A program made the translations under genes and the position numbers. Under the pieces are notes generated by a model. The model did not search any database. It worked only from the letters and a program-made list of their open reading frames with translations, and was not told the DNA's origin. Positions 1 to 64,000 of a stretch of DNA of 64,000 bases are shown here, piece after piece; the stretch's first letter is position 1, and each line of letters opens with the position of its first letter. The DNA lies in the IMG/VR virus record IMGVR_UViG_3300042691_042722, one strand, 5' to 3'. This stretch comes from an uncultured virus (IMG/VR IMGVR_UViG_3300042691_042722) (Duplodnaviria > Heunggongvirae > Uroviricota > Caudoviricetes).

Positions 1-449
1 CAACCGCAAATGGTGTTTTCTTATCAAACGCATCTTCCCAAGTTTACCTAAATGGTAATATGACCAATGTGAACGGTAAAATGGCAATCTACGCACCCAT
101 CATATGGTTAGACCAAACAGGAACAACCCAAGCAAGATTTTTCACATCAGGAGGTGCTGATAGAACATTATATTCAGACAACACATTTCCAAACCAACCA
201 CCATTATCAGATGTTAGATACCTAACCCAATTCGGACCATCAAGCGGACTTACAGGAACATTAAGAATGGCATCACCATCTGACGTTAGAAGTGGAGTTG
301 CAACAGATAATACAGTTGGAACCGCATTATTTGATACGTCACAATTATTGGCAGAACTTAATTCAAGTTCAGATCCGATAGCCCAAAGATTAAGAGTGGT
401 CGCAACACCTGAAATATTGGGTCAATTACTAGCGGCATATAAACGATAA
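1..449 (+). CDS. C-terminal part of a probable virion structural (fibre-like) protein, 5'-truncated by the window
   Basis: Frame is open from the window start; Thr/Gly/Ser-rich, with two P-x-x-x-D-V-R repeats. Confidence 0.45.
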   Translation, partial: TANGVFLSNASSQVYLNGNMTNVNGKMAIYAPIIWLDQTGTTQARFFTSGGADRTLYSDNTFPNQPPLSDVRYLTQFGPSSGLTGTLRMASPSDVRSGVATDNTVGTALFDTSQLLAELNSSSDPIAQRLRVVATPEILGQLLAAYKR

Positions 450-452
450 CCT

Positions 453-785
453 ATGGCACAAACACAATGTTTTAAGTGGAATGATGCGGCATTTTCTTGG
501 TTAGATGCAAATATAACTTGGATTGAGGGTTGTATTATTGCAAAGCTCCAAGAAGAAACCAAATACATCAAAAGGCTTAACAGGTTTAAGAAATTACCGG
601 AAGATGAAAAGAGGGTCATTATAGGTCTGATAACAAGGATCAAAACAGAGCAGCAAGAAGAAGAAACAATCAGATCCAATAAAACAAAAAACAAAAAAGT
701 CAAGGTAACAATTAAGGATATCAAAGTATTTATAAAGGAAATAAGAGACATAAAAGTTAAAATTTCATTTGGAGATGAGTTATAA
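453..785 (+). CDS. hypothetical protein
   Basis: 110-aa ORF tightly coupled to its neighbours. Confidence 0.7.
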   Translation: MAQTQCFKWNDAAFSWLDANITWIEGCIIAKLQEETKYIKRLNRFKKLPEDEKRVIIGLITRIKTEQQEEETIRSNKTKNKKVKVTIKDIKVFIKEIRDIKVKISFGDEL

Positions 786-1233
786 ATTATATACAGACAA
801 AAACAACAAATTTCAGTGCACAGTTCAAGTTGAAGGAACTTCTCTGAAGAATTCTCAAGCGAGAGTTATCATTGAAACATCCGGAGATGTTTGTTATATG
901 TTCAGAGGTAAGATATATGAAAACGGAGTTTGTGAGTTTGATGTTCCAAAATTAAAAAATATTTTAAGTGAAGGTGACAAAGGTGTCTTGAGAATGGAAG
1001 TAATTGCTGACGATGTTCATTTTGAGCCGTGGAATTCAGAATTTTCAGTAGTTGCTGAAAAGAAAGTTAGTGTTGTTGTTAAAGAACAAGAAGAAATTGA
1101 AAAACCAAAAATATCTGTGGGGATGGTTACATTATCTCAAGAAGAAAAACCAAAAAAGGTTATGGAATCAAAAACTACCGGACAAAGAGTTATATCAAAA
1201 CAAGAGATAATTAAAAAAATGTGGGGTAGATAA
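775..1233 (+). CDS. hypothetical protein, beta-rich N-terminal domain
   Basis: ATG at 775 overlaps the upstream gene end; terminator follows. Confidence 0.7.
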   Translation: MSYKLYTDKNNKFQCTVQVEGTSLKNSQARVIIETSGDVCYMFRGKIYENGVCEFDVPKLKNILSEGDKGVLRMEVIADDVHFEPWNSEFSVVAEKKVSVVVKEQEEIEKPKISVGMVTLSQEEKPKKVMESKTTGQRVISKQEIIKKMWGR

Positions 1234-1252
1234 AATAATAAAATAATTCCAG

Positions 1253-1282
1253 AACCCTTCTTTGATAAAGAGGGGTTTTTTA
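1253..1282 (+). terminator. intrinsic terminator
   Basis: AACCCTTCTTT-gat-AAAGAGGGGTT hairpin followed by a T-run. Confidence 0.7.
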
Positions 1283-1304
1283 TTTTATAGAATATTTATT
1301 TGAT

Positions 1305-2318
1305 ATGAAAGATTTGATTAAAATACTATTATCTGAAGAATTGAATAAGAGAGAAATTTTGTTATTCAATAAATTAAATGCTAAAAAACCTGAATTAAAA
1401 AATAAAACAAATATAATTGAATATATTAAAGAGTTGGCTAAATTTTTAGGTTTAGATCCCAAAACTGCGGAGTATTATTACCAACTTTGGAAACAGAACT
1501 ATAGAAAAGAGGGTGATTATGGAAAAGTTCCCAAAGAAGAACTTATTGGTCCAAAAGAAATGACACCAAGAACAATGTCAAATACGAAAGTATCTGCATT
1601 TGCAAGAGCTAAAGCACCATTTAAAGGTTCTAATTTGGAAGGTAGATGGGAAAAAGATAACAAAGGAGTGGAGTATTATGTTATCATATCTTATAGATGG
1701 TATCCGATTTATTTATTTAAGGATGGTCATTGGTATAAAGTAACCGAATCCTATTCATCAAGTACCGGAAGACAAATCGGTAATGCCAACCCTGTTAATT
1801 ATGATGAAAACTTAAGAGAAGATATTATTTACGTCAGTCCAAAAGAAATGGAAAAACTTCAAGAAGGGGCAACTTACGAAGAAATAATGAGAGGAAAAGT
1901 TGAAGGGTTGGTTCAAAATAAAGAAAAATTTATAAGTAAGAGATCTAAGTTCGCTCAAGATTGGGGTTATGGGCAGGATTATACACCATCAAAAGTAAAA
2001 TTCAGAATTACAGATATAAGACAAGAAGGTGATCTTGCAATTGTAGATATTACAATTGAAGACGCAGGTACGAGAGAAATGGAACAAAGACAGTGGGGAC
2101 AAACGTATACAAATAGAATGATCCCATCTCAAGGAGGATATTTGAGAGGAGAAATTCCAAACATAACAAAAGAAAAGGTAGAGAAAGTAATCAAAAATAA
2201 AATAGTTTACAATTTCAAAGATTATGTAGGAAGATGGCCGGAATATAAAGATGATGAATACCATTTAGACCCAACCAAAATCCGGTTCAATTTCACCCAC
2301 AAATACGAACAAGAATAA
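1305..2318 (+). CDS. hypothetical protein with leader-like N-terminus (MKDLIKILLSEE)
   Basis: 337-aa ORF; TATTTAT at 1293-1299. Confidence 0.75.
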   Translation: MKDLIKILLSEELNKREILLFNKLNAKKPELKNKTNIIEYIKELAKFLGLDPKTAEYYYQLWKQNYRKEGDYGKVPKEELIGPKEMTPRTMSNTKVSAFARAKAPFKGSNLEGRWEKDNKGVEYYVIISYRWYPIYLFKDGHWYKVTESYSSSTGRQIGNANPVNYDENLREDIIYVSPKEMEKLQEGATYEEIMRGKVEGLVQNKEKFISKRSKFAQDWGYGQDYTPSKVKFRITDIRQEGDLAIVDITIEDAGTREMEQRQWGQTYTNRMIPSQGGYLRGEIPNITKEKVEKVIKNKIVYNFKDYVGRWPEYKDDEYHLDPTKIRFNFTHKYEQE

Positions 2319-2375
2319 TTTTTTTTGTAGTTTCAAATAAAGGTTGTATTTTTGTATTCACAAAACACAATCACT

Positions 2376-3119
2376 ATGTCTACAATTACCACTTCCCGAG
2401 TTCAGAATTACCAAGGTGCTAACACTTTCATTATGAAGATGAAAGAATCTCTCAAAAAGTATAACTCATTGACTCCCAAGCAGTTAGAAGCTGTGGAGAA
2501 AATATTCAATTCAGAGGTCAAAGTTGATGTTGAAAACCTCCCTGAAGATTTCAAAAAAATCGCCAAATATGAGGGTGAAAACACCTTTGTTAAGGATTTG
2601 GCTAAGAAATTGTTAACATACGGAACCCTGACTCACAAGCAAGTGTCGGCAGCTTTAACCTCCATTCAGAAGGAGGAAGATAAAAAAAGAACCCTGAAGT
2701 TGAAGATCCCGGTTGTGGGAGATACGATCAAGGTTGGTCGTACAGTGGGTCAGGGACTCAAAGAACAGTATGGTCTTCAATTTAACCCCATTCTTTTAGA
2801 TGTTACCAAGATCCTGTCTGTATCACCTAAAGCGGTTAAATTCTCCGGTAAAATGACTATAAAACGTGGTGATGTGTGTGTATGTTGTGGTAAGACACTC
2901 ACTGATGAGTTCTCAATGTTAACCAAGATGGGTAAGCAATGTGCCGGACATATGAAAATACCTTATATCACAGATGCTAGTCAAGCTGAACAGTTCCGGG
3001 AGGCATATTTGAAACGTGTTGAAGAAATTGGTGAGATGGAGTTTTGGGTTCCAAAAGCTCAGATCAAAAAGTGGGAAGGAAAAGGGGAGACATTCCTTAA
3101 AATGATCCCCGTCATTTGA
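2376..3119 (+). CDS. conserved phage protein with DUF6011-like Zn motif
   Basis: CxxCGKTLTDxxSxxxxMGxxCA motif; TATTTTTG promoter at 2347-2354. Confidence 0.6.
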   Translation: MSTITTSRVQNYQGANTFIMKMKESLKKYNSLTPKQLEAVEKIFNSEVKVDVENLPEDFKKIAKYEGENTFVKDLAKKLLTYGTLTHKQVSAALTSIQKEEDKKRTLKLKIPVVGDTIKVGRTVGQGLKEQYGLQFNPILLDVTKILSVSPKAVKFSGKMTIKRGDVCVCCGKTLTDEFSMLTKMGKQCAGHMKIPYITDASQAEQFREAYLKRVEEIGEMEFWVPKAQIKKWEGKGETFLKMIPVI

Positions 3120-3161
3120 CATTCAAAACATAACTTATTATAATTAATCAAAATCAATCGT

Positions 3162-3590
3162 ATGACAGTTAAAAGAGCCCTAAAAGAGAAAAACAAGTTG
3201 GTTAAAGAATTAAATGACTTGTATGCCAAAATTAAAACATATAACTCCGTTGCGGAAGATGGGGAGAAACCTTACTCAACAAAGGAATTGATGTTGAATG
3301 TTGATAGCAAACTAAATGAGTTGGTTGAACTCAAAACCAAGATCCATCTAGCTAACGGACCGGTTTATGGTAAAATATTCAGAATGGCCGAGTTGAAATC
3401 TCACGTATCAAAACTGAGTAATTTGGATTGTTCATCCGGTAAGCAAAAGAGTTGGTCCGAGACCGAATACTCTAACAAGGTTAGTGAGATTAAAATCGTG
3501 GACAGAGATCGTCTAATTCAGATTGCTGAAAGTGAAATTGAGAAATTACAGGACGAACTAGATGAGTTCAATGCAACCACTAATATATAG
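3162..3590 (+). CDS. coiled-coil protein, DIP1984/septicolysin-annotated-like family
   Basis: MTVKRAL..K..L start, LKTKIHLAN core, LQDELDEFNATTNI end typical of the family; heptad pattern. Confidence 0.6.
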   Translation: MTVKRALKEKNKLVKELNDLYAKIKTYNSVAEDGEKPYSTKELMLNVDSKLNELVELKTKIHLANGPVYGKIFRMAELKSHVSKLSNLDCSSGKQKSWSETEYSNKVSEIKIVDRDRLIQIAESEIEKLQDELDEFNATTNI

Positions 3591-3748
3591 TATCGTTGTT
3601 TTTTGTTAAGTCAGTGGATTATTACATTCTTGAAGCTTAAGATGCACGAAATTGATATGTATTCAAAGGTCAAGATTCAACTTAGTTCAACAATTTTGTG
3701 TCAAACCTTAAAACTCTGTCTGATCCGATTTAACTTATAAACACGATA
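3591..3748 (+). ncRNA. putative structured RNA immediately 3' of the coiled-coil gene
   Basis: Nested stems TATCGTTGTTT/AAACACGATA, GTTAAGTC/GATTTAAC, GGATTA/TGATCC, GCACGAAATTG/CAATTTTGTGT with G-U pairs; loop holds TCAA repeats. Confidence 0.6.
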
Positions 3749-3752
3749 TAAA

Positions 3753-3776
3753 AAACCCACCTTTTTAGGTGGGTTA
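3753..3776. terminator. intrinsic terminator, probably bidirectional
   Basis: AACCCACCT-tttt-AGGTGGGTT between convergent genes. Confidence 0.75.
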
Positions 3777-3780
3777 ATTT

Positions 3781-4455
3781 TTATCCAAAACTAATTACAT
3801 CATTTATTTCAACATCAAGATCATCCTCGTAGTTTTCACCGTGGCTTAAAGTTATTGTTCCATTTTTGAAATCAAATACGAACTTACCTTGACTCCCTTC
3901 GTTAATCTCCCATCCTCCATAGTTTCCTAATTGGTTATACATCCAAGTTTCTAAATCTGCTGGTATTGTAATGTCTTCATCACCATCAAGAACCATTTTA
4001 TCTTCAATATACCCTGAATCTCCGGATCCTTCATAACTCACAACACCTTCATCATAACCGGTTATTTGAGGGGCAAAATCCTTCCAAGAATCTAATTCTT
4101 CTAAATCACCTAATTCCCACTCTTCACCAACCCAATTCGTATTCATTTCACGAACGTGTGATTTGAAGTAAATTATTTTCTTTACACAGTCAACACAAAA
4201 GTCAACTCCACCTGATTGATCATAATAACTAAAATTATCTTCAATAATTGGTAAAGTTATTTCTTCTGCAAATTCATTTATTGCGTCAAATCCTTCAATT
4301 TTAACTCTAACATCAGGAGATGTCCATCCTTCCCAAGACATTTCAGGGTGATCGTGATAAAATTCAAAACCTAAAGATCCTTGTTTAGTTCCATATGAAC
4401 CTAAATAAAGACAAAAAGTCTTCATTAATTTTTTTTGTTTATCGTCTAATTTCAT
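3781..4455 (-). CDS. DUF6878-like protein
   Basis: YEGSGDSGYIE and GWEINEGSQG.F.FD motifs; adjacent to a DUF6915-like gene. Confidence 0.6.
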   Translation of the reverse strand: MKLDDKQKKLMKTFCLYLGSYGTKQGSLGFEFYHDHPEMSWEGWTSPDVRVKIEGFDAINEFAEEITLPIIEDNFSYYDQSGGVDFCVDCVKKIIYFKSHVREMNTNWVGEEWELGDLEELDSWKDFAPQITGYDEGVVSYEGSGDSGYIEDKMVLDGDEDITIPADLETWMYNQLGNYGGWEINEGSQGKFVFDFKNGTITLSHGENYEDDLDVEINDVISFG

Positions 4456-4477
4456 AGTTTTTTATTATAAATATTCA

Positions 4478-4831
4478 TTAATCTGTGAATTCTAACTTTA
4501 TTGTTTTCATCATCCACAAAGGTCTTTTATTTTCATTTATATTGATTATCCATTCTTTAGCGGATGGTATGTAGTTATTACAATCTTCTTTGACGTGTTG
4601 TTCTCCGACGTATCTGACAAATACTTCCTTTCCATCACTATTTACAAAAGTTTTACCAAATCTTTGTTCCATTTCAAATATACCTTCTGAATGATGTCTG
4701 AACATTCTGTGCATTGAATCACCAAACCAACTTTTTGTTTCATCTAACCATTCGTGCAAGTGAATATAATCCTCCCATTTTCCACCAAATTTCTTTGCAC
4801 TTGACTTAGCATGTAACACTGGATGAGCCAT
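4478..4831 (-). CDS. DUF6915-like protein
   Basis: MAHP..HAKSSAKKFGG..EDY..LHEW.D, HRMFRHHSEG, EQHVKEDC motifs. Confidence 0.7.
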   Translation of the reverse strand: MAHPVLHAKSSAKKFGGKWEDYIHLHEWLDETKSWFGDSMHRMFRHHSEGIFEMEQRFGKTFVNSDGKEVFVRYVGEQHVKEDCNNYIPSAKEWIININENKRPLWMMKTIKLEFTD

Positions 4832-4872
4832 AAGATTTGTCTTTATGGAAAAATAAAACTATATTTGTAAAT

Positions 4873-5124
4873 ATGAATAGATATTTATCACTTGATATGG
4901 GTTCAAAATCTAATAAAATAGACGATATTGTAAATTGGATTGAGAATATAATCCAAACTAGTTCTTCATATGATCACAGAGAGGCTTGTGAAAGACTAGT
5001 TACAAATTTCACAGAAAACCTATTATTGTTTAATCAAGATTATGTAAATTACAAAAATATTGAAGTAACCTTGAGAAGATTAATTACAAAAAAATTTGAA
5101 AACAACAATTTATGCAAACATTAG
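4873..5124 (+). CDS. hypothetical protein
   Basis: ATG 5 nt after TATATTTG (4860-4867). Confidence 0.55.
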   Translation: MNRYLSLDMGSKSNKIDDIVNWIENIIQTSSSYDHREACERLVTNFTENLLLFNQDYVNYKNIEVTLRRLITKKFENNNLCKH

Positions 5125-5324
5125 TATTTAACACAACTACCAAAGTCGCTAAACTTTATGAAGGTGAAGCAGAAAACTCAACAATCTTATTCCATTTCAC
5201 AAATGTTCCTACAGTTAAAGTGAATGAAAACTTTTATGAAGTAATGGTGAAGGATGAATTTGATAAAACTTTTCCAACACTCAGAGTGCCAATATCAAGT
5301 ACAAACATGATAATTTTAAGATGA
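5112..5324 (+). CDS. hypothetical protein
   Basis: 70-aa ORF coupled to neighbours. Confidence 0.6.
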   Translation: MQTLVFNTTTKVAKLYEGEAENSTILFHFTNVPTVKVNENFYEVMVKDEFDKTFPTLRVPISSTNMIILR

Positions 5325-5440
5325 GAAAAATTATCATTATAACAATTTTCTCATTATTTATAATGTCTTGCCAAAGAGGACTTACACCTTATCAGGCGGC
5401 TCAAAAACCTCAAAAGTGTGGTAAAGGGTATTTGAAATAA
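5321..5440 (+). CDS. small lipoprotein (39 aa, below the ORF track cut-off)
   Basis: MRKIIIITIFSLLFIMS-C lipobox-like signal; ATGA overlap with the upstream stop. Confidence 0.55.
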   Translation: MRKIIIITIFSLFIMSCQRGLTPYQAAQKPQKCGKGYLK

Positions 5441-5443
5441 AAA

Positions 5444-6358
5444 TTAAACTGTTAAACCCATTTTTTTGAGTTTTGCGTTCATATTACTAGCATAATTAGC
5501 AGCTGTATCGGTATAATAGTTTCTTTTTTTCAATAAAGTCGCATATACATTAACTGACTCAGCTTGTTTTAACATATCAGGTGTTACACCATTTTTGGTG
5601 AATTCAAAGTATCTTCCTAATTTATCTTTAATGCTATCTTCTATTGATTCATAATGAGCGTAAAAATCGTCATCAACACATTTTCCATTTCCCGGATCAA
5701 AACAAGCGTCAGGATAATTCTTAAAGGGATACTTTCTTTTACAACCATTTTTAGATAATTCATTAGGTGGTTTAATTCTTCCTCTACTTTTTATTAGTGG
5801 ATTATTTTTTATGAAAACCATTCCACCTAAATTATTATTACATTTGAAAACATTTGAAGTATAATCGCCGGTTTCGTGCCTGAACTGAGCAATAAGCATT
5901 AACGCGGCTTTTTCAGACCAACCTTTGTTAATTGCGGCTTCATAAACTTGAGCGTCTATACCGGTTAAAGATGTATTATTTTTTTTATTAGCGACTTGAA
6001 CAGTAGAAAAATTCTTGAATAATCCAACGACATCTATGAAATGTTTGTCAATCATCATCAACCAAAGAAAATCATCCTCATCTTCTGGATCAAACTCGTC
6101 CAAAATTAGTTCATCTAAGGTATTAAATTTCATCTGAAATATATTACCTTTACCTTTACAAGAAATGTAAGAATTTAATTCATTGTATTCTTGGGCGGTT
6201 TTTATTTTTTTTACTGCCGTAACGAACTCGGGTTCCTTTGTAGCTGCACCACTGGCGGCATCATCCAACTCTTCATAAATCTTTTTTATATTTTCTGATG
6301 CAATGCAATCATCTTTCGTCAGTGTCTTATATTGTTCTTCTGTTATCAATATTTTCAT
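5444..6358 (-). CDS. leader + annexin-like helical domain + GH73/glucosaminidase-like cell-wall hydrolase
   Basis: AQ..HETG....S......NNLGGM and Y.SIEDS motifs; MKILITEEQY leader. Confidence 0.6.
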   Translation of the reverse strand: MKILITEEQYKTLTKDDCIASENIKKIYEELDDAASGAATKEPEFVTAVKKIKTAQEYNELNSYISCKGKGNIFQMKFNTLDELILDEFDPEDEDDFLWLMMIDKHFIDVVGLFKNFSTVQVANKKNNTSLTGIDAQVYEAAINKGWSEKAALMLIAQFRHETGDYTSNVFKCNNNLGGMVFIKNNPLIKSRGRIKPPNELSKNGCKRKYPFKNYPDACFDPGNGKCVDDDFYAHYESIEDSIKDKLGRYFEFTKNGVTPDMLKQAESVNVYATLLKKRNYYTDTAANYASNMNAKLKKMGLTV

Positions 6359-6402
6359 ACCAATTAATTATTTTAAATAAATATCTTAATATTTATTTGA
6401 AT

Positions 6403-8337
6403 ATGAATTATAAAGTTTTTGAAAAGGCTATAAAAAGATTGGTAAACAAAGAGTTTACAGTTGATAGTGAAAACTTTGATAGGTTTGAGATAGACATTCT
6501 TAATCATGATTATTCAATTGGTTTAGAAGTAAAAACAATATTCAAAAAACCATTTTCAGGTCGTGATGCTGACAAAGCCGATGATTTGCGATATGAAATA
6601 AAAAATTTCATTTTGAAATTTTTTCCCCATTTAGAAGGTGCGTATTTTGGGTTTTCTAAAAGTACAGATGAAGTGTATCATAAACAATACAAACCTTATT
6701 ATGATTCACTCAAAGGAAATAATCAAATTACAGAAGAATTAAGAAACTTCAACAATTCTTTTCTATTAACCGAAGCGTCAAAGATAAAAGTGTTGACCGG
6801 TAAATTAGGTCTTTCACAGGAAGTTGCTGAAGATTTAGATAGATTATGTGGTCCGCTGAGTGTATGGATGGCTAACAAGTTAATTGATCATGTTATCGCA
6901 AATAGTAAAACAGGTTATAGTCCCGATTACGATAGAAAAAAAAGTGCGGTTAATTATATCAACCAATCAGGTTTAGGTAGGATTAACATAGGTAATATCC
7001 AAGGTATTATGGATTATATTAGGGTTGGACTTGATGGAAATACCTCAACAATTAAAAATCTAAATTACGAAGAATTAAAACTCAAATCAAAAGAATGGCA
7101 CGATACTCTTAAAGTTAGTGGCGGTGAGATTAATTATACAGAACCACACGATCACAATATATTAATTGACCAAAGAGATGAAAATGGTTTTGGTTTTTAT
7201 TGGGTTGATTTGAATACATCCTCTTCAGATGAGGAATGTAGAAGGATGGGTCACTGCGGAAGAACTAACTATGCTAATACAATTTTGTCTTTGAGAGAAA
7301 TAAAACCATATCCCGGAAATCCTAAATATACAATTAATACCAGTCATTTAACCGCCGCGGTGGGAAATAATGATGGAATCCTTTATCAACTTAAAGGACC
7401 GAAAAACTCAAAACCCAATGAAGAATATAATGATCTTATTCTACCATTATTCTACGTTTTGGGTGGAGGGGGAGAACAAGAAGATTACTTTATTCAAGGT
7501 TTTGGTAGTGAGTATGCATCAGAGAGAGATTTCAAACTAACTGATCTACCGGATAATGTAATCACAACTTTGTATAAAGATAGACCTGAACTCTTCCAAT
7601 CATATTCTTTAAGAAAAAAATTAAGAGAACTTGGATTAGTTGAGGTTCCTGAAATAGATTACGTAATTGAATATGAAGTAAGTGCAAATGGTGTTGATAC
7701 ACTACTTGATGGTGGTTGGACTGTAAGAAACAGAAAAAGAAAAACACCCGGTGGTGGTGAATATACCGAACGTATTGATATATTTGAAACCATACTATCA
7801 GGTGATATGTGGGATTTGTGGGATAATTGGGATGCCGATTGGAAGGGTGCTTTACAGTATTATGTAGATAAGAAAAACGAACAAAAGATTTTGGATTTAT
7901 TAAAAGGAATGGCAGGAGAAGAGTTTGATGAGGGATTAGATATAGAAGACGCGATTGAGCAATATGATAATGATGACGAAATTAGAAGAGCTATTAGTTC
8001 ATCAGTAAGTGATGCGGAATCATCCTCATATGCAGATTACTTGTATAGAAATCTGAAAGATACTCTTGAAGAGTGGGGGGAAGTTCTTCAAATGGATGAC
8101 AGAGGTGTTAAAGTAAGAATTGATACTTCAAAATATATTGAAGAGTATATTGATTATCACGGAGACGAAGAATTTGAGGACGCTTTTGAAAGATGTAATG
8201 AGGATATAAATTGCGTATTCAATGAAATTTTAGATACTTTAGACAAACCTAAATTTTCCATTGATGATAGATGGTATCCAGATATTAATGGTAATGAATT
8301 TAATGAAATGTTGTCTGATAGATTATCGGAGATTTGA
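6403..8337 (+). CDS. large multi-domain protein with PcfJ-like motif
   Basis: EECRRMGHCG..ILSLR..QLKGPKN motif; TATTTAT at 6390-6396 favours start 6403. Confidence 0.55.
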   Translation: MNYKVFEKAIKRLVNKEFTVDSENFDRFEIDILNHDYSIGLEVKTIFKKPFSGRDADKADDLRYEIKNFILKFFPHLEGAYFGFSKSTDEVYHKQYKPYYDSLKGNNQITEELRNFNNSFLLTEASKIKVLTGKLGLSQEVAEDLDRLCGPLSVWMANKLIDHVIANSKTGYSPDYDRKKSAVNYINQSGLGRINIGNIQGIMDYIRVGLDGNTSTIKNLNYEELKLKSKEWHDTLKVSGGEINYTEPHDHNILIDQRDENGFGFYWVDLNTSSSDEECRRMGHCGRTNYANTILSLREIKPYPGNPKYTINTSHLTAAVGNNDGILYQLKGPKNSKPNEEYNDLILPLFYVLGGGGEQEDYFIQGFGSEYASERDFKLTDLPDNVITTLYKDRPELFQSYSLRKKLRELGLVEVPEIDYVIEYEVSANGVDTLLDGGWTVRNRKRKTPGGGEYTERIDIFETILSGDMWDLWDNWDADWKGALQYYVDKKNEQKILDLLKGMAGEEFDEGLDIEDAIEQYDNDDEIRRAISSSVSDAESSSYADYLYRNLKDTLEEWGEVLQMDDRGVKVRIDTSKYIEEYIDYHGDEEFEDAFERCNEDINCVFNEILDTLDKPKFSIDDRWYPDINGNEFNEMLSDRLSEI

Positions 8338-8859
8338 TGGGTAGTCATCTCTTACATCAACAACATCAAAAACAAAATCTAAACCTTCAGGTAAAAAATC
8401 TGCAATTGTTTCACGCATAACGTCTCTGATCTCCTCATCAACTTCCCAACCAATTTCCTCATCAGATATGGCTTGAGATATGTGATCATAAACCTCATCA
8501 TCATCTGTTGTAATATCAACTTGACCCATTCCGTCTACAACTGCGTCAAAATATACTTCGGGATAATCTTCTTTAACCGTATCATATAATCTAGAATTTT
8601 TTAAATAGAAATTAAAATTATACGATCCTCCTAAACCAACGAAGTTTTTCTTTTCAAGAGATTTAAGTAATTGTTTAACTTTTTCACTACCACCATACCA
8701 CTCAATTAACCAATGTGCTAAAACTAATTTAGCTGCGGGTCTTATACTGAATAAACTCATTATTGTTTTGAATTGACCACCGCCGTGTTTATCCCAATAT
8801 TTAAACACATATTTTTTAAATGGTAAAATTTCTTTTTCTAAACCTTTATATTGTTGCAT
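8323..8859 (-). CDS. hypothetical acidic protein
   Basis: 178-aa ORF with coding-like composition. Confidence 0.65.
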   Translation of the reverse strand: MQQYKGLEKEILPFKKYVFKYWDKHGGGQFKTIMSLFSIRPAAKLVLAHWLIEWYGGSEKVKQLLKSLEKKNFVGLGGSYNFNFYLKNSRLYDTVKEDYPEVYFDAVVDGMGQVDITTDDDEVYDHISQAISDEEIGWEVDEEIRDVMRETIADFLPEGLDFVFDVVDVRDDYPSNLR

Positions 8860-8889
8860 GATATCAATAAATATTATATTTATATAATA

Positions 8890-9324
8890 GTGAAAAATAT
8901 TATAAGAAAAATATTAAAAGAAGAAACATCAAGATACCTACCACAAGATAATTCATTGATTAAGATAATTAAGAAAGTGATTGGAAATCAATATGTGGAT
9001 ACTTATCATGATTCTTTTGATGAAGAAACATACGAATACGAAATTACTTTTGATATACCTAAAATTTCAATGTGGAAAGTAACTGATGAGGATAGAGAAC
9101 ATTATTCATTCAAAACTTATAAACCGGATAACGATAGTATTTGGGAAGGTACAATTCACGTTAAAGTAATGAAATTAAAAATTTTTGATTCATATGGTAA
9201 TGTTGAGTTTTTGGACTTTGATAATATTCCTGATTATTCACGTCAAGATTTTGAGGATTATATTTCAGACACTGTCGCTCAATGGATACCCGGAGCTAAC
9301 TTGGATGTTAGTGTTGATTTCTAA
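8890..9324 (+). CDS. hypothetical protein with leader (VKNIIRKILKEE)
   Basis: GTG start 5 nt after TATTTAT. Confidence 0.65.
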   Translation: MKNIIRKILKEETSRYLPQDNSLIKIIKKVIGNQYVDTYHDSFDEETYEYEITFDIPKISMWKVTDEDREHYSFKTYKPDNDSIWEGTIHVKVMKLKIFDSYGNVEFLDFDNIPDYSRQDFEDYISDTVAQWIPGANLDVSVDF

Positions 9325-9336
9325 TATTTATAATGT

Positions 9337-10095
9337 ATGAGAATAAAGAAAGAAATTGATGAGATAAGTTTTTATACTGGTGTTTTGAGCAGAGAAATTG
9401 GATTTTCTTTGTTTGAAATAATAGAAAAGGAAGTGAAAACAAAAAAAATAATCGATTATACTTTAAAATTCGCTAAAGAAAATTTTGTAGTAGATTTGAC
9501 CGAGTTTTTCAACAAAAACGAATTGTTAGAAGTAATTCAGTTAGGTGTTAATGAATCATTTACCACCCGAAATAAAAAGTTGAAATTTTTAGAAAAAAGA
9601 GTTTTTTGGACTTCACTAATGTATAAGATTGTTAAAGACAACTTCAAATTTAAGAAATTTGGAGAATTGGAATATTGGAATCATTCACATTGTTATTTTT
9701 TCTTTGATAGAGATCTCCAAGATTATATAGGTTTCATTTCTTATAACAAACTTGATGATATTTTGTCAGGTGATAATTATCCTATAAAAAAATCTGCGAT
9801 TTGTGTAAGTACATCGGCTATTGATAAGGCATTTAAGGGAATGGGGTATGGAAAAAAAATGTATTTGGCGGTCATTGAAGATGCGGGTTGTTTACTATCT
9901 GATACTGGTTTATATGCTGAATCCTTGAATATTTGGGTCAATGTTTTACCAAAAGTGGTGAAATATACGGGTTATATAAGTGAATTTGGCGAATTGAAAA
10001 AAATATCAGGTAGAATGGATACCAAGCAAGAAAACATTAGAAGATTTTTTGCTACAAATGATCGTTCATTTCTTAAAAAGGAAATTGAGAAATAA
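9337..10095 (+). CDS. protein with C-terminal GNAT-like motif
   Basis: FKGMGYGKKMY acetyl-CoA-binding-like motif A. Confidence 0.5.
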   Translation: MRIKKEIDEISFYTGVLSREIGFSLFEIIEKEVKTKKIIDYTLKFAKENFVVDLTEFFNKNELLEVIQLGVNESFTTRNKKLKFLEKRVFWTSLMYKIVKDNFKFKKFGELEYWNHSHCYFFFDRDLQDYIGFISYNKLDDILSGDNYPIKKSAICVSTSAIDKAFKGMGYGKKMYLAVIEDAGCLLSDTGLYAESLNIWVNVLPKVVKYTGYISEFGELKKISGRMDTKQENIRRFFATNDRSFLKKEIEK

Positions 10096-10452
10096 TTAAT
10101 CTTTCTCAGGAGACTCTGTTAAATCTTCAATAACTTGAGGATCCGGTTGTATGACATGATCCAAAATTTCCTCGTTATCCATTAAGTTTTCAACAGATTT
10201 TTTTAGTCCAAAATTGGATAATTGACCTAATATATTGTATTTCAATGCTTTTTCTGTACTCATGAATCTGAAACCTATCCAAATAGTTACAGAACATATT
10301 GATATATAAAAAATTGAGAATTGTAAATTAAATGGTATCACTAATCCCTTGATTCCGAAGGCAATAAACATAACCATACAAATAATTGCTATCACCCGTT
10401 TGGATGAGACCTTGTTAGAGTCGGAAATTAGATGGTTAAAAAACTTCTTCAT
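10096..10452 (-). CDS. two-TM membrane protein, holin-like
   Basis: SSKR followed by two hydrophobic helices. Confidence 0.45.
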   Translation of the reverse strand: MKKFFNHLISDSNKVSSKRVIAIICMVMFIAFGIKGLVIPFNLQFSIFYISICSVTIWIGFRFMSTEKALKYNILGQLSNFGLKKSVENLMDNEEILDHVIQPDPQVIEDLTESPEKD

Positions 10453-10479
10453 ATCCATAAATATCTTATATTTGTGAAT

Positions 10480-11751
10480 ATGTTGACTGATAAACTCAAA
10501 CATATTCCCCAACATCCCGGTTGTTATTTGTTCAAAAATGACAAGGAACAGATCATTTATGTGGGTATGTCTAAGTATCTACCCAAGAGAGTCAAGTCTT
10601 ATTTCCAAAAAAATCACGATTCGGAGAAAACCAAATTACTTGTTGAACAGGTTAGTGATGTTGATTTCATGATAGCATCTTCCGAACAGGAGGCTATTCT
10701 TTTGGAGGAAGAACTAATTAAGTTATACAATCCCAAGTTCAATATCAAAGGTAAGGATGATAAGAGTAGGAAATGGTCTATTTGTTTTACTGACGAGCCA
10801 TTTTCTAAGTTGGAGATAGTCCGAAATAAGACCGATGAGAGACCTTCATTGGACTTCACTAGTGGATTACTGGCTCACGAGATATATGACCTTATTCACG
10901 ACATATTCCCCTTCAGGAGTTGTTCCTATTCTATCACACAAGAAAACATAGAGAAGTCCAAATTCAAAACTTGTTTGGAATATAGTTTGGGTAGATGTAA
11001 AGCTCCTTGTGTTGGTCTTGTGTCTTCATTTGAGTATTTGATGATGGTTAAGGGATGTAAGACCTTATTTACTTTGGATATTCACAAGGTGAGAAAAGAA
11101 CTCAAATCTGAGATGAAGTATTACTCAGATAAGATGGAGTTTGAAAAGGCGAATCAGGTGTTACACCGGATGAAGAGTTTAGATTTATTTGATCAGAAGG
11201 TTGAGGTGATCCGACTCAGTAATTCAAACAAAGTATCATATGAACTCAAAAAAGTTTTGGGTCTTAATCAGTTACCACTTGTAATTGAAGCGTTTGATAA
11301 TTCACATAATCAAGGTGATTGTAATGTTGCCGCGTCAGTTCGTTTCGTAAATAACAAACCTGATAAGTCAAACTACCGGAAGTATATTATCCGGGAACAT
11401 CAAGGTATTGATGATTATGCATCCTTTGATGAGGTATTACACAGAAGATTCAAACGTCTCCTTGATGAGAAGAAGGATCTACCTAATCTTGTTTTAATTG
11501 ATGGTGGTAAAGGTCAACTGAATGTCGCAATCAGGGTATTTGAAGAACTCGGACTAACAGATAAAATTGATCTCATCTCTATTTCAAAGAACGATAAACA
11601 TAAATCTTCTGTGGTTCACAAGTCAAATGGGGAAACATTTGACATACTATCAAACAATTCATTTACTAATCTTGCTAAGATACAAGATGAGGTTCATAGA
11701 TTTGCCATCAAATTCCACAATCAACGTAGATCAAAAAAAGTTTTAAAATAA
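10480..11751 (+). CDS. uvrC: UvrC-like excinuclease (GIY-YIG + UVR + RNase H-like domains; lacks C-terminal HhH)
   Basis: PGCYLF..IIYVG, IEAFDNSH, DDYASF.EV..RRF, LIDGGKGQ, QDEVHRFAI motifs. Confidence 0.9.
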   Translation: MLTDKLKHIPQHPGCYLFKNDKEQIIYVGMSKYLPKRVKSYFQKNHDSEKTKLLVEQVSDVDFMIASSEQEAILLEEELIKLYNPKFNIKGKDDKSRKWSICFTDEPFSKLEIVRNKTDERPSLDFTSGLLAHEIYDLIHDIFPFRSCSYSITQENIEKSKFKTCLEYSLGRCKAPCVGLVSSFEYLMMVKGCKTLFTLDIHKVRKELKSEMKYYSDKMEFEKANQVLHRMKSLDLFDQKVEVIRLSNSNKVSYELKKVLGLNQLPLVIEAFDNSHNQGDCNVAASVRFVNNKPDKSNYRKYIIREHQGIDDYASFDEVLHRRFKRLLDEKKDLPNLVLIDGGKGQLNVAIRVFEELGLTDKIDLISISKNDKHKSSVVHKSNGETFDILSNNSFTNLAKIQDEVHRFAIKFHNQRRSKKVLK

Positions 11752-11790
11752 TATTCCGTCTTAGATATTTATTTATGTTACTTATCAATT

Positions 11791-13188
11791 ATGGAAATTA
11801 TTATTAAAAAATCACAACTTAGAATTCTTGAGAGCAAAATGAAACTTTTGCAGAATTACGAAATCCCAAGAAAAAGAAAGTTGTTTGAGAACAAAGAATT
11901 TGGCACATTGATGGATATATCTTATGATGTGAATCCTGAAGTAATAAAACTACAGAAATTTTTAGTTGACAAGGGTTATTATATTGGTCGTTTTGGTAAG
12001 AAAAGAGATGGGATTGATGGTAAGTATGGTCCTTTCACAAAAGCTGCTCATGTTGCTTACATAGAAGACATGAGCCCCGAAAAATTTGAAAAGGAGAGAA
12101 AAGAGATTGCTCAAGAATTTATTGGTGATGTTGAAGATACTACATTAAAAAATGAATTCAATTTCCATTTGATACCTGATGGGAAAAACAATTACAGATC
12201 TGCTCAAATACCCGTTTTAATTAAGGGTAAAGATTATTTGGGGGAAGTTATTGATAAGTATGGTATCAAAACAATCATCAGATTAAATTACGATGACGAA
12301 GATGCCAAACATTTATCGTCTCATCCCGAAACATCAATTGAAGGTGAAAGAAAAGTGGCACTGGCTAAAGGAGTTAACTTTGAAAAACTCAGAGCATCAA
12401 GTAAAGCTGATCAAGATTTGATTGAGGATTATTTGAGCAGAGGAAATACTTTGATACATTGTGCTCACGGAGCAGACAGAACAGGTGGTGCTGTTGGTGC
12501 ATATCTAAAAAATAACGGATTTGGAGATACGAAAAAAGTTTGGGATTACACCACAAAGTACAATTCTTGGAATGATATGGTTTTTAATAAACCACAAACC
12601 TTTATGAAAAAAGGTTATTTTGATCAGGCCAAAAAGTTTGGCGTCAGAGATTTACAACACGCTCAAGAATTAGCTTCCGGAAAAAAATCAACATTCATAG
12701 AAAGAACCTCCGGGTCAATACCCCAAAACATAATAATTGGAGATTCTCAGGTGAAATATGTTGACATGAATACTAAAGCACAAAGGATATCAGCAGAACA
12801 GGGTGAAGAATCCTTACACAAAGGGGGAGAGACGTTGAGTTGGTTAACAGGTGCGGTTAAAAAATTTCCTGTTTCTCCCTCAGTTAAAAATGTGGTAATA
12901 GTAATCGGGACAAATGGTGTATTCGGAAAATACTCTAAAGACGATGTTCCCGAATTATTCTCAGCTCTAAGGAAAAAGTTTCCCAATGCTAAGTTCATAG
13001 CAGTTCAAGGGTCTTGGGGTTGGTCCAAAGGTAATATGAACGTTAAAATTGAGGATGTAAAAAATTACTATCAAAAATTTGCAGATGAAGGTGCTATTGT
13101 TATTGACCCACCAATCGGAAACATAGAACCTCACCAAAATCACGAAGTTTATTCACAAATTGGTAGAAATATTGACCAATATCTTTAA
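11791..13188 (+). CDS. peptidoglycan-binding + PTP/dual-specificity phosphatase-like + SGNH-like fusion protein
   Basis: LQKFL..KGY..G.DGKYGPFT; HCAHGADRTG (CX5R); IIGDS...GTN. Confidence 0.65.
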   Translation: MEIIIKKSQLRILESKMKLLQNYEIPRKRKLFENKEFGTLMDISYDVNPEVIKLQKFLVDKGYYIGRFGKKRDGIDGKYGPFTKAAHVAYIEDMSPEKFEKERKEIAQEFIGDVEDTTLKNEFNFHLIPDGKNNYRSAQIPVLIKGKDYLGEVIDKYGIKTIIRLNYDDEDAKHLSSHPETSIEGERKVALAKGVNFEKLRASSKADQDLIEDYLSRGNTLIHCAHGADRTGGAVGAYLKNNGFGDTKKVWDYTTKYNSWNDMVFNKPQTFMKKGYFDQAKKFGVRDLQHAQELASGKKSTFIERTSGSIPQNIIIGDSQVKYVDMNTKAQRISAEQGEESLHKGGETLSWLTGAVKKFPVSPSVKNVVIVIGTNGVFGKYSKDDVPELFSALRKKFPNAKFIAVQGSWGWSKGNMNVKIEDVKNYYQKFADEGAIVIDPPIGNIEPHQNHEVYSQIGRNIDQYL

Positions 13189-13197
13189 TCATTTTAC

Positions 13198-13935
13198 ATG
13201 ATACCTAATAAAAATATACAAGAAAATATTCTTAGAATTAAAGGTTTGATGTTAATTAGTGAACAAGATGAAACTTTGTCAAATATAGAAAAAATCACTA
13301 AGCAAATTGAGGATAGGATCAGAAACATTTTTAATAATTATTGTAGTTTAAAGAACAACAGGATTGTTTCAAATAACCCGTCCTTAAATAACATGTCTTG
13401 GGAGGATTATGTAAAAAAATTCAATGTAGATAATTGGGAGATAGACATGATAAAAAAACATGATTGTTCCAAAACATTCAGGATGATTAATTTTCTACCG
13501 GATTTACCCACCACATTAAGAAACAAATTTCTCACACTCAGAAAAATGGAAACTTTGGAAAAAATAAATCCTAGTTTGAAAACTATTTTTTTAAAAATAC
13601 AAAAAGAATTTGGTGAAAGATTAAATTTAGCGCCAATGGGAGGTCTCAGAAACCTTGAACAAAACAAGTCTGAAGGTGGAGCAACAAAATCATCACATTT
13701 AACCGGACACGCAATTGATATTTATTTGGAAACCCCTGATCAATCAAAAATTAAAAGATTAATTGACATAGCTTCGGCTAACGGAATTTTAGGTATTGGT
13801 GTTTATTCTGATGCTCAAAACCTACATTTAGATATTGACGCTTCAAAAGGTAGAAGAGCTTACGGATCAGGTTATAGTTCAAAAGGGATTCCGAGTTGGG
13901 CAAAACAAGAAATACAAAGACATCTAAGTCGTTGA
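13198..13935 (+). CDS. leader + peptidase M15-like Zn peptidase
   Basis: GLR....N...GGA..SSHLTGHAIDI ... LHLD. Confidence 0.75.
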   Translation: MIPNKNIQENILRIKGLMLISEQDETLSNIEKITKQIEDRIRNIFNNYCSLKNNRIVSNNPSLNNMSWEDYVKKFNVDNWEIDMIKKHDCSKTFRMINFLPDLPTTLRNKFLTLRKMETLEKINPSLKTIFLKIQKEFGERLNLAPMGGLRNLEQNKSEGGATKSSHLTGHAIDIYLETPDQSKIKRLIDIASANGILGIGVYSDAQNLHLDIDASKGRRAYGSGYSSKGIPSWAKQEIQRHLSR

Positions 13936-14003
13936 TTATCAATAACTTTTGTTAAATTGACCAAAATATCGTATCTTTGTGATGTAACAAATCACAATAA
14001 TTT

Positions 14004-14513
14004 ATGGTAATACAGGAAATTTCAAACAAAACAATTAATGTTCCCCACTTTTTACAATCAGATGATAGCTTATGTGGTCCGGCTTGTCTACGGATGGTGT
14101 TAGCGTTTTGGGGAATTAAAAAAACAGAAAAAGAGTTGGCACTTGCTTGTAATCACACCTATGAAAAGGGATGTCAGGGTGAAGATATGGTAAAAGCCGC
14201 AAGACAATTTGGATTTGATGCGTTCATCAAAAATAATTCCGATGTAAAAGAACTGAAAGGTTACGTTGATCTTGGAATTCCAATTATTGTGGATTGGTTC
14301 TGTGGTGATTTACCTGAAGGTCACTCCTCTGTTGTGGTGGGTGTTGATGATGAGAACGTATATATGTTAGATCCGTGGTTAGATGAGATGAGAGTTGTTA
14401 CAATTTATGATTTCAAGAGATGTTGGTTTGATTTCAGAGAAACACCGATAACACCCGATAATCTATATGTTTCTCAAATTATGGTTATTTTACCTAAATT
14501 TACATTTCATTGA
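14004..14513 (+). CDS. peptidase C39-like protein
   Basis: Q.....CGPACL.M, GH..VV, DP motifs; TATCTTTG promoter at 13972-13979. Confidence 0.75.
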   Translation: MVIQEISNKTINVPHFLQSDDSLCGPACLRMVLAFWGIKKTEKELALACNHTYEKGCQGEDMVKAARQFGFDAFIKNNSDVKELKGYVDLGIPIIVDWFCGDLPEGHSSVVVGVDDENVYMLDPWLDEMRVVTIYDFKRCWFDFRETPITPDNLYVSQIMVILPKFTFH

Positions 14514-14558
14514 GGTGATCAATAATAATTTATCTCGTTTAACATATTTATAATCTGA

Positions 14559-14843
14559 ATGGAAAATGTATTAATTAAATATCTTAATCGTAAAAAATTC
14601 AAATTAGTAGAAAAAGATGGTGTTTTCTATTTATTTGACATAAAAAATCCTGACGATATTTTAATTAAATGTCATAAGAATTTTGTTTCAGGACAAATCA
14701 AATTCTCTTTTTTACATGAATTAACCATCTTCTTCAATTATGATTCCAAAACAATTTTAAATGATATAAAAACTTGGTTAATATCCGACATGGACATATA
14801 TTGTCAGAAATTAGAAATAGTCCGGGAAATACTAATTGATTAA
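14559..14843 (+). CDS. hypothetical protein (FF..I..W paralog family)
   Basis: TATTTAT upstream; resembles ORF 25687. Confidence 0.55.
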   Translation: MENVLIKYLNRKKFKLVEKDGVFYLFDIKNPDDILIKCHKNFVSGQIKFSFLHELTIFFNYDSKTILNDIKTWLISDMDIYCQKLEIVREILID

Positions 14844-14844
14844 T

Positions 14845-16866
14845 TTATTGATTTGGTTTGTAAATCGGAATTTTTTTGAAACCATCTTTATACTGTTCGT
14901 ATTTCCCAAATTGTCCCAATTTTGCTTCAGATTTTAAATATTCAATTTGTGAATAAATTCTTTTGAGTATGTCCGGCTTTAATTCAGGTTTTTGATCTAT
15001 TAAATCTTTCACCTTTATATTCCACGATGGCCCTAAATATTCCAATGTTTTGGAAGATAAATCCCCCTGTGCCAACTCCCTTGTCACGTCATCCAATTCA
15101 ACTAAAACCCACTCTAATGGTTTTTTGGATAATTCATCTTGAACGTGCCTTGTCATATTATTAACAAGTTCTGATGTGACTGCCATGGTTTCTTGATGGT
15201 GACCGTAGTAATTAATATATGACCTATTAAAATCATCATAAAGTTTATTTAACGCGGCGTAAAACTCCTCATCAGTATTGTATAGATGACGCATATTTTT
15301 TGCGTTTTCGTAAAGTTTACGGTCTAAATTTAAAGTTTCCACAATCTCATCATAATCTTTATTTAATTTAGATGAAATCATTGAAGGATCTTTTATATGT
15401 GCCGCTTCATGTGCAAATGTGTTGAAAATAAGATTTTCTGCTCTACCGGTATTATATTTAGAATTGAAAACAATATGGTGTGGTTTACTTCTACCATATG
15501 CCCATGCGATACCACTTTCATCAGGGAAATTTCCATAATAAATTGGAGTGTCAATTAGCTCATTATTTCTCCATAATTTGATATTACCGACATACTCGTA
15601 TTTACCTGGTGTTAGTACTTTACTCTCATCTTGAAATATATCATATAATTTTTTCGTTAAAGTCTCCATTTCCTCAATTTCGGATTTACCAAATTTTATA
15701 CCTGAAGCCGCAATATAATGTGGTAATTTAGATGTGTTTTCAATTGCTGATGATAAGAATTGTTTATATTTTACTTTATCAATTGTATTGTTGAGTAAAT
15801 CATTCAATATTTTTTCATAACTTTCCTGACCAAATTTTGAAATATAAAGATCTTTATAAAATTTAGTAAATTGAGATACACTTTCTAAGGAACTTGTACT
15901 TTCTTTTATTAATTTGACCATGACAGGGTCATTACAAAGAAATTTCAAAAAATTTACTTCCTGAAAGTCAAGTTTTTCACCTTTTGCGACTTTACTTATA
16001 AAGGATTTGACAACCTCAATATTTTCAAATTTTGATGGAACCCCTGAGATTGGTTTTTTCCATTTTTTAAAAAATATAAATAACAAAAGTGAAGTAACAA
16101 TTGTTTGTGTTTCGCTATCCAAACTCTCCCAATCAATCCCACCTATCTCAGTCAAGATAAAACCTAATCCAAACAAGCTCGCTTTAATTCCATTTTCAGA
16201 TAATGCTAATTTTCCAAATGTATCTTTGAAGTTAAATGCAGAAGCATCAACATTAACTTTGGGTTTGGGTTTAATTCGTGAGGTTTTAGGATTTATATCA
16301 TCAAATGCCGTTCCCAATTTTTTTGAATTAACTAGTCTATCACTTAATTTAGCTCCTAAAGTTTTTGTAAAAAATGGATTATCAATTCCCATCAGAGCCA
16401 ATTGTCCGGTCAAACTCGTGTTGTTTCTTTTGGCTAAAGTATTAAGAGCGTCCAATAATTCAGCTTCACTCACATCACTTCTTCTACACAATTCACCGAT
16501 TAAATCCTCGTATATTGTATCTACAACTCCTGGTTTGTTTGGATTATAAGAAGATTTTATCAGATAATAAATTTCATCCATTATTTTTGGTGGTCCATTG
16601 ACCCAATCATCCGCATTTGAACTTTTCATAATTCTCTGTAGTTCGTTAAACTCAGATTCATCTAAAGCAGTACCTCTACCTGGTACGATGACTTTTTTCA
16701 AGGCTCCGGTTACTTCATCATAAGTCTTTACAAAACTTGGAATTATTTCATCAGTAAAAGAAACAAGACTATCCCATCTATTTTCAAGAATCAATCTTTT
16801 TTTTGGAATTCCCATTATTTCATGAATTCTTGTTATTTCTTCCAATAATATTTTTTTGTTATTCAT
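14845..16866 (-). CDS. large leader-bearing protein with HEXXH metallopeptidase-like motif
   Basis: ILLEEITRIHEIMG leader; FAHEAAH; two hydrophobic segments. Confidence 0.6.
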   Translation of the reverse strand: MNNKKILLEEITRIHEIMGIPKKRLILENRWDSLVSFTDEIIPSFVKTYDEVTGALKKVIVPGRGTALDESEFNELQRIMKSSNADDWVNGPPKIMDEIYYLIKSSYNPNKPGVVDTIYEDLIGELCRRSDVSEAELLDALNTLAKRNNTSLTGQLALMGIDNPFFTKTLGAKLSDRLVNSKKLGTAFDDINPKTSRIKPKPKVNVDASAFNFKDTFGKLALSENGIKASLFGLGFILTEIGGIDWESLDSETQTIVTSLLLFIFFKKWKKPISGVPSKFENIEVVKSFISKVAKGEKLDFQEVNFLKFLCNDPVMVKLIKESTSSLESVSQFTKFYKDLYISKFGQESYEKILNDLLNNTIDKVKYKQFLSSAIENTSKLPHYIAASGIKFGKSEIEEMETLTKKLYDIFQDESKVLTPGKYEYVGNIKLWRNNELIDTPIYYGNFPDESGIAWAYGRSKPHHIVFNSKYNTGRAENLIFNTFAHEAAHIKDPSMISSKLNKDYDEIVETLNLDRKLYENAKNMRHLYNTDEEFYAALNKLYDDFNRSYINYYGHHQETMAVTSELVNNMTRHVQDELSKKPLEWVLVELDDVTRELAQGDLSSKTLEYLGPSWNIKVKDLIDQKPELKPDILKRIYSQIEYLKSEAKLGQFGKYEQYKDGFKKIPIYKPNQ

Positions 16867-16884
16867 TAATAATAAATATCAATA

Positions 16885-17265
16885 TTATTTGGAAATAAAA
16901 TCCACAATAAACGTTAATGTTGAATTTAATTTATTTTTTAGGTTTTGTATTTCAAAAAAAGTAAAAAATTTATAATTTGTGTGTTCTTCATTAAGTTTTA
17001 TCAAAGTTTCATCAAAATCAGATGAAACTAAAGTAAAAACATACATGTTATACCCATCAATGTTATAATCATTAAAAAAATGATAATTAGAAACACTTAT
17101 ACCAAGTTCCTCTCTTACTTCTCTTATTAATGCTTCTTCAGGAGTTTCTCCTTTTTCTATACTTCCACCAGGAAGTGCCCATTTACCCGGATGATTATCA
17201 TCATCAGGTCTTCTTTTGAGTAATAAGAATTTGTTATCTTTAACAATCAATAATAGTGAAACCAT
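16885..17265 (-). CDS. NUDIX hydrolase
   Basis: [23 protein letters not shown]udix box. Confidence 0.9.
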
Positions 17266-17266
17266 A

Positions 17267-17572
17267 CTATATAATAAATTTTAACTCCAGAGAATATTTT
17301 TCCTTGATATATCTTTTGAGAATTTCGGTAAATTCAGTTCTTGAGATTGAAAAAAGGTCAATTATATGACTTAATATTGGTCCGTGATAAAACCAAGTAT
17401 CTTGATCTTCAGGACCTCCAATAAGAATCGCATCTTTACCATCAACATCCAGAATTATAGCATTCCATGGTTCGCTTAAATCTATATTCCTGTACCCTTC
17501 AACAAAAGTTGCGTCCTTAAATATTTTGTTCAAATATCTGAAAACATTTCTATCTAAAAATTTATCTCTCAT
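17267..17572 (-). CDS. hypothetical protein
   Basis: TATTTAT 4 nt upstream on the minus strand. Confidence 0.6.
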
Positions 17573-17734
17573 AATTATAAATATAGATATGTTTCTGATT
17601 AATTAGTATATATTCATTTGAAAAATTAAACATATGTAAGTTCAAAGAGATATTAAAAGAGTGCTCCAAATTATGGAGCAGGTTGTAAAAAAAGACGCAA
17701 AAAATTATGTTTATCAAATCAACCTCCTTGGTAA

Positions 17735-18061
17735 TTAAACAAGTCTTGTTTCAACGAACAAAACTCTTATATCCCATTTAGATCCATATTCATAAATTCC
17801 GAGACCAAAAGCGTCATTTACTTGTTCTCTGATCTTACCTCTTACCTGAGCGTGATCTTCAAATTCATTAGTGTAATTACCTTTACAAATTCCATTAGGA
17901 TCAACAACGACAATAATTGTTGTTGCAGTAATAATTTTATTTTCATGTCCTAAAAGAACTTTCTTTTTTTCAAAATTAACAGACACTATATCATCAAACT
18001 GAGATTTAATATACTTCTCAATTAGACCTTGCATTCTATCCTCTTTCAACAGATATTTCAT
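17735..18061 (-). CDS. hypothetical protein with MKYLLKE leader
   Basis: Leader plus TATTTAT 5 nt upstream. Confidence 0.65.
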   Translation of the reverse strand: MKYLLKEDRMQGLIEKYIKSQFDDIVSVNFEKKKVLLGHENKIITATTIIVVVDPNGICKGNYTNEFEDHAQVRGKIREQVNDAFGLGIYEYGSKWDIRVLFVETRLV

Positions 18062-18098
18062 ATAGTATAAATACAAAGATAAAAGTATTTATTTAGGT

Positions 18099-18794
18099 AT
18101 GAATGTGAAATCTATCAGAGAAGATAAAGAAAATTTCAATAAAACTACTTACAAGTATTCCATACCACTGCAAGTTAAACGTAGAATAAGTGCAATTGAT
18201 TCCGGACTTGAGTTTTTTTTGGAGAAGGTTTACACCATACCCAAAATATGTGATTTGTACGTCTCATATGATGAATTTATTCAGGTTATGAGCGACACAA
18301 TTGCTGAGAGAATGTATAATTATCATTTTTCAGATCTTGATGATATGAGTGAGGAATGGGAGGAAATTTATCATGGTATTTTGGAATATGTTGACATCGT
18401 TTGGGGCGACAGATTAGAAGAGTATTTTGAAAATGGTTGCAATAAAGGGGAAGTTATAAAAGAAGAAAAAATAAATAATTTTATAATTTCCAAGTTTGAT
18501 AGAGTATTTGACAAACTTAATTTGAAAATTGAAAACCATAGAAATACAATATATGGTAAATGGTTTAATGAAATGAATAAAGTTGTGTTTCATAGAAATG
18601 ATTGGGGTACCTTATGGATAGAGGATTGTGAGACATACAGAGAGCTAAGATCTTATACTAAGTTTATTGGATTGGATTTGGAGGGATTCAATGAATTGTT
18701 AATTAAATATTTGAATGACAAATACCAAGAACAATTTTTTGATAGACCAATTAAAAAAGTTGGAGATGAGAATAATTGTTTAGAAGAATATTAA
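18099..18794 (+). CDS. two-module hypothetical protein
   Basis: TATTTAT at 18086-18092; internal VIKEE junction. Confidence 0.65.
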   Translation: MNVKSIREDKENFNKTTYKYSIPLQVKRRISAIDSGLEFFLEKVYTIPKICDLYVSYDEFIQVMSDTIAERMYNYHFSDLDDMSEEWEEIYHGILEYVDIVWGDRLEEYFENGCNKGEVIKEEKINNFIISKFDRVFDKLNLKIENHRNTIYGKWFNEMNKVVFHRNDWGTLWIEDCETYRELRSYTKFIGLDLEGFNELLIKYLNDKYQEQFFDRPIKKVGDENNCLEEY

Positions 18795-18797
18795 AAT

Positions 18798-19211
18798 ATG
18801 AACCTACAAGAAACCATAAGAAAAATTTTACGTGAGGAATTATATTCACCCGCAGGAGATGAATATATACCTGGCAGAGTTGTTGTTCATAAATCAAATC
18901 CGGTTTGGAGAGATAACATTAAAGAAGTGGGATTATCCATTTCAGTTGGGGATTGTTATCAACAGCACGTTGGTGGTGATGTGGAATGTGTGGAGGCTAT
19001 TTTCGCAACAGATTCTCTCAATGAAAAAGATATGTTTCATTCAACCTATGACGATGATATTTGGTTGATAAATACTGAATGTGCTGGTGTAAAATGGTAT
19101 AGGGATAAACATTTTGAGTCCGGTGATTATATACATCACATCGTTACCTTTGAAAATATATCTCCTGAATGTATTAAACTTATTTACAAAGGCACAGGAA
19201 AAAGTTATTGA
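18798..19211 (+). CDS. leader + possible ADP-ribosyltransferase-fold domain
   Basis: MNLQETIRKILREE; VHKS......I...GL, IFAT, ENISPECI pattern. Confidence 0.45.
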   Translation: MNLQETIRKILREELYSPAGDEYIPGRVVVHKSNPVWRDNIKEVGLSISVGDCYQQHVGGDVECVEAIFATDSLNEKDMFHSTYDDDIWLINTECAGVKWYRDKHFESGDYIHHIVTFENISPECIKLIYKGTGKSY

Positions 19212-19212
19212 T

Positions 19213-19755
19213 ATGAACCTACAAGAAAACATACAACGAATTAAAGAAATGATGGGGATCATTACCGAAACTAGAGAAGGTTTGATGAGATATTTGCTAG
19301 ATTCTAGTTATAAGATAACAGGAATAGAGTGGCCTCAGTATGTTATTAGAGATTGGATGTATAGAAATACCAAAGAGGTTGGAGATTCAAATCCTGAAAT
19401 GTATAAAGGTTTGATAAGTGCATTTCTTAAAAACTTTATGGAGGATTATGGAAAAGGACATTGGGAATACAGAAGATTGGATGTATCAATTGATATATTT
19501 ACAGAATTTGTTCAGAAGGATTTGAAAGATAAAATGGGTGGTTATATAAATCCAAACGTTCAAAAAGATGAAGAAAGACATAAAACACAATCATCACAGA
19601 TTGAAAAGGTTGGAGTTTCACCGGAACCAATAATTCTTGCTCTGACGCCTGATGGAAAATATGATTTACTTGAAGGTTGGCATAGAACAACGAACGCATT
19701 AAAAAAATTCGGAAACTATAAACAGAACGCTTGGGTATATATAATGGAGAAATGA
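19213..19755 (+). CDS. leader + ParB/Srx-like domain
   Basis: MNLQENIQRIKEMMG; EPIIL....GKYDLLEGWHR. Confidence 0.55.
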   Translation: MNLQENIQRIKEMMGIITETREGLMRYLLDSSYKITGIEWPQYVIRDWMYRNTKEVGDSNPEMYKGLISAFLKNFMEDYGKGHWEYRRLDVSIDIFTEFVQKDLKDKMGGYINPNVQKDEERHKTQSSQIEKVGVSPEPIILALTPDGKYDLLEGWHRTTNALKKFGNYKQNAWVYIMEK

Positions 19756-20522
19756 AATTACAACAAACCATAAAACAAATTATATTGGAGGATATAAATA
19801 ATAAATCTTACAAGATAGAAAAACTTCTCAGCAGAATGGTTAAAGAAAAATACCCGAGGTTTGTTTGTAGAATTGAGGTTATTCCGCCGGGTAATGAATC
19901 ATTTTATGTTAGTGGTCAAAAAACAAAAAATTACATCGTTAGAGTGGTATTTAAACCATTACCTGACGGTGGATGGGTTGCAAGAGATTATGAGGAAAAA
20001 GTTATGAATGAGTGTTGGGATATGGTTTATGGCTTTACGGGTATTCCTGTTGATGTTTATTCAAAACATGATCCGACTTGTGGACGAGATTCTATGATTG
20101 GAATAAGTGAATCAAGATTTCTAAAAAGAAGAGTCGGTCCGGAATTAATTGAGGATGGAATAAAAGACGCATTGGATTATGTGTCAGGTAAATTCTACAA
20201 TAAGAGATCATCTTGGTATAGAGCGGATCCGGAAGTATTTAGGAGAATAGTTATTAACATCTTGATGGATCATCTTCATCCTACAATATCAAATTGGGGG
20301 ACTGAGGATTTTCCATATGATGAAGTTTATGATTACCTTACAGATTACTATTCAAAAAGAATACTTGAAAGATACAAAGAACTTGATGAAAATCCACCAA
20401 CACAGATGGAAACAAATGAATCTGAGATAACTGAAAGATGTTGGAAAGGTTATACCCAAAAAGGTATGAAGACAATGTTTGGTAAAAGATATCCAAATTG
20501 TGTTAAAAAAACAAAGAAATGA
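19752..20522 (+). CDS. multi-module leader-bearing protein ending in a CWKGY..PNCVK motif
   Basis: MKLQQTIKQIILE; internal ISE/ITE junctions. Confidence 0.65.
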   Translation: MKLQQTIKQIILEDINNKSYKIEKLLSRMVKEKYPRFVCRIEVIPPGNESFYVSGQKTKNYIVRVVFKPLPDGGWVARDYEEKVMNECWDMVYGFTGIPVDVYSKHDPTCGRDSMIGISESRFLKRRVGPELIEDGIKDALDYVSGKFYNKRSSWYRADPEVFRRIVINILMDHLHPTISNWGTEDFPYDEVYDYLTDYYSKRILERYKELDENPPTQMETNESEITERCWKGYTQKGMKTMFGKRYPNCVKKTKK

Positions 20523-21079
20523 ACCTACAAGAAAACATACAGAGAATAAGACAAGTAATTAATCTTATATGTGAGGAGAAACTGCCAGCAACACCGAATG
20601 CTTTAATCAGAACCTTACCGGATGATTTAAAGAAATTGTTATTCAATCAGTGGGGTGCAAAACAAAATCCTAAATGGCATCCCGAAGGTAATAGTTTAAA
20701 ACACATATTGGTAGTTATTAAAAGAGCATATCATCATTATCCTGATGACCCAAATATGATTATGGCGGCGCTATTCCACGATTTGGGAAAGATGGACACA
20801 TACGCAATAAATCCCAAAACGGGAGAACCAACCGCATATGGACACGAAAACAAATCTACCGATTATGTGGAACAATTCAAAGATTGGATATCAACATTTG
20901 AAGGAACAGATATTGATGAGATAAAGTATTTGGTTCAGAACCATATGAAAGTTAAACCTAGCACTTGGGATTCAATGAGAGATACCAAAAAAGAACCGAT
21001 AAAATCACACCCAGCATTTGAAAAACTGATGGGTTTTACAGATAAACTAGATGGTGGAGGAATAAATATAGAAAAATAA
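20519..21079 (+). CDS. leader + HD-domain phosphohydrolase
   Basis: QNPKWHPEG...H, AALFHDLGK, YGHE, NHM motifs (HD domain as in CCA-adding enzymes). Confidence 0.8.
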   Translation: MNLQENIQRIRQVINLICEEKLPATPNALIRTLPDDLKKLLFNQWGAKQNPKWHPEGNSLKHILVVIKRAYHHYPDDPNMIMAALFHDLGKMDTYAINPKTGEPTAYGHENKSTDYVEQFKDWISTFEGTDIDEIKYLVQNHMKVKPSTWDSMRDTKKEPIKSHPAFEKLMGFTDKLDGGGINIEK

Positions 21080-21080
21080 T

Positions 21081-21824
21081 ATGAACTTAAAAGAAAACAT
21101 ACAAAGAATTAAAGAAATGATGGGTTTTCTTAATGAAAGCTTGGATGATGAAATAATTTTAATCAATAAAGAATTTGATATGACTTCAAAGTTTAGTCCT
21201 GAGGTTATGAAGTTGCAAAATATTTTAATTGATAAAGGTTATGATATTGGTGACTTCGGTCCGAATGGGGATGGTGTAGATGGTTTATATGGAAAGTTAA
21301 CTAAAAAGGCCCACATGGACTTGAAAAGGGAAATTGGTACTGAAACTACAGATGATGAAGATGAATTAAATGATTTTAATGATGTTACGGTAATCATTGG
21401 TGGGTTGTCATATGCAACACCTTCTTGGATGAAAAAACAATGGATTGATGCGGGACTTCCGGTAACAGATAATGTTAAATTTATATCTTGGGATTCAGGA
21501 TTGTTGAGTTCACTAAAAAGACAGTACAACGTGACTAAAATCGCGGGATTCTCAAAAGGAGGACAAACAATTTGGAATGAAATTGACTCCAACCCATATC
21601 AATATGATTTTATTGGACTCATTGATCCATCAACGTCTAAAACCTATTATGATCTTCCAGATAATGTGTTCTCACTTACTAATAGTAGTAATTGGGGGTC
21701 ATATCCCAATATCAGAAAAAATCTGAAAGAGATGGAGAAGACAGGTGTTTTGACAAAAACAAACTCTAGTCACGAAATGATTCCTTATGAATTCTTCAAA
21801 AAATATAAATATAACTTAGTATGA
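21081..21824 (+). CDS. leader + peptidoglycan-binding + alpha/beta-hydrolase-like domain
   Basis: LQNILIDKGY..G.DGLYGKLT; GFSKGG nucleophile elbow; LIDPS; C-terminal His. Confidence 0.6.
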   Translation: MNLKENIQRIKEMMGFLNESLDDEIILINKEFDMTSKFSPEVMKLQNILIDKGYDIGDFGPNGDGVDGLYGKLTKKAHMDLKREIGTETTDDEDELNDFNDVTVIIGGLSYATPSWMKKQWIDAGLPVTDNVKFISWDSGLLSSLKRQYNVTKIAGFSKGGQTIWNEIDSNPYQYDFIGLIDPSTSKTYYDLPDNVFSLTNSSNWGSYPNIRKNLKEMEKTGVLTKTNSSHEMIPYEFFKKYKYNLV

Positions 21825-22393
21825 AGCTAGAACAGACCATAAGAAAAGTATTATCTGAACACAACAAAGGTAAAGATAAAAAAGTCAGAGATATCATTCT
21901 AAATGCAACAGAGTGGGATGATTTTTTAAGTGCATTAGCAGTTAAATACGGAGATACTGTTCCACTATATCATGCTACTACAAAAGAAACTGCTGAGATT
22001 ATAGACAAAGAGGGGTTCAAACTCACATACGGAAAGAACTATAAATCATTTACCCCTGAAGAATTGATATATTTTCAAATAGGTCATTCTGATTATCAAG
22101 CGTCAAATAGACCGGTTGTTTACAGAGTAGATGTCCCGATAGATTTCATTGCTGAATTTGCCGATATAGATATGGACAATGTTGATATAAGTGATGAAGA
22201 TCTTGCTGATGTTGGAGTTGATATGGAATACTTTGAGGAAATGTCGTATGAAATTAAAGATGCGATTAGATATTACGTTTGGAATAATATGACACTTGAT
22301 GGTATGGAATTATTAATAACTGATAGGAACAATGTGGGTAATATCTTCAAAGGATTGAATCCGGTTAAGGTATCTGAACTTAAAGATATCTAA
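21821..22393 (+). CDS. leader + possible ADP-ribosyltransferase-fold domain
   Basis: LYHATT......I...GF, IYF pattern. Confidence 0.45.
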   Translation: MKLEQTIRKVLSEHNKGKDKKVRDIILNATEWDDFLSALAVKYGDTVPLYHATTKETAEIIDKEGFKLTYGKNYKSFTPEELIYFQIGHSDYQASNRPVVYRVDVPIDFIAEFADIDMDNVDISDEDLADVGVDMEYFEEMSYEIKDAIRYYVWNNMTLDGMELLITDRNNVGNIFKGLNPVKVSELKDI

Positions 22394-22454
22394 AAATTTA
22401 AGTCTACACCATGTAGATATATTAGTCTTTTGATCTATCAGAAACGAATTCATA

Positions 22455-22832
22455 TTATTCAAATGTCCAATTATGTAATTTATTACCTCTTTTTGTTATA
22501 TTAAGTCCAAATTTCCATTTTACAAATTCCTCAAAGTTCTCCTCACCAAAAAAATCATAGATTAATTCAAATTGTTCGTGAACGCTCCATTTTTCATTAC
22601 TGAAAGTATGATTATCATCCCACTTAATAAAAAGAGGATCTTCGCTTGGGGCGTGATCTGAGTAATAATAATAGTTGATATATGTATAATCATCAAAACT
22701 TGATCCATAACCACGATTGCCGCGACCAACACTTTTCTTTCTTATCAAAGGCAATTCAATTTCAGGAAAGTTCTTTTCAAAGAATTTATCCATAGTTTCC
22801 ATTAATTTACTTTCGGTGATAAGATATTTCAT
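22455..22832 (-). CDS. MKYLITESK-leader protein
   Basis: Leader; TATTTAT 5 nt upstream; paralog of 25283. Confidence 0.7.
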   Translation of the reverse strand: MKYLITESKLMETMDKFFEKNFPEIELPLIRKKSVGRGNRGYGSSFDDYTYINYYYYSDHAPSEDPLFIKWDDNHTFSNEKWSVHEQFELIYDFFGEENFEEFVKWKFGLNITKRGNKLHNWTFE

Positions 22833-22906
22833 ACATGATAAATATATTTGCAAATGTATTGATCGGTTTTATTTTCTCTTATTATAAACTTCATATCCAA
22901 TAAATA

Positions 22907-23296
22907 TTATTCATTTCCATCTTCATAACCATAGAACTCTTCATCACCTGAAGTGTCATTGGAAAAAAATTCGTAACGGAACGTCACACAATTATTGTTA
23001 AATTTTTCATTGAACCACTTTATCAGAAACCAAGGATCGGTTCCGAAACCAAAAAAACCTTTGAATTTTTGATCAAAACTATCACTGATGTGTAAAATAT
23101 ATTCTTTTTTGTCATTATCAGTGCGATATCTGTGACTAGGGTTATCCACAGCTGAGGTATAAAATACTCTTTTACCAGGATAGCCGTCATAAACTGAAAC
23201 TTCATCATCACTGTAGTTCCAAACTTTCCAATCAAAACTATTGAGAAATTTCTCAACCAAAGAGTTTATTCTACTTTCTTTAATAAGGAATTTCAT
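22907..23296 (-). CDS. MKFLIKES-leader protein
   Basis: Leader; FFG..KWF motif. Confidence 0.7.
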   Translation of the reverse strand: MKFLIKESRINSLVEKFLNSFDWKVWNYSDDEVSVYDGYPGKRVFYTSAVDNPSHRYRTDNDKKEYILHISDSFDQKFKGFFGFGTDPWFLIKWFNEKFNNNCVTFRYEFFSNDTSGDEEFYGYEDGNE

Positions 23297-23323
23297 AAAG
23301 AATAAAAATTGTTTATGTCTGTT

Positions 23324-23743
23324 TTATTCATCAATTGTATATTTGATATACCCCTTACAAAAACTTGTTTTATTTAAAATTAATTTTAGAAAAATTCGTT
23401 TGTTTTCCAACAATTTACTTCCTGTCAGAAGTAGAACATCTTTCCATAAATCACCCATCACACTTCCAATTCCCCCTTTTTTTTCCTCTTTTTCTATTTG
23501 TTCATCGTTATTGTATTCTTTACTAAACCAATCCGCACAGATTTCAACGTCAACTTCATCATAAGTAAATCTATCAACCTCTTTACCTAAAACGCTGTTG
23601 AAATCTCTTTTATTTACTTCAATACGTCTTATATATGGAAAACGTTTTATCATGACGGCTGAAAAAATTTTGTTAACCATATTATATAATTTTTCAACTT
23701 CTTCAGATACCCACTCAAATTCTTGTATATTTTGTTCTTCCAT
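23324..23743 (-). CDS. hypothetical protein
   Basis: KRFPYI motif shared with other ORFs in the window. Confidence 0.6.
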   Translation of the reverse strand: MEEQNIQEFEWVSEEVEKLYNMVNKIFSAVMIKRFPYIRRIEVNKRDFNSVLGKEVDRFTYDEVDVEICADWFSKEYNNDEQIEKEEKKGGIGSVMGDLWKDVLLLTGSKLLENKRIFLKLILNKTSFCKGYIKYTIDE

Positions 23744-23762
23744 ATAAAGTAAATATTTTTAA

Positions 23763-24539
23763 TTATTCAAAATATAACCTAATAGCCGAAAACCTTATAT
23801 CTTTGAATGTTTTACCATAAAAAGAATTTAATATTGTCAATAATCTTTGTCTAACTTCATCCGCCTCTTCTCCCCCAATTATATCACCAAAATAAGTGTA
23901 TGAATAATCGTTTTTATCATCCCAAGCGGAATTTCCCGGAAAAGGATAGGAATAATGATAGTGTTTCCATTGACTTTCACCCCAATCATGATCTACCCTT
24001 AATTTACCATCAATAAAGTAATAACCTTCACGAAATCTACCTTGTGGAAGTTTAAGATCATATATTGATAATTCCTTCCACCAATCAAACTTTTTACTCA
24101 TTGACTTGTTTAGTACTCTCTCAATTATTTTATAATTAGGTTCATCATCCGGATTATACGTTTCGTTAATTGTTTCATTTTCATTAAAAAACATATCTAA
24201 TAATTGATCAAATCCCAATCCGAGTATATCAATACCCAATATTTTCATAAATTTGGACTCATGAAACAAATCACCATCTTGATATGAAACCCACCAACCT
24301 TTACCCTCTTTCTCCGCATCTCTCGGAATTACAAGATACTCTTTTTTACCGTATTCTACTAAATAAAGAGGTCCTCTATTATTCAACATTCTATTTACTT
24401 GCGAAGGATTAAAATGCCTATCCCAATGCATTGGTAGTTGATATGTATTCGTAATAATAAAGATCTTGTTAGTTAGATCAAGACCAAACCTATCACTTAA
24501 TAACTTCTTTAACTTACTTTCAAATAATAAAATTTTCAT
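23763..24539 (-). CDS. MKILLFESK-leader two-module protein
   Basis: Leader; internal TINE junction. Confidence 0.7.
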   Translation of the reverse strand: MKILLFESKLKKLLSDRFGLDLTNKIFIITNTYQLPMHWDRHFNPSQVNRMLNNRGPLYLVEYGKKEYLVIPRDAEKEGKGWWVSYQDGDLFHESKFMKILGIDILGLGFDQLLDMFFNENETINETYNPDDEPNYKIIERVLNKSMSKKFDWWKELSIYDLKLPQGRFREGYYFIDGKLRVDHDWGESQWKHYHYSYPFPGNSAWDDKNDYSYTYFGDIIGGEEADEVRQRLLTILNSFYGKTFKDIRFSAIRLYFE

Positions 24540-24903
24540 CTCTTCTTTTTACTGTATTAACAGGTAGTTTATATGTTTGCTCAAACCAATTCTTGAATAA
24601 ATCATAACTTTTTTCACCAAACATTCCTTTAAGTTCACTCATAAGTTTTGTTGTCGGTGCTAGTTGTGGAAACCCTTTTGATTTTTTCTCATCATCAGTA
24701 TAATCATAATGTTCATCATCCATAATATAATAAAAATACATATATATTTGATCTTCCGGTTCCAAAAATTGATAACCATATATTTTACGATTATCATCTT
24801 TATGTAAAGGATCTTGGATTAGATTAAAAAGATGGGGGTGATCTTTACTCAAATACTTATCAAAAAGACTTTGCAACTTTGATTCTGTTATTAAAAATTT
24901 CAT
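24520..24903 (-). CDS. MKFLITESK-leader protein
   Basis: Leader; MFG..FKNWF..YKLPV. Confidence 0.7.
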   Translation of the reverse strand: MKFLITESKLQSLFDKYLSKDHPHLFNLIQDPLHKDDNRKIYGYQFLEPEDQIYMYFYYIMDDEHYDYTDDEKKSKGFPQLAPTTKLMSELKGMFGEKSYDLFKNWFEQTYKLPVNTVKRRDENFII

Positions 24904-24924
24904 TGTACTTCTTTATTTGCTAAT

Positions 24925-25281
24925 TTATGTATCCCATCTATTTTTACGTTCATCAGAAAAAACATCAATCGTAATATCACCCATAATATATGGAGCTGAC
25001 ATCTCAAAATCATTACCCCGTCTCTCAATGGACCAACCAGTTGTTTGAATCGCAAAAAATAACTCCAAATCTTTTCTGATTCTCATTTCTAACTGATCTT
25101 CTTTATTTCTGATTTTATCGGTTGCCATTGGATTTCTTAAATATGAATCGTCAATGTGTTTGAAAAACAAATCCAATTTTATTTGAATTCCGGTTCCCCA
25201 ATAATCTTTTGAAATTTGGACATCGTCAGGTTTATAAACCGACATTATGTATTTCATTATGGATTCAATAGGTAAGTTCAT
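24925..25281 (-). CDS. hypothetical protein
   Basis: ATG directly after the upstream stop. Confidence 0.6.
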   Translation of the reverse strand: MNLPIESIMKYIMSVYKPDDVQISKDYWGTGIQIKLDLFFKHIDDSYLRNPMATDKIRNKEDQLEMRIRKDLELFFAIQTTGWSIERRGNDFEMSAPYIMGDITIDVFSDERKNRWDT

Positions 25282-25282
25282 A

Positions 25283-25618
25283 TTATTTAAATCTAAAATC
25301 ACCGGTTATTTTTAATCCGAATTTCCACTTAATGAACTCAATAAAGTTTTCATTACCGAAAAAATCCGCCATTGGTTTTAACATGCTATTTATAACCCAA
25401 AATTCCTTTTCGTGAGGGTGATTCACGTTTTGTCTCTCAAATACAGATTCATAATACAGATCATCTTGTTGCCAATAAGTATAGATATCATAATATTTTC
25501 CATTGACCCAACCTTTTTCCTTTCTTTCGTGTAGTGGTAATGTCAAATCCGGAAGGATCTTATTAAGCAATGAATCCATGAGATTCATCAATCTGTTATG
25601 TTTAATTGTGAAGTTCAC
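25283..25618 (-). CDS. degenerate-leader protein, paralog of 22455
   Basis: Shared FFG.ENF.EF.KWKFGL.IT; TATTTAT 4 nt upstream of GTG. Confidence 0.65.
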   Translation of the reverse strand: MNFTIKHNRLMNLMDSLLNKILPDLTLPLHERKEKGWVNGKYYDIYTYWQQDDLYYESVFERQNVNHPHEKEFWVINSMLKPMADFFGNENFIEFIKWKFGLKITGDFRFK

Positions 25619-25686
25619 ATTTATAAATATTACGGGGGATCAAATATACCAATCAATAATCATACGGCAAAGTATATTTATATTAT

Positions 25687-26058
25687 ATGAAATACATTAT
25701 CGCAGAATCTTATAAAGAAAAAATAGTATTCAAATATTTGGATAAAAAGAATTACAACCTATATAAACAAAAACTTGTTGATCATCCGGGGGTTAAAACA
25801 TCAAGACTTTATTTTATGTATGAATCAGAAGAATATGCGGACATTGTTTATCATTATTGGAGTGGGAAGTTATTCATCAATGGTGAATTACAAGAAGAAA
25901 TAATGAACTTTTTTGGTATGGATGATTTAGATGCTGAAGTTGTCATATCACAATGGGTTGAAGATAAAATAAATAAAAAAATTGAAATTATAAACGTATC
26001 GGTGATGTATAAAACGTCCTTTGCGGGGGAATTATTAAAACCTGATAGATGGGAATAA
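25687..26058 (+). CDS. MKYIIAES-leader protein
   Basis: Leader; TATTTAT at 25675-25681. Confidence 0.7.
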   Translation: MKYIIAESYKEKIVFKYLDKKNYNLYKQKLVDHPGVKTSRLYFMYESEEYADIVYHYWSGKLFINGELQEEIMNFFGMDDLDAEVVISQWVEDKINKKIEIINVSVMYKTSFAGELLKPDRWE

Positions 26059-26354
26059 AATATATTATAACAGAATCGCAGGCGGATTATCATAAAAGAT
26101 GGAATAAATTTACCACCTTTATGAAAAGAAGACATTTTGGAATAATGGAAGTTATTGATGAAAATTTAATGATTTTAAGTAAGTACAATGAAAAAAATGC
26201 ATTTACTGTTGGCACGGTTGTAAAATGGACGGGGGATGATATTACCATACGTAATGAAATAGATTCTGAATCAGAGATGTATGATTGGGTATACATTTAT
26301 TTGGAAGATTATTATGGTGAATTAATACAAGAAAAAATAGACAACTATAAATGA
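26049..26354 (+). CDS. KYIITESQ-leader protein
   Basis: Leader; overlaps neighbours in an operon. Confidence 0.7.
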   Translation: MGIKYIITESQADYHKRWNKFTTFMKRRHFGIMEVIDENLMILSKYNEKNAFTVGTVVKWTGDDITIRNEIDSESEMYDWVYIYLEDYYGELIQEKIDNYK

Positions 26355-26638
26355 AATACATTATAAAAGAATCAAAATTACCAATCTATATATTACGTAG
26401 GCTTAGTATGGTTAAAGATAGATTAGATATAATAGTTCAAAATATATTTGATGATGATGAGATGCGATTTGTTCATTTTGAACATTTTTTACTTACCGTA
26501 TCAGATTATGTTGCGACTGAAATAGCGAATGGAATAGGGGGAGAAGATTTTGTTACTATTAGAAACCAATTAAAACAATTCATTCGTACATACTTTTATG
26601 ATTATTTAAAAGAGTATTGGGAATCAAAACAAAACTAA
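26351..26638 (+). CDS. MKYIIKESK-leader protein
   Basis: Leader. Confidence 0.7.
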   Translation: MKYIIKESKLPIYILRRLSMVKDRLDIIVQNIFDDDEMRFVHFEHFLLTVSDYVATEIANGIGGEDFVTIRNQLKQFIRTYFYDYLKEYWESKQN

Positions 26639-26940
26639 TGAAATACATTATAACAGAAAGCAAGTTGAATAAGTTTATGAAAAATTACTTGGATAACTAC
26701 AAAGAAAATAGGGATGTGCATTATATGGACTCTTACATTATAATACCAAAATTGGGGGATAACGATTTTGCTACCGCAGAATTGGAATATGATTCTTGGG
26801 ATGGTAGATTATTCATAGATAGATCTTTTTTAGAGACATTTATTAGTTGGTTTGGTGGAGATGAAGAATACTCTCAGTCTTTCATTGCAAAATGGTTTGA
26901 AAAAGAATTTGATGTTGAAATAAAATATACACAATCATGA
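26638..26940 (+). CDS. MKYIITESK-leader protein
   Basis: TAATG overlap; leader; WFG..KWFEKEF. Confidence 0.7.
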   Translation: MKYIITESKLNKFMKNYLDNYKENRDVHYMDSYIIIPKLGDNDFATAELEYDSWDGRLFIDRSFLETFISWFGGDEEYSQSFIAKWFEKEFDVEIKYTQS

Positions 26941-27515
26941 AGTACATAATAACAGAAACTCAACATTCTGACATGATCAGAGGTGACAAAATGAAAAACA
27001 TTTTGATTTCTCACTATAGAAAAGGAATGTCAATTTCGGCATTATCAAAACTTACACTTTTGTCATCAAGGGATATCACTTTGCAATTATTAGATGAGCC
27101 ACTTGATTTATCGGAATATCATTTATGTCACGATTTGAATTATAATTTATATTCAATTTTATTTCCGGCTAAATTGTTAGAAAAAAAACATGTTTACGAT
27201 GATGGATCAACATATAATTGGATGTTTGATAGTTTAAGTGGATCAATAGATTTTGCTTATACCAATCCTGAAGGTATAATTGTTTATGGGTGGGCAACAA
27301 TGTTTTGGGATGGTAATTGTGATTTTCCGATTCAATTATCAAATATATACAACAATGGTGAAGATACACCGAGTTCACAACAAGTAATAATAAATGTATC
27401 AGAATATTTGGAAGATATAAAAACACTCAGGGATCTTGCTAACTTCTTTAATAGTTTTTACTTTGAAAATGTAAAAATAGTAATTGATGAGATGTTGTTG
27501 GAATTTAATTTTTGA
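26937..27515 (+). CDS. MKYIITETQ-leader protein
   Basis: ATGA overlap; leader. Confidence 0.7.
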   Translation: MKYIITETQHSDMIRGDKMKNILISHYRKGMSISALSKLTLLSSRDITLQLLDEPLDLSEYHLCHDLNYNLYSILFPAKLLEKKHVYDDGSTYNWMFDSLSGSIDFAYTNPEGIIVYGWATMFWDGNCDFPIQLSNIYNNGEDTPSSQQVIINVSEYLEDIKTLRDLANFFNSFYFENVKIVIDEMLLEFNF

Positions 27516-27553
27516 AAAAGTAAGAAAAATTATGCAACAAATGAAGTATAAAA

Positions 27554-28081
27554 TTATTGTTCTTCTGCGGGGTAACCGATATCTGGTTTTTCCTCATAAG
27601 GCAAAATCTCCTCTTGTTTTGGCTTTTCTACAGGAAGTGGTACTTTTTCTTTTTTGTCGTCATTAGGATAATAACCAAGAAAATACCATTTTGTGGGGTC
27701 TGGTTTGACCCCCTTTTTATTAATTTCATCGTGCTTAATCCAACCTGTATATTCTTCTCCGTTAGGAAGATTAAAACGTACTACGGTCGGACCTAAACCT
27801 AATGGAACACCAAGTATTTTTTGAAGTTGCTCAGCAGTAGGAACCCACTCTGGATTTTTTTCATTCCATTCTAAATGATGAAAAAAACTTCCTTTACCAG
27901 GTTTGGTATTTTCATCAGCGACCTTTGTTATTTTAGTACCATCGGGAACTAAAGTTATTTCACCATCGGGTCTCAAAATTCCTACCTTTCCAGGAGTTGA
28001 AACTCTTACATACCCATCATCTGTGATTTTTTGTTCATTCAATAATCTTCTCCTTTGGCTTTCAGTTATAATATATTTCAT
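27554..28081 (-). CDS. MKYIITESQ-leader protein
   Basis: Leader; TATTTAT 7 nt upstream. Confidence 0.7.
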   Translation of the reverse strand: MKYIITESQRRRLLNEQKITDDGYVRVSTPGKVGILRPDGEITLVPDGTKITKVADENTKPGKGSFFHHLEWNEKNPEWVPTAEQLQKILGVPLGLGPTVVRFNLPNGEEYTGWIKHDEINKKGVKPDPTKWYFLGYYPNDDKKEKVPLPVEKPKQEEILPYEEKPDIGYPAEEQ

Positions 28082-28203
28082 AACACATATAAATATACTG
28101 AAACTATCATAATTTGACAGCTAAAATATAATTTATTGTAATTCTCTTATGGTTCATAGAAGAGGCAATCTTCAACAACGGAAGATGTTATCGGCGAAAT
28201 AGA

Positions 28204-29487
28204 TTAAACCTGTGTATTGTTTTTATTTTGATATTCAAAGGCTAAACTATTCAATCCATTTAGGAATGTATTGAAATCCGGATAACCTTTTTTCTGCCAA
28301 CAACATAACAATAAAGCAATGTCTGTGTTGGTATGACTTTCCATGTAAGGTAGAAACATTTCTTTTTTCAGCGATTGATGTGGTTTTAATCCAAAAAATG
28401 CTCTTATGGCATATAAATTTGATTGTTTTTCTGTAGATTCGCATGTGTATTCTGGACCGGAATTTTTATCTGTTTTTTTACAATAATCCGTTAACCAATT
28501 CATGTTCAACCCGAATTCATTTTTTGTTGCGTTATTTACTTGTGGGGATTCATTTGATTTGTTTGATTTATTTGATTTACTATTAGTTGGTATTGAAAAT
28601 ACCTTATTTACTTTTTGATCCGGATTAATTGGAAAATAGTCATACAAAATGTGTTGTATTTCATGTATAAGAAGTTGAAAGGGCCAATCATCAGGAAAAA
28701 GATCATGGTGACAATTAGCATATATTTTTTGAGTGTTATCATTGGCAAAACCACCTATATTGAATTTATAATGATTGTCAAGTTCAATTCCATCAATTAC
28801 ATTAACTTTTCCATTGTAAAACCTAAGTGGTGTACGATCAATTATCATTTTATAGTTATCAAAAATATGTTTTACATCTTGCGGACTGAAGGTTTTAATT
28901 CCTTTATAGTTATTAATAAATTTTTGTTTTGTTATATCTGAACTAAGCCAATCATTTAACCATTTTTTGGCTTTGGACAAAGATCTATTGTAAGCACTCA
29001 TACATTTTCCACTTATCTTGACATTTGACGGACTAATACTATTAGATGTTGATACGGGTTTGGGTTCTTTAGGTAAATCACTGAGGAAGTTAATATTTTT
29101 GGGGTTATTAATTTTAAGGATTGGCCAATGTAATGTTTTACTATAAGTTATACCATAATCCACCCCCAAAAAACTTAATTTATATATAATTGAGTTAAAT
29201 TGAGGTTCGTTATCAATTTTTTTAGATTTACTATATTCAAATTCACCATTAATCATTTCATCAAATGACGAATACCCGGTTTTTTTATCTTTGAACATTG
29301 TATTTAATCTATAAAATTCATCATCACTTGTGAGAGAATTAATTCCGTTAACAATCAAATTGGGTTCAGAACCCAATCCCTCAGATCCTTTAATCATTAA
29401 TTTATAAACGTTTTTAATTCTTGCTTCCGCCTCAGATTGTTCAGATAATAATCTTTTGTATTGCGATTCGTTAATAATGAATTTCAT
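28204..29487 (-). CDS. leader + annexin-like domain + HEXXH metallopeptidase-like domain
   Basis: MKFIINESQY; GSEGLGSE; LIHEIQH ... EKQS. Confidence 0.55.
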   Translation of the reverse strand: MKFIINESQYKRLLSEQSEAEARIKNVYKLMIKGSEGLGSEPNLIVNGINSLTSDDEFYRLNTMFKDKKTGYSSFDEMINGEFEYSKSKKIDNEPQFNSIIYKLSFLGVDYGITYSKTLHWPILKINNPKNINFLSDLPKEPKPVSTSNSISPSNVKISGKCMSAYNRSLSKAKKWLNDWLSSDITKQKFINNYKGIKTFSPQDVKHIFDNYKMIIDRTPLRFYNGKVNVIDGIELDNHYKFNIGGFANDNTQKIYANCHHDLFPDDWPFQLLIHEIQHILYDYFPINPDQKVNKVFSIPTNSKSNKSNKSNESPQVNNATKNEFGLNMNWLTDYCKKTDKNSGPEYTCESTEKQSNLYAIRAFFGLKPHQSLKKEMFLPYMESHTNTDIALLLCCWQKKGYPDFNTFLNGLNSLAFEYQNKNNTQV

Positions 29488-29498
29488 GGTATAAAGTA

Positions 29499-29807
29499 TT
29501 AATGATTCAAGACCAATGATACATCAATAGTGGCGGTCTTGTCATTAAGTTTATGTAAAAGAAACATCTGCAGCATGAAGTTTGTTTCATCAACAAGTTC
29601 TCTATGAGTTTTAGCGTCGGGTTCTTCATTAACAAAAAATGTAACCTTTATATCTATATCACCATATAAATAACCACCTTCAATATCGGCGACGCTATCC
29701 AAAAAAGGGTATTTCTTCTTCAATATTCTAAATATAACACCTTCAATATGTCTTTTAACCCTTTCAAACCAATCTTCATTTCCTGAACCTTCTAATTCAT
29801 GATCCAT
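29499..29807 (-). CDS. hypothetical protein
   Basis: LKKKYPFL motif family; TATTTAT upstream. Confidence 0.6.
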   Translation of the reverse strand: MDHELEGSGNEDWFERVKRHIEGVIFRILKKKYPFLDSVADIEGGYLYGDIDIKVTFFVNEEPDAKTHRELVDETNFMLQMFLLHKLNDKTATIDVSLVLNH

Positions 29808-29916
29808 ATAATATGTTTTAATATAAATATATGGAAATGATATAACATATTCACTAACCTATTTCCGGGGGGACAAAACTATATTTTCAATATATTTATT
29901 ATAAAAATAAAATACT

Positions 29917-30789
29917 ATGTCAAAAAGATTTGTAATTACCGAAGAAGAAAAAAATCAGATCCGAGGGATGTATAATCTCATAACTGAAGCAACAGAAGAA
30001 GATATCAAAAAGATGTTTGAATCTAAGTTTCCAACATGTTTCAATTTTAACGCACCAAATTCTAAATTTTATGAAGAGGGTGGAAAATTTTATTACCAAC
30101 ATTATAGTAAGTTACAAAAAGGGGATGTCAAAGTTGATTTGGATGGTAACATATATATATTAGGTGGATTGATGCAAGGTTCACAACGAAAAATTGATCA
30201 AAAGTGTGATAAGACATCTGTAAAAAAATCTCCGAACGAGATAGAAGTAGAAAATTTATTTAAGAAAAATCTACCATGTTATAATATTGAAGAAGAAGTG
30301 CCTTTTAAATTTCTCATCAAATCCCCTGAGGGGCATTTGATGACAGCACTACAGTTAAAACCATATACATTATATACAAATCCCATTACAAAACAAGTGA
30401 TTACAAAGGGAGGACTAAGTGATGGAATGGTTTTACAATATTCGTGCGAAAATGGTAAATTAATTGAGAAAAAAATAACCTCTGGAACCGAAAAAAATGT
30501 TCATCAAAGAAACCCTCAAACTTATTTTAAAAATGTTACTAAAGAAGAACCAATAGTTTTTGGTATGAGAGACCGATTGCAAAATGAAGATGGAATTATA
30601 TTCCAAATTCAAAAGAAATTAAAGGAATTAAATTATTACAAAGCAGAACCGGATGGTCAGTTCGGTCCCAAAACATATAACGCAATTATACAATTCCAAA
30701 AAGCCAACAAAGATACAGAAGGTAATCCTTTAAAACCTGATGGAAAGGTAGGACCTCAAACAATACAAGCTTTAGGTTTAAAGGATTAA
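29917..30789 (+). CDS. leader + C-terminal peptidoglycan-binding domain
   Basis: IQKKL....Y....DGQFGPKT..AI..FQ....DGKVGPQT..AL. Confidence 0.75.
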   Translation: MSKRFVITEEEKNQIRGMYNLITEATEEDIKKMFESKFPTCFNFNAPNSKFYEEGGKFYYQHYSKLQKGDVKVDLDGNIYILGGLMQGSQRKIDQKCDKTSVKKSPNEIEVENLFKKNLPCYNIEEEVPFKFLIKSPEGHLMTALQLKPYTLYTNPITKQVITKGGLSDGMVLQYSCENGKLIEKKITSGTEKNVHQRNPQTYFKNVTKEEPIVFGMRDRLQNEDGIIFQIQKKLKELNYYKAEPDGQFGPKTYNAIIQFQKANKDTEGNPLKPDGKVGPQTIQALGLKD

Positions 30790-31655
30790 TAAACAATTAA
30801 CTTATTCATTCGGACAACAATTCCCCCCATCTAACGATGTGGGTTGTCCTCATTCATAACTTAATTGTTTATTCCCCCATTATATACCTGATCGGGTATA
30901 ATATCTCTAATTATATATAGTTTATACCCTTACGGGTAAAGTAAAGATATAAGTTTACATTCCCCCCATTTAAGTAAAGGTATAACTTGACTTACATATG
31001 AAGTGGGGGAACTATAAGTTAGTTGTAATATTCTAACTGATCCATCGGATTATTTCCGATATTTCACACTATAACTTACATACTATGAGTTATATTATAT
31101 ATCAGTCATGTCAGGGTTATCCTGACAATTGTGATATGATTAATAACTCCCACATATTCCCACATGCACTATAAGTCATGCACTATCAGTATAATTGGGG
31201 GATAATGCCCGATATATCAGACATTACCCGGTTCTCGTTGAGGTAAATATTCGTTCCATTTAGTGTCATCTAAATACACTTATTCCTTCCTAATAATGTT
31301 CCTAACATTCACTACGTTCATTTCCCCCGCTAATGTTCCATTACTCCCCTTTTTCTCTGGGTTTCAGACATAGTGAAATAATTGGTCTTCTCAGTATCAT
31401 CAGGAGGGGAAAATTAGGCTGGTGATATCAGGAAGGGGACTTTCAGTAAGAAATGGGGAAAAGTGGTAGAAAGTGGGAGATATAAAAAGGTGGGAAAGGG
31501 ACTATCCCCATCGTGAAGCATGACTGACATTCTGACAAATCCAAATATTTTAACATAAAGTTATCCACACAGACATAGTGTCAGGACCATTTTCCCCCAA
31601 GTTATCCCCAATTTTAATGTGGACAATTATGACATCTTAACATATATTTATTTTT

Positions 31656-31940
31656 ATGTTAACAGATAATTTCGTATACAAGGTTGTTGGTTATGGTGAG
31701 GGGGATTTCAGTGTAAGATATTACCCCAAAGAAGAACCGAATGGAATGAGCGTGGGGATTGTAAGAGTAAGGGTGATACACAATATGGGGGTTCACAACA
31801 AAGTGGTGGTACAGATATTAAGTATGGACATTAATAAGATGTTGGGGATCTATGATGGGGATAACCCGGAAGAATTTGTGAGGGGGATCAGATCACACTC
31901 AACCTCACTGTTTACCACTGAGCAGCCTGCCTCTGATTAA
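31656..31940 (+). CDS. hypothetical protein
   Basis: TATTTAT just upstream; 94 aa. Confidence 0.45.
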   Translation: MLTDNFVYKVVGYGEGDFSVRYYPKEEPNGMSVGIVRVRVIHNMGVHNKVVVQILSMDINKMLGIYDGDNPEEFVRGIRSHSTSLFTTEQPASD

Positions 31941-32031
31941 GCTCCAAGGGTTGTTAGCCCCAGCCCGTCTTAACTACTATCGTAAGTGACAGGTCAAAGA
32001 TATGACCTTATTTTCAAACCACCAAATTTAT

Positions 32032-32229
32032 TTATGGGGTTATTGATTGGACCGCACTGTGAGCCATCGCCCACACAAAGAAATAAAACAGCAAGAACAT
32101 CCACACGATCCGGACAAGCCATCCAAAGACTTTCCCAAATACTTTAACTGCGATCCCCAACACGTAGAAGGTGAGGGCGAGAACAACAACTGCTAATACT
32201 ACTGACATATAATATGAATTTAATATCAT
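32032..32229 (-). CDS. small two-TM membrane protein
   Basis: Hydrophobic; TAACTTTG immediately upstream (start may be slightly downstream). Confidence 0.45.
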   Translation of the reverse strand: MILNSYYMSVVLAVVVLALTFYVLGIAVKVFGKVFGWLVRIVWMFLLFYFFVWAMAHSAVQSITP

Positions 32230-32502
32230 ACAAAGTTAGATCATCCGGATCACATAATCAAATATAACTTATCCCCACTTAATTAACATGACAATATAAC
32301 AATGGGGATAACTTTATTTGGTATTGTCAATATGACCGGGGTATGTAGGGTGGCATACCCCCCCTGATACCCTATTGGGGGGTCCCCCCCTCCGTATCCC
32401 CCCTCTTTTAGGACATTCTGACAGGTGTAAAAGGGGGGTTAATCCCCTTTGCAAAGTCTGGACAAATTTTTTGGAAAAATGGACCCCCCTTCTTAAATTA
32501 GC

Positions 32503-33030
32503 CCGGAAATCAGAAAAAAAATTTTTGGAAAATTTTTGGTATTTATGTAATATGAAATTTATTATAACAGAGAATCAAATTAATAGATATAAAAGAAGAA
32601 CTAACTTTATTAGTGAAGTTGTTGAACTGTATATCTCACAATTAAAAAATAAAAAGAATAACTCTGAATATTGTTCAAAATCGTTTGCAACTTTTTATAA
32701 TGGTGTTATATCATCATCTACTTTTGACATTATTAATAGAGATCAAGATGATAGTTTTGAGGGTTTAAATTATATGGAGTATGATCAAATAAGGGAATTC
32801 GTAAAAACATATATTGATAATATTTGGAAAGAAAAATTATTTGAGGTATATAAAAAATATTGTTCAATAGAGTATGATCCAAACGATGATCACACAGAAA
32901 ATTATGATGATATTTGGGGGCCTGATGGTCCTCCCCCACTCCCACGTATTTAACTTTTTCCAAAACTCAACCCCTTATAAAAAAAGTCCGGAAATCGGAA
33001 AAAAAATTTTTGGAAAATTTTTATATTTAT
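32503..33030 (+). repeat. direct repeat (~44 bp; 32503-32546 and 32988-33030) ending in TATTTAT
   Basis: CCGGAAATCrGAAAAAAAATTTTTGGAAAATTTTT..TATTTAT before two successive leader genes. Confidence 0.8.
32552..32953 (+). CDS. MKFIITENQ-leader protein
   Basis: Leader 5 nt after TATTTAT. Confidence 0.7.
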   Translation: MKFIITENQINRYKRRTNFISEVVELYISQLKNKKNNSEYCSKSFATFYNGVISSSTFDIINRDQDDSFEGLNYMEYDQIREFVKTYIDNIWKEKLFEVYKKYCSIEYDPNDDHTENYDDIWGPDGPPPLPRI

Positions 33031-33035
33031 TGGAT

Positions 33036-33416
33036 ATGAAATACATTATAACCGAATCATCTCTGACAAGTTCAGTTGAAAAAATTCTTGATCATGTTGT
33101 TCAAAAAACGCAGAAGATTGTTTTCCCTCATGTAAATATTGGGGAGACTCAAGGAATTATTAAAATAAAAATTCATGATGTTAGATATGGGGGAAAAAAT
33201 GACGATGGGACTTCTAACATTGATGTTGATATACTAATTGAACAATTTTTGGTTAGAGATCCTGAAGATGAAACAAACGAATATTTTGAAGAGGATCCAT
33301 CAATGATACCGGGGCTTTTTCTTCTTCTATATGAGTCAGACATTCAAGATAAGGTTGCAAACTTTATGCCCAATGTTTATCTAACAATTCATTTTTTGGA
33401 TCCGGATGATATTTGA
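33036..33416 (+). CDS. MKYIITES-leader protein
   Basis: Leader 5 nt after TATTTAT; terminator follows. Confidence 0.7.
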   Translation: MKYIITESSLTSSVEKILDHVVQKTQKIVFPHVNIGETQGIIKIKIHDVRYGGKNDDGTSNIDVDILIEQFLVRDPEDETNEYFEEDPSMIPGLFLLLYESDIQDKVANFMPNVYLTIHFLDPDDI

Positions 33417-33477
33417 CCCCCCCCCCTTTAATATAGGGGGTTTTTTATTTCCATATTTTTTTATATCTTTATTCAGT

Positions 33478-33825
33478 ATGAAGGAGCTTGTATATAAATT
33501 TTTGGATAAGTATGCTGGTAATGGATATCAAACAGGTAATAGTACTCCATTGTATGATCCATTTACATTTCAACCTTGTGTGTCTGTTATGTATAGTAGT
33601 GATGGGGGACTTTATATTCTTAGATTAATAAGGAATGATTTGGGAGTTACTTTCAAAGTAAATAACATCCTTGTAGATATTATTATGGGGTTTATACCTG
33701 TTGATGACGAAAATTGTCGTTCATATGTAATAAATTGGTTCTGTGATAGAAATAAAATTAAAAAGGAAGATTTGATATCTAATTACATTAAAGAAACCGA
33801 AAAGTTATTTCCCGCCGTGTATTGA
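33478..33825 (+). CDS. hypothetical protein
   Basis: ATG at 33478; VYKFLDK..INWF family pattern. Confidence 0.55.
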   Translation: MKELVYKFLDKYAGNGYQTGNSTPLYDPFTFQPCVSVMYSSDGGLYILRLIRNDLGVTFKVNNILVDIIMGFIPVDDENCRSYVINWFCDRNKIKKEDLISNYIKETEKLFPAVY

Positions 33826-33915
33826 TAAACCGGACCCCGACTCTCGTCGTCTCCCTTCGGTCGGCATCAAATCCCCCCGCCCCCTTTTTTTTTGGATGGT
33901 GATATTTATGTAATA

Positions 33916-34608
33916 ATGAATTTACAAGAACAGAAACATAGGATAAAAGAAATAATGGGATTAATTTTTGAAGATCAGCAAAAAGAATTAACCCTTATTA
34001 AAAATAAAATTTCATCTCTGAAAAGTGTTGATGAAATAAATAATTATTTTGAAGAGTTAAATGAAAAATATGCTCCGGATTCATCGAAATTGGTTTTGAT
34101 TTTTCCGGGTTATGGTCAATACACAATTGCGGCCACCGCAATTTTTTTGGCCGGAATCAACGCCCATGTCTTTACATCCATTAATGATTGTATTGATGTA
34201 ATTAATAATTTGGTATCAAAAGGAAAAAAATATCTACAGATATATGTTGGATCACATGGTGGAGGTCATGAGGGTTTATTAAGGACAATTGACGAAGAAG
34301 ATGATGTTTCAATATTTAATGGGTTTTCCAGTTCTCTTGCTCAGTTAACAATTCCAAATAAAACTCTTATTCTTTTTTCCGCTTGTGGGGGTGCTAATGA
34401 TATTTCTTCGGGTTACATTTTGAAAAAAATTGCAGAGGAGACCGAATCTTATGTATATGCTTCCGAAGGTAATTTTAATTGGGTTGATAATAAATCTGAA
34501 GGAACTTTATGGATGTGCCCGCCAAATCCTAAATTGCATGGTAAGTATGCCACTAAAGAATATAATTTTTGTTATAAAGTAAGTTCCGCACCATTTAATT
34601 TTCGTTAA
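33916..34608 (+). CDS. leader + caspase/CHAT-like (clan CD) fold candidate
   Basis: MNLQEQKHRIKEIMG; IYVGSHG ... ILFSAC His-Cys dyad pattern. Confidence 0.45.
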   Translation: MNLQEQKHRIKEIMGLIFEDQQKELTLIKNKISSLKSVDEINNYFEELNEKYAPDSSKLVLIFPGYGQYTIAATAIFLAGINAHVFTSINDCIDVINNLVSKGKKYLQIYVGSHGGGHEGLLRTIDEEDDVSIFNGFSSSLAQLTIPNKTLILFSACGGANDISSGYILKKIAEETESYVYASEGNFNWVDNKSEGTLWMCPPNPKLHGKYATKEYNFCYKVSSAPFNFR

Positions 34609-34659
34609 TTATAATTCCCCTTTTTTTTTGGATGATAATATTTATTATAAAATAATTTT

Positions 34660-35406
34660 ATGAACAGAAGTTATAGTAAAATAAGACACATTCAAGAATC
34701 TAATAGAATATTGGAAAGTAGATTAATTAAATCTGTATTGAGCGAAAAAAGAATACCAAATGCTGGTGGAATGGCTGATATTGTGGATTTGCAAACTTGG
34801 ATTTTGGAGTACGAAATAGATGAAGGAATTGCCGTATTCATTGATAATCCAAGTGGATGTAAAAAACCATATTATACTCTATATGATCCAGGTTTTCCAA
34901 ATCAATGCATGATAACGGGATCAACTTTATGTTCTCCCGGCAAACCATGTTATCAAAAACAAGCTGTGGACGGAATATATGGTAAGTTGACTCAAGCGGC
35001 GTTTGATAAGTATGCTGATGTGATTAAAGATGTTGATGGACAAACACTTGCAGACAATTTTAATGATCCAAATTATGATACTGCTAAAAAGATTCCAATG
35101 TGGTCTAATTCGCGAACTTTAGACTATCAAATACCTGTGACAATGGACACAATAAAAGGTTTTCAATATTGGGTGTGGAAATCTGTGGAAAAAGATAATG
35201 AAAGTTCTTGTGATTCTAATGGTAAAAATTGCTCATATAAAAGTATATTATGTGGTGATAATTTTTGTAAAAAAGATAAAGCGGTTGATGGATCGTGGGG
35301 AACAAATACCAAAAAAGCTTGGAAAAAATATAAAGAACAATATTATGATGAAGGACATGATGTTACATCAACATATGATAAAATGTATAAATATTTAAAT
35401 GAATAA
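34660..35406 (+). CDS. leader + two Cys-containing peptidoglycan-binding-like repeats
   Basis: AVDGIYGKLT..A and AVDGSWGTNT..A. Confidence 0.6.
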   Translation: MNRSYSKIRHIQESNRILESRLIKSVLSEKRIPNAGGMADIVDLQTWILEYEIDEGIAVFIDNPSGCKKPYYTLYDPGFPNQCMITGSTLCSPGKPCYQKQAVDGIYGKLTQAAFDKYADVIKDVDGQTLADNFNDPNYDTAKKIPMWSNSRTLDYQIPVTMDTIKGFQYWVWKSVEKDNESSCDSNGKNCSYKSILCGDNFCKKDKAVDGSWGTNTKKAWKKYKEQYYDEGHDVTSTYDKMYKYLNE

Positions 35407-35485
35407 GATTTTTATATAAAATTTATTTTGGATAACCCCCATCTTTATCGGAGGGGGTTTTTATTTTATATGATATTTATATGAT

Positions 35486-35830
35486 ATGAAATATATTATT
35501 GGCGAATCGCAATATAAAAGGGTTATTAAAGAAGGAGATGGATTATATTCATATATTGGAACATGCGTAAATTCTTTCAACAAATACGGAGAATGCAAAC
35601 ATGACGCATTTCATGACGAAGAGCATTTTTTTAATTCTTGGGAAAACGCAAAAGAAATATCAAAAAAAGAATTTTGGAAACATATTAATCCGGGTAGTGA
35701 GAAATATAAAAAATTAAAAAAACTAGAAATGGATCCTGAATATCCTGCGGAATATAGATACTCCGAGGAAGATGACATATATTACATATTTGTTAATGAA
35801 GATACCCACTATTTTTTTGTTAGAGAATGA
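35486..35830 (+). CDS. MKYIIGESQ-leader protein
   Basis: Leader 5 nt after TATTTAT. Confidence 0.7.
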   Translation: MKYIIGESQYKRVIKEGDGLYSYIGTCVNSFNKYGECKHDAFHDEEHFFNSWENAKEISKKEFWKHINPGSEKYKKLKKLEMDPEYPAEYRYSEEDDIYYIFVNEDTHYFFVRE

Positions 35831-35844
35831 TTTAATTCCTTTTT

Positions 35845-36021
35845 TTGGATGATAATATCTATATATTATGTGGAAATAAATTTTGTAAAAGAGATAAAGC
35901 GGTTGATGGTTATCGGGGACCGGATACAAAAAAAGCTTGGGAACAATATAAAAACTCATATTATAAAGAAGGATATAGCGTAGAGTCAAAATTTGAGGAT
36001 ATGCATAGGAATTTTCGTTGA
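35845..36021 (+). pseudogene. internally deleted paralog remnant of 34660..35406
   Basis: Encodes ILCGNKFCKRDKAVDGYRGPDTKKAWEQYK, matching the C-terminus of 34660; no upstream in-frame ATG. Confidence 0.65.
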
Positions 36022-36094
36022 AAAAACTTTCATTATATGACTCCTCCAAAAAGAGAGGTTTTTTATTTTTAAAATATTTCCATATTTTTGTGTT

Positions 36095-36382
36095 ATGGAA
36101 AAAATTATTGAAAAATTCTTTGCTGTGGGTGAGGTGGTTAAGATGGACCATAAGGTTGCATATTCTATGGGTAACATGTATGGCAAGGTTCAGTTATTTC
36201 CGAAGAAAACTAAGATTTTTTTTAAAGATGAATATCAATATGTCGGTGTATTTGATAATGAATACCAAGGTATTGTTGATGTTACTTATTATTTCAAGGT
36301 TTTTTTTAAATACACCGGTATCAAACCAATTGAATTATATAGATTTGTTGTAAAACAGTACGAGATGCGGTTGATCTCATAA
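36095..36382 (+). CDS. hypothetical protein
   Basis: ATG 4 nt after TATTTTTG. Confidence 0.55.
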   Translation: MEKIIEKFFAVGEVVKMDHKVAYSMGNMYGKVQLFPKKTKIFFKDEYQYVGVFDNEYQGIVDVTYYFKVFFKYTGIKPIELYRFVVKQYEMRLIS

Positions 36383-36434
36383 AAAAATTTGAATTTTTTA
36401 TTTTTTTGGAATATTTATTTGTAAATAAAATTTT

Positions 36435-36719
36435 ATGAATAGAGTACATCGTTTAACCGAAAGAGATTTAAATAGATTAGTAAGAAGAGTTATAAGTGAA
36501 CAAGATTCAATTCCGCCAAGGAATAAAGTTAGTCAAGGATCACAATCTTTACCTGATTGCAAACAATTCATCATCAGAAATGCAAAAGGTGGTGACAGAC
36601 GCCCCGGATCATCTCCGATGTTGAATAATGTTAATGTTGAATATTTCATTGATGGTGGACCGGGAAATGAAACAATTTTCATTCACGTCAATGGAAGAAG
36701 AGCTTGTAAAATGAGATAA
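36435..36719 (+). CDS. RLTERDL-leader protein
   Basis: Leader; TATTTAT upstream; terminator downstream. Confidence 0.7.
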   Translation: MNRVHRLTERDLNRLVRRVISEQDSIPPRNKVSQGSQSLPDCKQFIIRNAKGGDRRPGSSPMLNNVNVEYFIDGGPGNETIFIHVNGRRACKMR

Positions 36720-36791
36720 TCTATTAAATATAATTTGTATCTACCCCTCCCATAAAGAGGGGTTTTTTAATTTTAAGTATATTTATATGAT

Positions 36792-37970
36792 ATGAAATTT
36801 ATTATAACAGAAAGACAATATAATAAGATCTCAAAAAGAAATATTTTTATTTTGGAATCAGAGGTTAAGGACGACCCCTTCGGTTGGAAGGAAATGGTCA
36901 AACACTATGGTAAAAAACCTTATGAAAAAAAATTCGAGGGTTGGAGTAAAATTCTCAAAGTATTTGATATAACTATTGATGGTCTTCCAGTTATGGTGCT
37001 AAGTAATTATCAATTGTGGGCAAAGGATACAGAAATTCTTATTGGTAATTGGAGATGGACTCCTTACGGCGGTTTTGAGCTTGAAACTGATAAAGAACAA
37101 ATAAATAGGTTAAAAATTCGAAAAAACCTAGAAGACGCAGCTTCTTATTGGGGAGGTACAAAGGCGAAAATTTTTGTAGACAATATTAGACAAATTAAAA
37201 CAAAGTATGATATTTTTGTGATGGAAGACGAAGAGTGGCTTATAAAACTTATCAAAAGGGAATTTGATCCCAAAGATAAGGATGATCAGTATTGGTTAAA
37301 AGAAATTGATAAACATTTTTATAAACAAATGAATATCATAACAAATTTCGCGAGTGGAAAACATAACAATGACAAATCTTTAGGTGAGCCTGAACCAACT
37401 AAAACACCTACACAACCAAAAACTATTGCAAAAGAAAATAAAGAAGGGTGGGAAGAAATTAAAAAATATTATAAGGCAACACCATTAAAAAAACAATGGG
37501 GTAAGGAACTTTATGAACTAATTGAAATAACACACCAAGGTAAGAAATTTTTTCTAAGGAATGATGGTGAAATAACTAATTCAAATATAACTTTGAGAGT
37601 AGGTAATTGGTCTTGGAAAAACAACAAACCCATTCTTAAAGGATTGGAACCCACAACAAAATCGGTTGGTTACATCAAAGGAGAAGAAGATGAGTGTGAA
37701 AAATCATTTTGTGAAGAAGATAAAATTGTTGGTCGTGGTGCTAGTGGTTATTGTGTGAAACAAATACAAACAAGATTATTGATATTCGTTGATGGAATAC
37801 AAATAACTAAAGACTTGCAAGGTTGTAAAAAAGATTCAGAACTTTGTGATGGGGTATATGGTAAAGAAACAGAAAAAGCTGTAATCCAATTCCAAAGAAA
37901 AAAAGGTATAAGTGATGATGGAGTTGTAGGTTGTCAGACATGGCAACATTTAGATTCAAGATTTGACTGA
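36792..37970 (+). CDS. leader + annexin-like + C-terminal peptidoglycan-binding protein
   Basis: MKFIITERQY; domain shared with 5444; DGVYGKET..AV..FQ...DGVVG..T. Confidence 0.7.
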   Translation: MKFIITERQYNKISKRNIFILESEVKDDPFGWKEMVKHYGKKPYEKKFEGWSKILKVFDITIDGLPVMVLSNYQLWAKDTEILIGNWRWTPYGGFELETDKEQINRLKIRKNLEDAASYWGGTKAKIFVDNIRQIKTKYDIFVMEDEEWLIKLIKREFDPKDKDDQYWLKEIDKHFYKQMNIITNFASGKHNNDKSLGEPEPTKTPTQPKTIAKENKEGWEEIKKYYKATPLKKQWGKELYELIEITHQGKKFFLRNDGEITNSNITLRVGNWSWKNNKPILKGLEPTTKSVGYIKGEEDECEKSFCEEDKIVGRGASGYCVKQIQTRLLIFVDGIQITKDLQGCKKDSELCDGVYGKETEKAVIQFQRKKGISDDGVVGCQTWQHLDSRFD

Positions 37971-38035
37971 ATCATTTAGTTGAATAAATCCCCCATTTGA
38001 TAAAGGTTTTTTATTTGATGTAATATTTATAGATT

Positions 38036-38533
38036 ATGAATATAGAAACAATACCTAACAAGTCATTATATAAAATGGCCGTGAACTTTATTAAAAAACA
38101 CGGAGATGGTATAAATGATTTATATGATTCATATTTGAATGATAAAACTGATTTTGGAGTTGAAATGACCGAATTTTTAAAATCTTTGGGATTTTCGGAT
38201 TCATCTGAAGAATATTTTTATATGTTTTTGAAGTTGAATTATGAAAATATAGTAGATGGAAGTTTGACTAATTATACAATTCTGAAAAGACCTGTTTTGA
38301 AAACCTATTCATTTATTTGGGAAACAAGACAAATTCAAACAGTTGGTGTAGATTATAAACATACATATAATACATATTTGGATGAAGATCAGGCTTACTC
38401 GGCTATTGAAGTTATGAGATATAACGGAGAAATTTATCCGGGTGATGGAGAGGAAATTAAGTACGAACTTTATGATTCTGATATGGATGAAGAATCTATA
38501 GAAAAATTCAAAGAAGTAAAAAAAAGAAAATAA
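38036..38533 (+). CDS. hypothetical protein, paralog of 60619
   Basis: Similar N-terminus and acidic C-terminus. Confidence 0.65.
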   Translation: MNIETIPNKSLYKMAVNFIKKHGDGINDLYDSYLNDKTDFGVEMTEFLKSLGFSDSSEEYFYMFLKLNYENIVDGSLTNYTILKRPVLKTYSFIWETRQIQTVGVDYKHTYNTYLDEDQAYSAIEVMRYNGEIYPGDGEEIKYELYDSDMDEESIEKFKEVKKRK

Positions 38534-38602
38534 TATCAACCCTCTGAATAAAATTGGGTTTTATTTATTTAAATGATATTTATATATAAATAAAAAAAAA
38601 CA

Positions 38603-39010
38603 ATGAAACATTTATTTAACGATATTTCAAAATCTGAAAAAAATAGAATACTGGAAATGCATGGTGTAAAAAGAGTTTTGATTGAAGATGAAGAAAAAAA
38701 ATCAGATAAAGCCGATCCCAAATTAGATGAAATTGATAATTACCTGAAAGGTAAAAATTACAATAAGACAAAAAATGGATATATAACAAGATGGGAAAAG
38801 ACTCAAGGAAGTTTAGAAAAAGGAAAAACCAAATATGAAATAGAACATGATGGCGATCCTAAAGGTTCTTGGAGAAGTAGTAACGGTAAATCAGGAACCG
38901 GAGCTTACATCAGTATTTGTATAGGAAAGGTTGAATGTGATAAAGTATTTGATACGATAGGTATGTCAGATTTCTCTATGGAGAAATTCAAAAAAATGAT
39001 TGATGTATAA
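38603..39010 (+). CDS. SEKNRILEMH-leader protein
   Basis: Leader; TATTTAT upstream. Confidence 0.7.
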   Translation: MKHLFNDISKSEKNRILEMHGVKRVLIEDEEKKSDKADPKLDEIDNYLKGKNYNKTKNGYITRWEKTQGSLEKGKTKYEIEHDGDPKGSWRSSNGKSGTGAYISICIGKVECDKVFDTIGMSDFSMEKFKKMIDV

Positions 39011-39046
39011 TTGGAATAATCTGATATTTATATTAAAAATATTACT

Positions 39047-39490
39047 ATGGGAAAAATTATAAGATTGACAGAAAGAGAATTAACAAGTATAATAAAAAGA
39101 ATGGTTAGTGAGGTATCGGCAGATACTTTCAAAAGTGCCGTAAACCTTTCAAAAGAAAGAGGGACAGATAAAAGAACCACTAAATTAGGTAAATTATATT
39201 ATGATAAATTCATTGGTAAACCTCTGATGGGTGGAGAAATCACAGATATTAATGTTTCTAAACCAAGTCAGGGTGATTATTTTATAGTAACTATAAAATA
39301 TGAAAAAGAAAATGATGGAGAAAGAGCAATAAAATATATTGAATATGATGTTGATAATGATGAATTTAACATTAATAGACCGATTGAAAGATCTGATGCA
39401 AGAGTTTTATCTTTAATTGCAAAACACATTAATCCCGATACGAAATATGAAAAGACCGGGCAACATTTTTCTATTAAAGGTTGGCAATAA
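39047..39490 (+). CDS. IIRLTEREL-leader protein
   Basis: Leader; TATTTAT upstream. Confidence 0.7.
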   Translation: MGKIIRLTERELTSIIKRMVSEVSADTFKSAVNLSKERGTDKRTTKLGKLYYDKFIGKPLMGGEITDINVSKPSQGDYFIVTIKYEKENDGERAIKYIEYDVDNDEFNINRPIERSDARVLSLIAKHINPDTKYEKTGQHFSIKGWQ

Positions 39491-39597
39491 TGGCAAAGAG
39501 AAAGAAAAAACTACATAAGTTAAAAAATAGGAAGTCAACCATCAAAACTTTAAAGAGAATTACTGAGAATCTGAAAGTTTTGAATAGAATCGCATAA
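39490..39597 (+). CDS. small basic protein (35 aa)
   Basis: TAATG overlap; MAKRKKKLHKLKNRK; ends before a terminator. Confidence 0.45.
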   Translation: MAKRKKKLHKLKNRKSTIKTLKRITENLKVLNRIA

Positions 39598-39599
39598 AA

Positions 39600-39624
39600 A
39601 AAACCACCATTTAGGTGGTTTTTC
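39600..39624. terminator. bidirectional intrinsic terminator
   Basis: AAAACCACC-attta-GGTGGTTTTT between convergent genes. Confidence 0.75.
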
Positions 39625-39639
39625 ATTTTAAATTATTAA

Positions 39640-39801
39640 TTATTTTTCAATAGGTTTTTCATCCTGATCTTTGATATCTGTATCAACTTCAGAAAAACCA
39701 CCTGATCCGCCACTTGTTCCTGTTGTTTTTTTGTTAGATTTAACAACAAAAATAACAACTAAAATAATTAAAATTAACACTGAAATAATCGGAACTACCA
39801 T
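39640..39801 (-). CDS. small single-TM protein
   Basis: N-terminal hydrophobic helix; TATTTAT upstream. Confidence 0.55.
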   Translation of the reverse strand: MVVPIISVLILIILVVIFVVKSNKKTTGTSGGSGGFSEVDTDIKDQDEKPIEK

Positions 39802-39861
39802 GATAAATTTTATTATAAATATATGTTTTTTCACATTTTAATATATTTATAATAAAAAAAT

Positions 39862-40188
39862 ATGGCAAAGAAAATTATTAGATTGACTGAATCTGAGTTA
39901 GTTAATTTAGTTTCAAAAATTTTAAAAGAAGAAGCTTTAGATGGTGATCCATTAAAGGAATGTATAAAAAAACAAATTCCAAATTTTGATAAAGAGGTTC
40001 CTCAACCTTGTATTGAATTATTTAAAAGTGCGGCAGATCTAAACTTGACAATGATACTTAAAAATGGATTTGCTTGCGCTAAAGGATTAGGATTGACAGG
40101 ATTTAATTGGGCTCAAAATCTTAAGGTTATTTACGATTGCTATAAAGAAAAAAATAAAGGGGGATATAAACCACCGGTAATGTATTAA
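39862..40188 (+). CDS. IIRLTESEL-leader protein
   Basis: Leader; TATTTAT upstream. Confidence 0.7.
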   Translation: MAKKIIRLTESELVNLVSKILKEEALDGDPLKECIKKQIPNFDKEVPQPCIELFKSAADLNLTMILKNGFACAKGLGLTGFNWAQNLKVIYDCYKEKNKGGYKPPVMY

Positions 40189-40198
40189 AAAAAAATAT

Positions 40199-41008
40199 AT
40201 GAAAAATATAAATGAAGAAATCAAAAGGTTTAAAGATTTAACTAACCATGAAAGAGGTAGAGTTATTTCAGAACAAAAAAAAGTTGATAACTTAATCAGA
40301 AGTGTTCTTAATGAAGCTAGTTTTCTACCATGTATCCAAGACGGAGAAGGTCTTTGTAAAATTAAGTGTAGAATTAAACAAGCAAAAAAAGGTTGTCCAA
40401 AAAGTAAAGAAGTAAAAGAAATTCAACATGCATTGGCTAAATTAGGATATTTCGAAGGAGAAGGTGGAGGTATGAGTAAGGAATGTGCAACCAATGTTGA
40501 AGCTTGTGATGGAATTTTTGATTGGAGAACAAAAAAGGCTGTTGAGGATTTTCAAACAGATAAAGGATTGACAAAAGATGGTGCGGTAGGTGAACAAACT
40601 ATCACAGCTTTGATAAATCCAACATGTGAATGTCAGAAAGAAACAACAACCGGTGGTGAGCAAGGTGGATCAGGAGGCAGGGATGGTACCATAACCGATT
40701 CAGAATGTCAAAGATATAAAGATTGTATTTCAAAACATATAAAACAGGGTGTTCCTGATATTCCCAATTTGTTGAAATGTTTGGGTTTAGATGAATTTGT
40801 AGAACAACAAGGTGGAGATAAAATTGAGCAACTACCCTCATATTGTGTTATTGATTGTCAGCCCAAACCCGCTGATAATGTGGAATTACAAAATTTGAAA
40901 AAAATATGTTGTGGGTCAAAAGATTTCAAATCGGAAGGTTGTAAATCTTTAATAAAATACTTTTTAAAAGATTTAGCGGGTTGTCCAAATGTAAAATTTG
41001 TATATTAA
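40199..41008 (+). CDS. leader + Cys-rich peptidoglycan-binding protein
   Basis: VKEIQHALAKLGY..DGIF...TKKAVEDFQ..KGL..DG.VG.QT..AL. Confidence 0.75.
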   Translation: MKNINEEIKRFKDLTNHERGRVISEQKKVDNLIRSVLNEASFLPCIQDGEGLCKIKCRIKQAKKGCPKSKEVKEIQHALAKLGYFEGEGGGMSKECATNVEACDGIFDWRTKKAVEDFQTDKGLTKDGAVGEQTITALINPTCECQKETTTGGEQGGSGGRDGTITDSECQRYKDCISKHIKQGVPDIPNLLKCLGLDEFVEQQGGDKIEQLPSYCVIDCQPKPADNVELQNLKKICCGSKDFKSEGCKSLIKYFLKDLAGCPNVKFVY

Positions 41009-41080
41009 AAATAATCAAACCATTAATTACCCACCCATAATAAGGTGGGTTTTTTTATTTTCATTTATATTTATATTAAT

Positions 41081-41329
41081 ATGAAAGAGGATAAAAGTAT
41101 TGCATTAGAGAAAGTATTGAATGTTTTTTTGAAAAAAAAATTTCCACATATAAAAGAATTTTATGTTAATTGTGATGAAGATAATCGGTGTGAAGTCGGA
41201 ATAAACATAACCTATAATGATCTTTTGGATACCGATCAGTCAGAATTAGAAAATGAAGTTAAACGTCTCTCAAGAATGATCCTCACAGATAAAGGTGAAA
41301 GAGTAAACAGAATTTTTTTTTATGAATAA
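41081..41329 (+). CDS. hypothetical protein
   Basis: TATTTAT 6 nt upstream; KKKFPHI motif family. Confidence 0.6.
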   Translation: MKEDKSIALEKVLNVFLKKKFPHIKEFYVNCDEDNRCEVGINITYNDLLDTDQSELENEVKRLSRMILTDKGERVNRIFFYE

Positions 41330-41918
41330 AATTAGAAATTTAATTACGATAGTTTTACTAATCCTACCCACCTTACTTTTTTCACAGAAGTTAAGGGATA
41401 AAGTTCACATTAATGCGGGTATATATGAGATTATATACTCTGAAGTGTTGGAGCAACCACTATGGGTTAAATATGTGGTTAAATGCCCGAATGGAGACGC
41501 TTCAAGGAAGGGTATGGACTTTTACTTAGTTGATAGTGTAAAAACATCAGACCCCTTAGATTACTATAATAATGAATATGACAAGGGACATATGGCCCCC
41601 GCCGCTGATTTCAACTGTACGAGAGAAATGTTATATAAAACATTCAGTTATTTAAACTGCTCATTACAGAATCAAGATCTAAACAGAACCACTTGGAGAC
41701 TGCTTGAAGCAAGAGAAAGATTGTTAGCGGGAGAACATCCGGTTGTGGTTGTTGAGATAAATTGTGTGTTTTCAAAATCATCAATAAAACTACCAACAGG
41801 GGCAACAGTTCCGGATGGATATTATAAGACAATAAAATATGGAAATAAGGTTGAGAAGTATTATTTCAAAAATGATAAACCGACTACATTAGATTATTCA
41901 AAATATTTATTGAAATAA
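41322..41918 (+). CDS. secreted DNA/RNA non-specific endonuclease (NucA/EndA-like)
   Basis: Signal peptide; YDKGHMAPAADF, TF..LN..LQ...LN...W..LE. Confidence 0.85.
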   Translation: MNKIRNLITIVLLILPTLLFSQKLRDKVHINAGIYEIIYSEVLEQPLWVKYVVKCPNGDASRKGMDFYLVDSVKTSDPLDYYNNEYDKGHMAPAADFNCTREMLYKTFSYLNCSLQNQDLNRTTWRLLEARERLLAGEHPVVVVEINCVFSKSSIKLPTGATVPDGYYKTIKYGNKVEKYYFKNDKPTTLDYSKYLLK

Positions 41919-41919
41919 C

Positions 41920-42333
41920 ATGAAATACATACTCACAGAATCAAAACTTAATTCATCAATTAAAAAACAATTAGATGTGATGTTTGATGTTGAAAATATC
42001 AATTCAACCAATCCATATGAATATGATGACGATGGAAATGAATATGAAGATGAAAATAGAGTTCAATTTTATATAGGTGATTATGGTAATGACGATGATG
42101 TATTTCTGTGGTATGCAAAAGAATATTGGGGTGGAACCGAATCGGAAAGTTATATGGGTTATAAACAAGCATCACCGCTAGTAGAAATAGTGAGCCCTTA
42201 TGATCAACAATTAAACGGACTATTTGGTCATCATTGGTTTGAACCGTTTAAGGAATGGTTCACAGAAAATTTTGATCTACCGGTTAAATCAGTAATGAAT
42301 GAAATTTATTATAAAAGAAAATCAAGGGAATAG
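41920..42333 (+). CDS. MKYILTESK-leader protein
   Basis: Leader; LFG..FKEWF..FDLPV. Confidence 0.7.
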   Translation: MKYILTESKLNSSIKKQLDVMFDVENINSTNPYEYDDDGNEYEDENRVQFYIGDYGNDDDVFLWYAKEYWGGTESESYMGYKQASPLVEIVSPYDQQLNGLFGHHWFEPFKEWFTENFDLPVKSVMNEIYYKRKSRE

Positions 42334-42595
42334 ATTAAGTTCAATTTTACAATCTAAAGTGAATAGTTTGGAAATTGAAGGTTTGTGTCGTGTTGAGATA
42401 TCAAAAATGTCAATTAAAAATGACATACTCTTATCAATTGACGTACATTTGAATGAAAAATACGTTCAAGAGCTCCATGATGATAATAGACCTGTACGGA
42501 TCCATTTAGATTATATACAATATCAAATCAAACAAGAGCTAAAATCTTATGGTAATTTTAAAATTAAGTTTTATGAATATCGGGAAAAGTGTTAA
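42299..42595 (+). CDS. MKFIIKENQ-leader protein
   Basis: Leader. Confidence 0.65.
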   Translation: MKFIIKENQGNRLSSILQSKVNSLEIEGLCRVEISKMSIKNDILLSIDVHLNEKYVQELHDDNRPVRIHLDYIQYQIKQELKSYGNFKIKFYEYREKC

Positions 42596-43060
42596 ATTAA
42601 AAAAAACCTTTATTCCAATATTTCACAGGTATAATTTCACCCAACTTACCATAATCTTCAATAATTTTGTTGAGAACCTTTTTAATTTTTTTCATACTTA
42701 TAATTAGTGAAGATATTGAGATTAGTTAGTCAAACTTTTCCTTCTCAATATGATCTCCAAAAGACAAAAAAAAATATCTTTTCAAATTAATTTATTTTGA
42801 TTACCTTTTAAATAAAGAAAAACTAAATATGGAACAAACAAAAACTATCAAGTTCACCGAAAAAGGCGCTGTAACAAAAATTTATGAAAATTCAACGGTC
42901 ACAATTGAAAATTGGATCTCATCGTTAGCAAACTCAAATATTTTGTCTAAAGAATTTTTTATTTTTGAAGGTATTACTTATTATTTAACTTCAAAAGTTG
43001 TAAAAGAAATTTATTGATAAAATACCCATATTTGTTTATACTTATTATATAAACAAACTT

Positions 43061-43246
43061 ATGACAGAACAACAAAAAGCTCAAGCTTACGGAGAATTAT
43101 TAAATGAACACACAAGAATTAGTAATAAAATATCCGAAATAAAAGGGCAAGACTATGAATTAAATCAAGAACAACTTAGACAAATTTCTATCTTACAACA
43201 AAAACAAATACAAATAATGGAAAAAATAAAAAATCTTTTTGGTTAA
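43061..43246 (+). CDS. small coiled-coil protein
   Basis: 61-aa heptad-rich ORF. Confidence 0.55.
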   Translation: MTEQQKAQAYGELLNEHTRISNKISEIKGQDYELNQEQLRQISILQQKQIQIMEKIKNLFG

Positions 43247-43538
43247 TATTTTTTTTATTATATTTGTTCAATATGAAAAATCTCAAACTCTTTTTTGACC
43301 TATCGGCAATCATACCTTGGCCATTTTTGGTTATTAACTATGATAGCCTTATTTTAACAAGTATTATGTTAGGGTTTCAGCTTTTTTGTTTGTTCGCAGG
43401 AATTTATTTAGAGAAAATTGAATCAGAATAATTTTATGATTTTTTTAATTTGTTCTTTCGGATTTTTTGGATTATATTTGACTTGTAAACAAAGATATCG
43501 TAACAGAAAAAATTGGTAATTTTTAAATTTAATTTTTT

Positions 43539-43943
43539 ATGAAACATCTATTATTTTTTTGTTTTATATTTTTCAGTCTACCTTCATTTTCTCAAACAAA
43601 CGATGGTATTGATTATACAACCGGGTATAAAAAAATCAGTGAGATATCTGACAATATTTTCTTATCAAATTTTTTCAAGTCAAATTGTAGAAATCTTTCG
43701 GAATATCAAATCGTCTCCTTTGGAGATTTAGTTGATTCTCTCAATTGTTATAAAAACAACAATTTAACTTACAAGTTAGAAATTTTTAAAATAAATAAGC
43801 CAATAGAAAAAAATACTTTTAACTATGTGAATCATAGTTTTCCATCTGATAATACTAAAACTTATAATCCAAACAAGTTACTTTTTGGAGATTGGTTTGT
43901 TAAAGAAGGAAAGTATTTTTTTACTTTTTACCTTGTGAATTGA
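43539..43943 (+). CDS. secreted hypothetical protein
   Basis: Signal peptide ending SFS-Q (Q at +1, common in Bacteroidota). Confidence 0.6.
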   Translation: MKHLLFFCFIFFSLPSFSQTNDGIDYTTGYKKISEISDNIFLSNFFKSNCRNLSEYQIVSFGDLVDSLNCYKNNNLTYKLEIFKINKPIEKNTFNYVNHSFPSDNTKTYNPNKLLFGDWFVKEGKYFFTFYLVN

Positions 43944-44425
43944 TCTAAAGGAAGATATTTTTCTCCTTCACGATGCCACGTCCAACCTATACTCTTTTTA
44001 GATTTTAATTCGGGTTTTAAAATTTTGAAAATACCGAATCTCATTGTGTTGTCAATTCCAATTGAGTAACTAGGGTAAAATAAAAATTGTTCGTCAAATG
44101 AAATTTCTTGTGAAAAAGAATCAATCCAATCGTTTTGAAGGTACTGATACGGATTTCTTTCAACTAATTTCATTTCAACTAATTCAACCGGGGGATTAAT
44201 AGGGGATTCCATAGTACCTGTTAAATAACATTTTCTATTAACTGTATCAACCTTGAGTTCAATTCCTTTATTAGGTCTGAAACCTTCAAATTTAAATAGT
44301 CTCACGTTAGCGTAATCACCTACCGAATCAGTTGGTGTTGGTAAACCTTCCATTTGTTTTGCATCTTCATGTAATCGTAAAATTCTTCTTTTTTCATTCA
44401 AATCTATTTCAAATAGTCTTTTCAT
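43928..44425 (-). CDS. EKRRILRLH-leader protein
   Basis: Leader like that of 38603. Confidence 0.65.
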   Translation of the reverse strand: MKRLFEIDLNEKRRILRLHEDAKQMEGLPTPTDSVGDYANVRLFKFEGFRPNKGIELKVDTVNRKCYLTGTMESPINPPVELVEMKLVERNPYQYLQNDWIDSFSQEISFDEQFLFYPSYSIGIDNTMRFGIFKILKPELKSKKSIGWTWHREGEKYLPLDQFTR

Positions 44426-44427
44426 AA

Positions 44428-44667
44428 TCAATCAATTAAATCAGTTAATAAATCTTTATTTGTTAGATCCTCAATATTTTTTTTAGATCTTGATTCTGCT
44501 CTCTTTATTTCATTTTCAGTAAATAAAAGGCATCTTTCATTTTTACCATTTGCATCTTCAACCCAAACAGATACGTATCCGTCATTTTCACTTTTCTTTT
44601 TTTGAGTATTATATACTCTAATTAATCTTCCGGGTTTAATTTTTACTTTGTCAATTAAATTTGCCAT
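44428..44667 (-). CDS. hypothetical protein
   Basis: 79-aa ORF; TATTTAT upstream. Confidence 0.6.
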   Translation of the reverse strand: MANLIDKVKIKPGRLIRVYNTQKKKSENDGYVSVWVEDANGKNERCLLFTENEIKRAESRSKKNIEDLTNKDLLTDLID

Positions 44668-44685
44668 AGTTTTTTTAAATAAATA

Positions 44686-44967
44686 TCATGGTTTAGAATA
44701 AAAATATATAATATCAAAAACAACGAATAATATTGTTGGAACCAAACCACCAATTGTTGTCCATTTAACATCTCTCCAATTGAAAATTGTTTTTTTAATT
44801 CTAAGGTCATAAAATTCTTTAGTCAAACCTGATATGAAAGAAATAATGAATCCAAGTATTGCGGATATGGACTGGTTAAACCAAAAATTTAGTATCATAA
44901 AACTAAAAAACATAATTAGTAATCCGGCCCAAAAATGCATCTCGTCGTCTAATTTTTTAAAAATCAT
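44686..44967 (-). CDS. small membrane protein (D..HF.AG..KE..D family)
   Basis: Three hydrophobic segments with conserved-looking charged residues. Confidence 0.55.
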   Translation of the reverse strand: MIFKKLDDEMHFWAGLLIMFFSFMILNFWFNQSISAILGFIISFISGLTKEFYDLRIKKTIFNWRDVKWTTIGGLVPTILFVVFDIIYFYSKP

Positions 44968-46568
44968 AATTTTATTATTTTTTCTGTGTATAAATTATAC
45001 CGATCTATTAATTGTAAAAAATAAACCCCTTTAGTAAAATTTAAATCAATTTTATTTTGACCCAAAAAAATAGAACCTTTGGATATAAGTTTACCATTCA
45101 CATCATAAATAACCCAACCATAATTTTTATTTGCATTGATGATTATATTATTATGAATAATATTGGAAATTAATTCGTAATCAGATTTACCTGAGTTATG
45201 ATAAATTATTTTTGAATATTTTATTGATCCTGATGAAGTTATAGCTACTAGTTTATAATAACTATTTTCTTTTTTTGTATCTAATGATCCACTTAATCCT
45301 ATTAGCTCCTTGTATAACTCAAATTTAGATCCGTCTTTGGAATATTCTATATAAATTTTTTGTATAGGTTCATCTGTAACGACATTCCAAAATAATTTAT
45401 TATTGCGAGCGTTTAGATTTATTTCATAAATCGGTACTACCACGGATCCGCCAAAAGATCCTGATATATTGTAACTCCCAATCATCATACCTTTGAAAAT
45501 GTTTACGTTTGCAACACTATTGACTCTAAGATAATAGATACCGGGTTCTAATAGAGTGTCTATCGTTACGTTCAGAAGTGTAGATGGATTATATGTGGCA
45601 ATCTGTGTGTTGTTTTTAAATAGTGTTACCTCTAAATCAACATTACCATTGTAATTCACAATTCCTGTTGATGATAAACCTTGAATAGGTGGACCGGAGT
45701 TGTATGGTCTAATATTTGATATAAATCTACCCGGGACGTTAAATTGAAACTGAAAATGATCAGTATCAGTACTGTCAGTTATCAAACCATTTACGTCATA
45801 TTCTCCATTTGTTGTATTAACAATAGTAGATGTGTTTATATTATTTCCGTGGTCATCTGATCTATAAGTTATGCTATTGGAGGAACTAACAATAATACTT
45901 AAATCATTTTGTAAAGATGAACAACCAAATGAATTTCTACCATTGTGCCATAAAGATAAATTTCTGTCATATGAAACACCCATTATTGGGGACCACCCTA
46001 TATCGCGGGAACCCCTCCCTGGGTTATATTCTGTAACATATCTACAAGTATCAGTATTTTCATTACGATATTGTGATTGATGGTAGAGTCCTAAGGTATG
46101 TCCTATTTCATGAGAAACTGCTTCTGCAATAAATTTATCATTGAATTTGAGTAAAGTGTCAAATACAAAACAAGGTGTATTTAAACCCCATCTAAATGAT
46201 TCAATATAAGCAACTCCACCTGCGGATCCATACCATTGCCACGTTGGTGTAATTATAACTCTTGTTCTTCTTGTTATTGGTGCCGCAAAATATACTGACG
46301 AATCAGTTGTAATATTAAGGTTGAATGGTTTGAAATCTTCTGCAACATTATTAAATACTCTTATCATCTGAGCATTTGTGAGCTTAGATGGTTTACAAAT
46401 AATAATAGAATCTGTTGAGAAGGGTCTCCAATAAACGTCATCTACAGTCTGTCCGTCAAAATCTAAAAAAACTGTAGGTCTTGAGGATGGGTGACTACTG
46501 AGTCCATAAGGGACTTGAGATTTAGTTCCCAAAGAAAAAAGGAGAAAAAAAATAAAAAAAAATTTCAT
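44964..46568 (-). CDS. secreted zinc metalloprotease with T9SS type-A-like C-terminal domain
   Basis: Signal peptide ending KS-Q; HEIGHTLGLYH metzincin motif and PIMG turn; C-terminal IYDVNGKLI...GVYFLQL...EKIIKL. Confidence 0.75.
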   Translation of the reverse strand: MKFFFIFFLLFSLGTKSQVPYGLSSHPSSRPTVFLDFDGQTVDDVYWRPFSTDSIIICKPSKLTNAQMIRVFNNVAEDFKPFNLNITTDSSVYFAAPITRRTRVIITPTWQWYGSAGGVAYIESFRWGLNTPCFVFDTLLKFNDKFIAEAVSHEIGHTLGLYHQSQYRNENTDTCRYVTEYNPGRGSRDIGWSPIMGVSYDRNLSLWHNGRNSFGCSSLQNDLSIIVSSSNSITYRSDDHGNNINTSTIVNTTNGEYDVNGLITDSTDTDHFQFQFNVPGRFISNIRPYNSGPPIQGLSSTGIVNYNGNVDLEVTLFKNNTQIATYNPSTLLNVTIDTLLEPGIYYLRVNSVANVNIFKGMMIGSYNISGSFGGSVVVPIYEINLNARNNKLFWNVVTDEPIQKIYIEYSKDGSKFELYKELIGLSGSLDTKKENSYYKLVAITSSGSIKYSKIIYHNSGKSDYELISNIIHNNIIINANKNYGWVIYDVNGKLISKGSIFLGQNKIDLNFTKGVYFLQLIDRYNLYTEKIIKL

Positions 46569-46570
46569 AT

Positions 46571-47017
46571 TCAGTCGGGTATTAGATCTGCATATTCTTT
46601 TTTTATCCAATAATATTGATTATTTTCTTTTTCATATAAAATGAAAATATCTTTGTGTTTTACACATCCAATTACGCCTATATATTTACCTTCAATGTTT
46701 TTGGATATTATTAATCTCAATCCCGGTTTTTCTTCTGATTCTATTGAAATACTTTGATATTCAGGGGTTGTATGAAAAATATTAACTTTACCTTTTATTA
46801 TCATATTGTTCATTACCGGTAAAGTCACCTTTTGATTTAGTTGTGTATTGAAAACTATAGTTAATAAACCAGGATGAGTATCAATAGTGTCTGCAAATTC
46901 TTTAAACATCAAAGGTTTATTGACATTTTTTTCTTTTGCCGAATTCCAGTTTAAATCTTGAGAATATGAGAAATAATTAATAAATATGAAAAAAATGAGT
47001 AAAAAAATTTCCCTCAT
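46571..47017 (-). CDS. secreted hypothetical protein
   Basis: Signal peptide ending SYS-Q. Confidence 0.6.
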   Translation of the reverse strand: MREIFLLIFFIFINYFSYSQDLNWNSAKEKNVNKPLMFKEFADTIDTHPGLLTIVFNTQLNQKVTLPVMNNMIIKGKVNIFHTTPEYQSISIESEEKPGLRLIISKNIEGKYIGVIGCVKHKDIFILYEKENNQYYWIKKEYADLIPD

Positions 47018-47064
47018 GAAAAGTATTTACTTATAAATATCTTCAGTTATAATAGAAAACATTT

Positions 47065-47337
47065 TTAGTCTAAAATCTCAAATGAACTTAAACAAACAAA
47101 ATTTTCGTTTTGACCTAAAAATTTCCAACTTTCTGAAATTAAGAACGATAGACCTTCCGGGTACGCCTCTTCAAAATTATCGGTCTCTTTGATAAAGATC
47201 TTATTATGAACTAAATACTTCTTTTCATTTGTGCTCCAAGAAACTTTTTCAATTGATATATAACAATCCTTTCCGAATAAAGATTCAAGTTCATTTCTAT
47301 ATGTATTATTAACGATGAATTCTAAAGCCTTCCTCAT
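47065..47337 (-). CDS. hypothetical protein
   Basis: Coding-like from MRKALEF. Confidence 0.5.
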   Translation of the reverse strand: MRKALEFIVNNTYRNELESLFGKDCYISIEKVSWSTNEKKYLVHNKIFIKETDNFEEAYPEGLSFLISESWKFLGQNENFVCLSSFEILD

Positions 47338-47404
47338 ATCAAATGAGATATTCCTTTTTTTTGATTTTTTTATATCTCTATAATATTTATAAGAAAATAT
47401 ATTT

Positions 47405-48505
47405 ATGAGGAAAGGTTTTTTTCTAACAGAATCTGAAAAACAAAAAATTAGTTCATTATACGATAATGGTAGTAGATTCATTCTTCTCGAGGAGGATTTT
47501 CCTGAACCTACAGACCCGGAAGTGGTGAAGAAGTTTCAAAATTGGTTGGATGGTAAATATCCGGATGGATGGGCCTATAGTGAAAAATACAAAAAAAAGT
47601 ATAAAGTTAAACAGGATCCAGGTAGGGGGTACGGACTTTTACCAATGAGGGCTCAAACAAAAAAGTTTTGGAATGATCCCGAGAATGGAGGTAAATGGAG
47701 AACTGAAACAAAATACCAAGGAACAGGTGGTAGTGGAGGATCAAATGTTTCAGCGGAAGACAAAACTGAATGGTACTATTATTCTGGACAAACTCCAGTT
47801 AAAATAACCTTGGGTGAGCTTAAAACCAAATTAAATAATGGTGACTTGGATAGAAAAAAAACTTACGTTTGGACTGCAGATCCTAATATGAAAATGGATC
47901 AAACTCCTAGATTAGCATATCTTTTTTCTGATTATTTTGGTTTAATTCCTCTTCCACCTTCAGGAGAAGAAGGTGGAGCATCAGGTGGAGCATCAGGTGG
48001 AGCATCAGGTGGAGCATCAGGTGGAGCATCAGGTGGAGCATCAGGTGGAGCATCAGGTGGAAACAGGGCAAAGGAAGAAAAAACTAATATATTAGGAAAC
48101 GACGCAAATAAACCATTGGGTTCTGGTGGTATTGGTGCTAAAAATAACCAAGAATTAGTAAATCAACCATTTGATAAAAATGGTATTACAAGATGGTTAG
48201 AATTTGAATTCGGATCATATCCGAAAGATGTTAAGGATGATGACATTAGATTTGATAACGAAAATAAAACCGCAACAATTGTTACCGGTGGTAGGGAATT
48301 AACTTATACATGGTCTAATGGTAGATGGCAACAAGACTATTCAAAAGTTAAATATGTTTCTGATCCGGAATACAATAAGGGACAAGAAAAAACACAACAA
48401 CCTAACACAAATCCAAATCAAGGAAACGATAAAAACCAAATAACGGTAGGGGGTAAAACTATACCTGGAAAAATAGAATTCAAACCGAAATATAATCCTC
48501 AGTAG
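47405..48505 (+). CDS. leader-bearing multi-domain protein with GGAS linker
   Basis: FLTESEKQKI leader; VKKFQNWLD PG-binding-like start; GYF_2-like WYY...YVW segment. Confidence 0.65.
   Translation: MRKGFFLTESEKQKISSLYDNGSRFILLEEDFPEPTDPEVVKKFQNWLDGKYPDGWAYSEKYKKKYKVKQDPGRGYGLLPMRAQTKKFWNDPENGGKWRTETKYQGTGGSGGSNVSAEDKTEWYYYSGQTPVKITLGELKTKLNNGDLDRKKTYVWTADPNMKMDQTPRLAYLFSDYFGLIPLPPSGEEGGASGGASGGASGGASGGASGGASGGASGGNRAKEEKTNILGNDANKPLGSGGIGAKNNQELVNQPFDKNGITRWLEFEFGSYPKDVKDDDIRFDNENKTATIVTGGRELTYTWSNGRWQQDYSKVKYVSDPEYNKGQEKTQQPNTNPNQGNDKNQITVGGKTIPGKIEFKPKYNPQ
47972..48061 (+). repeat. perfect 12-bp tandem repeat (GGTGGAGCATCA) x7.5
   Basis: Read directly; encodes (GGAS)7. Confidence 0.95.
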
Positions 48506-48563
48506 GTAAAAAAATAAGCCATAAACGTTAAATAAAGTTGAATGGAAAGTGACAGTATAAAGA

Positions 48564-48773
48564 ATGAAAAAACACAAAGTAGAAACCCTATCCCAATTTT
48601 TTTTAATGTTATCTCTCTTCTTCAATCCCTTCGGATTCGATGCCGTTCAGTATACACTGATGTTATGGACCGGGAGTTTATTGAAAGCCAACCTTATTAT
48701 GTATTTTGTTGCGGCCTTATTTTTTGGATTATATTTATATTCGCGTTATTTGTATAAAAAATTAGATAAATAA
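48564..48773 (+). CDS. small membrane protein
   Basis: FFNPFGFD motif; hydrophobic helices. Confidence 0.55.
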   Translation: MKKHKVETLSQFFLMLSLFFNPFGFDAVQYTLMLWTGSLLKANLIMYFVAALFFGLYLYSRYLYKKLDK

Positions 48774-49289
48774 TTTTTTGATTCTAATAATTTCTTCATT
48801 AATTCCTGACAGTATAGGATATACTTCATAATCTTTAATAACATCAATATTACTATTGATGAAGTGACTATCAGGCATATCAACTTTCACTCCATTTATA
48901 TATTTTACTCTCAAAGATGCATATCCCCAAGTATAAGTTGTAAGTGACGGAGTATGAATTTCACCATTCATTTCTTCAGCATAAGAATCAACCCATTTAG
49001 CAATTATTTCGTAATATTTTGGATCTAATTCCGGAACTAATAGATCAACATTAAAATATCGGTAGGACGCACCATCATGATTATCAATGTAAATGTTTCT
49101 TATAATAAATTCAAATTCATGCTTTTCTCCATTTTCATCTTTGAAACTATATACACCCTTTAATTTTTTTTCTAATTTACTTTTAGCTTCAGGATTTTTA
49201 TCAACTATTTTTTTTAGATTTTGAAAACCTCCAAAAAGTTGGATCAATTCCATCAAATCCTTGTCAATTATTTTCAAAAGTTTGGACAT
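48762..49289 (-). CDS. hypothetical protein with leader-like motif at the C-terminus (INEEIIRIKKL)
   Basis: TATTTAT upstream. Confidence 0.65.
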   Translation of the reverse strand: MSKLLKIIDKDLMELIQLFGGFQNLKKIVDKNPEAKSKLEKKLKGVYSFKDENGEKHEFEFIIRNIYIDNHDGASYRYFNVDLLVPELDPKYYEIIAKWVDSYAEEMNGEIHTPSLTTYTWGYASLRVKYINGVKVDMPDSHFINSNIDVIKDYEVYPILSGINEEIIRIKKLFI

Positions 49290-49357
49290 ATAAATAAATA
49301 TAACTTTGGCGTGAATTTATCACAAAACGAAGTATTTATAAACGAATAGATATACAT

Positions 49358-50440
49358 ATGAAAAGAAGAATAAAACTTACGGAAGCTGATTTATATAGAA
49401 TTGTTAAAAAAGTAATCAGAGAAACGGAAGAAAAAGAAAAATCTGGAACATATTTCACTTTGGGTAAAGAATATTTCTATGTTAGAGGTAAAGAAATGTT
49501 CTTAGCCGATAACACATCAGGCGAATTTTCTGAAAACTTAACGGTTGAATTACCTAACACAAAAGAAATTTCAGCAATATGGGGATTTGAAACAAGAGAA
49601 ATTAACGATCCTGAAACCAAAGGGGACGATCTACAAAATTTGGATTTTGATAAGAAGATGAGAAATGCCATCAAACTTGGCAAAGAAATCTATACAAGAA
49701 GATACGACACACAAAATGTTGGAGGTGGATACATTCCAATAGTTTATTATTCTTTATCAGAGGACGCACCTGTTTTGGCCGGTATGATTATTAGTACTTC
49801 TTTTGAGAAGAGCCCTTCAGAAGAGGAGAAAGGCCCTGTAGGGTTGAGAGTTATAGAAAATCCTGTAAAAGGAGATAAAATTACTTATAAAGAAAGTGTT
49901 TTCAAACCATCAAAAAGAAAAGAAAATTCAGGGGAAAAAACAACATCCTCGGGAGGTAAAACCTACGGAATTTCACTTCAACATATAATGAGTGGAAATG
50001 AAATTGATTTAGAAAAATTAGGTTTGAAAAATAGAGACAGAATCAAAACACCCAAAAAAGTTAACATTGGTGAATTTTTTGATGAAAACTCCTCAGAACC
50101 TAAAAATTTTGAGAGAGCCTCATTTTTGGAAGATATAAGAAAACATATTAAGAGTGGCGGTAAAATTAGTAAAATAACCATAGAGGCATCAACATCAAAA
50201 ATGCCTGCGGGTCATAAAAACAATAATAAGAACGATAAAAGGTGGAAAGAATTAAATGAATATGACTCCTATGTTATGGGTAATAATGATGATGGTACAG
50301 GAAATCTGCAATTGTGTAAACATAAGGCGATGAACACTTACAAGGCACTAACATCTGCAATCCCCGAATTGGCAAGTGCCCCATATGTATTGAAAGCCGC
50401 AGGTCCGGTAGGAGAATACGTACATATAAAATTTGAATAA
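49358..50440 (+). CDS. IKLTEADL-leader protein; C-terminus loosely OmpA-like
   Basis: Leader; F.ENSS...ITIEASTS...NLQL...KA pattern. Confidence 0.6.
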   Translation: MKRRIKLTEADLYRIVKKVIRETEEKEKSGTYFTLGKEYFYVRGKEMFLADNTSGEFSENLTVELPNTKEISAIWGFETREINDPETKGDDLQNLDFDKKMRNAIKLGKEIYTRRYDTQNVGGGYIPIVYYSLSEDAPVLAGMIISTSFEKSPSEEEKGPVGLRVIENPVKGDKITYKESVFKPSKRKENSGEKTTSSGGKTYGISLQHIMSGNEIDLEKLGLKNRDRIKTPKKVNIGEFFDENSSEPKNFERASFLEDIRKHIKSGGKISKITIEASTSKMPAGHKNNNKNDKRWKELNEYDSYVMGNNDDGTGNLQLCKHKAMNTYKALTSAIPELASAPYVLKAAGPVGEYVHIKFE

Positions 50441-50442
50441 TA

Positions 50443-50571
50443 ATGGCAAAAGCAAAAGGATCAGTTGACAGCCGTAAAATTTCTTTCGGAAAACGTAAAA
50501 AAGGAGCAGCAAAGAAAGCTTACAACAAACATACCCCAAGACCAAAAGAATATAGAGGTCAGGGTAGATAA
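50443..50571 (+). CDS. small basic protein ending YRGQGR (42 aa)
   Basis: MAKAKGS...RPKEYRGQGR; starts 2 nt after the upstream stop. Confidence 0.6.
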   Translation: MAKAKGSVDSRKISFGKRKKGAAKKAYNKHTPRPKEYRGQGR

Positions 50572-50795
50572 TATTTTATTTTAAAAAAAGTTTTGGCGGT
50601 TTCGCAAACTTTATTATCTTTGTGATGAGTTCACACTTACAGGCGATGAAAGATACTCGGTAGTGGATTCAAAAAAAAAGATTTGGAAGTTTGAGAAACC
50701 TTTTTTATCTTTGTAAAAGAAATGAGGGGACAGGTTAAGATAAGTATCTTGGTAAAAAGTCCTGTCCCCGCAAATTCTAAAAGTTCTTTAAATAT

Positions 50796-50883
50796 GGTTG
50801 TGGTAGCTCAGTGACCGCAAGGTCTCGGTAGAGCATCCGGGGTGAAGCCCGGTGTGCCAGTGGTTCGAATCCACTCCCAACCA
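50796..50883 (+). tRNA. atypical tRNA-like element (GAA in the loop, Phe-like?)
   Basis: TAGCTCAG..GGTAGAGC D-arm, AGTGG-TTCGAAT-CCACT T-arm, GGTTG../..CAACC acceptor; extra D-loop hairpin; 6-nt anticodon loop. Confidence 0.6.
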
Positions 50884-50982
50884 CAGGTCAGAGCATGTGA
50901 GAAGGCGGTTAAGCTGTTTATTACCGCTACCAGATTTGGCTCTTTAAATATTATAAAGCGGAAAACAAAAATTCAGTCCTTC

Positions 50983-51114
50983 TTTTCGTGGTGGAACTCC
51001 CCTCGTTTTATGGGTAATAAAACGACAAAAATCAAGGTTTAGGCACTTTTACCTACACATAAGGAAGTTCAGTTGGACCTCAACTGTAGAGTACGGAACC
51101 ACTCAGCCACAAAA
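50983..51114 (+). ncRNA. putative multi-branched structured RNA
   Basis: Closing stem TTTTcGTGGT/GCCACAAAA; internal hairpins TCGTTTTAT/ATAAAACGA, CAGTTG/CAACTG, GAGT/ACTC. Confidence 0.45.
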
Positions 51115-51143
51115 CATTCCACCTCATTAGCGACGGCTAAACG

Positions 51144-51170
51144 AAGGGAGACGACGGTCTCCCTTTTTTC
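51144..51170 (+). terminator. intrinsic terminator
   Basis: AAGGGAGAC-gacg-GTCTCCCTT followed by a T-run. Confidence 0.85.
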
Positions 51171-51217
51171 ATACCCGGTATTTTCTTTTCTAAATTTTTT
51201 TTCTTATCATTTGAAAT

Positions 51218-52246
51218 ATGAAATACGATTTTAATGATATAGTAATTGTTCCGGAAATTCTCACAAACATAAGATCTAGAAGTGAAGTGAACCCTTTTGA
51301 TAATTATGGTAATTTACCACTATTTGTGGCTCCGATGGATAGCGTTTTGGACACATTTAATTACAAATCATTTCTGAAAGAAGGTATTAATGTTTGTATG
51401 CCGAGAAATAAGTTAGTTTGGGATCAGGGATGTTTTCATTCTTTATCTTTGGAAGATTTTGAGGATTATATCAAAAACTATAAAGGTAAGGAATTAAAAT
51501 TCACACAAAATAAAAGAATATTAGTTGATATTGCCAACGGACATATGGGTAAACTATATTCACTTTGTCAAGAATTTATGGGTAGTGATTTATCGGAAAG
51601 TCACGAGTTAATGATTGGTAATATTGCAAATCCCAAAACATACGAAAAATATGCTCAGTTAGGTGTTGATTATGTTAGAGTGGGTATTGGCGGTGGAAGT
51701 GCTTGTTTAACATCCGCAAATACCGGTGTTCATTATCCTATGGCTTCTTTAATTTCTGAATGTTACGAAATTAAAAAATCTAACAACTTTCAAACTAAAA
51801 TTGTTGCGGATGGAGGGTTCACCAATTTTGATGAGATTATTAAGGCGTTGGCTTTAGGATCTGATTATGTTATGTTGGGGGGAATTTTTAGTCAGTGTTT
51901 GGAGTCCTGTTCAAAAACAAAAATATTAAATTTAATCCCGATTCCGGAAAGTAAAAAAACAATAATATGGGATAAGTACCCATTCATTAGAAAGTTTTTA
52001 ACAAAGTCATATCGTGGGATGAGCACAAAACAAGTTCAAAAAGATTGGAATAGAAAAACATTAAAAACCGCTGAAGGTATTGTAAAAACTAACCCGGTAA
52101 GGTATAAATTAACTTCTTGGGTTGAAAATTTTACGGATTATCTTAAGTCTGCGATGTCTTATACCAATTCAACCACGCTTGAAGATTTCAAAAAATCTCA
52201 ATATATTTTAATAACACAAAATGCTTTTAAAAGATTCAAAAAATAA
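51218..52246 (+). CDS. GMP reductase / IMP dehydrogenase family protein (no CBS domains)
   Basis: DFNDI.IVP, APMD, VDIANGH, VRVGIGGGSACLT, IVADGG, KALALGSDYVMLG, YRGMS, LKSAMSY. Confidence 0.85.
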   Translation: MKYDFNDIVIVPEILTNIRSRSEVNPFDNYGNLPLFVAPMDSVLDTFNYKSFLKEGINVCMPRNKLVWDQGCFHSLSLEDFEDYIKNYKGKELKFTQNKRILVDIANGHMGKLYSLCQEFMGSDLSESHELMIGNIANPKTYEKYAQLGVDYVRVGIGGGSACLTSANTGVHYPMASLISECYEIKKSNNFQTKIVADGGFTNFDEIIKALALGSDYVMLGGIFSQCLESCSKTKILNLIPIPESKKTIIWDKYPFIRKFLTKSYRGMSTKQVQKDWNRKTLKTAEGIVKTNPVRYKLTSWVENFTDYLKSAMSYTNSTTLEDFKKSQYILITQNAFKRFKK

Positions 52247-52250
52247 TATT

Positions 52251-53324
52251 ATGTCAAGAATATCAGAATTAAAAAAACAAAATCCGGTTTGTAATATGTC
52301 TCTTATTGACTGTCTGTCATTACTATTCGGAAAAACCAAGTATGTTGATTTATACTTAAAATTTGATAAAGATTATAAATCTGAAAATAAAAACTATGAG
52401 GAGGAATTGGATGATTTTTTCAGAACAAATGAAATTGAATGTCTTCTAACAATTGATGAACTGACTCTATATGACAAATATGTTTTATATAGATATATTA
52501 GTGGTATTTTTAACATGGAAACCATAAAAATGATGAACACATTCATTGATCTAAATGAAAGAAATTTGATTGAACAGAATGATATCACAAAATATAAAAG
52601 TATTGATGATATGATTAATCAAATATCTCTCGCTCAGTTAAAAACAATTGGAAAGGATCTTGAAAAATTCATTATTAAACTCATAGATGATGAAGAATGG
52701 CTAATATTAAAACCATTAAGTTGGGAAGCATCAAAAAAATATGGAGCAAACACAAAATGGTGTACAACTTCATATGACACCGATGACTATTTTTACAAAT
52801 ATTCAAAAAATGGGGTGTTAATCTATATGATTAACAAAAAAACCGGGTATAAAGTCGCATCATATAATGCAAAGGATGAAGGAATTAGTTTTTGGAATCA
52901 AAAAGATCAAAGAATAGACTCCATGGAAACATTATTACCGGAAGACATAAAATTGTTTTTGATAAAACATCACACTGAAGAGAAATTGAAACCTAATTTT
53001 GAATATCTCAGTATTGAAGAACGAGAAGAAATAATGAAAAGTCGTGATATATCTAGACATTCATTGCGTGTTGTTCCAATTGAAGAAACACCTGTACAAG
53101 TTGGAGATTATTTTCAAGATATGGAAATGGATACCATCACTCCGGAAATAGATCTTGAAATGATGCAAAGAGAGGTATTAAGAATGAGTAGTGAAAATTT
53201 ACCATTACCTCCTGAAGAAGTGACTATTGATTTAACATTATTTAATACTACAGGAACTGCAACAGTTGTTCATAATGGAAATACTTGGGTGACTAATACT
53301 ACCACTAATGTTCAATTGGATTAA
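52251..53324 (+). CDS. conserved phage protein (ASKKYGANTKWCTT motif)
   Basis: PL..EAS.KYG..TKWC motif. Confidence 0.6.
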   Translation: MSRISELKKQNPVCNMSLIDCLSLLFGKTKYVDLYLKFDKDYKSENKNYEEELDDFFRTNEIECLLTIDELTLYDKYVLYRYISGIFNMETIKMMNTFIDLNERNLIEQNDITKYKSIDDMINQISLAQLKTIGKDLEKFIIKLIDDEEWLILKPLSWEASKKYGANTKWCTTSYDTDDYFYKYSKNGVLIYMINKKTGYKVASYNAKDEGISFWNQKDQRIDSMETLLPEDIKLFLIKHHTEEKLKPNFEYLSIEEREEIMKSRDISRHSLRVVPIEETPVQVGDYFQDMEMDTITPEIDLEMMQREVLRMSSENLPLPPEEVTIDLTLFNTTGTATVVHNGNTWVTNTTTNVQLD

Positions 53325-53735
53325 TTACCAAGTTCTACAAGCCCAATAACGAGGTTTCCAACGAGGTCCGGGATTATCGCAGTTATGTCTAGCCCTGAAA
53401 GATCTTCTTCTTTCAGGGTTATTCTTTTTAATTACCATTCTTTTACCTTTTGCCGATTTACCACCAAAACCGAAGTTCACTTTAACTACCTTACCTTTAT
53501 CGTTTTTAACAAAAACTTTGAATTTTTTAACATCCCCTTGCATAATCTTACCAAGTTGTACCTTTCTTCCTTTATATTCCGCCTCATTAATAACACCATT
53601 AGATTTAAAATCGGTGTCTTCAACAGATCCGTAAATATCTTCATAAATTAATTCATCAGATTTTTCATTTTGGATTTCTTTGATTATATTTTTAATCAAA
53701 TTTGATAAGTCGGATTCTGTTAGTCGTATTTTCAT
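53325..53735 (-). CDS. IRLTESDL-leader + basic domain (RRSFRARHNC..YWAC..W)
   Basis: Leader; internal VINEA junction. Confidence 0.7.
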   Translation of the reverse strand: MKIRLTESDLSNLIKNIIKEIQNEKSDELIYEDIYGSVEDTDFKSNGVINEAEYKGRKVQLGKIMQGDVKKFKVFVKNDKGKVVKVNFGFGGKSAKGKRMVIKKNNPERRRSFRARHNCDNPGPRWKPRYWACRTW

Positions 53736-53790
53736 AAAAAAACTTTTCTATAAATATCTTAACTTAGTTTTTTTTTATTATATTTGGTAA

Positions 53791-54189
53791 ATGAAAGAAT
53801 TAATATTATTACGAGGATTACCCGGATCAGGGAAAAGTACATTGGCCAAACTATTAGTCGGTAATAAAGATTATTGCCATAAGGAGGCAGATATGTATTT
53901 TGTTGATCGGGATGGTAATTACAAATTTGATCCATCAAAAATAAAGGACGCACATGCTTGGTGTCAAGAAGAGATTGAATTTACAATGAAATATGAGCAC
54001 TCTCCGGTTGTAGTTTCTAACACATTCACTCAAGAGTGGGAAATAAATACGTATTACGAATTAGCATCAAAATATGGTTACAGAGTTCACTCAATAGTAG
54101 TTGAAAACAGACATGGAGGGGTTAATGAACACGGGGTTCCTGATGATAAACTTGAAATAATGAAAAATAGATTTGAAATAAAATTATGA
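53791..54189 (+). CDS. P-loop kinase (AAA_33/polynucleotide-kinase-like)
   Basis: LRGLPGSGKST, EAD, VVSNTF, HGVP. Confidence 0.8.
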   Translation: MKELILLRGLPGSGKSTLAKLLVGNKDYCHKEADMYFVDRDGNYKFDPSKIKDAHAWCQEEIEFTMKYEHSPVVVSNTFTQEWEINTYYELASKYGYRVHSIVVENRHGGVNEHGVPDDKLEIMKNRFEIKL

Positions 54190-54422
54190 TAAAATTTTTA
54201 GCCTTATTGTTTTCAACATTTGTATTGGCCCTCAGGTTCTATGTTATTTATAAATTAATGCAATGGTTAGTTATAAATTACAATAATAACAATCCTTCTT
54301 TTTCAAGTATATATTGGTTTTTAGGGGTCATGTTTTTGGATATTTATATAGTTTCATTAGAAAAATCAAATAGTGCTGATATTTATTTTGAAAAAGAGGA
54401 TGAAAAAAACAGTATTAAATGA
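54186..54422 (+). CDS. small membrane protein
   Basis: Two hydrophobic segments; ATGA overlap. Confidence 0.5.
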   Translation: MIKFLALLFSTFVLALRFYVIYKLMQWLVINYNNNNPSFSSIYWFLGVMFLDIYIVSLEKSNSADIYFEKEDEKNSIK

Positions 54423-55167
54423 AATACACGAATTCAAAAAATTATCTGGTTCCTTAAACGAGAGTACCGATAAATACGCTCAACTTTATTCGGATATTTT
54501 GAAGTTATCAACGACAGCTTCAGAATCAATGAAAAAAAATGAGTATTTTATAAAACTAATCAATTTTTTCAAAGATTTATTACCATCCAATTTCACTTTA
54601 CCGGTTCAACCCACATCAACCACAGGTTCGGCTCCAATCTCATTACCATCAGGCCAAAAAATGACTCTGAAAAATTCAACAGATCAACAAATTGTTGATG
54701 TTGCAATGCAAAATGGATTTGAACCTGAGGCGGCGTTATTAGTTGCCGCTCAAGTAAGATTAGAAACTGCAGATTATAGTTCTTGTATAATGAAATGTAA
54801 TAACAATTTGTTTGGAATGAAATTCGTCGGTCAGGCTTTAGCAAAAAGAGGAACTTTAGCTCCAAATAAAGAAGTTAGTAAAGGTTGTAAACCAAATAAG
54901 TACGTAGGTTCGTGTGATTGTGAAAGAACTGGAGATGGTTGTATTGATAGTGACCACTACGCACGTTATAATTCTGTTAGTGATAGTATCAGTGACGCAA
55001 TTACAAGATTATTTGAGAAAACTAGAAAAGGAGTAACTCCAGAACAACTGAAAACCGCAAAAACTCCTGAAGAGTATGCCGATCTTCAAAAACAGAGAGG
55101 ATATTTCGGTGCTTCCGCAAGTGAATATGCGGCCGGACTCAAATCAAAGTTGAAAAAAATAATTTAA
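54400..55167 (+). CDS. leader + GH73/glucosaminidase-like hydrolase, paralog of 5444
   Basis: AQVRLETADY.S..MKCNNNLFGMK; YARYNSVSDS; GVTP..LK. Confidence 0.65.
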   Translation: MKKTVLNEIHEFKKLSGSLNESTDKYAQLYSDILKLSTTASESMKKNEYFIKLINFFKDLLPSNFTLPVQPTSTTGSAPISLPSGQKMTLKNSTDQQIVDVAMQNGFEPEAALLVAAQVRLETADYSSCIMKCNNNLFGMKFVGQALAKRGTLAPNKEVSKGCKPNKYVGSCDCERTGDGCIDSDHYARYNSVSDSISDAITRLFEKTRKGVTPEQLKTAKTPEEYADLQKQRGYFGASASEYAAGLKSKLKKII

Positions 55168-56258
55168 TCTTGACTTGGCTTCAAAACAGTCATCGCTTCC
55201 GGGTAATCAACACTCAATAATTTCTCATTTTTACTTTCATAAGGTATGTTTTGCAAAATATACCTGATTGCATTTAACCCGGAAACTTTTTTGTCAATAG
55301 AATCTAATATCACCCAAGGATGATTGATTGTGGATGTCCGATCAAATAGTTTTTCTTTAAATTCTGTGAATCTGTCCCATAAATCTTGCATTCTAGCATC
55401 GTTAGGTGAGTATTTCCAATATTTTAAAGGTGAATTCTGTCTCATCTCAAACCTTTTAGCTTGGGTTTCTTTATCAATTGAAAACCAAAGCTTAAAAAGA
55501 TAATCTCCATCCTTTACTAGTTCATTTTCAAAGTTTTCAACACCATCCATGAAATTTTGATACTCTTCTTCACTCCCATAACCCATAACAGGTTCAACTA
55601 AACCTCTATTATACCAACTTCTATCAAATAAATTTATTTTTCCTTTTTCAACTTGGGATTCATACCTTTTCCACCAATTTTTTCTTTCTTCAGGAGTCGG
55701 TATACCTAATGCAATTACTTTATACCCCCTTGGATTCATATTTTCTGTAAATTTTTTGATTGTTGACCCTTTTCCGGCGCTATCTCTACCTTCAAAAACA
55801 ACAATTACTGTCTTTTTTGTTTTATTTAACCATTCTTGAAGTTTGAGAAGCTCAACTTGAAGCCAATAAAGTTCCTTTTTGAACACTTTTTTTGGTAAAA
55901 TTGAAGGTTCATCAAAATCTAAGTCAAATTCGTCACTTTCCGGCTCTATTTGATAGATACCTTTTTCTCGGTTTTTGAGCGAATTGAGAACTTTTTCAAA
56001 ATATTCACCAACATTTTTTCTTTTATTACCTTTTTTTAATAAAACCTTCTTTAAACCTCTTTCTAAAAGGTCAAAATCTATAATTTGTTCACTGGAAAGT
56101 TCAATTATTTGATTTAAAAGTTCATCAAGGGTTGAACTCATCATATCATTGAAACTCAATATGTTGCGTATACTCTGAATGTGTTTTTCATCCAAACTTT
56201 CAGATAAATCCCCCATAATTGTCCGGATTTTTTTAATTTCTTGGATTATTTTTTTCAT
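55164..56258 (-). CDS. ppk2: polyphosphate kinase 2 with N-terminal leader/extension
   Basis: LQVELLKLQ, FEGRDSAGKGSTIK, FDRSWYNR, KLWFSI, PLKYWKYSPND. Confidence 0.9.
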   Translation of the reverse strand: MKKIIQEIKKIRTIMGDLSESLDEKHIQSIRNILSFNDMMSSTLDELLNQIIELSSEQIIDFDLLERGLKKVLLKKGNKRKNVGEYFEKVLNSLKNREKGIYQIEPESDEFDLDFDEPSILPKKVFKKELYWLQVELLKLQEWLNKTKKTVIVVFEGRDSAGKGSTIKKFTENMNPRGYKVIALGIPTPEERKNWWKRYESQVEKGKINLFDRSWYNRGLVEPVMGYGSEEEYQNFMDGVENFENELVKDGDYLFKLWFSIDKETQAKRFEMRQNSPLKYWKYSPNDARMQDLWDRFTEFKEKLFDRTSTINHPWVILDSIDKKVSGLNAIRYILQNIPYESKNEKLLSVDYPEAMTVLKPSQD

Positions 56259-56334
56259 ATTTTCGTCAAAATTAGGGTTTTTTCACTCAAAAAAAAGTTT
56301 TTGCCCATTTATAAATATTTCGTATCTTTGTATT

Positions 56335-56748
56335 ATGAACAGATCCAAATATAACGTCAAAAAAGCAACAAAAATCGCTAAATTAGCTTACCAGTGGTGT
56401 GAAAACCGGTTCGGACACCCATTGAAGACCGCTATTTGCGAATTTAAGGTCTCACAAGACAAAAGAGTTAGTCAGATGCTCGGATATTATATGGAACGTG
56501 AAATAAAGATATTCGTTCATAACACTAAATCGTATTCTGAGGTCATGCGGACTGTAATTCACGAATATACCCATTACCTTCAAATGCCTAAATTGTCAGA
56601 TAATAGCAAATATTGTAAGTTAGACGAGAAATATGGTTATTTTGACAATCCAATGGAAGTGGAGGCGAGAGATTCCGAGGCGATCTACATAGGAACTTGT
56701 AAAAGTTATGTTTATTCAAAACTACAGAAATCCAAAAAAAAGTATTAA
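56335..56748 (+). CDS. HEXXH zinc metallopeptidase-like protein
   Basis: TVIHEYTHYLQ...Y..NPMEVEAR; TATCTTTG 4 nt upstream. Confidence 0.7.
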   Translation: MNRSKYNVKKATKIAKLAYQWCENRFGHPLKTAICEFKVSQDKRVSQMLGYYMEREIKIFVHNTKSYSEVMRTVIHEYTHYLQMPKLSDNSKYCKLDEKYGYFDNPMEVEARDSEAIYIGTCKSYVYSKLQKSKKKY

Positions 56749-56757
56749 ATTTGTTTT

Positions 56758-57327
56758 ATGAAAAAGTTTTTCAATAAATTAAAGTGGTGGTTCAAACAGG
56801 ATGCTAAATACGCTCACAGGGATTTTGCCAAAGGTGTAAAAAATCTTGTTCGCTGGTTTCCTACCATTTGGAAGGATAGAGATTGGGATGATCATTTCAT
56901 ATGGATCCTTCTTGAGAAAAAACTTACACATCAATCCAATTACACTCTCACAAGAGGTAGACATTTGGATGCGACAAGAGATGCTCAACGTATGATGACT
57001 TGTGTTCGTCTCATACAAAAAGTTAGAGAAGAATATTACCATATGGAATATATGGATTATCAAAAAAATGAGTTCCATTGGGATGATGTTCCTGAAAGAC
57101 CCAATAACAAACAACTCCGGATAGAAGAAATTTCAGATAATCTTGATGATTACTTCAAAAAGTATCCTCGCACTTACAGAAAAGTTTTCAGTGAGTTCAC
57201 TTTGGAAGAAAAAAGAAGATCCGATAAAAGAAAAATTGCAATGTATATGGGTCGCGAAAACCATAACAGAGCGAAAAAACTTTTATTCAAAATGATGGAA
57301 CAACACATTGAATCTTGGTGGGATTAA
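56758..57327 (+). CDS. conserved phage hypothetical protein
   Basis: WFPTIWKDRDWD...IESWWD; TAAATTTG 4 nt upstream. Confidence 0.7.
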   Translation: MKKFFNKLKWWFKQDAKYAHRDFAKGVKNLVRWFPTIWKDRDWDDHFIWILLEKKLTHQSNYTLTRGRHLDATRDAQRMMTCVRLIQKVREEYYHMEYMDYQKNEFHWDDVPERPNNKQLRIEEISDNLDDYFKKYPRTYRKVFSEFTLEEKRRSDKRKIAMYMGRENHNRAKKLLFKMMEQHIESWWD

Positions 57328-57340
57328 AAAATTATTATAT

Positions 57341-57493
57341 ATGAAGTTTTTTTTGGTTTTTTTAATTATGTTTTTGTTTGTTGCAATTATCTCCTGGCTT
57401 TGGGTTACCGGAATTGATAATATGAAAAAGAATCATCCGGATTACAAGGGAGAAGATTTCTTGAATTGGGAAGATGATGAATACGAAAATTAA
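57341..57493 (+). CDS. small single-TM protein
   Basis: TM followed by GIDNM..NHPDYKGEDF. Confidence 0.55.
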   Translation: MKFFLVFLIMFLFVAIISWLWVTGIDNMKKNHPDYKGEDFLNWEDDEYEN

Positions 57494-57498
57494 ATTTT

Positions 57499-58200
57499 AT
57501 GGCATATTTGAATACACCTATTCCTATTGTTGAGGGATATATAAGAGGTAACTTTTTAAGGAACCAAGAAGATTCTTTTGATAAAAAATTTCCCTGTTAT
57601 ATTTTCGGGATGTGTTCCATACCATCCCAAGCACCATTATTTCATTTTATGATGGAAGATGGGGCATTATGGTGGAGGATGCCAATTCACGCATTTTGTT
57701 GGAAAGATGATGCACCTGAACAAGAACTTGATGAGTTAGTATTGTGGGATTCTTTCTCTTACCACGTTGGTGTAACCTCATATCCAATACTAAAAAATAA
57801 GGTTGTTAAGTTCATATCCCGGAGAAGACAGAAATATCAGGGAAGATACCTTTTTACATTAGATTGGGCTAGTTCCTCTGATTCATCAGATACCGATTTT
57901 CTTTTAAGTGAATTTCCTTCTCAACATAAATGCGGTCATTTCATTGCAATGGATAACGGAAACTTCGCAATTCAACCAAATAATCGACTAACAATACACG
58001 ATCCATCTTTTACGATAAAAGAAGATTTAGTTATACAAAGAAAATATAACACAACTTTGTGGACGGCAGAAAGAAATTCAAGATGGGTAACTCCCGATAC
58101 AGATATTATGAACTACGATCATACAGATCTTGGAATGGGTGAGAGTAATAAATCAAGATCTGACTTATATAACAATATTGACAATGATAGTTCAGTTTAA
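57499..58200 (+). CDS. conserved hypothetical protein
   Basis: 233-aa ORF; YLFTLDW, QHKCGH, GNFAIQPNNR. Confidence 0.7.
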   Translation: MAYLNTPIPIVEGYIRGNFLRNQEDSFDKKFPCYIFGMCSIPSQAPLFHFMMEDGALWWRMPIHAFCWKDDAPEQELDELVLWDSFSYHVGVTSYPILKNKVVKFISRRRQKYQGRYLFTLDWASSSDSSDTDFLLSEFPSQHKCGHFIAMDNGNFAIQPNNRLTIHDPSFTIKEDLVIQRKYNTTLWTAERNSRWVTPDTDIMNYDHTDLGMGESNKSRSDLYNNIDNDSSV

Positions 58201-58804
58201 TCACGAAAATGGATTTACAAAAGATGGTAGGGTTTATTGTGAGGTATTTTGTGTTCCTATTTCAGAATCATGCGATGAATTACTTAGTTCCGGATGGAAC
58301 CCATCTATGGAAGAAAAGGGAGTTTGGTATCAATCAAGGAGTTCAAGAATAGATTTAACAAAATATCACATATCAAACCAAAGAAAAAACTTTATCAAAA
58401 AATTAGAAAAAAAAATATTTGATTATAAAAAAGATAATCAAATAGATGAGTTCTTTTTTTTATTCTACGATACTAAAAATTATGATATAAAGGATTTGTA
58501 TTTGAATTGTAGTGATTTTTTTTCTATAAAAATATTGGAAGTTAAATATAAAGATGAGATCGTAGCGTATGCTAGATACGTAGAAAATTTACAGTCAAAT
58601 CTGTTCCTAAATTTGGCCTACATTGATAGATATCCAAAACTATCTTTGGGGACTAATTTATTTCATATTTTAGCGGATATAACAAAATCTCAAAATAAAA
58701 ACTATTTATACATATATGAGACTTACGACGATATTTATACCTATAAACAAAAATTTTCCGGTGTAGAAATTTGGGACGGAATAAAATGGAATTCAAATGA
58801 ATGA
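58184..58804 (+). CDS. GNAT-fold protein, aminoacyl-tRNA-protein transferase (ATE1/Bpt)-like
   Basis: LL..GW...WYQSRSSRIDL, YPKLSLG, YLYI...Y..YK..F.G.E.W. Confidence 0.45.
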   Translation: MIVQFNHENGFTKDGRVYCEVFCVPISESCDELLSSGWNPSMEEKGVWYQSRSSRIDLTKYHISNQRKNFIKKLEKKIFDYKKDNQIDEFFFLFYDTKNYDIKDLYLNCSDFFSIKILEVKYKDEIVAYARYVENLQSNLFLNLAYIDRYPKLSLGTNLFHILADITKSQNKNYLYIYETYDDIYTYKQKFSGVEIWDGIKWNSNE

Positions 58805-59516
58805 TGCTAATTATAAAAACATTGATAAGACCATAGAAATACTAAAAAATTTCAAAAAAGTTCTTTTTCTGACATGCTCTAACAGATATGAAGAAATAGA
58901 AAAAAAACAAACTCCAAAATCCACGATACTTGCGGAAGTTATTGCCGATAATTTAGATAACGTCACCCTTATAAATGTTCCTGAACTCAATATATACCCT
59001 TGTGAGGGAAATGTTTCAAGAGAAGACGGGAATAAGTGTGGGATTAAAGAAGCTTTATTAAAAGACAAAGAAAAAAACCCATCTGGTTACCATAGATGTT
59101 GGGCATCACTTCATAATGAAGATGATGAACTATGGAAAATATCTAAAGAATTATTTGAATCTGATTGTATAATATTTTTTGCTTCGGTGAGATGGGGTCA
59201 AGCCAATATGTATTATCAAAAATTAATTGAAAGATTAAATTGGATAAATAATAGATTTGTTCCTTTAGGTGAAAATAATATTATCAAGGATATTACATCC
59301 GGGTTTGTAATTGTTGGTCAACACGAAAATGCTGATGTTGTTTGTAAACTTCAATACGAAGTTCACGATTATTATGGATTCAAACCAAATAAGGATCTTT
59401 ATTGGTGTTGGATGGCCGAAGATATTGAATATGATGATGAAACTTTGAAAGGGTATTTAGAAAGTTATCCAAAATTTTACAAAATGTTTAGAATAAAAAA
59501 AATAGAAAATGAATAA
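58797..59516 (+). CDS. flavodoxin-fold NADPH-dependent FMN reductase / Fe-S flavoprotein-like
   Basis: TCSNR, LNIYPCEG, DDE......L.ESD.IIF...V.WG.....Q.LIERL. Confidence 0.7.
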   Translation: MNDANYKNIDKTIEILKNFKKVLFLTCSNRYEEIEKKQTPKSTILAEVIADNLDNVTLINVPELNIYPCEGNVSREDGNKCGIKEALLKDKEKNPSGYHRCWASLHNEDDELWKISKELFESDCIIFFASVRWGQANMYYQKLIERLNWINNRFVPLGENNIIKDITSGFVIVGQHENADVVCKLQYEVHDYYGFKPNKDLYWCWMAEDIEYDDETLKGYLESYPKFYKMFRIKKIENE

Positions 59517-59754
59517 GATACTTTTGGTAATTGCTCTTTTAATGATGATACTCTACATAGGTAAGAGACATCAATATATTCGATTAGAAGAACAAATGAA
59601 TCAAACTCAACGAATTTCTGACTCGTTGAGATCTGAATTATTTACTTCCGATGTCCAACTAAACCGATATCAAATGACACTTGAGTTAATGAGAGAAAAT
59701 GACTCAACCTGTTCTATATTATTTGAAGAAATAATGAGTATGGAAACAGAATAA
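59509..59754 (+). CDS. N-terminally anchored coiled-coil protein (spanin-like?)
   Basis: TM helix followed by coiled coil. Confidence 0.45.
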   Translation: MNKILLVIALLMMILYIGKRHQYIRLEEQMNQTQRISDSLRSELFTSDVQLNRYQMTLELMRENDSTCSILFEEIMSMETE

Positions 59755-59901
59755 TTACTCGGTTTCGTAATATTCTGTGTTGTCTGTCCAACATTTGTGA
59801 CAAACATATTTATCGTGTGGTTCGGTATCATTTTCATCCCAAGACCATCCACAATTTTTACATTCTATTTGATCATCTTCGAAAAATTTGGATAATTCCA
59901 T
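59755..59901 (-). CDS. small zinc-ribbon protein
   Basis: CKNCGWSW...YVCHKC; TATTTAT 4 nt upstream. Confidence 0.6.
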   Translation of the reverse strand: MELSKFFEDDQIECKNCGWSWDENDTEPHDKYVCHKCWTDNTEYYETE

Positions 59902-59922
59902 AATTATAAATATATTTGTGTG

Positions 59923-60585
59923 ATGAAAAGAGAAATAACATTTATAAGTGATACTCACGGTAAACACCAAGAGTTGAATAACGACCTTACCGGAGGATGG
60001 ATGATAATACATTGCGGTGATGTTAGTAACAGAGGTTTGATCAGTGAAATAAACTCTTTTACTGATTGGTTTAGTAATTTACCTTACGAGCACAAGATCT
60101 TCATTGCCGGTAATCACGATTTCGGATTTGAAGATGTAAGACATAAATACGATCCCGCACCTTTCATCCCAAAAAATGTAATTTATCTCCAAGATGAAAT
60201 GGTTGAAATTGACGGAATCAAAATCTATGGTAGCCCTTGGCAACCAAGATTCTATAATTGGGCCTTTAACGTTGATAGAGGAGATGCAATCGCTAAAAAA
60301 TGGGCACTGATCCCCGGTAATGCGGACATTGTAGTCACTCACGGTCCCGTTCACGGGGTTCTGGATGACACCGTTCAAGGAGAAAGAGTAGGTTGTGAAG
60401 ATCTTTACACAAGATTGATGGACATCAAACCAAAAATTCACGCTTGTGGTCACATCCACTATGGTTATGGTGTCAGAGATCACGAAGGTGTTACTTTTGT
60501 AAATGCCAGTAGTCTTGGTGAAAGATACACCTACATCAACAAACCAATCGTATTAGATTACGATCAAGAAATTCCACCTCTTTAG
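59923..60585 (+). CDS. metallophosphoesterase
   Basis: ISDTH, HCGD, AGNHD, VTHGP, CGHIH. Confidence 0.9.
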   Translation: MKREITFISDTHGKHQELNNDLTGGWMIIHCGDVSNRGLISEINSFTDWFSNLPYEHKIFIAGNHDFGFEDVRHKYDPAPFIPKNVIYLQDEMVEIDGIKIYGSPWQPRFYNWAFNVDRGDAIAKKWALIPGNADIVVTHGPVHGVLDDTVQGERVGCEDLYTRLMDIKPKIHACGHIHYGYGVRDHEGVTFVNASSLGERYTYINKPIVLDYDQEIPPL

Positions 60586-60618
60586 GTGGTTTTTCTTTTT
60601 CATTATATTTATTAGAGT

Positions 60619-61203
60619 ATGAAAATTGAAAAATTACCAAAGAAAGCTCTCAGATACATTATAAAAAAATTGAAACAAGAATATGATGGCACATCGTATA
60701 CTGAACCATACGATGTTTATGAAGCTAGAGATGTTATGGATGTAATTGATTCAATAGTTAATCCTTTCGCTGTGGATATTGATGATCATTACCAATATGG
60801 TTTTTTTTGGATGTTATACCTGTATAATAAAAATAAATCTGAAGATGAAGATTTACTTATTCCGGTAAAGAAAAAATTAGTTTTTAATGTTAATGTCGAT
60901 GTTCGTAAATATACCACTGAAATTTATGGACATCAAACGTTTACATATAATGATGGTAAAGGATTTAATCAGTCAATGATTCATTCTAATGACGATTTTA
61001 ATTATTATGATGGTGAATATATCGATGATGATACTTACGATTCAGATGCTGGCGATTGGGAGATAAGAGACATACAAGTCTATCCATTAAATGAATCAAC
61101 ACGTAGTAGCAAAATAATAACAGAAGAGAAAAAAAGAAAATTACAAATTCTTCTCAAACAAAGAGAATACATTGAAAATGAGATCCGGAAATTAACTACT
61201 TAG
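60619..61203 (+). CDS. hypothetical protein, paralog of 38036
   Basis: TATTTAT 6 nt upstream; LNES/IITEE near the C-terminus. Confidence 0.65.
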   Translation: MKIEKLPKKALRYIIKKLKQEYDGTSYTEPYDVYEARDVMDVIDSIVNPFAVDIDDHYQYGFFWMLYLYNKNKSEDEDLLIPVKKKLVFNVNVDVRKYTTEIYGHQTFTYNDGKGFNQSMIHSNDDFNYYDGEYIDDDTYDSDAGDWEIRDIQVYPLNESTRSSKIITEEKKRKLQILLKQREYIENEIRKLTT

Positions 61204-61399
61204 ATTTATTTTCCTTAACTAAATCTTTCAAATACTTTTTTGATTTAGGATTTTGTGGTTTGAATCCCTTCTTATATTTATACTCAACTTCAACCGGACC
61301 ATTCCTGAATTTCTTCAGATCATATTTCCAAATTGAAATTGTTTCATCATCTTCATAAACCCTTTCAAATTTTGTGGGTTGTTCTTGTTTGTTATTCAT
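61196..61399 (-). CDS. hypothetical protein
   Basis: TATCTTTG 4 nt upstream on the minus strand. Confidence 0.6.
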   Translation of the reverse strand: MNNKQEQPTKFERVYEDDETISIWKYDLKKFRNGPVEVEYKYKKGFKPQNPKSKKYLKDLVKENKSK

Positions 61400-61416
61400 A
61401 ATACAAAGATACGAAA

Positions 61417-62040
61417 TTATCTTTTAAATCTCTTAATTATTTTTCCAACTATATCTCTGAGGGCAATTCCACTAATTGCAATTGAAGTAGAATAAGAAAC
61501 CCTCATTATTAATTCTTTTAATTGTTCCGGAGTATATCCCGAATTTGCAAATTCTAATAACATTGGTAAAACAGGGATAATTAGCGCGTAACTCAAAATA
61601 TTTGTAATTGTATGTGTGGTAATATTCAAACTTTCAATAAATGAAACGAAAGTACTTTTTAGTTTTTCACCCTTTTTCAATGTTAAAACAAAAATATCAA
61701 ATAAACCTTTTTCTTCAATCATTTTCATTAATTTTTTAATTTTCTCTTCGTTTTCAGTGAAAATAATTGAACCAACTCCTACTAATACTAAAAGCGCCTC
61801 TGTTTCAGTAATATTAAAATTTGAGTTTTTGATAAAACCTTCCAATGGCATCATAATTCCTCCTATAGCAGCTCCCCATGTGATCAGAAATTTGAAATTT
61901 GTTCCGAATTGTTCCTTAACTTTTTTTTGAAATTCTTTTGAATATTCTTTAACTTCTTTTAACTCGGGAAGGATTGATCTTTTAGATCCACCTTCTAAAA
62001 TTATAAAATCACCAACCTGATTTTTTGATACTATTTTCAT
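61417..62040 (-). CDS. membrane-associated hypothetical protein with degenerate leader
   Basis: Hydrophobic helices; TATTTAT 5 nt upstream. Confidence 0.6.
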   Translation of the reverse strand: MKIVSKNQVGDFIILEGGSKRSILPELKEVKEYSKEFQKKVKEQFGTNFKFLITWGAAIGGIMMPLEGFIKNSNFNITETEALLVLVGVGSIIFTENEEKIKKLMKMIEEKGLFDIFVLTLKKGEKLKSTFVSFIESLNITTHTITNILSYALIIPVLPMLLEFANSGYTPEQLKELIMRVSYSTSIAISGIALRDIVGKIIKRFKR

Positions 62041-62083
62041 ATTTAATAAATATAAACATGATTAAAAAAATATTTCAAATTAA

Positions 62084-62674
62084 ATGAAATCAAATCCTAA
62101 ATTAAGTCCCGGTGATACGATTATATTGTTACACATGGAAGATGAAACGATGTCACCTGGACTAAAAGGTGTTGTTATAAGTGTTTCCAATGTTTTTGGA
62201 GAAGATATATACGATGTTGAGTGGGAAAATGGTAGAAAATTGAATTTATTATCTGATGTGGATAAATGGAAAAAACCTAAAATTAGAGTTGATGAAGGTA
62301 GTATTGATAAATTTATAATGAACAACTTAAACTTTATTAAAGCTTTTGATAGAAAGTTTTTCATAGAATATCTAAAAAATTTAAGAGATTCAGGAGTAAT
62401 TAATATGTTTGGAGCATCACCATATCTTTATGTCGGTAAAGAAAGAATAGAACATGAATTTAAGTATAAAGAATTTATAGATGAAGATAGCGAAGAGGCT
62501 TTCCAAAAAGTATTGGAAAATGCGGATATGGCACAATCAAAAATGATACAAGGGGTAATGAAAATATTGGAAACAGAAGGAAAAGAAATTACTCTTGATT
62601 CAATTAACTCCGGTTTAAGTAGATACTCATCCTTGGTGTTACAATATTACATTCATTTATTATCAACCCCGTGA
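62084..62674 (+). CDS. DUF4314-like N-terminal domain protein
   Basis: GD.I.L.HMED....G.KG.V..V......VEWENG..L.L; LRDSGVINMFGA. Confidence 0.55.
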   Translation: MKSNPKLSPGDTIILLHMEDETMSPGLKGVVISVSNVFGEDIYDVEWENGRKLNLLSDVDKWKKPKIRVDEGSIDKFIMNNLNFIKAFDRKFFIEYLKNLRDSGVINMFGASPYLYVGKERIEHEFKYKEFIDEDSEEAFQKVLENADMAQSKMIQGVMKILETEGKEITLDSINSGLSRYSSLVLQYYIHLLSTP

Positions 62675-62695
62675 TATTTATTAAGAAAATTTATT

Positions 62696-63460
62696 ATGAA
62701 TCCATATTTTTTCAAAATGACAAAAGAAGAAAAAGAGAATATCTTAGATAAACATAAGACTCTCTATGACGGATATGCGGTTAGACAAAACCCACCAAAT
62801 ATGACACCACTCTATACTCAAGATCTTGCAAATGATAAGGGTGGAATCACTATCAACAGCAAAGGGGAAGTTGGAAAGTACAATAACAAACTTTACATCA
62901 AAGAATCTAAAGATGTTTGTGAGCAATGTGGTGGCGGACTTGTAGAAGGGGATGTCTGTGAGCAATGCGGATCAAGCAAAATGTCTGAATTTGAATCAAA
63001 TGAAGGTATCTATGATGTTCAGGATTTAAGTGGAGATTTTGATTACACGGAAGAAGAAATGAAAGAAGGTTTTTTTGATGACATGAAAGGAGCTTTCGGA
63101 TTCGGACCAAAACCTGACAAAGTTCCTTATATGGCGAATGAAGTCAAATCAATTATATCAAACATTAAGTCAGCAGAGAACGAAGAACAATTGGATAGTG
63201 CGCTAAATATGTATTTTAATTTTATTGATAGAAATCAAGACAAAATGAATAAGTCTTCAATGCAAGTATATGTTCAAAGAATAATGTCAGCATATAAAAG
63301 AAAAGCCGACGAACTTGGAAATTATTTGGGATCAAAAGACATTGATAATATCATGAGTGATGTTGAGGAAGATTTGGAATTTTCTGACGATACTGAAAAA
63401 ATAAAAGAATCATTACAAGAATCATTAAAATGGTTCAAGAAATTTGAAAAATACAATTAA
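62696..63460 (+). CDS. EEKENILDKH-leader protein with CEQCG repeats
   Basis: Leader; several I/L/M-x-E sites. Confidence 0.65.
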   Translation: MNPYFFKMTKEEKENILDKHKTLYDGYAVRQNPPNMTPLYTQDLANDKGGITINSKGEVGKYNNKLYIKESKDVCEQCGGGLVEGDVCEQCGSSKMSEFESNEGIYDVQDLSGDFDYTEEEMKEGFFDDMKGAFGFGPKPDKVPYMANEVKSIISNIKSAENEEQLDSALNMYFNFIDRNQDKMNKSSMQVYVQRIMSAYKRKADELGNYLGSKDIDNIMSDVEEDLEFSDDTEKIKESLQESLKWFKKFEKYN

Positions 63461-63744
63461 TGGAAGTAATAGAAGTCATATTTTATCAGATAAATCATAA
63501 TGATGATACTATAACTGTTGAATTTAGATTAAATGAAGATACATCATTAGAAACGAGATTGGACACAATTGATCTAAAAGAAGCGGATGATTTTGGATTT
63601 AAACTAATAACTGAAGACTCAGAATTTTTTGATAATGATGATGAAAATGATTATGACTTAGATGATATAAATGAAGACGAATTATTATCATTTTTAAATG
63701 AATATTATATGATCTATTCTGATAGATTACCAAAAAAAGACTAA
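63460..63744 (+). CDS. acidic hypothetical protein
   Basis: TAATG overlap; 94 aa. Confidence 0.65.
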   Translation: MEVIEVIFYQINHNDDTITVEFRLNEDTSLETRLDTIDLKEADDFGFKLITEDSEFFDNDDENDYDLDDINEDELLSFLNEYYMIYSDRLPKKD

Positions 63745-63745
63745 A

Positions 63746-64000
63746 ATGAAAAACGATGTAGATTTTTTGATAAGTTTGATGGAGAAGTTTACATATCTAA
63801 GATCTGAGGAACTTGATGAACAAGATGCCGCAGGTGCCGCAGCAACACCCGGAGCCGGAGCTGCGGGAGGAGGAGGAGCGACAAAAAATACAGTAACTAC
63901 TTGGTCTCAAATTGTCGGAGCTAAAGTGTCAAGAGGTAAAGCAAATCCTTTAGGTAAAGCCGGTGAAAAATGGACCTCGGGAGTTGCAAGAACTGGACCG
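63746..64000 (+). CDS. hypothetical protein, 3'-truncated by the window
   Basis: MKNDVDFL...ELDEQDAAG...RGKANPL, open to the end. Confidence 0.6.
   Translation, partial: MKNDVDFLISLMEKFTYLRSEELDEQDAAGAAATPGAGAAGGGGATKNTVTTWSQIVGAKVSRGKANPLGKAGEKWTSGVARTGP

Follow-up and report, generated by a model that had tools for sequence, protein, structure and literature searches.

A conserved structured RNA with phased UCAA units follows a DIP1984-like gene in a tailed-virus genome and at related loci

Short triplets at a fixed spacing are read by ring proteins in the HutP–hut RNA and TRAP–trp leader systems: HutP recognizes two sets of three UAG triplets at 7-nt intervals, and TRAP reads 9–11 triplets. 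CsrB displays GGA, and in both CsrB and RsmZ many copies of a short motif are carried by a structured RNA which ends in a terminator. In rRNA precursors, T7 early mRNA and lambda sib, the flanks of an RNA pair into an interrupted RNase III stem of at least 20 bp, and in TnpB/omega RNA, Ro/Y RNA and ToxIN a protein gene adjoins its partner RNA, the omega RNA being located 3' of TnpB. According to the accessible part of a survey of IMG/VR, more than 8,000 candidate structured RNAs, 29–151 nt long, have been predicted there (Fremin et al., 2023); as far as that part goes, the candidates are shorter than the element described below, which was not found in the portion of the supplements searched; fragments of it may be listed elsewhere in the survey.

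The window, that is, the whole 64-kb stretch of DNA analysed here (IMG/VR record IMGVR_UViG_3300042691_042722, from an uncultured member of the Caudoviricetes), carries a self-contained cassette made up of a promoter, the gene for a 142-aa DIP1984-like protein, a structured RNA of ~160 nt and a terminator. Its features are as follows.

3116..3144, plus strand: promoter-like site, TTGACA and TATAAT with a 17-nt spacer, a consensus match only, at 12/12 sigma-70 consensus positions
3162..3590, plus strand: ORF for a 142-aa DIP1984-like helical-bundle protein, stop codon TAG at 3588–3590
3590..3749, plus strand: complete structured RNA, forming the 3' portion of the gene's own transcript
3590..3626, plus strand: 5' strand of the closing stalk P1, whose first base is the last base of the stop codon
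3717..3749, plus strand: 3' strand of P1, pairing with 3590–3626
3628..3642, plus strand: P2, a small side hairpin (TCTTGA-agc-TTAAGA) in the centroid fold
3641..3656, plus strand: 5' array GAU/GAA/GAU, units at 3641, 3648 and 3654, in a 6–7-nt phase
3645..3700, plus strand: P3, a 10-bp helix of 3645–3654 with 3691–3700, enclosing the loop 3655–3690
3663..3690, plus strand: four UCAA units starting at 3663, 3670, 3677 and 3687, spaced by 7, 7 and 10 nt
3701..3716, plus strand: fifth UCAA and conserved box, UCAAACC UUAAAACUC, the family's most conserved stretch
3754..3782, both strands: intrinsic terminator hairpin (3754–3775), with a preceding A-run and a trailing T-run

The putative sigma-70 promoter ends 17 nt 5' of the ATG. 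At related viral loci, the promoter match mostly extends to at least 10 of the 12 positions and lies 6–29 nt before the start codon, and no Shine-Dalgarno sequence is evident by eye upstream of the genes. At L033, L040–L042 and L053, which are without G+C hairpin terminators, the sigma-70-type promoter is replaced by TATATTTG, which we take to be the Bacteroidota −7 motif (TAnnTTTG), the cassette being found behind promoters of both types. The terminator stem in the window, with 5 G-C pairs among its 9, precedes a T-run; the arrangement is mirrored on the minus strand and is also usable by the convergent gene at 3781–4455(−). A coding role for the small ORF at 3603–3740 was ruled out because the 7-nt period is accompanied by indels which are not multiples of three.

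The likeness of the RNA to the HutP and TRAP sites lies in a short motif held in a fixed phase, here ~3 GAU and 3–7 UCAA units every 7 nt, in the prediction that these motifs are mostly unpaired, and in the retention of the fixed spacing across relatives, which characterizes repeat RNAs of this kind. However, the HutP and TRAP sites are 5' leaders controlling a terminator, whereas the present repeats are located 3' of the gene and inside a closing stalk, and the folds of HutP and TRAP are unrelated to that of the window protein. With CsrB and RsmZ the element shares the many copies of a short motif on a structured RNA ending in a terminator, but the motif is UCAA rather than GGA, is strictly phased and is co-transcribed with one particular gene. 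The predicted stalk resembles known RNase III stems in being formed by the flanks and, at 28 bp, in reaching the approximately two helical turns or more of such stems. Finally, the strict linkage of a protein gene to a structured RNA recalls TnpB/omega, Ro/Y and ToxIN, but the element has no Rfam match and no transposon end, guide or reverse transcriptase lies nearby. We rate the RNA as an apparently new family and the gene–RNA module as probably new, within the known general kind of structured RNAs with repeated protein-binding motifs.

Both the MFE and the centroid folds of the window pair 3590–3626 with 3717–3749 (28 bp, in segments of 7+4+8+6+3), and the resulting stalk encloses the P2 hairpin, the GAU/GAA array, the 10-bp P3 and the loop 3655–3690 with four UCAA units. 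This loop and its four TCAA units had been proposed in the original prediction and are reproduced by both folds; the coordinates given there were rechecked and are all correct. As a single sequence, the fold is only modestly unusual: z is −4.52, with 0/200 shuffles as stable, when the terminator is included and −2.35, with 5/200 shuffles as stable, when it is excluded, and the minus strand folds as well (z −3.34). The case for an RNA element therefore rests on the related loci. The covariance model R1, derived from a different clade, matches the window over its full length at 3592–3750 on the plus strand (E 5.7e-6), and the broader covariance model R3 scores the element at 80 bits (E 1e-10), its sole match within the 64 kb. 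Rfam 15, the search of which had been advised in the original prediction, holds no matching family: the whole window yielded 0 matches at the gathering threshold, and E-value mode returned weak matches only, all below the gathering scores and most of them overlapping the terminator. No tRNA or tmRNA was found in the window search.

A scan of viral contigs provided a first set of 44 loci with protein identities of 37%–59%. Almost all of them display by eye the same downstream layout, consisting of GAT units, TCAA units, TTAAAACTC and a terminator, and when 25 diverse elements were folded singly, nearly all joined the bases following the stop codon to those preceding the terminator by a long-range helix, the sequence of which is entirely different between clades. 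R1, built from 8 sequences of one clade only with the RNAalifold structure, recovers the elements of other clades, including that of the window, at full length and always on the strand of the gene. R2, a sequence-only model made from the alignment of R1, scores 5–19 bits below R1 on divergent members and misses L059, L043, L018 and L072. With R3, exactly one full-length element per locus was detected in 67 of the 77 gene-bearing sources, on the gene's strand and 0–16 nt 3' of the stop codon; the misses are L033 and nine MAG loci, in some of which arrays are still visible by eye. In a separate, protein-selected metagenome sample, R3 matches 73 of 80 loci at E <= 0.01, and five of the seven misses have but 0–81 nt of downstream DNA, leaving L268 and L269 as true misses and the RNA present in 73 of the 75 loci with downstream DNA. 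Protein identity among the RNA-bearing loci drops to ~30%. Conversely, a motif-first scan returned 21 loci with an R1 match at E <= 0.003, and the gene lies directly upstream in 20 of these, the other being situated at a contig end; strong RNA matches away from the gene were not found in the model scans.

Beyond the gene and the RNA, no neighbour is common to all loci. A small zinc-ribbon ORF intervenes between the two in 4 of the 44 viral loci, where the RNA is intact, and adjacency to this particular stop codon is thus not essential. Three canonical DIP1984 genes (L189, L270 and L271) have no such RNA, and RNA binding can therefore not be taken for granted as a property of the DIP1984 fold; at these genes, which belong to a genome of the Bacteroidota sample (L189), an Acinetobacter plasmid and an Enterococcus plasmid, no phased repeats are seen and, with the terminators excluded, the fold is not unusual (z −0.74 and +1.24).

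The structure is supported by covariation. In the alignment A6 (54 distinct sequences), 89.7% of the cells in the model's pairs are paired, compared with 39.6%–44.1% when the 3' partner is slid by 1–3 columns; double changes occur in 34 of 34 pairs and 0/500 shuffles reach the score. The corresponding values for A7 (63 distinct sequences) are 92.4% versus 35.4%–46.7%, double changes in 33 of 34 pairs and again 0/500 shuffles. Since fitting both alignments to the model biases them towards the structure, an alignment-free test and an all-against-all scan were added. For the former, 33 distinct elements were delimited solely by the stop codon on one side and by a terminator, detected independently, on the other. 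In 30 of these 33 the MFE fold joins the first 28 nt to the last 28 nt by 8 or more pairs, and in 28 by 15 or more; closing pairs average 16.3, as opposed to 3.3 for dinucleotide shuffles. The observed value was attained by 90 of 1320 shuffles, L010 and L014 contributing most of these. In the all-against-all scan of A7 for complementary covariation, the model accounts for 16 of the 17 top-ranking pairs, and no convincing extra pairing emerged for the core. Helix 4 (P2) shows double changes in all 6 pairs, varies in sequence and length between clades and is missing from the L006-type clade, and the family-level helix 5 (P3) is 93%–94% paired, with double changes. G-U is common among the cells, two stalk pairs in A7 showing it in 18 and 17 sequences, which favours an RNA read from the plus strand. 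This agrees, as does the constant orientation of the element, with the argument of the original prediction that G-U pairs in the window point to the RNA level. Its interpretation is partly supported: a two-component module of gene and RNA is borne out by the covarying downstream structure and phased YCAA repeats which the homologues keep, the proposed binding of the UCAA units by an oligomeric protein being a conjecture.

Two approaches to the pairing were abandoned. RNAalifold applied to a plain MAFFT alignment of 25 diverse elements returned 0 pairs, the flanks being misaligned, and this alignment was replaced by a clade seed and covariance-model iteration. A test of duplex energy between the flanks against shuffles (10/45 at z < −2) was dropped as a poor control, because its 3' windows took in the C-rich arm of the terminator, and was replaced by the closing-pair test; single-sequence energies are not decisive.

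The core inside the stalk is conserved in a different manner. Across the family, successive TCAA/CCAA units are 7 nt apart in 88 intervals, 8 nt in 33 and 14 nt in 21, and each element, ~160–195 nt in length, carries 3–7 copies of UCAA. The first base of the unit is U in 97% of cases, CAA being invariant by the definition of the search. UCAA is predicted to be unpaired at 0.57, against an element average of 0.44, and is above that average in 49 of 54 elements. Upstream of the UCAA units lie ~3 GAU (or GAC, GAA) units in a 6–7-nt phase, and the GA and GAU positions are invariant in a 25-sequence alignment. The most conserved stretch of the family, UcAAaacUtAAAAcUCtUU, follows the UCAA units and includes an invariant box with the consensus UYAAAAYUC. 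A reading of this box as a promoter, based on clade A (TTGTCA, 17 nt, TAGAAT), was rejected, since the −10-like hexamer is lost elsewhere and invariant bases fall within the 'spacer'. In the window, TTAAAACTC occurs 2 times, with 2.16 expected. The UCAA-motif aptamers against HIV reverse transcriptase coincide in name and were given no weight.

The encoded protein matches NF038048 (DIP1984_fam) with E 2.1e-6 and 28 bits against a cut-off of 70, in a full-length, colinear manner (residues 6–135 on profile positions 5–135 of 149), and PF20935 (DUF6847) with E 0.0028 and 18.1 bits against a cut-off of 27; both curated cut-offs are missed by the 142-aa protein, and a few close homologues carry a precomputed PF20935 match. 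A large protein collection yielded 481 candidates, of which 450 are relatives at E <= 0.001; hardly any is named. In the AlphaFold model, obtained with a 35-sequence alignment (mean pLDDT 90.4), a beta-hairpin accompanies four long helices. The one clear structural match to this model is 3kdq, deposited as a 'functionally unknown conserved protein from Corynebacterium diphtheriae' and retrieved by Foldseek (TM 0.70/0.66, probability 1.00) as well as by VIA-align (Z 13.0 with an rmsd of 3.1 across 140 of the 142 residues; next chain Z 8.0); the predicted fold is the same as that of this solved member of the DIP1984 family. The resemblance named in the original prediction is real, being sub-threshold by sequence, where the cut-offs are missed, and clear by modelled fold; for the 'coiled-coil' of that prediction, a four-helix bundle with a beta-hairpin is the more fitting description. 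The DIP1984 family (NF038048, DUF6847/PF20935, 3kdq), often annotated as 'septicolysin', has the same fold and the same size, but the window protein scores far below the family cut-offs, falls into mainly viral clusters of its own and carries a 3' RNA. Its neighbours in the ESM Atlas are mostly viral clusters, although a 'putative septicolysin' cluster from Bacteroidota is also among them. With a median pI of 6.45 and a median net charge of −1, the protein is near neutral and not basic overall; helix 1 is basic (+5) and the last helix acidic (−6), helices 1 and 3 being the only positive ones. PHROGs and PADLOC gave nothing for the protein, sequence searches of the PDB nothing significant, and blastn against GenBank phages no match; tblastn returned two uncultured huge phages only. 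In the accessible part of the literature, DIP1984, DUF6847, 3KDQ and septicolysin appear as annotation mentions only, and no functional study was found there.

The RNA element was found at more than 140 loci, in freshwater and some marine samples, including contigs of 300 kb and more; the large-phage contigs that carry the cassette reach 368 kb. Among the matches in the genome collection, 17 of 20 are labelled as Bacteroidota MAGs. Two Bacteroidota MAG loci have ordinary cellular neighbours, such as genes for a PKD protein bearing a type IX secretion sorting domain and for PIN, M48 peptidase and GNAT proteins. Because the family HMM matches 2 of 301 Bacteroidota genomes, the cassette is sporadic and probably mobile. 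Partial copies of the 3' half of the element are present at L008:4560-4680, L009:5720-5830 and L001:4771-4837; their interpretation as separate genes was rejected in favour of recombination scars flanking an inserted gene, and one of them has the sequence of another lineage, indicating that recombination occurs at the element.

Six metatranscriptome runs contain a small share of the 2.1-kb stretch around the locus. Contigs from RNA libraries of three studies cross the stop codon of the ORF into the element (3495–3743, 3545–3737 and 3470–3745), and the fourth of the four metatranscriptome runs compared covers the ORF only. Co-transcription of the ORF and the RNA agrees with these contigs and is weakly supported by them, since RNA-library contigs can contain DNA; gene and RNA, termed 'fused' in the original prediction, are better worded as co-transcribed. 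The RNA-library contigs leave most flanking genes uncovered and end at 3737–3745, which cannot show where the RNA ends; neither these gaps nor the common stop constitute evidence, because no DNA run was compared alongside.

What the element might do is suggested by its core, the invariant unpaired motifs, fixed phase and variable copy number of which lead us to infer a multivalent protein-binding platform. Such a platform would be single-stranded, each subunit of the protein binding one short unit. Given that the cassette is found behind two promoter types, the partner would be either co-encoded or a universal factor, and the one-to-one linkage and shared transcript favour the co-encoded protein, which might load onto the RNA in cis during its own synthesis and either assemble into an RNP or exert feedback on its own mRNA. 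At ~28 bp, the stalk could be long enough for processing by RNase III, which would release the inner RNA. That the gene's own protein binds the RNA, whether as an RNP or for feedback, is our preferred reading, held tentatively and with somewhat less than even confidence; it is weakened because the protein is not basic overall (pI 6.45, charge −1) and because one RNA per mRNA amounts to few RNA copies per protein. A bolder version, which we consider unlikely, envisages DIP1984-like subunits assembling in cis on the 7-nt-phased UCAA and GAU units, RNase III cutting the RNA free of the mRNA at the stalk, and the RNP acting early in infection on a host process that is conserved. If it were true, this would be the first function for the DIP1984/DUF6847 fold and a new RNA family present in phages of several host phyla. 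Binding of the RNA by the protein would explain the orphan fold 3kdq and add a new RNP to phage biology. Irrespective of the partner, a widespread covarying RNA without an Rfam family is tied one-to-one to a protein family for which the accessible part of the literature reports no function, and with its perfect Escherichia coli-type promoter the cassette lends itself to direct expression and probing in a laboratory strain.

Should the RNA not be bound by the protein, it would remain a candidate decoy of some conserved host factor: a sponge for a universal factor or a defence nuclease, with the neighbouring protein acting in the same pathway. Phage RNA decoys are known, for example pseudo-ToxI and RNA anti-CRISPRs, and possible targets include Rho, with its preference for G-poor stretches containing YC dimers, NusA or NusB/E (sites resembling ACUCAA and CUCUUU) and an RNase. 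The consensus host promoter suggests early and strong expression, the spread of the cassette across host phyla and Bacteroidota chromosomes would suit a target conserved among cells, G is scarce in the UCAA tract, where UC recurs every 7 nt, and the near-neutral protein is in keeping with a partner other than itself. Nevertheless, a sponge acting in trans leaves the strict one-to-one linkage and the position at the stop codon unexplained, the likenesses to Rho, NusA and boxA sites are tentative, and the element matches neither 6S, Y RNA nor any other Rfam family. We regard a decoy as a possibility of limited probability.

Somewhat less probable still is a structure of the 3' UTR which acts purely in cis, has no protein dedicated to it and sets the stability of the mRNA, the formation of its 3' end or its processing; the T7 RNase III sites and lambda sib retroregulation offer parallels. 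The stalk starts at the stop codon and ends at the terminator, some clades have a U-run after the stalk and no separate terminator hairpin, and the RNA-library contigs run continuously from the ORF into the element, all as such a structure would predict. A stabilizer, however, needs neither invariant single-stranded motifs nor a phased 7-nt repeat of variable copy number, and it would not account for an RNA which is kept with one gene family only and has stayed intact where a small ORF was inserted.

A DNA-level element, in which TGA(T) and TCA(A) would be inverted arrays of one duplex site (iterons, a partition site or a recombination hot spot), appears highly improbable. UGA and UCA are complementary, the two arrays hence being inverted copies of one duplex motif, and the half-copies flanking the inserted gene at L001, L008 and L009 testify to recombination; yet the orientation relative to the gene and the terminator is constant, the many G-U cells equal C-A mismatches on the other strand, it is hard to see what a covarying long-range stalk would do in double-stranded DNA, and a 7-bp phase places the sites on different faces of the helix.

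Least credible of all is the toxin–antitoxin-like option raised in the original prediction, in which the RNA would neutralize the protein as in type III systems: the module does combine a protein and a repeat RNA on mobile elements, and canonical DIP1984 genes occur on small plasmids, but the RNA is located 3' of the gene and shares its transcript, with products at ~1:1, the repeated motif is 4 nt long and recurs in a 7-nt phase, unlike a ~36-nt tandem unit, the fold is that of 3kdq and not of a ToxN-like RNase, PADLOC gives no match, although a protein missing from such lists may still be a nuclease, and the ToxIN-like arrangement of RNA repeats of tens of nucleotides in tandem upstream of the toxin gene, with a terminator between, is not the one seen here.

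With three possible source samples excluded, eleven DNA runs from seven studies contain 64%–91% of the sampled words; seven of these runs are labelled as freshwater or lake water and four as 'fungus metagenome'.

Three of the related loci that carry a DIP1984-like gene harbour, besides the full conserved RNA (the element, ~160 nt, comprising a closing stalk, a UCAA/GAU core and a conserved box), a partial second copy in which only the box, the 3′ stalk strand and the terminator are present:

L008:4590-4680, partial element copy
L009:5738-5830, partial element copy
L001:4771-4837, partial element copy

These copies are located 1-2 kb downstream, on the flanks of an inserted minus-strand gene, and the one in L008 is of a sequence type from another lineage (L014-like). 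It thus appears that phages recombine with one another at the conserved RNA.

The RNA can also be separated from the DIP1984-like gene by an insertion, namely a zinc-ribbon-like small ORF of ~62 aa with a CxxC...CxxC pattern, found in L001 (3439-3627) as well as in L002, L009 and L044. Judged by spacing, the same insertion is present in nine of the 73 matches to the R3 covariance model among 80 independent, protein-selected metagenome loci (e.g. L210, L212 and L213). The stop codon of the inserted ORF, TAG, again provides the first bases of the RNA stalk.

In L032, L035, L043 and L099, a mere 6-8 nt separate the end of the −10 hexamer from the ATG, and the mRNAs of these cassette versions may therefore be leaderless. 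In the Bacteroidota MAG loci L168-L173, a run of 8-9 T directly follows the 3′ stalk strand without a separate hairpin; there, the stalk may double as the terminator. In L053, the element is directly followed, ~200-290 nt past the stop codon of the gene, by a string that is tRNA-like by sequence, GGGGTAGCTCAGTTG..., which may contain an insert.

In the window, the cassette is adjoined by three genes with profile matches:

2352-3119 (+), upstream gene, weak DUF6011-like zinc-finger match and phrog_4046 match
3781-4455 (−), convergent neighbour, DUF6878 protein (E 1.3e-11)
4478-4831 (−), convergent neighbour, DUF6915 protein (E 8.8e-40)

Synteny of the DUF6878 and DUF6915 genes with the cassette is confined to ~10 related loci, and homologues of the upstream gene occur in 11 loci, with 58-65% identity; in L035 and L037, the homologue is found downstream of the cassette instead. 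The remainder of the window, 5444-63744, resembles an accessory region from a large phage with a G+C content of 31% and contains the following genes:

5444-6358, 29917-30789, 36792-37970, 40199-41008 and 54400-55167, peptidoglycan-binding or hydrolase genes
10432-11751, UvrC-like GIY-YIG nuclease
14004-14513, C39 peptidase
41322-41918, NS-type endonuclease
51218-52246, IMPDH/GMP-reductase-like gene
55164-56258, PPK2
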